49,817 nt of DNA from Catajapyx aquilonaris. Its lineage: Eukaryota. This document shows positions 1-49,817 of this stretch, in pieces; position 1 is the stretch's first letter; each line of letters opens with the position of its first letter. Under the pieces are notes generated by a model. It did no database searches and was not told the origin of the DNA. It was given only the letters and a program-made list of their open reading frames with translations. A program made the translations under genes and the position numbers. The stretch lies in NCBI GenBank assembly GCA_000934665.2, contig JYFJ02002856.1, positions 1-49,817 of the forward strand, given 5' to 3'.

Positions 1-216
1 CATCTGCCGGCAAGGCCGCTCGGGGAACCGGGGGAGTTGGGGGTATACATTAATTTCGCGATCTCGGGTTAGCGTCTACATTTAATTTGGCGATCTCCAA
101 AACGGCTGGGAAATTCGCGGTTTTGAGGATTTTTGGATATTGTAAATCGGTGGCAAGGAATCCAACGGCGTAAGTCCGACGTCTTTGCGACGCCGGGAAG
201 TGCGAAATCTTTTTCA

Positions 217-243
217 TCCTCCTCCTCCTCCTCCTCCTCCTCG
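217..243. repeat. (TCC)n microsatellite
   Basis: Direct tandem TCC run. Confidence 0.9.
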
Positions 244-1975
244 GCGTGGGGCTTTATATATATTAGATTCGCACGTTTCATATCACATTATTTTGTTTTC
301 TCAATATACCGTACCCTAATGTTTCTTTTTTGTACACAATACATGTGTAGAAGATGGCCGGACTAGTGTGGGATGATCCATTGGATCGTAAACATTTTTC
401 AGCTTTTTAAAGTTATCTGCTACTTTGCAATGTCAATAGATGTGGCGAATCGAGTACTGAAAAATAATGTAACAAGTACTCTCTCTAATACGCTCTAATA
501 CACTCGTATTTAAGTCGCAAAATTCTTCACTCTCGTGATTATTTTATTAGGCCTATATTCTCGATATTGTGTGCAATATATTTTCTCCATAATTACGAAT
601 GTATTATTTTTTGAGGGCATATTCTACATTTGGGAAATGTTTTCATGAATATATGCACTATTTTTACGAGTCTTTGGTGTAATATATTTAAGCTATTTTT
701 AGGTAAGGTACTGTACCATGCAAAATAGTATTACCATTAATCCAAATGAGGGTACTGCTTATGTCATCTGAAATGAATTTTCACATGATTTGATGCATTA
801 TACACAATCATGTAATCATGGCTTAGATTTTTTGCATAATGAAAATAATTGTGTGAAAGCAACGTAAAATAAATGTAGCCTACCTTCTGATCGTATACGT
901 ATAAGGTTATATGAATGTATTATATTCATTTTCATTAAATGTATTTTCAAATAATAATTATCAAGCAATAATGATAAATAAAGCTGCAGTGTAAATGCAT
1001 TAAATTGACGACTCTAACAACACTGTCTGTGATCAGCTGATTTTGACATATTACGTCTGGGGGTGGTGTTTTTCCTTTAGTGGATTTCAAGTCATGCACC
1101 CGAACGTGACATCATGGAACTTAAATCAGATTATCTCCTATACACCTAGCATATAAAAATCGGATAATTGCCATTTACTCTGATTTGACAAGTAATGCAA
1201 TCTAATTCACACGGGTCTCCTTTGAGAAATTTATTCACTCGACAGATTAATAAATTATAAGGCGCTATGATAGCTAAATGTGATGTGTAGGTCGTTTACC
1301 AGCTTGCTGATTATTGTACCCCTCCAATCAGTGCCCTAAACTATTTTCATTCTAACTTAGCTCACGACGGAGTATAGTTCAATAAATTTATTTTTGTAAT
1401 TTTCAGAAAATGCTCAATAATTATAGTTATTTAAAAAAAAAATCCGCGGACATTGTGAGTCATAATGTGGAAAATGGCTTCACTCACCGACAGAACCATG
1501 GCTGAGATTATTGCACATCACTGTATCAAGAAAACTAAGTGACATGTCTTCATATTACGCAATGCTCCGTATCACAATGTAATCATGAATGAGCGTGTGG
1601 GTGAGAGGTGTCTTTTAACATTTATTCTGCGGATGAAACGGGTGGCAGTGTTCCCCTGTTCAGTGGATATTAGGGCCATTTTTCACGGACATTTAAAGCA
1701 CAGCGTGTTCAATATTTCACCACTGTGGAGGTGCATACGGTTATCGTGCAAGTTCATTCAGAGGTTGATAACGTCATCATTCCTGTTGCAAACTTGGGGG
1801 TACTGACATGCTAATGCTAGTGCCGGATTATATATTTCATTTTGCACCAGAATTAGAGACATGCAGTCACATTGCCATTTCTGTCTGTCGCTTACTGGTC
1901 GGTTCCATATCTCTCACAAACAGCCATATCATTCATGTTGTGCTGATTAAAACAGTTTATTAAAACCAGAAATGC

Positions 1976-1977
<2 letters not shown>

Positions 1978-2031
<54 letters not shown>
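1978..2031. repeat. (AAT)n microsatellite
   Basis: About 18 perfect AAT units. Confidence 0.95.
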
Positions 2032-2032
<1 letters not shown>

Positions 2033-2497
2033 TAGCTGATAAGCGCATAATATATTCCATGTCGTGCACTTACCCTGATGACTGCTGCATATACTCCCCC
2101 TGGAGCTTATGGTGGCAGGTCGTCATTACTCCTATCAGCGCACGGATCCTGGCTTTTTGGGACAACTTTTCCCAAGTGAAGGCAGGCTCGTTTGCAGCGC
2201 ATCTCGGACAGGAAAACGCACTGCTGCCGACTTAACGTGCCGCACACTTGAAGACAGGTGACAGCCACAGCACCCGATTCCGATGCTAATTTAAGTACAA
2301 AGCTTCTGCTTTCGGATCGATGCTGTCTCGCAGATCCCAACACCAACACCTACTGCCAGATTGACATCGGCCTGTCTTATAAGCTGCTCAAGACTTTTCC
2401 TCCATTTTCGGTTCACCAACAAAATAATTGCCTTTGCAACTTCACCACCTCAGTTGAGAAACTGCCGACCTTCTGTCGATACAAAACTACTTCTCTA

Positions 2498-2898
2498 CAA
2501 GGTGTGTACGAATAAATCTGCCAATATGATACGGGTGGTAGGCGATACATATGGCAGAAGCATGCCATGGATCCGAAAGGCCGGCGACGATCTGTTTTGG
2601 AGTTGTAGACCTTTGACGTCGACGATGTCCATCCTGACAAACACGGATACCCCAGTACATGCCTGCATTGCTGGTTGCCGGAGTCAGACGCTCGCACTAC
2701 CAGACCGTTGCTCAACAGCCAGACTCCGACAACCAACAATGCATGCATGCTGCATGGGGGTTTCCATACTTGTCAGGTTAGACAACGTCAACGTCAACGT
2801 CAACATCCTCGACGGCCTTTCGGACCCATGCCATTCTTCTTCCATATGCACCCCCTACCACCCATATCATTTTGGCAGATTTATTCGTATACACCCTT
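2498..2898. mobile_element. Diverged fold-back MITE, Tc1/mariner CAGGGTG-type
   Basis: Left TA-CAAGGTGTGTACGAATAAATCTGCCAA... is the reverse complement of ...TTGGCAGATTTATTCGTATACACCCT-TA; imperfect arm pairing continues inward to a loop near 2695-2715. Confidence 0.8.
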
Positions 2899-3693
2899 AT
2901 ATACGTTCCAGGCTGTGCCCACCCATTTTTGTTTCCGCTTTTCACAACTTTTATTTATCGCAGAATTTAAATAGCTTATTTTATCAGCTTAGCAGTATAG
3001 GGTGTTTCCTCGTTGTGTGCTTCGGTCATGTAGGTCCAAAACTAAGGAACATTATTTTAGCAATATGATATGAGAATGAGTGTTGTATCATGAAAGAAAG
3101 TGTGACCTGACCTCTTTGAAAGGTGGTCGAGGTGATTTTGATGACTACCGAGCAATCCTGAGCTTGCAGGGTATCTTGTCGGCCCAATGACGTGATGGAG
3201 GAGGGATGGAGCTGGCTTCGTGGGTAGGCTGATGCGGTGAGCATGAAAGGGAGCTTACCGAGGGAAGATTCCCACCGCATATGTGAATCCAGCTTATGCC
3301 ATACCTATTTAACATTAATTTTTAATTCTGGTGGACTTTGTAGCTCTGGCGAAATATTATTATCGTGTTGAGAGAAGGATCTAGGATCACAGGACTATAT
3401 CTTAGAAACAAGATGACAACACCCTTTAAAGTTTAAAGGTTACCCTAAACAAGAGGTGAACGTTAAAAATGACAGGTACACTTTAGTCCAAAAGCATGGT
3501 AAAGGCTATTAAAGGCCTAGGCCTCTAGGAGTCTAGGTGCTATCTCAGTGAAGGGAGTGATAGGTCTGATTTTTGAACCATAAGATGGCAGAAACACCCG
3601 TATAATTATCTCATTTGCGGCCAAAAGTGGAGTTATCCTGTTTTGCACCAAACCCGTCAATTTCGTAATAAAGGTAGTCAGGTGACACACTAA

Positions 3694-3820
3694 TGCCTGG
3701 TTGCACTAACAAAATTACCGGTCCGATAGCTCCTAACGGACCGATAGCACATGTTAAAAGGTCTACCTATCTGTCCATTAGGAGCTATCGGACCGGTAAT
3801 TTTGTTGGTGCAACCAGGCA
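3694..3820. mobile_element. PIF/Harbinger-type (Tourist-like) palindromic MITE, 127 bp
   Basis: ~50-bp near-perfect TIRs TGCCTGGTTGCACYAACAAAATTACCGGTCCGATAGCTCCTAA; TAA at 3691-3693 and 3821-3823 as TSD. Confidence 0.8.
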
Positions 3821-6661
3821 TAAATATTTAGTGGGAGCCAAGTGTATGTCTGTCAAGTGTTTTTATTCGAAGCTGTCATATCATTGTACCCTTTATTACA
3901 GCCATGCTTTACTAATCAGTATTATCAAAAAAATGTTTTTTTCTGTCGAAAGTTTAATATCAGGAGATGTGATTATGATGGCTGTTACCAAGTTGTAATC
4001 GTAATCCATGCTATTTGACTTCCTGGCGTAGTTTGAAAATTTTGTAAGAGTCTTCAGGAATATTTTCACATCTACGTTACTCACAGAGGTAACTGACGTG
4101 CAAGTATACAGTACAGATTTGACTCATGAGAGAATTTTCTGTTTTTACATTGCTTGCATGGTCCTTCGTAATCATGCGGAGGAGGGAACGGGAGAAGGTT
4201 TGTCTTTTTTTTTGTAACTCTCATCATATGAGCCTCAGGCGTAAACACTATTGAAGAGTGGAAAATGCATTCCATTCCTAGCTATACAGCTGCACTAGAG
4301 GTAATAATTGCTGCTTAATTGTGTTTCATATTAAGTGCCTTGAGCCATGCTACACGCGCATATCTTACAGCAGGCTGTAGCGATTTGTCCAAACTCTGTT
4401 GTTTTTGGCATGGGTATTGGAGTAACATCTGGTTGCACCGCCTCCAGAAATCTTTTTTGTTACTGGAAGCGAATTTGAAAAATTTGTTCTTCGTTGTTTT
4501 GCAAAATTTTAACGGCCATTTTTAGTCGACAAATGTTTTATGGATGTTCTGCAACCGGACCTCAGTAGTCCATTCAGGTTATAGGACTATATTTGAGCAT
4601 TAATATGAGTCGCCTGTCCATCGGTGCAAGATTTTAGCTGACTTTCCTTCCAGGCTGTGTAATTATTTGGGCTCGTCAGCCCAGAAAGAGAAATATTACA
4701 AGAGAAGAGAAGAATATCTTACACTTCTGACCTGGAATTCCAATCAAAAAAGTACCGGGAGACAAAAAGGCCCTGTCACAGAGCTGCCAACAAAATTTCC
4801 ACATAACAGTAAAAGTAGTGGTTTAGGCTTAATTCAGATAGGTTAGGTGAAAACAATGAAATAGTAGATTTGGCGTGAGAAGATTACGTTAATATAAGTG
4901 AAATTAAGTTTTGTGGCAGCATTTTCGGGGGACAAAATGAATCGACACTATATCGGTTAATGTTAGGTGGTCAAAATGTAAAGAACGCTAGGTTTGAGGA
5001 CACCGTAGCCGCTAGCACCAGGTTCATTTCTTGGGTAGAGAAACTTTATCGACTCCATCAAAAGAATGTTTCAATGAAATGTACAGAATAATATTATGTA
5101 TTAAACTCACAGCTCAGTTAATACACACGATTCCTTTATTGTCTTATACTTTTAGCTCTTCCAAAAAGGAATATGTTGAAAACCACCGTTTTCATTATTT
5201 TCTCCTCACACAATATTATTCAGTTACATTTTTACACATGAAACAACAGTGAAAGCATTGTAAACTCGTAAATGAGAATGAACTGAAATTGCCTTGTTAT
5301 AAATTTCTGGTGTGTTCTTGATCCCCAGGCGCTTGTAGTTTCCGTGACAACGTCAGTGTCCTTTTGACACGTACATGGCTGATTATTGCACTTTTTCTCT
5401 AACTGTGTACACGGGACACCATTGCGCCAATCATGACAACAGCCTTCGGCGTCCACCCCACACCCTCCCCAGCACTTCCTCCCCTACCGGCCTAGCCCAC
5501 AACGCCAACTGCCCCCTACTTTCCCCGACCTCATGTCACATTCAAATGACAGGTCCGGTTGTTAATTTGTTAAGCACACCATTTATCTGACAGAGTAAAT
5601 TACATTAGATGTGCGGCGGTGGTCCAGACCCCTCCCTTCATAAATCTACGGCCAACGAGATTATCATCGTTCCCGGATATTATTATGTCCGATCCTTGGG
5701 TGTCAGCCTAATGAGACAACTGCTTTAAAGCAATTGGGGTTTCGTGTTCCCGCTCAAATGCACTTCTTGTGCAGATGTGAAAGCGCAATGACACTTTCAA
5801 ATCATGCCTGTCTGCAAAAAAATGACCAAGAAATACTCATTCTATCGCCATGAATGTGTACGTCATTCAAGTGTTACTGTTTTCACGTAGAATCTGCGTA
5901 GAATATTGCATCATTGAAGGATTGCTTGCAAAACCTGGTCCGATTTTTAAAAATCGACATGATATAATTTTGTGATCACTGGTAACTCATGATTTCTTTC
6001 AGCATAATATAGTTACCGGTATTTCAATTTTTGTAGAAAATGCATTAAAACATTTTATGGTTGAACGGTACCGGTACTTATTTTTGGAATGAAGGAATAT
6101 ACTGTACAAACGCGCTAATAATGGCACCAATGGTTCACTTAATGTTAAAAAGTTACCAGCATTCAAACACGTGTAGGAATCATCATATACTCTAGTCTAG
6201 ATAGACTATCGACCAAGTCAGTTAGACCTATTTCGGTTAGGCCTACTTGTAGGCCATTTTCGCTTATTGCCCTGTGAGTGCCACTACCTGCAGCACATTT
6301 CTCACTAATCACATGGGAGAATTGGGTCGCAATCAGTGACACGAGAGTCTCCAAAATAATATTAAGTTGGTTGGTTGGGCCAACCAAAGCAACTATGGTT
6401 ATCTGGAATGCGGGAGGGTGAGAGGGAAGAGAGATTTCTGAACTATGAGAGGAAATTGGAGAGCGCCCCCCTCCCCCCAAGAAAACGGACAGAATCCCTC
6501 GAAACTCTTCTCAAATCAAAATAATATTTGCCGGAGAGAATTTGTACATTTGACACCTTCAATACAGAAATGAGGGCCACATGTTCCCACATGCCTCCAA
6601 GTTCGAATAGATTACTTTGGTTTACCTGCTCTGTTAATGTCCATTAATGTCCATATAGCCA

Positions 6662-6957
6662 CCGAAGCAGGTTGGTGTAGTGGATAATTATGGAGTCCGC
6701 ATCATGCTAATCTGGAGGTCCTGGGTTCGAATCCCGGGGCCGGCGACCCTGATCGTGGTTTTCTGTGGTTTCCCACTGTCCCCCCAGGTCAATTCCGGGA
6801 TAGGTTCCGTAAAAATAGGCCACAGCCGCTTCCTTCCGTCCCTATCCCTGGCCCCACCCATGTGCGAAGAGTCAGAAAAATAGAAGAAAACTGATGGTGG
6901 TATGCTATCCCCCTAAAAGGACTCCGCCCTATCACGTGGTAAAATAAAATAAAATAA
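6662..6957 (+). mobile_element. tRNA-derived SINE, family A copy 1
   Basis: A-box TGGTGTAGTGG, B-box GGTTCGAATCC, body GGTTTTCTGTGGTTTCCC...AGGCCACAGCCGCTTCCTTCC, (TAAAA)n tail; ~16-bp TSD AATGTCCATA(TA/GA)GCCA at 6646 and 6958; homologous to 12172-12485 and 32131-32513. Confidence 0.9.
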
Positions 6958-7350
6958 AATGTCCATAGAGCCATTGAAATTCACTACAAACAATTCAACT
7001 CACCAGGCAATGTCATCATCATGGAAACAGGCATGTAGAAGTGGCCCTATTATGGATTTCAGCTAAATCAAACTATACAGTACAGTATATTATTTACTGC
7101 GAATGTCCGTAATACCAAATAACAAGGAAGGGAAATTTAGCCTTATATAGGACTCTTTGTGATATTTTGTGAAAACATTATTTCGCCATGAATTTTGTAT
7201 CTTAGTCTTCAGGGTAGTGAATAAGTTCTTATTAATGCAGGGTGTTTCTTACTACAGTGTGTTTCTTACTACAGTAGTACCCGCAGCATAACTTCTCAAA
7301 ATGTAGACGGCTACCTCTGCCCCTCCACTGCCCCACCAGACACCCTAAGC

Positions 7351-7617
7351 CAGGGGTTCCTAACATGGGAGTCGTGCCCTCCCCCCTCCCCCCAAGGGGG
7401 CCGTGGAGCAGGTCCAGGGGGGCCGTGAGAGGCATTGTACCATATTTGGTGTTTTGTAGGAATATTGTGGGGAAATTTCTTGTATTGTTTGGCTGCTTCA
7501 TTAAAGATGTTTGGCTGCTTCATTAAAGATTTATGTATGTTACTTTTGCAAGAGGGGCCGTGGAGAAATTTTAGGTGATTTGGGGAGTCACGGGTGCAAA
7601 AAGGTTGGGAACCCCTG
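7351..7617. mobile_element. hAT (Charlie-like) MITE
   Basis: Termini CAGGGGTTCCTAAC...GTTGGGAACCCCTG; perfect 8-bp TSD CCCTAAGC at 7343-7350 and 7618-7625; subterminal GGGGCCGTG repeats. Confidence 0.95.
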
Positions 7618-7888
7618 CCCTAAGCGATCTGATTGGTGGAGAAGAGGGCAGACTGTACCCTCTGCTCCATCTTGCTGCTCCGTCACTCTTCGTCACTCAG
7701 GGAATGGTGGTACAGTGCGGTCCATAAGATTTCCACTTTTGAAACCCTACCGTGTATGGCTTAATCACAGAGGTCGCAATATTTAGGACATGCCTTTTTT
7801 GAGAAATTAGGCTGTAGGAAGTATACACGGAGTTACCGGTAATTTTGGCAAAAAATCACAGGGTGGGTAGAGTTCTCATAGGCAAGTA

Positions 7889-8078
7889 CAGTACCATTCA
7901 GAATGTTCGGTATCGATACGACTCTACATTCATCCTGACTCTCTAGGTAGCTTAGGGTAATCCCCAACACATCCAGGTCCTCACTCTCACCTCTTCCCCT
8001 CGATGTGTTGGGGATTGCCCTAGGCTACCTAGAGAGTCAGGATGAATGTAGTCGTACCGAACATTCTGAACGGTACTG
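7889..8078. mobile_element. Tc1/mariner-type fold-back MITE
   Basis: TA-CAGTACCATTCAGAATGTTCGGTA...TACCGAACATTCTGAACGGTACTG-TA; arms ~80-90 bp; TA TSD. Confidence 0.9.
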
Positions 8079-8143
8079 TACGTACTTTGAGCTTAGGTAC
8101 CCATGGCCGGAAATGCCCCCGTACGGGGGTACGGCCGGCCGTT

Positions 8144-8340
8144 TCCTCCTTTGGTCTGTTGCGCCTGGTGGGTAGGCAACCCACCGTACTCGAAGCTTGC
8201 GTCAGGCGTTCATCAGGATTTGCACTTGACTCTCGCAATTGTTGTCACCTTCGTCTCCTCTACGCGCGACACACCTGATGAACGCAAGTTTCGAGTACGA
8301 TGGGTTGCCTACCCACCAGGCGCAACATAGGAAAGGCGGA
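8144..8340. mobile_element. Fold-back element (unclassified MITE)
   Basis: TGTTGCGCCTGGTGGGTAGGCAACCCAYCGTACTCGAA is inverted at ~8290-8327; arms ~70 bp; no clear TSD. Confidence 0.75.
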
Positions 8341-8589
8341 CTCCTGTAAATGTTGAAAAATGAAAATATATTGCAAAATTTTATGCCAGTGCCTTTCTTT
8401 TTAATTCTTTTAAATTGACAAAAATATTGTTTTTTATTTATACATGCCATTTTCATTTATATATTAAGCTAATTTTATCGATTTTCTGAGCATTTAATGA
8501 TAATTTATGCAATTAATGGAAGTTCATTTAAAACGATTGATATAATTATAATTGTAAACTTTTTTATAAGTTGAAATTTCATTTGTTAG

Positions 8590-8659
8590 ATGCGGCCCGT
8601 CAATTAAAAAAAAAAAAATCTCTATGCGGCCCACGGAGAAAAAAGTTTGCCCACCCCTG
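8590..8659. mobile_element. Solo right end of hAT-Charlie-like element
   Basis: TGCGGCCC subterminal repeats followed by AAAAGTTTGCCCACCCCTG; matching left end not found. Confidence 0.6.
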
Positions 8660-9617
8660 GTGTATAGTGTCCACTGCTGTCTTGGCTTCAAACTTCCATT
8701 ATTAGATACGGTCTTCAAAATGCTTGATAATGATTCCAATCATTGTTCTCTTGTCACACAATGGCCCTCATTATGCACGCTGGTCGCAATATATTTACAG
8801 TAAATTTGTGTCACTAAACCGCAACGCTTTAATAAAATCGCTTAATGAATCGAGATATAAATTATGAAGCAATTAACACGATTCCCTTTCGCTCGTTGCA
8901 CTAGTTTAGTGTAATTTCCAATGTTGCTTTCGAATGAAAATTGCGGGAAAGGGGATAAACAGGGAATGTGGTTAACGTGCTTCTTGATTTGTGGCACATT
9001 CTACAATCGCAAGCGCAACACTGACAAGTTCATTAATTTGCACATTTCCGGAGAGCTTTGATTTTCATTTCGACAAGGTTATCTCTGCTTTGGATTGCAC
9101 AGTTCATGTTTCTGGAAATTATTTGTATGAAAATCACAGTGCGAGTTTATTCACTTATATGCGATGCAAAAATATTTGTCCTGCAGCGAGAAGTAAGTAG
9201 CATTTAAATAACTTCACACCAGCACATAAAGTAACCCATGATTCTCGTATATGAGATCCGTTAATGCCTGGTATTGTAGCCTACTTGCCTGTTATTAATA
9301 AAATTACAGCAATTTATTGTACAGTACCCCCTGCAGAAGAGGACTGAAAGTTTTTATCGTCCCTCAGCTGATAAAACAAAAATGCAGTGATAGTAACGAC
9401 TTTCAAATTATACGTAAGTAAATGGAACCACAACCAAAACGACGACGACGGACGTTGATGTTCATTCTCATCATTCTCATCAAATGGTTTCTAAAGCAAT
9501 AAGGAACAATAACGTTACAAGGTACACAAATTATTGGGTAGATTGCAACCACTGACTGATTTCAGAAGTCTTTAATTTATTGTGGGTAAAATTGCTGAAA
9601 TATTCATTGGTGCTATT

Positions 9618-9900
9618 ACGTTCAGTGGGGTTTAACGTCGGCCTATTTCTGCCTCTAAGGCTCAACACCGACGCCAGGGGGTGGTCCTCCTCCTGGAAAT
9701 TTGGCCACTCTGGGGATCTTTAACGTGCACCCGCGCAATGTCACAAGAACACGGGACCGACGGCTTCACTTCCCCTCCGAAGGAAGGCGCACTCTCACGT
9801 TTCTACCACCCGGAGAAAAGTCACCGACCTCGGCCGGGTTCGAACCCACAACTTTGGGTCTAGAGGCGAGCGCGCTAACCACTAGTCCACCAAGGCCGGC
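9618..9900 (-). mobile_element. tRNA-derived SINE with Nin/Deu-like central domain (family D)
   Basis: Minus strand: head GCCGGCCTTGGTGGACTAGTGGTTAGCG...GGGTTCGAACCC, core CCTTCGGAGGGGAAGTGAAGCCGTCGGTCCC...GCACGTTAAAGATCCC, end CGACGTTAAACCCC; 13-bp TSD CATTG(G/T)TGCTATT at 9605 and 9901. Domain name recalled from the Nin/Deu consensus, not verified. Confidence 0.85.
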
Positions 9901-10817
9901 CATTGTTGCTATTGTGATAACGCAGCAAGAATTCCTCTGTGGTTGCCGCAACTATATAAAGTGCAGTTGTGTGATTTAGACTTGCCATGGACGAGGTTAA
10001 CAAAATAAAAAGTTATTTCTTATAAAGTTATATTTGAAGCTTTGTGACACGCAAAATCATATTTTAATATGCTGTAGAGAAGAATAGCTAATGAAAGACA
10101 AATGTTGCAACCAGACGGGACATGACAGAATGGATATGAAAATATTAAACTCTACACATGTTATGCGTTGATTCAACATCGATGTTTCGAGTTAAATACA
10201 ATTAAACTATTGATACGAAATACTGAGATTGTATGGATATGCTCAATGACGTGGTCACGAAACATTGCAGATTCTCTTATTTGTAAATCATTATAGTATT
10301 AATTTCTGCCTGTCATGTTTATAGTAATTTATATGTCTCGCCGTTGAAAATGCCAGCATAAGATAGTTACCGATGTACGGTACACGACTGTTAATATGCT
10401 GCATGAAGTGACACGACAACTGCAGGTGGCAGCATATTCTCATTAATAATAACAAGTAAATGACGCCATTCACTTTGCAGTGAATTAATTCAATTATGTT
10501 ATTGTTCAAGTTCATAACGAGTTACATTCCAAATTTATTCAATTGCCATTAGCTACAATACTGGATTCATCAATGTTTGTTTAAACTCGATTCCAGCGTG
10601 GCGGGCTAGCGATCTATTGTATAATGAACTACTCAGTTTAAAAATGGTCATCATTAACCCTACTAATTGTATTGTGTAAAGAAATATTTTAATTGTGCTA
10701 AGTGAAGCGACATTGACATTATAATTATATCCCATTAGCTCCAGTGTAAAATATCGCTTGCTCTGGTTCACTTTTAATCACTACTGTTCATCATGAAATA
10801 ACTGAACTGAATATGTG

Positions 10818-10841
10818 AATAGAATAGAATAGAATAGAATA
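10818..10841. repeat. (AATAG)n microsatellite
   Basis: Short pentanucleotide run. Confidence 0.8.
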
Positions 10842-11065
10842 CAATTTTGAGTTTGTAGTGCTGTTGTACTCTCCCGCCATCTACAGTACCTTTCATGTGC
10901 TGAAGTACCAAATGAATTGGGACATGTCAAAGCTCACATATTCCACTTGTAAAATTTGTCCGTAGCTTTAACTGCATGGTAAAGCAAAACACAAAAAACC
11001 ACTTTTATCAAAACGAACTCCGGTTGGGATATGCCGTTCTTCCTCTGAGCGCCTCGATTACGAAG

Positions 11066-11623
11066 CGGTCCCGTAATGGTCCCGTATGACGTAATACCTG
11101 GAAATACCTACGAACGTAATACTGACGGATGAAAATACCAACAGACGAAATACAAAATACCGAGACCTCCGAAATATCTAATTGGAAAATACCGACACCG
11201 TCGAAATACCGAATTTAAAAAATAACGTCACCGCCAAAATACCCAATAGAAGAAATACCGATAGCCTACCGGCGTATATAACAAAATAATGCATACCTGT
11301 TTGAATGATTTGTGAATATGTTAGTAGGCCAAGTAGGGTTGGAAGAAGAATGATATATAATTTGGGGTTCATTTGCAGGGTAGAAAAATGTATATTTGAC
11401 TGTAGGAGATATCGTTATCAGTCAAACCTATAGGTAGGAGTTTTTTTCTTATATAGCTATTTCGGTGGTGTCCGTATATTTTGGAGTAGGTATTTCGCCG
11501 GTGTCGGTATGTTTTTGTATTGGTATTTTTGGACAGTGACGGTATATTTTTTTAAAGGGGTATTTCGGCGGCCGGTATTTTGGGATATCGGGATTATAGA
11601 TTTAGGCATTATGTACCAGACCA
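11066..11623. mobile_element. Mutator/MULE (Foldback-like) non-autonomous element with subterminal AAATACC arrays
   Basis: Termini CGGTCCCGTA...TACCAGACCA; many AAATACC(G) repeats in the left arm and GGTATTT in the right arm; perfect 9-bp TSD ATTACGAAG at 11057-11065 and 11624-11632. Confidence 0.85.
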
Positions 11624-11801
11624 ATTACGAAGAAGTTACTTCAATTCACCATAGTAAGGAATTAATGCGGAATCGAATGATGCATATACCTACCACATGT
11701 GCAGGGGGCTAAAACCAAATAACAGTTCCCTTCTCCTCGGTGCACGACATAAGGGGGTCGGTCACATTTGCACAGAGATTGCCACTTCACCTAGCGACAT
11801 A

Positions 11802-11913
11802 GGGTGGAATTTTCGTCCCACTCCTATAGTTACTGCTAACTTAGCAGTATCAGGGTTGGGGATGGTTACTGCTAAGTTAGCACTAAGATAGGAGTGGGAC
11901 GAAAATTCCATCC
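11802..11913. mobile_element. Small palindromic MITE, PIF/Harbinger-like
   Basis: GGGTGGAATTTTCGTCCCACTCCTAT...ATAGGAGTGGGACGAAAATTCCATCC; ATA on both sides. Confidence 0.75.
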
Positions 11914-12171
11914 ATACTCTCTAAACTTAGGAGTGACATGAGTAGTTCACATGACGAACAGCATCAGAAACGGTTAGTAAATAAATAAATAAATAATTTC
12001 ACTTTTTTGGCTTGCTTTTGATCCATCCTCATAGTAAAAATGACAATATATTAGTGAACAATGTTATCTGCTTCGCTATATATTTATAAATAAGTGCTGA
12101 TTATAATGCTACCTATTTCAGTAAATTGAAGCAGTCCCATGTCCTTCATATCTTTCACACCCCTATAATAT

Positions 12172-12485
12172 TTATTTATATTTATTTATTTTATTTATAT
12201 TACCCCATTGGGAGAATCGGCGCTCCATTAGGGGGGTGGAATACCACCACCATTTTACCACTCAATCTTTCTGAAATCTTCCTCACACATGGATGGGGCC
12301 AATGATATAGGGAAGGAAGAAAGCGGGTGTGGCCTATTGTATGGAAGCGACCCCGGAATTATCCTGGGGGGGGGGACCATGGGAAACCTTAGAAAACCAC
12401 GGTCAGGATCGCCGGCCCTGGGAATCGAACCCAGGACCTCCCGATTAGCAGTAGGACTCCTGAACAACTACACCAACCTGCTTCG
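12172..12485 (-). mobile_element. tRNA-derived SINE, family A copy 2
   Basis: Reverse-complement homolog of 6662-6957, (TAAA)n tail; 15-bp TSD ACACCCCTATA(A/T)TAT at 12157 and 12486. Confidence 0.9.
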
Positions 12486-14681
12486 ACACCCCTATATTAT
12501 AGGATAATGCTCTTTAATTTGAAGTCAACGGTGAAATGGTTTGTTTTCAAAGCGGACGGATTGAATTAACCAAGGAATTAACCTGAAGTCGCGTATTTAG
12601 GAATATATCCATGTCATATCTAATATAGATGTGATGATTTGCTCAGATCACAAAATAATGCATAAAGATCCATACAGAAATGTGTGCAATGATTCACGTA
12701 TAAAAGGTTTTACTGAAATCCGTGTTCGAAATCCATCATTCATATTCGATAACGTGTATCTGTAACAAGAAGACAAAGAGAAGAAAATCCTTCAAAAATC
12801 ATTTTTCCTCAATTCAACACCTTCTGTTACAGGCATGTCCTGACATACCATATCGGCATCATACTTCTGCTGAGAGGAATCTCCCACAAACGAAACATTT
12901 GAAGACGATCGGAGAAGTGGGTATGGTCTTTAGTGTCGGGTCTTTTCGGATGCGGTCTTGATCCAGGCCAGAGGGCGGGAATCCGGAAATGGTGTCGATC
13001 CCAAAGAAAAATTCCCAGCCATTTTCCATCCACACAGGACCGATCTCCGAGGTTTTAATGTCCCATCCGTTCGAATAACATGAGCTCTGGGTCTACATAT
13101 AACTTGAGATAAAGTACGTGGGGAGCCTTTTGCAAAAGGAATTTATGCTGCAAATCGTGTTGGGACGGAGAAAGGAGGAGGAGGAGGAGGAGGGTGGTGC
13201 GAGGAAGAGCGAGAGAGGAAGAGAACCTTTGTCTTGTTCTGAAAAGGACCTGTTCATTCCTAGACCCATCCCTGGGTTTCCAAAATGGCAACTGTAGCTG
13301 CAGTGGTTTCCTTCAATTGGGCGGGAAATTTCGGGTACACGCGTTGCCAGGCGCAGCAAGTGGAGCGGAATATGATGGGATGGGGAAGGCTCTGCTCTTT
13401 CAGATGTCGCCGACGTACCACAGAGTTAGACTCTTTTGAAATCTGTGGATCTCATTTCTCTCAATGTAGTTTACATTACAGCGGTTCAGTGCATTTCCGA
13501 CTAGTGAAATGGTTCCTAATTTCGTTTCCTTACAGACTCTTATTTTCAACACTTCTAAATATTCCAAGAGAAGTATTTGCATTTCACTACTGCAGTAGCA
13601 AGTTCTTATTCATATCTCCTGTTTACATGCAGTAGGCTATATTAATAATAACTTACTGCTGGTGAAGTTTACTTTGCGTTCTCCGAATCAAAAGAAAGTA
13701 ATGCTCAATTACATTGCAATTCTCGTAAAAGTACCAAGGCAACCGATGACGGGGGTTTATGATTCTTCAAAATGCTCTGCATTATTATAAGCAATGTAGC
13801 ATTTAATTTTTGAGAAAAAATTCTTAAGCACATTCTGGGGCTATGCCATCCTCTTCAGAAAACAACTCGTACATACAATGACTTCATTATACATGTGATC
13901 GTGTTGGACAGGATCATCGGGGGATGGAACCTGCCACGTTATTATTAAGATTTTATCAAAATGGGCTGGGCCACTAAAGATCTTCCAAATGTGCATAGAG
14001 GTTGGTCCCTAAAAATACCAACCATGTACTTATATAGGGAAACTCCTGGGGTAATTATATCATTATATCCTAACCCTTCACATCTTGATTCTTCTCTATG
14101 TGGGATTTTTTCTGCGGAGTGCCGAGGCTGTGTATAAACTTATTGATCGTACAGTAGGCCTACCTAGGTTTTCGGGCAGGCGAGCCAGTTTTAGGATACT
14201 TTAAAATTCAGTTGTAAATTTTATGCTGCACCAATATTAAAATTAAAGAGCGATACGTTTATGGAATTCTATTCATTTACAGAAAAGAATGCAACAGATT
14301 TATCACAAGTAGGTTACATTATTTAAAAGTAGCTATTCTATGAATTAACAAGTTTGTGATAAATATTTCCAGTGAAATTCAAGAGTTATCTATACTGGAC
14401 GAATCGGGAGGTATTCTCCGTTCCTGCTGACTTTTTCAACGTTCACTGTAAGCTGATACGCCAAGCCTTTAAAACCGTTGCTCAATGCCACTGACACGAT
14501 GTTATTTCGCTCTTCTCCTGCCCCCCCCCCCTCCAACCTCCGAAGCACGTTCGCTCTAATTTCGAATTTATGTTACAAATGCAAGCAGAAGATGAGTTAC
14601 CCTGCGTAAGCCATTTATAGATTCCTTAATTCTATTTCCTATAGTAAAATGCTTCCATGTTAGGAGAGTTTAATATATTCA

Positions 14682-15250
14682 AGAAAGGACAAGGCACAAA
14701 ATGTATGGGCGAGTGGTCTTCCGTTCGATTTGCCTGAAAATGGGATATGTTGTAGCCCAGACTGACCTATGATGAGGTTACGATGATAGGCTATGATGAG
14801 AATCCTGATCAATGTTGGATAGAGACATTTCGAGGTAGGACCTACAGGGAGCATGCTAATCGCTATTCATCGAAGAGGCTACTCAATACCATAGAAGACT
14901 GCTGTGAGAGAAACCTCGCTTCCTTACATTGACCCAATGAATGTTGAAGTGCAGCTGGAGGAAACTCCAGATGACAACCTTCAAGGAGTAGAATTTGAAC
15001 CAGAGGAATAGGTAATAAAGATTAATAGATAATTTAATGCAATAACCATTTGAGTTCCTGGAGACAAGATTATTGTAGTCTACTACTCCCCCTATTACCT
15101 TCGGAGGTCATTAGCACGCTCCCTGTAGGTCCTACCTCGAAATGTCCCCATCTAACATTGATCAGGACAGTCTGGGCTACAACATATCCGATTTTCGGGT
15201 AAATCGAACGGAAGTCCACTTGCCCATACATTTTGTGCCTTGTCCTTTCT
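14682..15250. mobile_element. Long-TIR fold-back MITE, Kolobok-like termini
   Basis: AGAAAGGACAAGGCACAAAATGTATGGGC... inverted at the right end; ~150-190 bp arms; left arm carries a ~38-bp insertion at ~14765-14802 absent from the right arm. Confidence 0.8.
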
Positions 15251-16613
15251 GCAGATTCATGAAAGGCCTACTGAAGGCATATCATCAGTTTACTAAGGAC
15301 AGATTACGCCGGTGATAGATGGAAAACGCAGAACAACTGGTTGATTCTACGTATAATATGTTATTCGCACACGATTAATTATCTGGACTGGGATTATCAT
15401 CATTCGCTCGCGCGGCTTTAAGAAGAGTATTGTCCCAGCTGCAGTACAGCTGTACTCTACTCTATACCAAGCAGATTGAAACATGAGTCTGTACTTTCTG
15501 CGAGATAATATATTGCATGTGCTAAAATAAGCACTATTTGTAAAACATTTTTTCGACACTTGCATAGTTAATATAACACTCCTGCCTCGTTTCCGTCAAA
15601 TTCAGTGCACTTCTTTGGCAGCGAAAGTTCGCAAACGTGACGGTAGATATCCGAATATGTCTGCTGCTTAATCTAGCCGGTATCCATGCCACATGCGATC
15701 TAGGGGAAAATCGGTATTTAAAAACCCTCCCGGCAGCCCTGCCGGTCGCAATAAACACCATCACAGCTGTATATTCGAGGCATATTAGGCCACGTCAATG
15801 CGTGCCCACCCAAAACACCGGCTTTTTGATGGGTTTTTATTATTGCGTTTGATTTGGGCCGTTTCGTGGGGATGGCAATATATTATTGGATATCCGACCC
15901 GTTGGTTGCATTGATAATCCTTAAGTTAATGCGTCGTGAACTTAAGGATTATGAATGCACAAAGCTGTGTCAGGATGAACCAAATGGCATTTTTGGAAAA
16001 GGATGTGTTAGTCAGCAGGGATGTATAGTTTTAAATAGTTTAACAAAAATTTAAATATCGGATTTACACAAGATATTGCTATTCTTGTGAATAATTTGAA
16101 TGTGCTGTTTGTGTTTGTCTCCTGACCGTGGTTGTTGAATATAATGTGAGCAAAATTAACACGAAAGGCTGCTTCTGGTCGAAGGGACTTTACTGAAACA
16201 CTCCACCCACGACGTCTCATCACGACCCCCACTCAAGTACACGTCCTGTCACCCACTACAGCTATAACTAATGAGCTCCTGGCATGCAAAACCCAATTTC
16301 CAGCTAGATCAGAAGGCAGAGCTGCAACCCTAATCATTCAACTGACGATAAGTCCGCTGTATAGGACAGCTATGGGTTCTCTGGTCAGAGAGGAAGAGAA
16401 AAAAGGGGCGTATTCATTTGTCTTTGCAACTCAATGTCTCTGTCTAAAGAGGCTGGAGAGACGAAAATAATGATACCGACCCTACTCTTATAAAAAGTGA
16501 TCTTATGGTATGGGGATCTGTGAGATCATCTTAAACCTTGGCAGGTATTATTACGAAACACCGTTCATATGGGTGAAAAGTGCACTATGGGATGGTGTAT
16601 GCATCAATATCCC

Positions 16614-16950
16614 GGGGAGGTGGAGTGGCGCTACGGTAGCGTATACGCCCGCGGATGTTATGGGCCCGGGTTCAATCCCAGCCCGGGGTCTTCCCCCTCA
16701 TCTCGTGCAGAGTTGGGTCGTCTCTGGCTTCGTCTCGGGTGGAATCTCCGCTAAACGAATCCACCCAGGGAGTAGTTCACAAAATGACCAAGCAACGACA
16801 TTGCACTTGCACCTTACACATCCCCTCCCAGTCACCATGCCCGTGGACCCGGGCGATTCGCAAGAAAGGTTCCGATAGTACTACTGTACAAAATAATGAC
16901 TAACAATAAAGGTCCGTGCGATATACTCGACAGGGTGAAAGTACTACCCA
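16614..16950 (+). mobile_element. tRNA-derived SINE, family C copy 1
   Basis: A-box TGGCGCTACGG, B-box GGTTCAATCC; colinear with 34360-34709 over its whole length. Confidence 0.85.
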
Positions 16951-16958
16951 CTACAGTA

Positions 16959-17371
16959 CAGTACCCTGCATTAATGGCCATGCACAGACATCGTCACGTG
17001 GCCAGATTGAGCGGAACTAGGCGTCTGGTGGGCTGTGTCCAAAAATACTTTGATGATCAAGACTTCTCACGAGTCCGCTCTAGACGGCTCAAGGTATCGC
17101 GGTGGATTAACAGGCATTCGCTTGGTCCGTGAAATAACTGGTTCACAACCTCAATACATTGATAGGAATCGCAATGGCCTTATAATTCATCCTACAGATA
17201 TATCTGTGATCCGCTGTGATCCATCTTTGTAGCAAGAGTTTGAATCTACCGCCATATCTTGAGCTGTCCTAGTATTTTGGACGCGCCTCACCGACGCCCA
17301 ACCGACGCCTATTTCCTCTCGTTCTTGGACAGGTGGCGATGTCTGTGCATGGCCATTAATGCAGGGTACTG
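16959..17371. mobile_element. Tc1/mariner-type MITE
   Basis: 35-bp perfect TIR CAGTACCCTGCATTAATGGCCATGCACAGACATCG, imperfect pairing for a further ~65 bp; TA on the left. Confidence 0.85.
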
Positions 17372-19634
17372 GTACCCTATCCCCACGATTTGCCGTGTGT
17401 CATGTGAAATGGCACACAGTTTTGTGTCTTTTGACAAAAAACGCGTTGACAAGATTGCCTGGCAGCTTAATTTGTGTGTCATATGACATCTAGTTCTGGT
17501 TTAAAAGTGTGCCACAGTTTCTGTAGAATCGGGCCTCCAATTAGGGGCGCAACGAGCTACAAAAAAATAACGGCTTTGAGCAAAATTTCCTATACTAAAA
17601 GAACTAATATACTTGGAACACCTTTGTGGCACATTTCATGCCCATGAACATGGCTCAATTACTCGCCAATCATTGTTGCCTGCTGTCAAAAATTAACAGA
17701 CTTTTTTGTCAAATGTGAATTTTTGTCACGTTCGAATTCTTATAACTACGAGTAAAAGGTAGCTTACTGATAATAATAAAACTTCTAATACTACGTATGT
17801 GCATGCTATTGTTTTTAAGATGAACAACACTAATCAAATTCTTCCGTCCCTTAGCAACCCTGATGTAACGCGTAGATAACATGCCTCAAGTCCTAACGTT
17901 GTGACGATAATGAAGTAGAATGAGAGCCCTGAAAGGTAGCATTTATACAGACTGGATGGGTATGTGACTTGTCTATTTTGAGAGCAATATGCGCTGAGGT
18001 GCTTTCAGGCATGGAGTATTGTACACTCATCTCTGAAAGGAAAATTCATGAGAAAATAGGTTTATAAATCTGCAGAAGAGAGGCGGGCACATATCTTTCG
18101 ATTGTTTTGCACAAACAAACAAATGGGCGGCACGACCAGCACTCTCCGAAGAAAGGTGTAAAACGTCCCAAGACCGCGCCCTTTCTAACTCAAGGCTGAC
18201 AAGTCGCAATAATTTCAGGGTTGTTAACTTCCCTTAACGGGACATTCGGAAGCCATAATGTGTTTGCTCTCGTCAATGGTTTAATGATTATCACCGAAAG
18301 CGTCCTGCTCAACTTCACCACAGCTTCCAACATCCTCCCTTGTCCCTAAATCCTTTCTTCTCAATTACGCATTACGCGTTTCCTTCCTTTATTAACATCT
18401 CTTTGAGCCTTTTCCGCTGTAGTTTTGCTTCAATGCCTTGGCTCCTATCCCTAGGATGTTATTTCTGTTTATTGAAAAGTAGACAAGCTTATGGTGCACA
18501 TCTGCTTCAAAGATTTAGGGGCCATAACGCGTTCTGCTTCCCTCTCTTGCCATGAGCCAATGACCCTACACATGGCTTTTTTGCGAAGCTTTTCTCTTTA
18601 TGGCCGTATTACTGGGGAAGCCAGATAGAGACCCTTATAGTTATATGAAGAGAGGATAGGGGAGAGAGGAGATGGGGGCACAATGGGTCGAAACCTCAGT
18701 CGCCCTGGGTATATGCAGAAAGCGGGCATCGTCCTAGAAGCTTTACGCGGTCCTCATGAGACGGTTATGGGCATTACTGATGTTACTAAGCCCATTAAAG
18801 ATCTTATAGGCATAGGCAGTAGGATGCATGCCATCAATTCTCTCTTTCCATATCTTTTCTCAGCTACAACAGCAGTGCGCCTATATGCATTTCCCGAATG
18901 TAAATGAAACTATCCATTCAGATCACTTAGTAGATTGAGGCATTGTAATATGTTGGTTCATGAATTACTTTGAAATATCGTGCAATTTGAATCATATGTA
19001 CTACAGTAGCTACTACATAATAATACAATATTACTCGAGAGATACACACAAATTACTGGCGACAGCTATTTTGGTTGTCACAAATATATTTCTGATGGGA
19101 AGAGCAATTATTCTGTTCACGTTTTGTATGACTTAATTTGCACCACGATGTTTAAAAGGGAGTAATAATAATATCAGGATAAGTTGACAATAAGGAAACT
19201 TGCACTTGACAGTGTGGTTGTGCACCATGTAAAGGAAAAACCAGTGTCCTTCAGAGGGTCGTCTATATATTCTTGCAAATATCATGTTACATCTACGGAG
19301 GATAAGATGCAGCAGGTACGTAACGGCGCAGGTGTACATGTACATTGTGACAACAGGAGGGAACAAATTCATAACGTTCACTTATAATGACTGGAAAATA
19401 AGGTGCACAGGGTCACGTCATTCTACAGCTAGTGTATTTATCAAACCGCTGCGCTGCGTGAAGTGTATGTACAGTCCCGCTCATAAAGAATGGTACGACT
19501 CTATGGACGACGTGTTTATTCTGACTATCCAGCATTATTCCCCCGAGCTCTTCAACTGTTTTACAACCTTTTGTTTTAATATTGCAGAATGTTTTTTACC
19601 CTGTATTTTTATCCTGTAAAAGACTCGCTTTATA

Positions 19635-19843
19635 CAGGGTGTCTCAACTTTTTTGTCCGAACAGTTATCGGAAAAGCCTATGTATCTTCTAGCTCTGTAG
19701 CCAGAATATTCCCCAACATTCCTGGCACATCCCTCAACTGATAAAGCCAGGGAAGCATCACTGGTTGAAAGTCACTGCTAAAAATAAGCAGCTTAGTGCA
19801 ATATTTCCGATAATTGTTCGGACAAAAAAGTTTACACACCCTG
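19635..19843. mobile_element. Tc1/mariner CAGGGTG-type MITE
   Basis: TA-CAGGGTGTCTCAACTTTTTTGTCCGAACAGTTATCGGAAA...TTTCCGATAATTGTTCGGACAAAAAAGTTTACACACCCTG-TA. Confidence 0.9.
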
Positions 19844-19874
19844 TATATGATTTTGTGGATACAAAAATTTAGTG

Positions 19875-20206
19875 CAGTAGAACACCGGTTATCCGACTCC
19901 TCGGCTTATCCGACCGTCTCGCTCCCGCAAGAAATGAATGTTTCCTCATCAAATACTGTAATGTAGGCTACTACGAATTTGTTTTGTATTTCCCTAGTTA
20001 AATTATAAATACAGTATAGTAAAGTGTGAATGTAAAAGATAAATACTTCACTATTTCGTAGAAAACCTTAATATTGTACATTTTCATGTTTTTGTATGTG
20101 TTTTGTTGTTTTTCATGACAGTTTCCTTTGCTCTTCGGATTATCCGAGCTATTTGTGTTCCGACCATGCCCCTGTCCCGTGGGTTACGGATAATCGGGGT
20201 TCTATG
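19875..20206. mobile_element. pogo/Tigger-type MITE
   Basis: CAGTAGAACACCGGTTATCCG...CGGATAATCGGGGTTCTA(C)TG-TA with internal TTATCCGA repeats. Confidence 0.8.
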
Positions 20207-20427
20207 TACACTAAATACGTTAGGAACTTTTGTAATGTTTTGTATACAATATAACAGCAGTTCAGAACATAATAGGCTATGCAACATGCACTAGTTGATA
20301 TTTTGTTATGTAGTTTCAATAACTTCAAAGTTACAAGTTACAAGAATCTGTGAAGCGATAATGATTTTCATCAGACAATTTCTGGACAGGAAGACAGTGT
20401 AAGGCTTTTATGTATAGTTATTATACA

Positions 20428-20716
20428 CTCTCTAAAAAAAATAGAGTTAAAAAAACTCAAGTTGGGTTCTTTTTAACTCTTTTAACCTTGAAAGTGGTCA
20501 TTACCAAAAATGAGTTATAATAACTCTTTCGCTGGAGTTAAAACAACTCTTTCAGTTCATTTCATCCTCCGAAAGAGTTATTCATTAACTCTTTCGGAGG
20601 ATGAAATGAACTAAAAGAGTTGTTTGAACTCCAGCAAAGAGTTATTATAACTCATTTTTGGTAATGACCACTTTCAAGGTTTAAAAGAGTTAATTTAACT
20701 CTTATTTTTTAGAGAG
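20428..20716. mobile_element. AT-rich palindromic element, CACTA/EnSpm/Mirage-like, nested in the left tip of the mariner fold-back
   Basis: (CA)CTCTCTAAAAAA...TTTTTTAGAGAG(CA); ~110-bp near-perfect inner arms around a 5-nt loop at 20581-20585; repeated GAGTTA..TAACTC units; CA duplicated at 20426-27 and 20717-18. Confidence 0.8.
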
Positions 20717-21476
20717 CATGTTGGGAAAAATTAATAGGAGGATATGAATCACGTGATACGGTTGTGCTATTTGCGCATGCGCTGGATATTGGCATGTGCT
20801 GGAGTGGGGAAGGTATGTCAAATGCAAAAATAGCGTCGTGGTCAGCAGAACACCATTCATTAGTCGTGGAGGATAATTTTAAAAATAACGAGTCCCCTGT
20901 AGCTGTACAAAGGATATTTCTTCGCCTCTTTGGGCTGGGACGTCATGACAAAGTCCCCGACCACCGGAGATTCATAAGGTGGGTGAAGCAGTTCTGGGAC
21001 TCAGCTTCAAACCGGGACTAGAAAGCGCTGGACGTCAAAGGAAACAGAGGACCCCTCAACGGGTACAAGAGGTAGGCAATGCGCTACTCCGAAGTCCTCA
21101 GCGATCGGCCATTCGAAGCTTCGATGAGGGGTCCGATGTGTCCTTTACTGACGTCCAGTGCTTTCTGGTCCCGGTTTGAAGCTGTGTCCCAGAACTGCTT
21201 CACCCACCTTATGAACGTCCGGTGGTCGGGGACTTTGTCCTGACCTCGCAGCCCAAAGAGGCGAAGAAATATCCTCTGTACAGCATGCTACAGGGGACTC
21301 GTTATTTTTTAAAAATAATCCTCCACGACGAATACATGGTGTTCTGCTGACCCCGACGCTATTTTTGCAAATGGCACACCTTCCCCACTCCAGCACATGC
21401 CAATATCCCGCTCATGCGCAAATAGCACCACCGTACCACGTGGTTCAAATTCTGCTATTCATTTTGCCCAACCGTG
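20717..21476. mobile_element. Mariner-derived fold-back: inverted duplication of the left TIR, 5' UTR and transposase N-terminus
   Basis: Arms 20717-21058 and 21125-21476 are reverse complements; right terminus reads TA-CACGGTTGGGCAAAATGAATAG on the minus strand. Confidence 0.9.
20830..21118 (+). pseudogene. Tc1/mariner transposase N-terminal HTH remnant (DUF4817-like)
   Basis: (I)ASWSAEHHSLVVEDNFKNNESPVAVQRIFLRLFGLGRHDKVPDHRRFIRWVKQF, then after a frameshift SAGRQRKQRTPQRVQEVGNALLRSPQRSAIR; fits the WxxEHRAFVVExYFKNNESxxxxQRxFRxxF...VPxxxxIxxWVxxF...GRPRxxRTPExVxxV....RSPxRS pattern; likely ATG is ATA. Confidence 0.8.
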
Positions 21477-23106
21477 TACAAGTAGATTCGTGGTACTGTA
21501 TCCTTTACCGACATTCCTGCAGTATTTTTTGCCCATTGATCGAGTTTGTGAACCAACAACCTGGGGATTTCATTCTCGATTGTGAGCGAGGGAGCAGGGT
21601 ATATGCGTATGGCTGCGCGGCTGATGGGTTGGAAACGCTGGGAATTGAATGTAAGAAGAAAATCTGCCATAGGAAGTTGGAAAAATTGTCTGGAGGGAAG
21701 CATATCGGTTCACAGACTTTTGTAAAGTTGTAATATGGGAATCTGCGTTATTACAGTTTTACTGAACTTCTTATGACAAACAAATAAAACAATGTCCCTG
21801 AGATATTGCTATCATACAGGATTGTACTTGTTAGTCTGAAACGGCTAATATTTTTCACTTTCCAAATGCCCGTTTGAATTTAAACAAAACATAAATGACG
21901 ATTATTTTCTTTTTGACGTGTACGGCATTTATATTACAGATACACTGAACCTGAAAAAATTGCAGGACAAGCCTGCAAATTTCTGTTTGAGTTTTATTAA
22001 TACTTCCATTTCTCATAAACCTCAACAGTATCTCCTGTGTGCAGTAGAATGTGTCCTAAAACTTAACTATCCAATCACATTACCTTATTCCAACTGAGCA
22101 ATAAAACCCATATTGTAAAAAAAATCCCCCAAAAATACTAGTAGCAAAATCTGAAAATAGCTGAACAGGATCGCAAATTACCTGGCCCCAGAAACTATAC
22201 CATTACTTGAAGATGCAGCTGCAAATACCGAGGAAGTAGAGTGACGATATCGTACATGTATCAGGACGAAGCTTAAAAATATCGTAAAAGCTACCCGATG
22301 CTGGTGGCGTGAAAGTAAGGTTCATCAAGCCTCTGCCTTGCCTCATTTTCTGTTTGGGCAAGCAGCCCTCCTCTTTGTGGTTAATGCCAAAAGATGGGAT
22401 GTAGTTTTATGGTTGAAGCTCCTACGTTGAAGGAGGCCAAGTGACGCATCCCGCTTGCTTTCAATTTGGAGCATCCATCGCGTTTGTCGTTCCATTATGG
22501 GGCCATGTCATCGGATGGAAAAGGGGCGGAAGGGATTTCAGCAGCCTATTTTGTCCATGGGAACCTTTCTCACCGCACTACCCTCATAATGTCGCACCGC
22601 GCCAAATTTAAGCCGACGCTTAAAAAAATATTGGGCCATGTTTCCTTCCGCTCGTAGGCGCCGCGTGTTGTATGAACAAGCCGCCCACATAGTCACATTT
22701 TCCGCTTGCAAGAGGCCCTACTTCAGCAGACGTTCCCTGTTTGTGTTGATCGTCTGGAAGACTTAGATATAGCCATAAGCTACGCCTTCTTACGAGCTGG
22801 GTAAATGGGAGATAGGATTTGCCACGCTATACTTATGCTTGTAAGGTAAATCAAATGGGCTAGTCTAATGATGTGTGAAAGAGGGGCTCGCAAGAGGAGG
22901 AAAGCCTACACTACACTGCTCATGCGCGCAGTGTTAGACTTGTGGATACCATCAGTCGGCAAGTTGGCGTGGTGAGGACCCAGTCATCAAGATAGAGACC
23001 CCAATCGGCCTATAGGTCAGCTGCCACCTCTTACAGAGCAAAATAGATAAATTGAATGGCAATAAAGAGGCTCTCAAAGACACGGAATATTGTTTGACAC
23101 AAGGTA

Positions 23107-24168
23107 CACCCAAAAAAAAAATTGTTGACAGAACCAAAAATTTTTGGTAGAATGCTAAAGGGTCGATTCAACCAAAACTGCACTTGCACCGAAAAAAAGG
23201 AATAAGTTGAAGTAACCAAAAAAATTTGGTAGAGTGCTAAAGGGTCGATTCAACCAAAAGTGCACTTCACCGAAAAAAAGGAATAAGTTGAAGTAACCAA
23301 AGAAATTTGGTAGAGTGCTAAAGGGTCGATTCAACCAAAACTGCACTTGGCAGAACCAAAATCACGCGGTTGGCGTAACAAAAAAAAATTGGTTGCAATT
23401 GCATTGGGGGCAGCCTCTCATGTTCAGGCCAGGTGAACGGGTGATTACTTTCCACCAGATGTTTGTCAGTTATAGGCGATGATGATATCATAACCAAGCC
23501 CTTGGGGCAACCTGACAGAGACATAATGTCCATCGGGTGGTTGAGTGCTCACCTGTTCCAGGCAGGAGTGGATGGGCTTCTTTGGGACGTTACAGAGATT
23601 CTCTGACTACTAGTGTTTAAACGCAAGTGTGAAGGATGGGGTCTCTGTAATTGAGAGAAGCTAACTGACATGCTATGCTGGGGCTAACCCCCTCCAGTGT
23701 AGGTACAGAGTACAAGTAATTCGACTGTACATTGGTGAATGACTCTTGAGCGACGACTGTATCATAAGTACCCACTGTGGGGGATTAGCTTTAACAGTAG
23801 TTGTCTACGGCCGCGCTTTGCGATTGTATTACGGGCAGCCTCTCATGTTCAGGTGATTACTTTCCGCCAGATGTGTGTCAGTTATAGGCGATGATGATAA
23901 TTATCATAACCAATGTGTTCGTTACCTCAACCGAAAACTTGGTTAGGAGAAACACGTCAGAAGAACCAAAATTTTGGTTACCTCAACCAAAAACTAGGTT
24001 AGGAGAAACACGTCAGAACAACCAATATTTTGGTTAACTCAACCAAAATGCGACAACCTATTTTTTTTGGTTACTTCAACCGAAATCTTGATAGGTTGTA
24101 TATTAACCCTCCAAATTCGGTTCCATAAACCATATTTTGGTTCTGTCAACAAATTTTTTTTTTCGGTG
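23107..24168. mobile_element. CACTA/EnSpm-like non-autonomous element with tandem terminal units and internal cargo
   Basis: CACCCAAAAAAAAAATTGTTGACAGAACCAAAA...TTTTGGTTCTGTCAACAAATTTTTTTTTTCGGTG; many AACCAA/TTGGTT subterminal motifs; three 80-81 bp tandem units at 23107, 23187, 23268; ~57-bp tandem at ~23921-24047. Confidence 0.8.
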
Positions 24169-24271
24169 ATAGGCCTACCTGAAATTCCCGCACGCAAACA
24201 TGACAACTTCGTTTCTTGTTGAACCTCTTACATCACTATACAGTACAGTATTATGACTTTCCCTATACGTA

Positions 24272-24422
24272 CTATCGGTCTCAATTAGTTTCAGCCACTT
24301 TATCCTGGTCTTGAAGCAATCCTTTGCACAGGCCCCACGGTGAGGAGATGTGTATGTGTGTGTGTTAAGGGTTGCTTCAAGACCAGTATGAAGTGCCCGA
24401 AACTAATAATTGAGACCGATAG
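24272..24422. mobile_element. Tc1/mariner-type short MITE, family E copy 1
   Basis: TA-CTATCGGTCTCAATTA...TAATTGAGACCGATAG-TA; interior shared in inverted orientation with 29984-30125. Confidence 0.85.
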
Positions 24423-25600
24423 TAATGTTCGCAAGGCCGTATTTACACTTTTCTCGCGGGTAGGCAGTTGGTCATCTGCCGCATCCCCCACCCCCTCCCC
24501 CCACCATTCCCTCTGTAAAGTTAATAAGCAGAATGAGCATACATACAGGTAATTCGTAGCGGAGCGTCAAATTGTGTGAGATTGTGCTGCAATTTGAGGT
24601 TTTTCTTATGAGCAAACAACCTGAATAATATCGATATCTTGGAACGAATATAATAATACACAACATTGCTGTACATCTCACATATCAGTTTATGTGTGAA
24701 AATAATATCAATATGCTAAGGGAGGGGGGATATAATGGGGTGAGATTGTTACAAGAACGAAATAGACATAATTGTACAACTGGAAACTAATTATTGCAAA
24801 CAAGTGAACCAGACATATATACTAACGTATACTAACTGAAGGAACTGGAAATAGGCCTACATATAGAAAATGTCTAAACTGTGAAGAGGTCTAGTGTTAC
24901 GTAGGCACACAGGTAAAATTGAAATTTTAAAACTAACAAAACTTTGAAACCCAAGGTTCCCTGTCTACATGTTAACGCCACTCCCCCGATTTTTATTGCT
25001 GCATTGTCTTAACTTCCTCTTCACCTGATCTTTTCTGTAACACAGCTCCTATGGTAGCATTGGCTATACATTAAATTTTTCACTTTTTTCATTTTAAAAA
25101 TGTTGATTTCTGCCAAAGCTTCTGACCGATCATCTTCACGTAAATTCGTCCCACACTCTCAATCCTTCAAGTGCACTTATTTTTACTAATTTCGTCATAG
25201 TTCAAGCACAAATCCGAATTTAAAACGCCCAGTCGTATTTATACCTTCAATAACATCGTAATCGAAGTAGCCTATTTAACCCGTTCCTTGCGAACCCAGT
25301 ACTTACAGTAGGCTAATGTCCAGATATTGCCAGGAAGTCATTGCGAGTTACAAAAACGAAATAAAATGAAAGACTCAACTTTGCCTTTCTTTTGCTTACA
25401 AGACAGGCAACAGCTCCATTGAGTGCACTTTTTAATACGTATATTGTATAGAAAATACATTTACCAAACGCCACTTTTATTACTACTCACGAGAAAGAAT
25501 CATCCAATCACACCAACCAAAACTATACCAATGCAACACTCGGCGAAAATCAAAACATCAACAAATATTTATTTTACGAGCCTTATCACAACAAACGGCG

Positions 25601-26244
25601 AAAGGACCTGTTCAAGGTTATCCTGGCAAAGAAAGGCCACCCACATGGCTCAATGATTCGTGTCATTAGATTGGAGCAGATCACTGAAACTTGGCAACGC
25701 AGGGGAGTTGGATCAAAATGTTGCTGTCCAGCCACTCTAATATATGTCATTTAATGGAAGAATGCTTCTAAAGGGTGACCTTCATCAGTTTGGAGAAAGA
25801 ATTCGCCCTTGCTTTGCCAACGCACGCCATCCTGAGTCCGCCCCTCGCTCCTGTCTCTCTTTTAGGGGAGGGTGAGAGAGAGGAGAGGGAGAGAGGGAGA
25901 GATACGCAATTGGGCAAACGCGTGATATCTCGATGGGGCTTGCATTTCGCATATTGGTTCCCTGACCCGGCATTTGTCTCACACGAATATTCTTACAACA
26001 TTTTTACGGGGTAAAAACCACACGAGTTTTCCTGAGTCTAAATCAACTAATAAAACAGTTCACCACGTGACAACATGTTTTGAATCCTACCAAGGCCGCT
26101 AGGTAGCAACCCCTACCACATCAAAGATACAGTCAGTGGCGAACACAGCGGCCTTTAGCGTAAAACTAGGTGCATAGATTATACACTACAAGATGCGCAA
26201 GATGGTTGCCGTTTAGGTAGCGGGGCTACTTGAACAGGTCCTTT
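25601..26244 (+). mobile_element. ~645-bp non-autonomous DNA element, Kolobok-like, copy 1
   Basis: 16-bp TIR AAAGGACCTGTTCAAG; highly similar to the reverse complement of 36927-37575. Confidence 0.9.
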
Positions 26245-26536
26245 ACTCCTCACGTGCTTGTGATTGCCAACCTTGGCCATCCCTCAATGTAGTGAAACAT
26301 GCCTAAATTCGCTTAGTTTACGCCTGCTCCCAGTAGGGCACACTGTTGTCCAAAAATGCCCTGGCACAATCTCACCACGTTTGACGGTATTTATGGAAAT
26401 AAAACCCTTACACTTATGGAGTAATTCTTAAATTTCTTCGTTTTTACAGGATACTGTACATACAAACTATCGTACAGTACAACTTCCGTGGCGGGGAATA
26501 CGACCCCGCCACAATTTTTTCCCGCAGCACTGTATA

Positions 26537-26982
26537 CAGGGTGTAACTGAACTCAGTGCACAGACGTAGGCTATATGACTGCCTTCCTAGGCACCAGAGG
26601 ATCGATTTAGGTAGAGTAGTCATTATGTCTGGGCCCCCGCATTACCGAGATAATCGACCCACCTGATAGTTAGCGATTTGGCTAAAGAGTGATTTGTAAA
26701 TAGCAGCGAAAGTGCCAGTGCCCTTCAAAATTAGCAGCGACATTCAGAACAAATTGAAATTACAAACCACAACACAACGTTTTTGCCTAATCGCTCCTTC
26801 TGACTGGGGGAGGGTTCGATGGGTGGCCTAACCGACAGGACATTTTGTACTACATGTTTGGGGGCAATAATTATCTCGGTAATGCAGCGGCCCAGACGTA
26901 ATGACTCCTCTACCTAAATCGATCCTCTGGTGCCTAGGAAGGCAGTCATATACGTCTGTGTACTGAGTTCAGTTACACCCTG
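26537..26982. mobile_element. Tc1/mariner CAGGGTG-type MITE, family F copy 1
   Basis: ~115-bp TIRs starting CAGGGTGTAACTGAACTCAGT; TA TSD; interior homologous to 33220-33654. Confidence 0.92.
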
Positions 26983-29006
26983 TATACCAGAGAGAGATTA
27001 ATACCGCCCCTAAAATTTGCCGATCTAGGCAGTTGCCTACTTTGGCTATTGGGAAATACGGCCCTGAATGTACGTGTATATAGTCAACCAATTTTCAACT
27101 TGGGAATTGCCTGAAGTAAGTGTTTACCATATAATACGTCATTCAGAAATGTGGCACTACTCTAAAATTTACAAGCCCTCTTATGTTATCCATTACCGGA
27201 TAATTTTTTTAAACGATTATCTGGAAATATGTGATTATTTTTGTACGAAACTAATATAGGAACACGCCTAGACTCTGCTTGAATAATCCGTCCTCACGGA
27301 TCCGTTAACTTGGCCCCACCACTTTTGAATTTCAAAATTTCAATTATGCCAATCGTTTGTGCCTGGTTTGTGTTGATTGGCAATCGAATATGGGCGTTTG
27401 TCCTGGTTTAGTTTCAGAGTTATCGCGATTTCAATTTGGTGAGGCCAGGTCCTCACCAAAATGTAATACGAATCGTTCAATAATTTCAGCATGCAATGAG
27501 AATAGAATATTATGAAGCTGTTTCTCCTATCGTAAGTCTCCCTAACTGTGACATCGAAGAAAGTAGAAACTTGTAGGAGGTGCAAAGTGTTATATAGGTT
27601 ATCCAAAGTTATCCGGAGTAACTTAAAAATATAAGTTAGAGGATTATTATACAGTATTATTTTAGCCTGTCCATATGAATCTCTCATGACACATATCTCT
27701 TGTTTGAAAGCTTCAAATTTATGTTTGATGTCATTTTATTATTACTGGGACGCTTATGCAGGCAGTGGTCACCAACTACTCCATCTCCAGAAGGTTTCAG
27801 TGGGTTTCCACGCGGAAATAAATGGTAAATGAAACGTGGCCTTAATGAGCACCCAACAAGAGTAATGGAGTTAAGACTTGGAGTGGCAGGAAACCAAAAA
27901 TAATTGAATTCTAAAACGCAGCTAAAGAGAAAGGAGATGTGATGGATAAGCTTTTGTGCCAATTACACAGTTCAGAAACTCCCACGCACTGGACGGTGGC
28001 AAATGAATTGTGTTTTATGCTGTGCTGCATATGGCTGGGATCAAAGCGCGTGAGATTTGGCCAAGCATCCAACAGATATGAGCGCCGTAACACACGTGAT
28101 TATTTGAAAAGAGATTGAATTTAGAACACCCCCGGAGAATGCTTGCCTTGTTCACTCAATTTTCCGGGGTAATAAAACTGAGGCACTGCGCTGCAGAGCT
28201 CGACGTCTCCAACAGATAACCTTTTCATGTTACTAGCATGTTTCAATAACCCCATACAAATATGGCCACATATTCCAAGCTACAGAAGCTGAAATAACAA
28301 GCGGAACTGTTTATTAAAATTAATAATTTCATCGCAGATCAATATTATTTTTACCTGAAGTTATTGCTTACAGTATTGAACTGCTGATGCTACTGTCACG
28401 TATATTGTACTGTACAGGTAACGGCACTCTATTCACACGTAGGTGTAACTGACCTGCTGCATTTTCATGCTAGAGCAGATTATAATGAACGGTACATTCG
28501 ATTGGAGAGACACACACTTGTTAGGATATTTCACACCTATCGTTTGCAGAGCATATTTCCCCAGCAGTTACTAGGCTGTGGAAACCAACTGATACTTCTT
28601 TAGCAACGATGGTCAGTGATGATGATGTGGGTTCGATGAGAAAAAGAGCAGGTAGTGGCCAACCAATACTTTATTCCTAAAGTGCACAATAGGAAGGATG
28701 GAACTTCTCTTGGACGGTGGCCCCATCACTTCAAAGATGCCGCCACCTAACGGCCAGACGTCACAACTTTTACATAAAAATGATCCTTGGTGCCCGGAGT
28801 TCATCCTAGAAGTTTGTCTTAATCACATTGTGAACACCCTGCACAGTGTGCATAGAATTACCGCGTAAGAAAATTTCTGGGTGGGGTCTAAAATTTCACT
28901 ACTTCAATTTAACATTAAATCTGATTGTCTCACCAAGCGGAAGTAGTTCTATTTACTCTGTAAGACATGAATAGAAAAGGGAGGAGACAAGAGATGGGTG
29001 TATTGA

Positions 29007-29170
29007 ATGAAGAGAAGAAAAGTGGTACGAGTCAAAAAGCCAAATGTTGGGAACAAGATGAAGAGCTGGCCTGACTACATCCTCGCCCTGGGCCGTCACC
29101 GTACTGTGGCCAAAGTAATCTGGAGAAACAAACGAGCTGACGGCTGGCCCAAACGGATGAATCCCTGGCG
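29007..29170 (+). pseudogene. Possible degenerate RTE-type LINE ORF2 C-terminal fragment
   Basis: KMKSWPDYILALGRHRTVAKVIWRNKRADGWPKRMNPW loosely resembles the RTE C-terminal KxxWxGHxxRxxxxRxxxxxxxWxxxxKRxxGRPxxRW pattern; weak. Confidence 0.3.
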
Positions 29171-29983
29171 CAGTTTCCGGACGCCACCCCAAAACCCAGC
29201 CGACCTCATAAATAATGCAATCTAAGCACGTCTCCGCCACGCTACTCTGTCTACTCTACTTCACTCTACTTTAATCTTGTACTCCTACCCGACAGGTTTG
29301 CTGAGACCATACTGTCACTTGCTTGTTCCTACCTGGAAGATTGCAACAACAGGGGTACTTTTATATGCGGGAGGGTGGGGGGGGGGGATGTTCGAGTCAT
29401 GTTCTTCAACTGCTCTTTAAGAGCTGCGTACTTTGTGACAAAATCACAATGTCACCTACAATAAGCTTGCTTGTAGGCGGCATTATTTGGCATTAAAATG
29501 TTTTGGCCAGATGTATTCTACAAGTAGAAGTAATGCGAAGAAAATCCTTGACAAAAGGACGGCTGCTTGTATAACTCCAGGATACTTCTACATGAACCTT
29601 TTTGCAATATAGGACACGCAATAACCCACAATATTTATGCAGAAATGCAGCGAGAGTAGGCTATATTATGTGTCAACAGTTCAATAAAATTACATGTTGA
29701 CAACCGTTCTTCAGAAATTCATAATGGGGACGGTAGGCCTACTGCTGGCTTGGCGTGTCACTATTTTAATTACCAAGTATGTACATATATTTTGTATTAA
29801 TGGTACCGGTAATTAATATTTTCAGGATAATGACACAATCATTGGAATGTCACACATTTCATTCTGAATACTGAGCCCAATTTTTGGAATTTTGACCCAC
29901 AGCCTAACGTTAGCAGCTGGCACTGTTGATATACAGTAATATATTACTCAAAATTAATTGTTTAACCCTTTGACGCCTACGTA

Positions 29984-30125
29984 CTACGGTGCTCAAATTG
30001 TCTTGGCCACTTTATCCTAGTCTTGAAGCAACCCTTCACACAGACACACTTGCTCACCGTGGGGCCTGTGCGAAGGGTTGCTTCAAGACCAGGATAAAGT
30101 GGCCAAAACAATTTGAGCCCCATAG
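29984..30125. mobile_element. Tc1/mariner-type short MITE, family E copy 2
   Basis: TA-CTACGGTGCTCAAATTG...CAATTTGAGCCCCATAG-TA; inserted just inside a piggyBac-like TTAA-CCCTTTGACG end at ~29962. Confidence 0.85.
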
Positions 30126-30792
30126 TACATCATATGATGTCCTGAGCGTTTTTCAATTTGGCGCGCTTGGATGTGCAGAGAGAATTCGGACTTTGCGGTT
30201 CCAAATTCGGTTCAATATGCTCCTGACATCTCTTGGATGGTGACTCAACTACCATATAAACCCCAGATTCCCCCCTGCTTCCAACAGGTTGAGTCATATA
30301 TTCCAAGGTCACGTTTCTCCCGCGCGATCGCTTATGTAAACATGCGTCCTCAGTGCCGGGTGTCCCGTAAAGTCTGGACCTTGGGAGTTTATCATAGTAC
30401 AGTGTTGTGGTAATATTATGTAACCATTGTAACAATGTACTGTATATAGTGACTGAGTAAACTTATTAGGTGTAAGTTAGACGTTCTGAGAGCCAGACGA
30501 TTCTAAAGAAATTATTTCTGGGACACCCTTTAGACGAATTTTTCCGGCATTTTGCATTCAAAAGGACCACCACGAATTAAAATTATTAATTTAGGCTCGA
30601 AGTTGTTATTCATTAATATCACTCCTACATCGTATTGTGGGCCAAAAAAGAAAGAAACGGTCCAAAAACCTCCCAAAAACTTAGCCGTCAAAGTTACATG
30701 TGCAACTTCCTGCCAAAAGGTTGCTAACCAGGACAGACAATTCAATTGGAACACCCTGTATACGGGACACCAGGCTGCCAGTGTACTGTACT

Positions 30793-31170
30793 CATAGACA
30801 TAGAGGCAAAACAAGTAGTTAGAGTAAGATGAAAGGGAGTCAAATGTCGAGCCACCAACCTTTAACTACTTAGACAAACATTTGGGCATTTGGGCTAGCC
30901 TAAAACACGCGCGAAAACCACCATTACTGCCATAAAAGCCTGCGGGATACATTCTACAATTTCGAAAGGTTACATCGTGTTCAATACTGCGTCATGCACA
31001 TATTCTGCTCTCCCGGCAACTACTGTACACACCCAGGTCACTCTCTGTCAATTTATCTACAAAAATGTTGTTATGAATAGCCGCGTCTGCCTTAGGCCCG
31101 CCTAAATATTTGTCGTCGTCTAAGTGGTTACCGGTTGGTGCCTCGACCTCCCTGCATTTTACACTTTACA
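30793..31170. mobile_element. Degenerate fold-back, P-element-like CATAGA left end
   Basis: GTCGAGCCACCAACCTTTAACTACTTAGAC (~30846) is inverted at GTCTAAGTGGTTACCGGTTGGTGCCTCGAC (~31118); right terminus eroded. Confidence 0.55.
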
Positions 31171-31778
31171 TGGCTCCAGCTAGGAGTCCACTGGAAGCCT
31201 GATGTACTGCGAGTGTTAAGTACCCTGTACTACACTGTATAACGTTATGTATTTTATAGACTTTATACTGCACAACCATTGTTCTCTATAGCTCTCTCCA
31301 GCATAATATCAAATGAGAGCACTTTCAATGATTTTTCCTGTTAGTTACTACGTCTGTCCTTCTATCAAACTGTATGAACTGACTATGGAATGAACAGTTT
31401 GTTATGCAGATCACGATAACATCTACTCTATTTTGCAAAATCTCGGGAGTTCATGAGACTGATTCCCAAATTTTAGGCTACTTTATGACGACGCATTAAA
31501 AAGTCTTCTACGGGTTAAACTACTGCCCTTATACCTTATAGATCATCGTGTATGCATGTATCCGTATAGTGCACAATGCATGTCAAAATGTCAAGTGGGG
31601 AATGTGACACGTGAATGTCACATCTGAAAGAGCACGATTTGTCTTCCTTAAATTAAGCCGGGATTTTATGAGCCTTGTGGAAATACTGTACTCATTCTGC
31701 ATATTTTTAGCCTCATTTTTGCCAGTACAGGGTGGTATGATTCCGGTGGAGTTCCAGGGATGAACTAACTCAGATGAA

Positions 31779-32123
31779 TTTTTTTCTCTGTCTTTCTTTC
31801 TATTACTCCGTGATTAGGGTTTATAGGGGAGTGGATTACCACCATGTAGAATAATTTTTCTACTTTTCTTCGATCACCGTGCAAGGACTTCGGGATATGG
31901 GGTAGGGATAGGGATTGTTGGGGAGGGGGCACTTGTGGAGGTGCAATGCCTTAACCTTTGGGCCATGTGCTGTTCCCCAGGAGGTTAGGTTGCCAGACAC
32001 CACCAAGGTGCAGGTCAGAGAACCTCCCGACGCAGGTGGAAGGGAACTCCCAGGCGGGGATCGAACCTGGGACCTTCCACTCAGCAAGCCGAGAGGTTAC
32101 CATCTCGGCCACCACACCTCCCC
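31779..32123 (-). mobile_element. tRNA-derived SINE, family B
   Basis: Minus strand: GGGGAGGTGTGGTGGCCGAGATGGTAA (A box)...GGTTCGATCCCC (B box); 3' end ATGGTGGTAATCCACTCCCCTATAAACCCTAATCACGGAGTAA plus purine-rich tail. Confidence 0.85.
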
Positions 32124-32128
32124 CAGAT

Positions 32129-32130
<2 letters not shown>

Positions 32131-32215
<85 letters not shown>

Positions 32216-32513
32216 TTGATACCCCATTATCAGCCTACCGGGCTTTTCTAGGGGGGGGGGGGTTTCTCCCAATTTTTTTGTCTGGAACTCTTCCATTTTT
32301 ACTACTTTTTCTCATCGGAATGAAGCATGGATAGGGAAGGAAGGAAGCGGCTGTGGCCTATGATTACGGTAACGACCCCGGAATTATCCTGCAAGGACCA
32401 TGGGAAGCCACAGAAAACCATGGTCAGGGTCGCCGGCCTCCGGGATTCGAACCCAGGACCTCCCGATTAACAGTCGGACACCCTATCCACTCCATCACCA
32501 CTACTGCTTCGGT
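32131..32513 (-). mobile_element. tRNA-derived SINE, family A copy 3 with compound (ATT)n(GTT)n tail
   Basis: Homologous to 6662-6957; the (AAC)n(AAT)n microsatellite at 32129-32215 is its 3' tail. Confidence 0.88.
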
Positions 32514-32687
32514 TCCAGATGAAAATATAACGTTATTAGAGGTGTCACTTGTAACAGAGATAATTCGGTTTCCAACAAAAACACAAGGTATCAAATTCGG
32601 ACGATGCGATGGTTTTGAGAACTGCTGGGTTTCCATAGCAACTGTTTATTTAAACAAGATTGGCAAATCACGTGAGCGTGATTAGAA

Positions 32688-32936
32688 TAGATTTTTTTCT
32701 CATTCTTTCAAGTACACTTGTCCCGAAAAACCGGAAGTTGCGGGTCACCGGAAGTTGACCATGACACCTATTCAGGTCACGCTTAATCCGAATATGAAAA
32801 CCATTTGTCTCTATCTCTTGAGGTTGAGGCTCTGATACCTGTCCACAGACGGACGGACGGACAGACGGACGGACGGACAGACGGACGGACGGACGGTTCT
32901 ATAAGACTTATTTCCACGATGAGAAAAAGTCTAAAA
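32688..32936 (+). mobile_element. Helentron-associated non-autonomous element (HINE/DINE-1-like)
   Basis: Subterminal inverted repeats TAGATTTTTTTCTCAT / ATGAGAAAAAGTCTA, internal (ACGG/ACAG)n microsatellite at 32845-32896, 3' stem AGACTT...AAGTCT. Confidence 0.7.
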
Positions 32937-33219
32937 CTGGTAAAAATTCGCGATGGCAGAATGTGATGGATATGAATGGCTATCAAGAATAAATAGACGT
33001 TCATGTAAACCGTAGTCTGTTTTTCAGTAGTACTCTAGGACTACAGTGCAATGTATTCAATGTTAGAATTTATTGTACTGACATAAAAATGGGCAATAAC
33101 AACTTTCAACAAGTCAGAACTCTAACTACGAATATAATGCTTTTGACGGCAGTTCTATTCTAAGATTTAGTACACAATCAGTTACCAGTGCCTTAAACTC
33201 GGGGTTATCCAAGGATATA

Positions 33220-33654
33220 CAGGGTGTTCATGAACAACACCGACAAACCTATACCATCCCCTACCTAGGCACCAGAGGGTCACATTATGTAGAGGAGTGA
33301 TTATGCCTGGGCCGCCTCATTACTGAGATAATTGACACACCTGCTCTTTAGCGATTTAGCTTAAGCGTGATTTTGAAAAAGCTGCGAAAAGTGCAATTGC
33401 GCTTTGCAATTAACAGTTATTTTAAATAACAACAACACAAACAGTTCAATGCGATTTTTGCCTAAACACTCCTTCTGACTGGGGGAGGGTTCGTTGGGTG
33501 GCCTAACTTCCAGGATATTTTATACTACCTGCTTAAAGGCAATTTGCGTGGTAATGAGGCGGCCCAGGCATAATCACTCCTCTACATAATGTGACCCTCT
33601 GGTGCCTAGGTAGGGGGTGGTATAGGTTTGTCGGTGTTGTTCATGAACACCCTG
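33220..33654. mobile_element. Tc1/mariner CAGGGTG-type MITE, family F copy 2
   Basis: ~100-bp near-perfect TIRs starting CAGGGTGTTCATGAACAACACCGAC; TA TSD. Confidence 0.92.
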
Positions 33655-34359
33655 TACAATGTTGCTCCAATTGACATATTCTAACCGCTCATTTTAGCAG
33701 TAACTCTGGAGTGGTTATTTTAAGTGGTCATCAGAAGTATTTGCTGCTAATAAAAGGCCGAGCTGAATCATCCATTCAATCTCTGAACTGCAAAGTATAT
33801 CCGATTAGGAATGGCTCATAGAAACTATTGGTGTAGACCATCAATGAGAGAAGCAATTTTTTGCAGGCTGCAAAAAGTATGTGTCCAGGCTACATATAAT
33901 TGACAACGAATAATTTTAATAACCACTAAAAGTCACAATTCAAAAGTAACTGCCGCCTAAAAATAACCAGTCTTGTGTCAAATAATAGCTAACATAATAA
34001 TTGGACATTTCACTTGGAACACCCTGCATATGAACTGCAACTGCACTGGTTTTAAGTCAGAGTGACTATTGCGGGTACATTATATCAACCATAATTATTA
34101 TTATGTTTCCAATAATGTCAGTTCAAACAATCGATATCAGTGCTACAAAAGCAATGAAATCTAGAAAGGAGCTGTACTCTCTTCTCCCTTTGCTCTACAG
34201 TCTACACTCTACATTAACAATAATATTATTGTGTATAATAAACATCCTACCCATATTTTGCCCTAAGTTATTTTTGTGTAGCTCTTTGCGCACCAATCAA
34301 GATGCACAATTCTTCGCAGACTGATGGAATATAGCAGCATCTATACAATATAATAAATT

Positions 34360-34709
34360 GAGGGAAGCGAAGTGGCGCTGCGGTAACGTATGCGCCCACG
34401 GATGCTAAGGTCCCGGGTTCGAGCCCAACCCGGGGACACCCCCTTCATCTCGTGCAGAGTTCAGGGTCACCTCTGGCTTCGTCTCGGGTGGTATTTCCTA
34501 TAGACTAAACCACCCGGGGGAGTTCACTAAAAATGGTCACATAATGACATTGCACTGCACCTTGCACATCCCCTCCTGTCATCCTGCCCGTGGGCCCGGG
34601 CGTTACGTAAAAAGGCTCCAATGTACACGACATAATAAATAAAGGTCCTTGCCTTGGTCCTTGCTATATACTTCTGATGAGGTCAGCACTACCCCGGATT
34701 ATTATTATA
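34360..34709 (+). mobile_element. tRNA-derived SINE, family C copy 2
   Basis: A-box TGGCGCTGCGG, B-box GGTTCGAGCC, short (ATT)n tail; colinear with 16614-16950. Confidence 0.85.
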
Positions 34710-35495
34710 CAGGGTGCCCGTGAACATGCCTTTCCGAATAAAATGACAACCTCTCTTTTTTCCAAAGTCTTTAAGATAATAAAATATATTTTAAACACTG
34801 CAGTTTATGAATCAGAGCAGTAAACTATTATGCACAACACCTCTTTATGAATATAAGTATTATCGCTCATATGAACATTACCTACTGTACCCGACGAGTT
34901 ACACAGTTGTGAACAGGTTTCGTAAAAACTGCAACATGGTAACTATTTTGTCCCACCGGAGAAGCTGTTCCCGATGCACAAGAGATGATTGCATTAATAA
35001 TGCGATCACTGGCATCATGGATGAAGTTATACTCCGTTTAGGAATTATTGTTGCTATTTTCGCTTTTGGGACCGTATTCCCAAATGGGCGCCAAAAAGGT
35101 GCGCCACCAAAGTCGGTTGCAGGTTGATTCGGTTTCCACTATACCCGGAGGATTTCTTGGCACTCTTTTGTGAATACTGCCTATGCCCTGCTTACGTTAT
35201 GTAGGCTAAATAATATTATTATGGTTGTGGGTGGAAAAACTACTAGAGGGGGAAGAAAACATTCACCTGAAATAGTGCCATTGTCGTGACGGCTACGATT
35301 TCACTTCGGGAGACGCCGTACTTTTATCTACTTTCCTAGGATTGTATCTGCTGAAACATTGGCGTGTATCCGCTGAAGGATAATTATGTGTGTATCCGCC
35401 GGGAAGGAAAGTTAGTTCATGGGGTTGGTTGTACAGAGTACCCATACCCCTGTCAAATTCGGTCAGCCGTCGTGACTTGAGGTTGGACAGTCATA

Positions 35496-35610
35496 CAGGG
35501 TGTCATTGAATCGACCAGTCAGACTTGTACCCGTTGCTTAATTGTCACCAGAGGATCATGTTATGTAGAGGAGTCATTATGTCTGGGAAGCCTCATTACT
35601 GAGATAATTG
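35496..35610 (+). mobile_element. Solo left arm of a family F-related CAGGGTG MITE
   Basis: TA-CAGGGTGTCATTGAA...CACCAGAGGATCATGTTATGTAGAGGAGTCATTATGTCTGGG..CCTCATTACTGAGATAATTG matches the family F inner TIR; abuts the MULE relic. Confidence 0.8.
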
Positions 35611-35612
35611 CC

Positions 35613-36196
35613 TTCAAACGACAGGTACAAAGTATCCTGGGAGGTATGGAAACCTTCAGCCCCGAAATCGCATCACCGGTAAAATAATAGCAGCTTTTCC
35701 ATTTGGCTATTACCATGCCGAATGAGTCGTAAGAGTCCGATCTCTGTTGGATTACGTTGTGGAGACATACTTCGATGACATCCAGCCCAGATTTAGTCGC
35801 AATATTTGGAATCACTGGGATCATCTTCTACTAGCACAATCACTTGGAAGGTAATTACTGTACTAATACCATCGACTTTTGTCACAGTCCTACATTTTAC
35901 AGGCTGGCATAACAGATTCAATCGTCTGACCAAGAAACTGCATCCCAACGTTTACGAAGTCATTGCGTGTCTGAAGTAAGAGCAGAAGAAGGTGGAGGAT
36001 GACGTGGTATTGTTACGAAACGGAAGGCTCAACCCAAAAACTCGGCCAGAGTGCGTCCGTACCAATGCCAGGATCGACAATTTCCGCCAGCGGGTTTTAT
36101 TTAGCTCCTGATCCCATACAGTGGATTGAATATTTAGATGGTGTAAGCCACATATACGGGCATAATTATGTTTTAGACATCATCGACGAGAAATAA
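35613..36196 (+). pseudogene. Mutator/MULE transposase C-terminal pseudogene with a 52-bp GT-AG intron (35851-35902)
   Basis: Exon A (frameshifted): FKRQVQSILG...KIIAAFPF...LLDYVVETYFDDIQPRFSRNIWNHWDH..TxNHLE-G; exon B: G-WHNRFNRLTKKLHPNVYEVIACLK*EQKKVEDDVVLLRNG...NARIDNFRQR / ...WIEYLDGVSH...stop at 36196. Matches the MULE DYxxxTY...WN...RTNNxLEGWHxxxNxxxxxxHPNxxxxIxxLKxEQ...YLxxxSH pattern; premature TAA at 35977. Confidence 0.85.
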
Positions 36197-36274
36197 ATGA
36201 CAACATTTACATCGCGAATGCAGTGTGTTACACTTTTTTTCCTTTGTATTGACTTGCGTCTTCGTGTACCAGTC

Positions 36275-36374
36275 CCGCAGGCGGCGAATGGCGAAGGCGG
36301 CGAATGGGAATGAATCATCTGCGGCGAAATGGGAAACGGCATAATGCAAGACGGCGAAATGGGGGTGATACCCC
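36275..36374 (+). mobile_element. Probable right terminus of the MULE relic (subterminal GGCGAA repeats)
   Basis: GCGGCGAATG, GGCGAAGG, GGCGAATG, GGCGAAATG repeats ending GGGGGTGATACCC, ~80 bp after the transposase stop. Confidence 0.6.
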
Positions 36375-36791
36375 TGTGCGGGCCTACCGCCCTAGCACGG
36401 GGTACCACCCCCCCCCCCCCCNCCCCCCCCCCCCCCAAAGTTGGCCATCTAAAAGTGCGGGGTTGGGCAAGAGCTGATGAATTAGTCACCCCTGGCAGTG
36501 GCAACAAGGTCGGCGACATGCAGAGTTTAGATTGGAGTTCGAATGTGGAGCAGGTGTGAATAATCCATCAACTGTCTCCGCATTTTCCTTGAGGACCATC
36601 ACGTAATTTTGACGGCGCCGTACACATTAACTACCCAACGGAGCCCAAAACTAATTGCACATCCCTATATTAGTTTTGCGAAAACTATCAGTCTACCTGG
36701 CGATTGTCCGAGAGTTTCCCTTCCCCCTGTATAAGATCAAACCTTCTCAAATCAATCTCAAAGTAATAAATGAATGGTCTTATCCATATAC

Positions 36792-36893
36792 CAGGGTGTT
36801 CCAAGTTCGTGGGTCACTTCTTGATAACTGCTATCGGGCGATATCCGGCGATATAAGTTATCAAGAAGTGACCCACGAACTTGGAACACCTTC
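36792..36893. mobile_element. Minimal CAGGGTG-type hairpin MITE (~100 bp)
   Basis: GGTGTTCCAAGTTCGTGGGTCACTTCTTGATAACT paired perfectly with AGTTATCAAGAAGTGACCCACGAACTTGGAACACC. Confidence 0.85.
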
Positions 36894-36926
36894 ATACCAT
36901 AAAACCCAAGCCCTTGTATTACGTTG

Positions 36927-37575
36927 AAAGGACCTGTTCAAGTAGCCCCGCTACCTAAACGGCAACCATCTTGCGCATCTTGTAGTGTATAATCTATGCA
37001 CCTAGTTTTACGCTAAAGGCCGCTGTGTTCGCCACTGACTGTATCTTTGATGTGGTAGGGGTTGCTACCTAGCGGCCTTGGTAGTAATCAAAACATGTTG
37101 TCACGTGGTAAACTGTTTTATTAGTTGATTTAGAGGCAGGAAAACTCGTGTGGTTTTTACCCCGTAAAAATGTTGTAAGAATATTCGTGTGAGACAAATG
37201 CCGCCTCAGGGAACCGATATGCGAAATGCAAGCCCCATCGAGATATCACGCGTTTGCACAATCGCGTATCTCTCCCTCACTCCCTCTCCTCTCTCTCTCT
37301 CTCTCTCCCCTAAAAGAGAGAGAGGAGCGAGGGGCGGATTCAGGATGGCGTTCGTTGGCAAATCAAGGCCGAACTCTTTCTCCAAACTGATGACGGTCAC
37401 CCTTTAGAAGCATTCTTCCATTGAATGACATATATTAGAGTGGCTGGACAGCAACATTTTGATCCAACTCCCCTGCGTTGCCAAGTTTCAGTGATCTGCT
37501 CCTATCTAATTACAACGAATCATTGAGCCATGTGGGTGGCCTTTCTTTGCCAGGATAACTTTGAACAGGTCCTTT
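36927..37575 (-). mobile_element. ~645-bp non-autonomous DNA element, Kolobok-like, copy 2 (inverted)
   Basis: Reverse complement of 25601-26244; right end reads GGTCCT-TTAA. Confidence 0.9.
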
Positions 37576-38936
37576 AAGTCCCAGGCCACCATGCCATAAC
37601 TGCCTGTACTTTTCCTTTAAGCAGAATCGCAAGCAGCCATGCAATCAATGAGGAATGATCCCGAAACAGGTCAAGTGCAAGATGGTGCAAGCTGATAGTG
37701 ATAGCTGTAAAAGAAATATTTCTTGCGAAGACGATGCGCTATGTGATTCACGTCGAAGCTTTATAATGCGGATATGAGTCAAAAATATTTCTCTTATTTT
37801 TTGGCCTCTCTTTCCATTATTATTCCTGAGTCACAACTCATGGCTATGGAGTCAGTGGAACTAAATATTTGAGTAAAGTTATGCTAGTTTGGGAATTATG
37901 GCTTCACCATCGGGAAGTTTCATCAAAATAGACGATTCAGAGAAGAATTCGTTTGTCAATATATCTTCATGTTTATTATCTGATTTAATATATGTACTTT
38001 CAAGTAATTGATCGTTTCCGGTACAGGCATCAAGCGATAAAAGGAGTGAGCAACTAGGGCCTCGGTTTTTTTCTCAGTGTATTAAATATAATAAATTATT
38101 TAAAAAAACTAATAAAGCCCTAACGCCTGATCCTTGCGGACCAACCAACTATCAACAATATGGTACTACAAGTACATTTCAAATTTGGTTTCAGCCAGAA
38201 GAATCATGATGGTGCGATAAATCCATAATCACTCGCCATAGGTGAACTCTATGCTGCTGGTTGTATAATGCCAGACTACGTCTGGCCGAAACATGTTTTT
38301 GACATAATTAAAGTAAGCTACTGTATATGGACTCCAACTGGAATAACCCATTCCCCTTTCCTCTGCTTTCCATCCCACACCTTCCCTATTGTTGCTATAA
38401 AATTTAATAGACAAAAAATGTTCTAGGTAACCTAAACCATTTATACAGCAGCTGCTGCATTTGACCACACCTGGGAATAATTGGCACCTCGCTCGGAGCG
38501 CAGATAGCTCCACAAAAAACAACTTTGGGCGAAATTGTGGTAACTAAAAGGATCCCAATACTTGGAACACATACTAGAATATGGCCTATGGATGGTCTAT
38601 GCCAAAACAAGTCTTAAGAGATCTTCGTGTTGCCTCCTCGCGGATTCCTACACTGTATTACTCGTAGAATCTACTAACGGTGTGTGCACAAGTAGATAAT
38701 ACACATTGGCAAGATGTACTGTATAACACAGCAACTTGCATGAATGATATATTTGTCATAATTAAAAATTACAACCCGTGCTGTTACAGGACAACTCTGC
38801 ATAGGTTAAGAAGGACGAGATAAGGAAGTCATAGGGGTGTTTTTACTAATGTCAGTGCAGTCGGATTGATGGGTCTGAGCATGGTCATAGAATATTCAGG
38901 TCTGGACACTCCCACCTACCCCCTGCCGGGGCGTTT

Positions 38937-39197
38937 TGCAGAAGGTGCTCACTTGAGAAAGCCATGAGACCGTTCACTCCCCAGGTATGTGGCTAACCTA
39001 CCGGACTGCGCTGAACTTTATAGGTACAAAAGGGAAGCGCTACATTGGGGGACCCAACATGGTCGCCGGCGGCCATTTTGGGCCCGCATGTAGCGCTTCC
39101 CATTTTGTGCCTATAAAGTTCAGCGTAGTCCGGTAGGGTCGCCACATACCTGGGGAGTGAAAGGTCTCATGGCGCTCTCAGGTGAGCACCTCCTGCA
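38937..39197. mobile_element. Loopless fold-back element
   Basis: ~130-bp imperfect arms centred at 39067/39068 (ATGGTCGCC|GGCGGCCAT); 10-bp direct repeat TGGGTCTGAG at 38870 and 39236 may mark the insertion. Confidence 0.8.
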
Positions 39198-41461
39198 GGC
39201 GATAAGATCATAATGTAGTATAAGTGTCCGGGGGCTGGGTCTGAGACTGTTATTTAGAATTTTACGGTCATGTACCAGGGTATAAGTTGTTAGCACTTAC
39301 TTGTGAGTGTCAAATAGCGCTCCAAATAGGTGGGGTGAGGTGTGGTGCAAATTCACGAATGCAAAATGTGAGAAAAGGGTGCGTCGCTTCTTCCTACAGG
39401 CATGATATTTTATTTATTTTTAGGAGTAATTTTATATTCAAATAGCAAAACTGCATGCAGGCGAAAGAGTTGGAGGGGGTACGCCGAGGTAAGCTTATGA
39501 ATATATTTCTGCCACGCTCGGAGTAGTTTTACGCTCTGGCCGAGAACTAAAACACGGTTTATATTTAATTATAGACAAACTTCCGCATAATGCATTGAAT
39601 AGCAATGAGGACATGCCAAAAAACTGATCAAAAATAATATTCTCGCGTGCTAGGCCAGCTAGTGTGAACCTCCCAATTACTACAAAAGGGGCCACGCAAA
39701 ATTCTCACCCGAAGCCCCAAAAGGGCGATGTCCCTACAATCGTTCTTGGCAGGAGAAATGCCAGTTTTGAAGTTCAGGTATAATTAGCAAAACCAACCCT
39801 CTCTCACGCAGTCAGAGGGGAGGCCAGTGGGTTCATAAATTGGAGCTCGGCGAGAGGTACTTTGGCTAATCCATCAACAAAGAGCCACAAAGAACAATCA
39901 GGGAACATGCCGACGCGAGTCCTGTAATCAAACTTCCGATATCATGTTGCGACACAGCATTAATTACAGGCGCCAAAGACTCCGTCCCACAAGCCCCAGC
40001 CTTCCCCCTCTTTGGGCCTGACTGCAATGTGGCAAGGTCGCATTTGAGTTACGCTGGGGGAAGGGGGGACAGGGGAGGGCTAAACACATACAAATGAGAC
40101 CCCGCCTTTCTTTCTTTCTTTGACACCGATTCAAACACCCACTTTGAAGTGAAATGGCCTCAAAACACAGTGCAGGGTACCATTCACTATTGGTGAACAC
40201 GTTTCACCAAATATCCTAGTGAATGTGGCATAATGACAGCTTGGGACTAATTTATGCTACTCGTGTCTAACACTCTCGACTCACATTGGTTAACAATAAC
40301 ACGCAATAGCTTCGCTCAAAATATCCATTTCTGTGGTATAGAAAAAGTGAAAAAATAATAAATCGTCAAGTGCAAACAGAAGATCATCAACGTACAGTAC
40401 ATATGTTCAACAACAATGGCAAAGAGACCACCATCCTAGTTACATTTGCAAAGCATAATCTAAAAATGCGAGGGGGTCAGTGTTATGGAACTTGCTTGTT
40501 AGATAGAATGTTAATACTTCAATTACTGCGTTATGTCATAAAGTCCATGTTTCCATTTTGCTACATAACTTAAGACCTATTTGCAAAAGATATTCAACTT
40601 CGCTACTCTACACCTACGTACCATAAATTTACTCTTTATAGGTGTGTTTCAGAAACGGCCACCAGTTCCCATTTGGCTCTAGTATCGTCAGGTGGACCCA
40701 CCAATTATAGCTCCTGCCACATTCGAATATCGATCATGCTTGGTTTTGAGGTGCAAAACATGCTTCTGTTAATTAGTTATAACTTTATTAATTATCAGTT
40801 CATATAAATGTAACTAAACTTCGTTAAGTATTAATGAAGTGACAAAAACTTAGTTAATTGAGTATAGCTAAATGAACTATTAGTACTGTACAGTACTGAA
40901 TAAATATGGGAAACGTCTTGAGGGAATTTTGCTTATTTTATAGGAATTTTTAAAGGACTAGCCTGGGTAAATTCAGGGAATGAAGGAGGAAATTGCTGCA
41001 TCTGCTGATATTGTAACTCCAGGGTGTGCTGGAACATGCCTGGAGCAACATTTTCTATCAGAGTTTAGGTGGATGAAATTCATGGCTTCGTTCCAAACCG
41101 AGATAGGGCAACCAACCCTAAGACATAATGTCTTGTACTATACAGTATACATAATTATACAATACTGTAGTACGAGTACATCTCTCCTATCCTATTAAAA
41201 AGTGTATACCGGTAGTCCTATGATTTTGTAGAAACAATTTCTAACGGGAAATCCCAAAAAAGCATGGTGTATTGAGAAAAAGACTGTTTAATTCCGAACA
41301 TTTTTACACATTTTGTAAACCATAAAGTTGTTGTCACTCAAAAGCAAGAATACGGCTGTCCGTATAAAACTGTATATTCGACCTGCGCATTTTCCATCAT
41401 TCAAAAAATTTAGTGTCTTTCACTGCCGAGAAAAAATGACCCCCTTTTATGGGACACCTGT

Positions 41462-41604
41462 GCTGTACCAATTCTTCATCTTTTATTGTCAGAGGAAGCA
41501 TTGTTGGGAACGTGTTTCCCAACAATGAGAAAGTGTCTCAGCCATGTGGTGGACAATATCATCCCAACAATGCTGCTCATGGCAATTAAAATTTTTGGTT
41601 CAAC
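41462..41604. repeat. Degenerate small fold-back
   Basis: TTTTATTGTCAGAGGAAGCATTGTTGGGA paired with TCCCAACAATGCTGCTCATGGCAATTAAAA. Confidence 0.55.
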
Positions 41605-42675
41605 ATAGACATGAGTATGTTTGGTCAGGAATGGTGTAACTGCCAAGTCAGATAACTATTACTTTTTAAAAGGATTGTAAGAAATACTACATTACTACTA
41701 TACCAGCACACATTATCACCTATTAACTACAGAAAGTAGCTCACATTGGTAATTACCCGGGAACAAAACAATATTCCATTATACAGTACGTACCATATGT
41801 ACTTGGCTAGTAGATATCCTGTGTTGTATTATTTTTTAGATAGTCGTCAGACGATAGGCAAATTGTCCCATCAAAGAGGGAGTCGAGTTCGCTTCGTGTT
41901 TTGTAGAGATATGCGTGTCCATTTGGCTAGGTTGTGCTCTCGCGTGCTTAATGACACTATCAAGAACAATACTGACCAAGTCCAAGTGGGCCGGACCTTT
42001 TCACCTTCCTTCGTGGGGTATCAAATACACCGGCATTCGTCCACTAGAAGTATACTGTATATTCTTTTATGTGGCTCATGGTCCGCACCGCCCACTCCAG
42101 TCATTCAGAGTGCCAGCTCTATTAGAACAATATAGGATCCCAACACGCACGCACTCGTGATTCATTCCATATATTTCCCTGTTTCAACCTGCCGACGCCA
42201 CTGATTTAGCACTCGGACCTACTCACAGGTAACGACTAACTCAGGAATTGAGGTAGCTCAATGGGCCTCCCCTGCTTAACAAGCAGTGTCCATTCTCATA
42301 TGGCCCATTTCATGTATGGTTTTTATCCATGCTTCTGGTAAATCATTATTTTTATCAGCTTTTTTAAAACTGTCTAGACGTTCGTTACAATTCACTCGCT
42401 GAAACATTATCAGGGAGTAACAATCGTGAAAATAAAAATTAATATTAGCAATATTTTCAATATTGGCTTACAACACTGCAAATGTCCGCTAGTAAGCGGA
42501 ACTTCATTATATCATATTATACAGTATCATTAATTGCAATAATCCCCATCCTTTCTAAGCAATACAGTCTGTTTCAGTTGAAATGCCAAATTTTGGAACT
42601 AATATATTTATTTTCAACAGCTATTTTTGAAACGTCAATTTTAGTGATCAACAGAAGCAAGCTTATTACAGTATG

Positions 42676-42818
42676 CTAATAATAGATTGCGTTGAGTCAT
42701 CCATTTTAACGCCTGCGGAGTATGTTTGGCATGCAAACAATGGGTTCAATCATTGACATCGATGCCAGTTCTTCCAACGTGCCATTCCCAATTGCAACTC
42801 AATGCGGTCTGCTATTAG
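42676..42818. mobile_element. Degenerate short MITE
   Basis: CTAATAATAGATTGCGTTGAGT paired with ACTCAATGCGGTCTGCTATTAG. Confidence 0.4.
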
Positions 42819-43046
42819 TCGAAATACTTTGATATCACAGAAAGTTAGTAGACTAACTGCCTACAAGTTAGTGAGCCAAATATCGCCAATTGAAACATCT
42901 TGTATCTAGGAAAACAATTGGGCCGTTTGATTGGCTACAGTGCACTGAATGACAAGATACGAAATAAAACGGAAAAGGTCGTCCTTTGACAGGTAAAGTT
43001 ACTCCTGGCATCTCTAAATACAAGATGGAGCCTTCTTCCAAAACCC

Positions 43047-43421
43047 GAACGACTAAGGTCGGTCGCCTCCGATTTGGTTGAAACTCGCCTGCGGGATCAT
43101 TAATGTGCGATAGACACAGTGGTGAAAATCCTAGATGACACGGTCAATCCGTTTCCGAGATATGAGCTATGAGCGACAGAAACATCCGAATTTTGGCCTC
43201 GCGTATATGGGTATATTGGCCTTGCCGGGCCTTGCACTTGTCCCTTCCCGCCCGACACCATCCACGCGCGGCCAAAATTCGGATATTTTTGTGCTCATAT
43301 CTCGGAAACGGCTGAATAGTGGCATCTAGGACTTTCACTATACTGTGTGTATCGCACATGAGTGACCCCTCAAGCGAGGTACCAAATCGGAGGCGACCGA
43401 CCTTGGTCGTTCCCTTGTTAG
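43047..43421. mobile_element. Long-TIR fold-back MITE, left tip truncated
   Basis: GAACGACTAAGGTCGGTCGCCTCCGATTTGGT...ACCAAATCGGAGGCGACCGACCTTGGTCGTTC; arms ~155 bp; right end CCCTTGTTAG-TA. Confidence 0.85.
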
Positions 43422-43574
43422 TACCGTATATAATTATAGTAGGCCTATTATTATTGGATGCCCATATACGCTGAGCACAAAACATACTTCCCAGTTGTAG
43501 ACAGTACAGTGGTGCAGGGCCAAAAAGATTCCCTGTGGTGCAATACTGCATCGGATACTTGGTTATCTATATAT

Positions 43575-43832
43575 ACAGAAATACACCTCATCATCATGGA
43601 ACTGTTGCAAGCCAAACGCCCAGGAGGCGTATACTCATCCAGGTCCCTCGCAATCAACAAAGTCGATTGACGTCAAAATGACGTCGCCAATTCTCCTCGC
43701 CCTGCCCTGGTCATCAATGGCGACGTCATTTTGACGTCAATCGACTTTGTTGATTGCGAGTGACCTGGATGAGTATACGCCTCCTGGGCGTTTGGCTTGC
43801 AACAGTTCCATGATGATGAGGTGTATTTCTGT
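43575..43832. repeat. Near-perfect inverted repeat (115-bp arms, 1 mismatch, 28-nt loop)
   Basis: 43575-43689 versus 43718-43832 compared base by base. Confidence 0.95.
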
Positions 43833-44100
43833 CTGGGCGGTTGTAAAGCATCATTGTTATTTGTTGGAAATAACAACGGATTTTGTAGTGCACAACCGAC
43901 GGGAGAATTGCCTGATAGTGGGTGGGCGGTGGATTTGAAGGCCTGGGTTGCCTGGCCGCGCTCATACCACACTTCAAAATTTCAATATTTCCATTCGTTT
44001 GTACTAGATTGGTTCTTAAATTTTGTAATTTATTCCGACATGCGGAACCTTCTGGAGGCATGCATTTGACCGGTAACGAGAACTGGAAGTACATTATGAC
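43806..44100 (+). pseudogene. Fragmented Tc1/mariner (DD37D-like) transposase catalytic/C-terminal relic
   Basis: In order, across frameshifts: FHDDEVYFCLGG/VKHHC, GRWI*RPG/VAWPRS, LLEACI; compare FSDEAxFxLxGxVNKHNC, GRWIGRxGxxAWPPRSPD and RLxACI. Confidence 0.5.
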
Positions 44101-44120
44101 AAGAATATTATTATTCATAT

Positions 44121-44187
44121 AAGGAAATGCTAACTCAGAGAGCATATGACATACTACGGCATATGCTCTCTGAGTTAGCATTTCCTT
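44121..44187. repeat. Perfect 28-bp stem hairpin, 11-nt loop
   Basis: AAGGAAATGCTAACTCAGAGAGCATATG / CATATGCTCTCTGAGTTAGCATTTCCTT. Confidence 0.9.
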
Positions 44188-44977
44188 TCTTGATTGTCGA
44201 AATGTCCAATGTAAAAACAATTCAGGTTTACCGTAGGTTACCAATCACGAGTTCGTGACCAAGTTCGGGTGATGATGAACGATCCCGATTATCAACCGTG
44301 CAGCAAAGGAGTTTAGTTTTTTTTGCCCGTTTTCAAGGACTATTGGCGTGCCTTATCCTCCTGTTCGAAGCATCTGCTTAAAGTAGAGTGCGTGACACGG
44401 TTGCTATCTGGGGCTTGTCCGGGGTACTCATTTTTGTTCTCCAAATACATGCATTTGTAACACATCATAAAAGAGCGGAGGCGCCACTGCTAAAAAACGT
44501 AATACTACCATATCATTTAGGCTCATTTATATCTAGATTGGCTCCGCAATGATTTGATATTGGCCTGCGTAATTGAAAGCTTAGATGCACATTCCTACTG
44601 TAAAGCATACATGGTGAATGTTGAATTCTGCATGAGAATCCGAAAATTCATTGTAATGTAGGTAATACATACTTCTTTAAAAAGTTCCAGGGAATGTTAA
44701 AGAAACTGTGTTACAACTTTTAAAGGCCATGGTAAACCTAACACCCCCCACCCCCTCCCCACATCATCCACCTCACGGTATAACGCTGCCGTCAATCTTG
44801 ATCTACGTCCGAGAAGCTTAGAGTACTTTGTGGACGACCGCAAGACACCAGCTCAGGCAGCATGGCCGGTTACACGGCCGAGAAGGAGACGCTGCCTGAG
44901 ATGCTCCATGCTGCGCCATGCTATTTACTGCATTTTCTCAGTTGCATATCATCAATCACACATCACGCGCACCCATT

Positions 44978-45113
44978 AGGGGTTAACCACTTTGGTATAC
45001 TCTGGTGTACACCTGCAGTGGTACTCCCAGGTACTCCTTAGGTATCTTACTCTTTGGTACTCCCTGAATTTTGGTACTCCAGTGTACACTTTACACTCGA
45101 GAGGTTAACCCCT
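44978..45113. mobile_element. Small element with AGGGGTTAACC TIRs and internal GGTACTC repeats
   Basis: 11-bp TIR; about five GGTACTC-like units; CGCGCACC(C/TC)ATT on both flanks. Confidence 0.5.
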
Positions 45114-45817
45114 TGCGCGCACCTCATTGAAAGCTCACTATTCCTCTCTTTCCAAACTTCCTTTACTAAATTTTTATTCGTAGACCTAGCTTGTGTGCTT
45201 TTCCAGTACATTGGCACCATATTTATATATTTTATATTTCTGTAGCTGTTTATGGAGACTTTAGGCAGGAATGAGGAATTCGGCCTCGTCGTACTTTATA
45301 CCTTTTATTAAGATACTGCACAAGTAACATTGCGCCCTGTGATTTCAAAGGCACTTCATGTCAAATAATGCATAACATAATCAACCCCGCGTCTTTCGGA
45401 TATTCTTACCGCTCTCAGATATTGCGGTGGGTTGTCCAGATAAGAATTAGGTGTAATGTTTTTAAACAAAAAATATATATATAGTATAGTCGTCGTATCC
45501 GGCATGGGTCGAACTTGGACGAACGACAATTTTCTTCCCTTAACCCCCACCTCACCCCACAACATTGTTTGGATGTTGAACTTAATTTGTATATGAGTGT
45601 TTGTATGGTGCCTTTTTAGTATTTAGCTATTTTTGATGTGAAATTTTGTTGGTAAGGTACGACCCCGCCTTTTTCTTAGTGAGGGGGACACTGTGGCGTT
45701 GCCTTATGTATGAACCTGGCGCCACAGAGGGCAGTAGTTGGCAGGAAACATGAATGCCGTCAGCGGGGTAGGGCAAGGAATGACGAGAGGGTTGGGAGGG
45801 GTAGACAGAGCGAGGGC

Positions 45818-46208
45818 CATGGGCGTAGCCAGGGGGGCAGGGGGGGCAGGGGGGCAGGGGGGCAGGGGGGCAGGGGGGCAGGGGGGGCAGCTGCCTCCCC
45901 CCCTAAATCTCAGGGAAGTGCATTTTTTGTAATTTTGCAGAATAAACTCATTAACCGCATAAAAGGTACTCCATATCGTGGGATGTTAATTGTTTATTGA
46001 CCTTCTCTCCAAGTTTTTAAAATGACTGAAGGTTTTGACAGATTTTTCTGAGCCTTCGGGGTCAAAAGAAAGCAATCTAAATTCTAAAACAATTATTGTT
46101 GTTGAGACAGTTGCTTCCGAATCTTGCTAGGCAGTCAGACGGAGGATGAGGACAGGTGGGGCCCTCCTGCCCCCCCCCCCCCCCCCCCTAAATCCTAGCT
46201 ACGCTACG
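45818..46208. mobile_element. hAT-like MITE with (AGGGGGGC)n expansion
   Basis: CATGGGCGTAGCCAGG...CCTAGCTACGCTACG termini; G-rich left and C-rich right subterminal tracts; no TSD seen. Confidence 0.6.
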
Positions 46209-46227
46209 CTAGCCACCACACCACCGT

Positions 46228-46385
46228 GCCGGTGGTGGGGTGGCTAGCGTCACAGCCTTCTACCTCTAAGGGCCCGAGTTCCTCCCACTATCAAAATCCA
46301 TCACAGTAAAAGCAATGATGAAAGTCGGTAAATTAAAAGATTATCCCCTAAAATGCCCAAGGAGGCTTATCACGGGATGTCCATC

Positions 46386-46451
<66 letters not shown>
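46228..46451 (+). mobile_element. Internally deleted tRNA-headed SINE with shared 3' tail and (ATG)n tail
   Basis: Head GCCGGTGGTGGGGTGGCTAGCG...GGCCCGAGTTC; tail CCCCTAAAATGCCCAAGGAGGCTTATCACGGG matches the family A copy 3 tail; (ATG)n at ~46386-46451. Confidence 0.65.
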
Positions 46452-46452
<1 letters not shown>

Positions 46453-47804
46453 CTAATTTAGTCTGACCCTTCTTTTAACGTATATATGCAAATATATTAC
46501 TCTACCATCGTGCGCCTTGATAACTGGATACACTGTAGCTTTGTTCAATAAATTGCGCAGTAAAATACAACGTATAACCAGAACGCTGCGTCCTGGAGGT
46601 GGATCTTTCCTGCATCCGCATCCTGTCGAATATCTGGTCTACCTTAGAAAGAAAAGACGTAATATTTTTGATTCCATGTTGACCAACATTTTTACACCCT
46701 TTCCTCCTACCCCAGCACAGGTATAGTGTTATATGAGAGATTGTGCCTAGTTTGTCGGCTGAGGCAATGTGAATGTGGATACAATATAGTAGCATGATCC
46801 TCCCAGTTTATGGGCAGTCGTAAACCTCATTAGGCTTTTTGTAAATTAATAAGCGCGCTTCTTGCGGGAAGTCCCTAGCGTACGATGAATTCAACACCAG
46901 GTTTCCAATTTCTCCCATCCGACGTCCAGGCAGTAAAATGGTAGTAAAAGTATAGTCCGTGGTGCTAAACTATCAGCAGTCGGATTGCTCAATTGCGTTA
47001 TACCATTCATAGTGCGGATTGATTGGCCAGAATTACGTTCCGAAAAACCTTCCTACAGGGGAACACAAAACGGGATCTTTGCCTCTGTCCCTCCTCCCTC
47101 TTGTATCATGTTCATTCCAAATTGATTATTTAATAGACTATAAAGTCTAACATTTATGACACCTCTTTCCTCGTTATAATAAGGAAAATGCGAGGGAGAG
47201 AGACTGATATATCCTGCTAAATTAATATAAAAGTTGGAAAATGATCTGAAAGAACGAATGCACCGCATAAACAGCCAGAGGTATTAAAGTCCAAAAGTGC
47301 CTAAATGACAGAATATGATAGGAGCCTACGTGGTCTAGATATGATCCCATTGCTATAGGGAAAGTTTCCCTACACGAACGATTTCTGAAAAGCCTTGATG
47401 ATATGTATGGGAGAGGACTCGCATCCAAACTTTTGCCAGCTGTGTACCATAAACAGTACTTACGGATGAGTGGGTCTAGTTTGTTAAGTCTTTTTCGCCG
47501 CTACATGCGAGCGCAATTTTTTGAACGTGTCCCCTCACTGAAAGGCTGTATTGCTACATTCCTTCCCTCCCCACTCTAAGCACTGTTCAACACAGAGTAA
47601 AAAGTTTGTTACGCAGAGTGCATAATGGTATAGTTCCCCACCAATTTGCTTATTTTCTATTATTTTTGGTCTTGTCATCAGGTATTGACTACCATAGGAT
47701 ACTGGCAGTAAGCCTGCATGCAACATTTTTTATTCATAATGTTGCCTTCATTTAATAAATATTAAAACAGTCTGAAGTCAATTAATTTTTGTGATTTAAC
47801 TGTA

Positions 47805-48374
47805 CAGTTGAATCCAGATATAAGACTTCAAGGGACCGAGGAAATCAGTCTGTTATAACCGAAGGGTGTTATAGTCAAATCAAAACTTTTGCAATGAATA
47901 CACAAGTTTTCTGCTTTCATAGTATATGCTTATAATGCACATGACTGCATACCTGTACTGATTAATGAAACTACCTACAAACATGCCAAATTAGCTCACC
48001 CGTAAATTAGGCAGGACGAAAAAAACGGTCATTTTTATGTTGTTTTGTCCTTGCCAAATATACCAGAAAAATAATGATGTTGACCTTTTCAGCAAATGTT
48101 ACAGCAGTGACAGGCGGGAAAATCACCGCCGATCCTGTAGTATACAGTGCTTTTCTCGGGTGGGAAAGGAAGCCGAGTAATCAAAAACAGCATATTTTCT
48201 ACCGAAGGGCCAAGAAATGATAATTATGTTATAGCCGACGTGATGTGAAAATGAGTATGTTATAGCAGGAGTAATATACACTGGGCCTTATGGAAGTATA
48301 CCGAGGCCAGCCTTTCGAGTATGTTATAACCGAAAGTCTGTTACAGCCGAGGCCGTTATATCCAGATTCAACTG
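47805..48374. mobile_element. pogo/Tigger-type MITE
   Basis: TA-CAGTTGAATCCAGATATAA...TTATATCCAGATTCAACTG-TA with multiple GTTATA(A/G)CCG subterminal repeats. Confidence 0.85.
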
Positions 48375-49223
48375 TATTAATATTGAATGGGCTGTAAAAA
48401 TATTTTTAACCTACACCACTACTTCTGCGTCACCAGGAATGGTGGACATCGGCCTTGCGACTCCTGCGCCCATAATCTATACGTGTAGGGCTTGCAGTGT
48501 AAAACAGCTGTAACTCGGTTAATTATGATCGAATTGATTTTATTTTTCAATGTATATGAAGGTAATAGACTCCTGCATACCCTGATGACTAAAAAATTAA
48601 TATTCCAATTATGTTTGGGAGATAATGGTGTCTCATTCCGCTTATGAGGTTTTGCGTTGCATTTTGCTCTTGGGCCCGAAAAAGCTACTTCCAATTGAAA
48701 TATTTCTTTGATCTCAACATTTATATGAAGTATACGATGTGTCTGACAAAATGGCTATTCCATATTTAAGATTGGTCCACAAAGTAGTGAGATCATGGTG
48801 TCTATTTCCGATCATTTACACCATCCCAGTCTGTTCCATCCTGAGAGTTAGGCAACTGTCGAATAAGGTAAGGGTTAAGCTCTCCGCGGGGCACATGTTG
48901 ACTCAGACTGTTTCTGGTGTTGGGCTTCAAAACCGTAGAAGGAAACGGGTTTACTTGGCCGCCTTTACTAACTAAGTGCATTATTGCCGGAAAAATAAAA
49001 TTTAAGTCAAGGACGCCCAACATGAAAAGTACGGATGCAGGGTGAAAGGCACGTTCCTGACATCCCATGACCATCACATACAAAACAATAAGCTAAAAAT
49101 AAATCTACCTGTCAGCAATCACTACTCCGTACATATCTAAAATGAACTTTCATGCCACATTCTCACTATCTTCGTCCAAGTCTTCGGATAGATGTTCTGT
49201 ACATGTGCGTAGATGAGGCAGGT

Positions 49224-49251
49224 GTATATATATATATATATATATATATAT
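49224..49251. repeat. (TA)n microsatellite
   Basis: Direct TA run. Confidence 0.9.
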
Positions 49252-49754
49252 GGTATACTGTAGCTACCAGAATAGAAGCAGGAGAGGGATTGGCATCACT
49301 ATCTTTCTGTCTCCTATGAGTCCTACCCCAACTAAGACATTTCTTGCTCGAGTCAATAGCAGAGGGAATCCAATTTTTCAACTGCATTCTTAAATACTAA
49401 AAGCAATATGCAACGAGTATCGATGGGTACGCAATATTGGTTGCACTGAGCGAGTGCACATCTTACCTATTCATTTCTCGAATCTCTTCAGGAATGCTGG
49501 CCATATGTGCCCATATGTCTCATGTAAAATAACATCCAGGCGGAATAACAACAATATCGACAGGCTGTTGCTTGGGCTGTTGGACAGAACATGTATGCTG
49601 CATAGGCTCCACATGAGTAGGCAATTGTACTCATATAAATAAAAAACAGGCAGTAAAACTGCCGAAAACTACCCTTACCGAAATTTTCTCTACCTCACGG
49701 CGAGGTCGTCAGACGAGCTTATGGCCACCCAACCGCATACTAGCGGTTGTTTCA

Positions 49755-49817
49755 TTTCGCTATGTCGCGGGCGAAGTCGCGGCGAGGTGGCGGTGGCGAG
49801 GTGGTCGCGAGGTACCC
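49755..49817 (+). mobile_element. Possible MULE-type right terminus at the window edge
   Basis: GGCGA(A/G)GT repeats ending GAGGTACCC, the same style as 36275-36374; partner end not identified. Confidence 0.35.

Follow-up and report, generated by a model that had tools for sequence, protein, structure and literature searches.

In Drosophila, Wallau et al. (2014) described long-TIR MITEs of mariner, in seven sublineages, that carry 5′ sequence in place of the 3′ portion (PMC4161770); and for Rpmar17 of Rhodnius prolixus, Filee et al. (2015) proposed a two-step model, a rearrangement followed by deletions around the breakpoint (PMC4678618). Recombination and conversion have been proposed as the cause of the long TIRs of Galileo (PMC3573991). 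The rosa/DD41D elements of aphids are about 1.3 kb at full length, with short TIRs and a D-D-D motif with 41-residue spacing (PMC5490172). In maize, Mu killer, one locus derived from Mutator, has demonstrated transcripts and dominantly silences active, matching MuDR (PMC3440606, which also disputes the read-through hairpin model). The hairpin described here belongs to a family (family A) that has all the testable features of end-replaced long-TIR MITEs, a layout known from Drosophila; and we consider it likely that the hairpin itself is a decayed, probably immobile copy of this non-autonomous fold-back MITE family, which had a two-step origin and whose arms have undergone conversion.

The window (the whole stretch of 49,817 nt that was analysed) is rich in such elements, with 33 inverted-repeat pairs of at least 28 nt spaced at most 2.5 kb apart. 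The hairpin has two arms of about 345 bp each (Table 1), the right one closing at 21472 or 21476; 310 of the 351 aligned columns are identical (88%), so that the arms differ at 12% of columns, indels included. The 760-nt RNA of the hairpin has a minimum free energy of -586 kcal/mol (z = -46.7, versus 20 shuffles). The inverted hairpin with two ~345-bp arms, as described in an earlier reading of this DNA made from the sequence alone (the sequence-only reading), is thus real. Also present in the window are a 217-bp MITE at 19631-19847, which is TA-flanked and has 44-bp inverted ends beginning CAGGGTG, and an 81-nt unit repeated three times in tandem at 23105-23348. Of the window's 253 stop-to-stop frames of at least 62 aa, 133 were compared with Pfam, and no host gene was recognised among them; their lone match, INTS7_C (E = 0.004), is below cut-off.

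Table 1. Coordinates of the hairpin and associated features in the window.
Feature	Position	Strand	Remarks
Original left target-site TA, and first TIR bases CA	20424-20425 (TA), 20426-20427 (CA)	+	probably displaced by the nested MITE, from comparison of flanks
Nested MITE	20428..20716	.	unrelated, young, 289-bp, palindromic; sits in the left TIR with CA duplicated
Rest of decayed left TIR	20717..20745	+	reads CATGTTGGGAAAA; family reads CAGGGTTGGGCAAAA
Left arm	20720..21061	+	TIR, 5′ leader, first ~77 codons of a DUF4817-type transposase
Former start codon, left arm	20830..20832	+	now ATA; ATG there in family B and L105
DUF4817 helix-turn-helix match	20845..20994	+	Pfam PF16087, residues 12-61 of window 20812-21018
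TAG stop (window copy); 1-nt deletion (both arms of family A)	21019-21021; near 21023	+	frame broken before the loop
Unpaired loop	21062..21113	+	native transposase sequence up to progenitor position ~400
Relic of older fold-back junction	21114..21122	+	~9 bases of the ancestral long arm
Right arm	21122..21476	-	second 5′ end, inverted; ends near progenitor position 348
Former start codon, right arm	21362-21360	-	ATA
Right TIR	about 21448-21476		one change in the terminal bases
Right target-site TA	21477..21478	+	

The left-arm translation matches DUF4817 above the Pfam cut-off (E = 1.8e-5; 24.8 bits, cut-off 22.6), which bears out the transposase origin proposed from the sequence. The nearest full-length relative is L105, a frameshifted element of 1283 bp with 29-bp TIRs; the two arms align in order with its positions 7-399 and 3-346, and both are 68% identical to it over its first 350-400 bases. 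Thus both arms contain, as had been proposed, a 5′ TIR, a 5′ leader and about 77 transposase codons. At the start-codon position, ATA is read in both arms of the window copy, also as noted before. The loop, RVQEVGNALLRSPQRSAI, is native transposase sequence in the alignment to L105, and its end point (progenitor position ~400) is that of the short arm in the ~950-bp hairpins described below. The sequence-only reading had the loop continuing the coding frame of the left arm: the loop does continue the native transposase sequence, but not in the DUF4817 frame, which the TAG and the 1-nt deletion break; and the last codon of the loop peptide that it quoted is part of the junction relic, so that this peptide is not wholly native. 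A protein search of cluster representatives gave 142 matches at E<=0.001, mostly short (the best at 60% identity), and the three that were checked are all DUF4817 proteins. Among 13 candidates for longer relatives in the protein database, none reached E<=0.001, a result of little weight.

We searched the 286-Mb draft assembly (20,583 contigs) for further copies, and among the best 40 of 118 candidates, which were scored, we found family A at at least 28 loci on 28 contigs, with differing flanks. All 28 loci have one loop junction in common (a 30-nt probe finds it with at most 3 edits in 24), so the genome-wide copies with the same loop junction that the sequence-only reading proposed to look for do exist. 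Family-A copies begin CAGGGTTGGGCAAAATG at both ends; the bounded copies are 716-807 bp long and contain no intact transposase, and 13 of 16 bounded copies have TA on both sides. The mean distance to the family consensus is 5.7% (16 copies; a value slightly inflated by two badly bounded ones), and that of the window copy is 9.2%. Given the shared junction, the TA flanks and this divergence, we conclude that the hairpin spread by transposition a long time ago. Family A has the properties by which MITEs are recognised: it is shorter than 1000 bp, is present in two or more TIR-bearing copies whose flanks differ, and uses a TA target. One might suspect a snap-back chimera made in the library or during assembly, the assembly being a draft of so many contigs; but arms that differ by 12%, including indels, and a junction that recurs at 28 loci with different flanks leave this explanation a practically negligible chance. 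At one locus (L042:2411-7160; G000:C5345), an insertion separates the family-A arms by about 4.7 kb; it contains an open frame of 753 aa that may encode a hAT-like transposase. In another derivative, of 444 bp (L078:2921-3366; G000:C1214), one 5′ arm is full and the other very short.

The original left end of the window hairpin is at 20426, and the 289-bp MITE now found there has internal inverted repeats and belongs to a young family (all 40 candidates scored, of 115, are full-length at 93-100%). Its other copies have TA on the left in five of five cases and on the right in four of five; the window copy has CA on both sides. On the simplest reading of these bases, the MITE would have landed in the first two bases of the hairpin's left TIR, for which a length of about 29 bp is taken from L105; the last step in the history of the window copy would thus have been its decay and the entry of this younger MITE into its left TIR. 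Transposition needs two intact ends; since the left TIR is split and decayed, the window copy is probably immobile. The earlier description of a mobilisable MITE with two left TIRs therefore holds for the two 5′ TIRs and for the family, which was mobilised, but not for the window copy, whose left TIR is split.

The genome also contains longer 5′-5′ hairpins, of about 890-960 bp, whose TIR ends are those of family A; they comprise a young family B and older scattered copies (X). Family B lies 1.2% from its consensus (17 copies), with 29 of 41 loop matches at >=96%; for example, L081:1459-2404 (G000:C672) is a ~947-bp 5′-5′ fold-back of this family, which occurs at at least 28 other loci. Family-B copies are about 2% apart and their arms only 81% alike; therefore an old, decayed hairpin was re-mobilised recently. 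Which transposase mobilised families A and B did not emerge from the searches of the draft assembly. The 25 B/X copies examined have one junction, where a long arm that extends to progenitor position ~566 meets a short arm that stops at ~400 (intact in 24 copies, and with a small deletion in the 25th). After position 400, the family-A copies L027 and L043 read CCAAGCTCC, the window copy reads CGAAGCTTC, and the flipped B/X copies read CCAAGCGTCC. The family-A loop ends at the B/X short-arm base, and then matches 9 of the next 10 B/X junction bases; these relic bases represent the antisense strand of transposase sequence located some 160 bp farther along (in the window copy, antisense to transposase positions ~558-566). 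Therefore family A is the ~950-bp hairpin minus about 200 bp of its long arm, and the simple one-step copy-back proposed before as its origin gives way to a derivation from the longer fold-back. We had also considered the seven bases after the loop as templated filler from the right arm; this was dropped, as the older junction explains them.

The junctions thus suggest the following order of events. First, a ~1.3-kb element would have exchanged its 3′ part for an inverted 5′ part and so become a ~950-bp hairpin bounded by two 5′ TIRs; the junctions record the replacement itself, and its repair route is our reconstruction. Second, one descendant would have lost about 200 bp of the longer arm, a deletion to which the junction relic testifies, leaving a ~750-bp hairpin with nine junction bases. 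Third, this ~750-bp hairpin would have been copied to new TA sites; the dispersal is seen in the copies, and the enzyme was presumably a transposase supplied in trans. For the second event, deletion plus conversion is indistinguishable from a one-step re-copying of A's right arm, and "copy-back" is possibly the right term for it.

It might be argued that family A arose separately, by one copy-back of a dead, ATG-less copy unrelated to the ~950-bp hairpins, since an ATG is found in none of the 51 family-A arms read, the 1-nt deletion is present in both arms, and all A arms form one clade (support 100/99). Yet later conversion or a secondary re-copy explains these shared lesions, and it is very unlikely that chance would give family A both the loop end of the B/X short arm and 9 of 10 of its junction bases; the junction relic has already largely refuted a separate origin, which we regard as very unlikely. 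For a family A derived from the longer hairpins, the spread would reflect two 5′ TIRs at a workable distance, and thus a good substrate, not an RNA function. Two further observations were made within family B. The locus L031/L133 (G000:C555) combines a family-B long arm and loop (97%) with a short arm that looks older, its distance from the B consensus being 3.2%, and is possibly a mosaic; and a near-perfect 41-nt palindrome, a small snap-back duplication within the hairpin, lies inside a family-B short arm at L081:2061-2101.

The arms do not evolve independently of each other. In the arm tree, both A arms group together (100/99), and likewise the two arms of L032 and the two arms of L033. Equivalent arms thus do not form a single clade, so a single origin without exchange does not hold; an AU test, of a hypothesis framed after sight of a first arm tree, rejects the no-exchange tree in which equivalent arms form one clade (p = 7.6e-58). 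Non-CpG variants common to both arms of a copy are in excess in all three families in which we counted them (observed versus expected, 17 vs 2.6 in 13 copies of A, 5 vs 0.3 in 16 copies of B, and 29 vs 2.3 in 14 copies of family T, a 3′-3′ fold-back described below), although some are inherited within sub-lineages and the counts overstate the number of independent conversion events. Arms paired across different copies share from about a third or less to under half as much as arms within a copy. Four copies (L018, L021, L027, and L111) whose bounds or orientation were wrong were left out of these arm statistics, and kept in the consensus-distance means of A and B. L032 has a private insertion in both arms. 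The arms have therefore repeatedly overwritten each other; the statistics show the overwriting itself, and the route may have been DNA-level conversion or template switching.

This exchange bears on the loss of the start codon. Among 23 family-A copies read on both arms, 18 are ATT/ATT, four are ATA/ATA and one is mixed; in family B, 14 of the 16 left arms and as many of the 16 right arms still have the ATG. Both arms of A carry the 1-nt deletion, which B, X, and L105 lack. The sequence-only reading had placed the loss of the ATG before the duplication, from its absence in both arms. Because family B keeps the ATG and the arms exchange sequence, the ATG was lost after the first fold-back, and the presence of a mutation in both arms dates nothing: concerted evolution of the arms is a warning against dating of this kind.

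Either transposon end can be duplicated. Two 3′-3′ fold-back types of the L105 lineage are found, one of them abundant (L146-L162 and L182, versus L144 and L145). Family T, a 3′-3′ fold-back of this lineage, has 14 bounded copies of 720-751 bp at 5.4% from their consensus; the second type (L144 and L145) is about 725 bp long. Exact TIR matches number 115 for the L105 lineage and 96 for A/B/X, and zero for the reversed controls. Hairpins without the 5′ leader have thus spread at least as well as those with it, at similar size.

We found no intact cognate master in the draft assembly, among the best-scoring candidates of searches with the arm protein, the family-B loop, PF16087 (127 matches, with 30 loci examined among them), L105 peptides (the 3′ half and a middle peptide), the TIR, and L164; these yielded only decayed relatives (L105, L104, L164, and L192), and the full-length master that the sequence-only reading had suggested searching for did not come to light in this assembly. 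The class of the lineage was read from these relatives. The spacing of the second D-D pair is 38 in L144/L145, from which three codons are absent, and 41 once those are counted from family T, L104, and L192; since this spacing is put together from overlapping decayed relatives and not from one intact frame, and the hairpin itself has no catalytic domain, we assign the lineage to the Tc1/mariner superfamily, probably rosa/DD41D. The mariner identity given before is not sustained in the strict sense (DD34D), the relatives having a spacing of 38/41 and not 34.

The arms might also be seen as the long TIRs of an autonomous LTIR-like element (DD40/41D), of which the hairpin would be a deletion derivative, as LTIR-like elements, which are related to rosa, are autonomous elements of more than 2.3 kb with TIRs of more than 460 bp (PMC5490172). 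L105 fits neither figure, the arms hold coding sequence, and the 14 single-ended exact TIR matches that we examined all run into 5′ sequence or arms; on the length and the 29-bp TIRs of L105 we rule out a long-TIR parent, as highly improbable. Other DUF4817 lineages are present in the assembly. L118 (G000:C4921; related L119, L121, L123, and L124) is ~1.9 kb long, with DD41D spacing in an open frame of 403 aa; it may have been active recently, and its TIR has only the first six bases in common with family A; L165 (G000:C10692) and L166 (G000:C3913) have DUF4817-type open frames of 376 and 344 aa, in which 46 residues separate the second D from the third. Pairs of DUF4817 matches in opposed orientation, some 230 bases apart and lacking any DNA match to family B, occur at G000:C362:102050-102432 (L129/L136) and G000:C316:37530-37874, and are probably 5′-5′ fold-backs of other DUF4817 lineages.

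The sequence-only reading had likened the hairpin to Mu killer and seen in it a self-spreading silencer, which if read through would make long dsRNA against its own master transposase. On a fuller form of this account, dsRNA from copies that were read through would target the master's 5′ end, silence the master and so end the lineage. In layout the hairpin matches Mu killer, in which one TIR is present twice and part of the transposase gene is inverted (PMC3440606); the predicted RNA duplex is about 345 bp long, with perfect runs of 31, 30, 27, 22, and 21 bp; endo-siRNAs map to MITEs in Aedes aegypti (PMC3259105); and RNAi in C. elegans is fed by read-through hairpins of Tc1 (review, PMC3878927). 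The absence of an intact cognate master from the draft-assembly searches has also been counted in its favour, but a missing master suits silencing and ordinary extinction alike. Several results point the other way. None of the 322 left-arm 21-mers is within 2 mismatches of L105, L104, or 11 other DUF4817 loci (all among the 127 PF16087 matches); the decayed fragment L164 is matched by four. Family B, whose TIR ends are the same, had its burst later (1.2% versus 5.7% for A) with older hairpins already present, although a diverged cross-mobiliser could explain this burst. The success of the 3′-3′ hairpins (115 versus 96 exact TIR matches, and without the 5′ leader) argues against a 5′-specific advantage, not against dsRNA in general. 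Wobble pairs show no strand bias (129 G-U versus 130 A-C in A, in a test of low power; 6 and 5 in the window copy), nor are they strand-biased in A, B, or T when unique site-pairs are counted (p = 0.28, 0.29, and 0.39). In addition, a mobile silencer of its sole transposase source would be expected to limit its own spread.

Overall we think it unlikely that the hairpins acted as a mobile silencer. Spelled out, that account has them landing in transcription units, with an RNA duplex of 300 bp or more that conversion keeps processable, and has the burst of family B riding on diverged transposases, a combination that also seems improbable to us. The indirect evidence thus lends no support to a selected silencer role for the fold-back family; incidental siRNA from some copies is plausible and would be nothing unusual, and, as has been suggested for the MITEs of insects in general, copies inside transcription units may yield hairpin RNA and endo-siRNAs as a by-product. 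If the small RNAs of such families did silence their masters, animals would have an equivalent of Mu killer that moves, as well as a way in which transposons can become extinct.

As it stands, the window hairpin is an ordinary decay product of a DNA transposon in a MITE-rich animal genome. It resembles maize Mu killer (PMC3440606) in having two 5′ TIR copies and an inverted 5′ part of the transposase gene; unlike that single locus, family A is dispersed and known from DNA alone, and no matching active master was found in the draft assembly. The hairpin is thus built like Mu killer, and a silencing function is not supported by what its sequence and those of its relatives suggest. The titles and abstract openings found in a literature search, which cover few subscription journals, hold no report of end-duplicated DD41D MITEs or of a Mu-killer role for them. 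The MITEs of aphid rosa are described as internal deletions (PMC5490172), whereas those found here are end duplications. Like family A, Galileo 2RT of Drosophila mojavensis (Marzo et al., 2013) has TIRs lengthened by inverted internal sequence, but Galileo belongs to the P superfamily, the extension is into non-coding flanks and the target duplication is 7 bp (PMC3573991).

The closest parallels are found in Drosophila and Rhodnius. In Dromar7, Dromar11, Dromar28, and Dromar36, as in family A, the 3′ part is replaced by 5′ sequence and the long TIRs have transposase homology; each has one breakpoint, was amplified in trans and uses a TA target (PMC4161770). The Dromar elements are mariner (DD34D), whereas the lineage here is of DUF4817 type, probably DD41D; and we traced a nested derivation from 950 to 750 bp together with the homogenisation of the arms, for which the available part of Wallau et al. 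(2014) reports no such test. Rpmar17 and Rpmar49 of Rhodnius prolixus likewise have one end replaced by the other, and long TIRs, and the elements are 900-970 bp in size; they duplicate the 3′ end, like family T and unlike the window copy, and the breakpoints of Rpmar17 copies vary, whereas family A has a single one (PMC4678618). The nested series found here, with ~950-bp 5′-5′ hairpins, a ~750-bp derivative, a recent burst and separate 3′-3′ fold-backs, supports the two-step origin proposed for the Rhodnius elements (PMC4678618).
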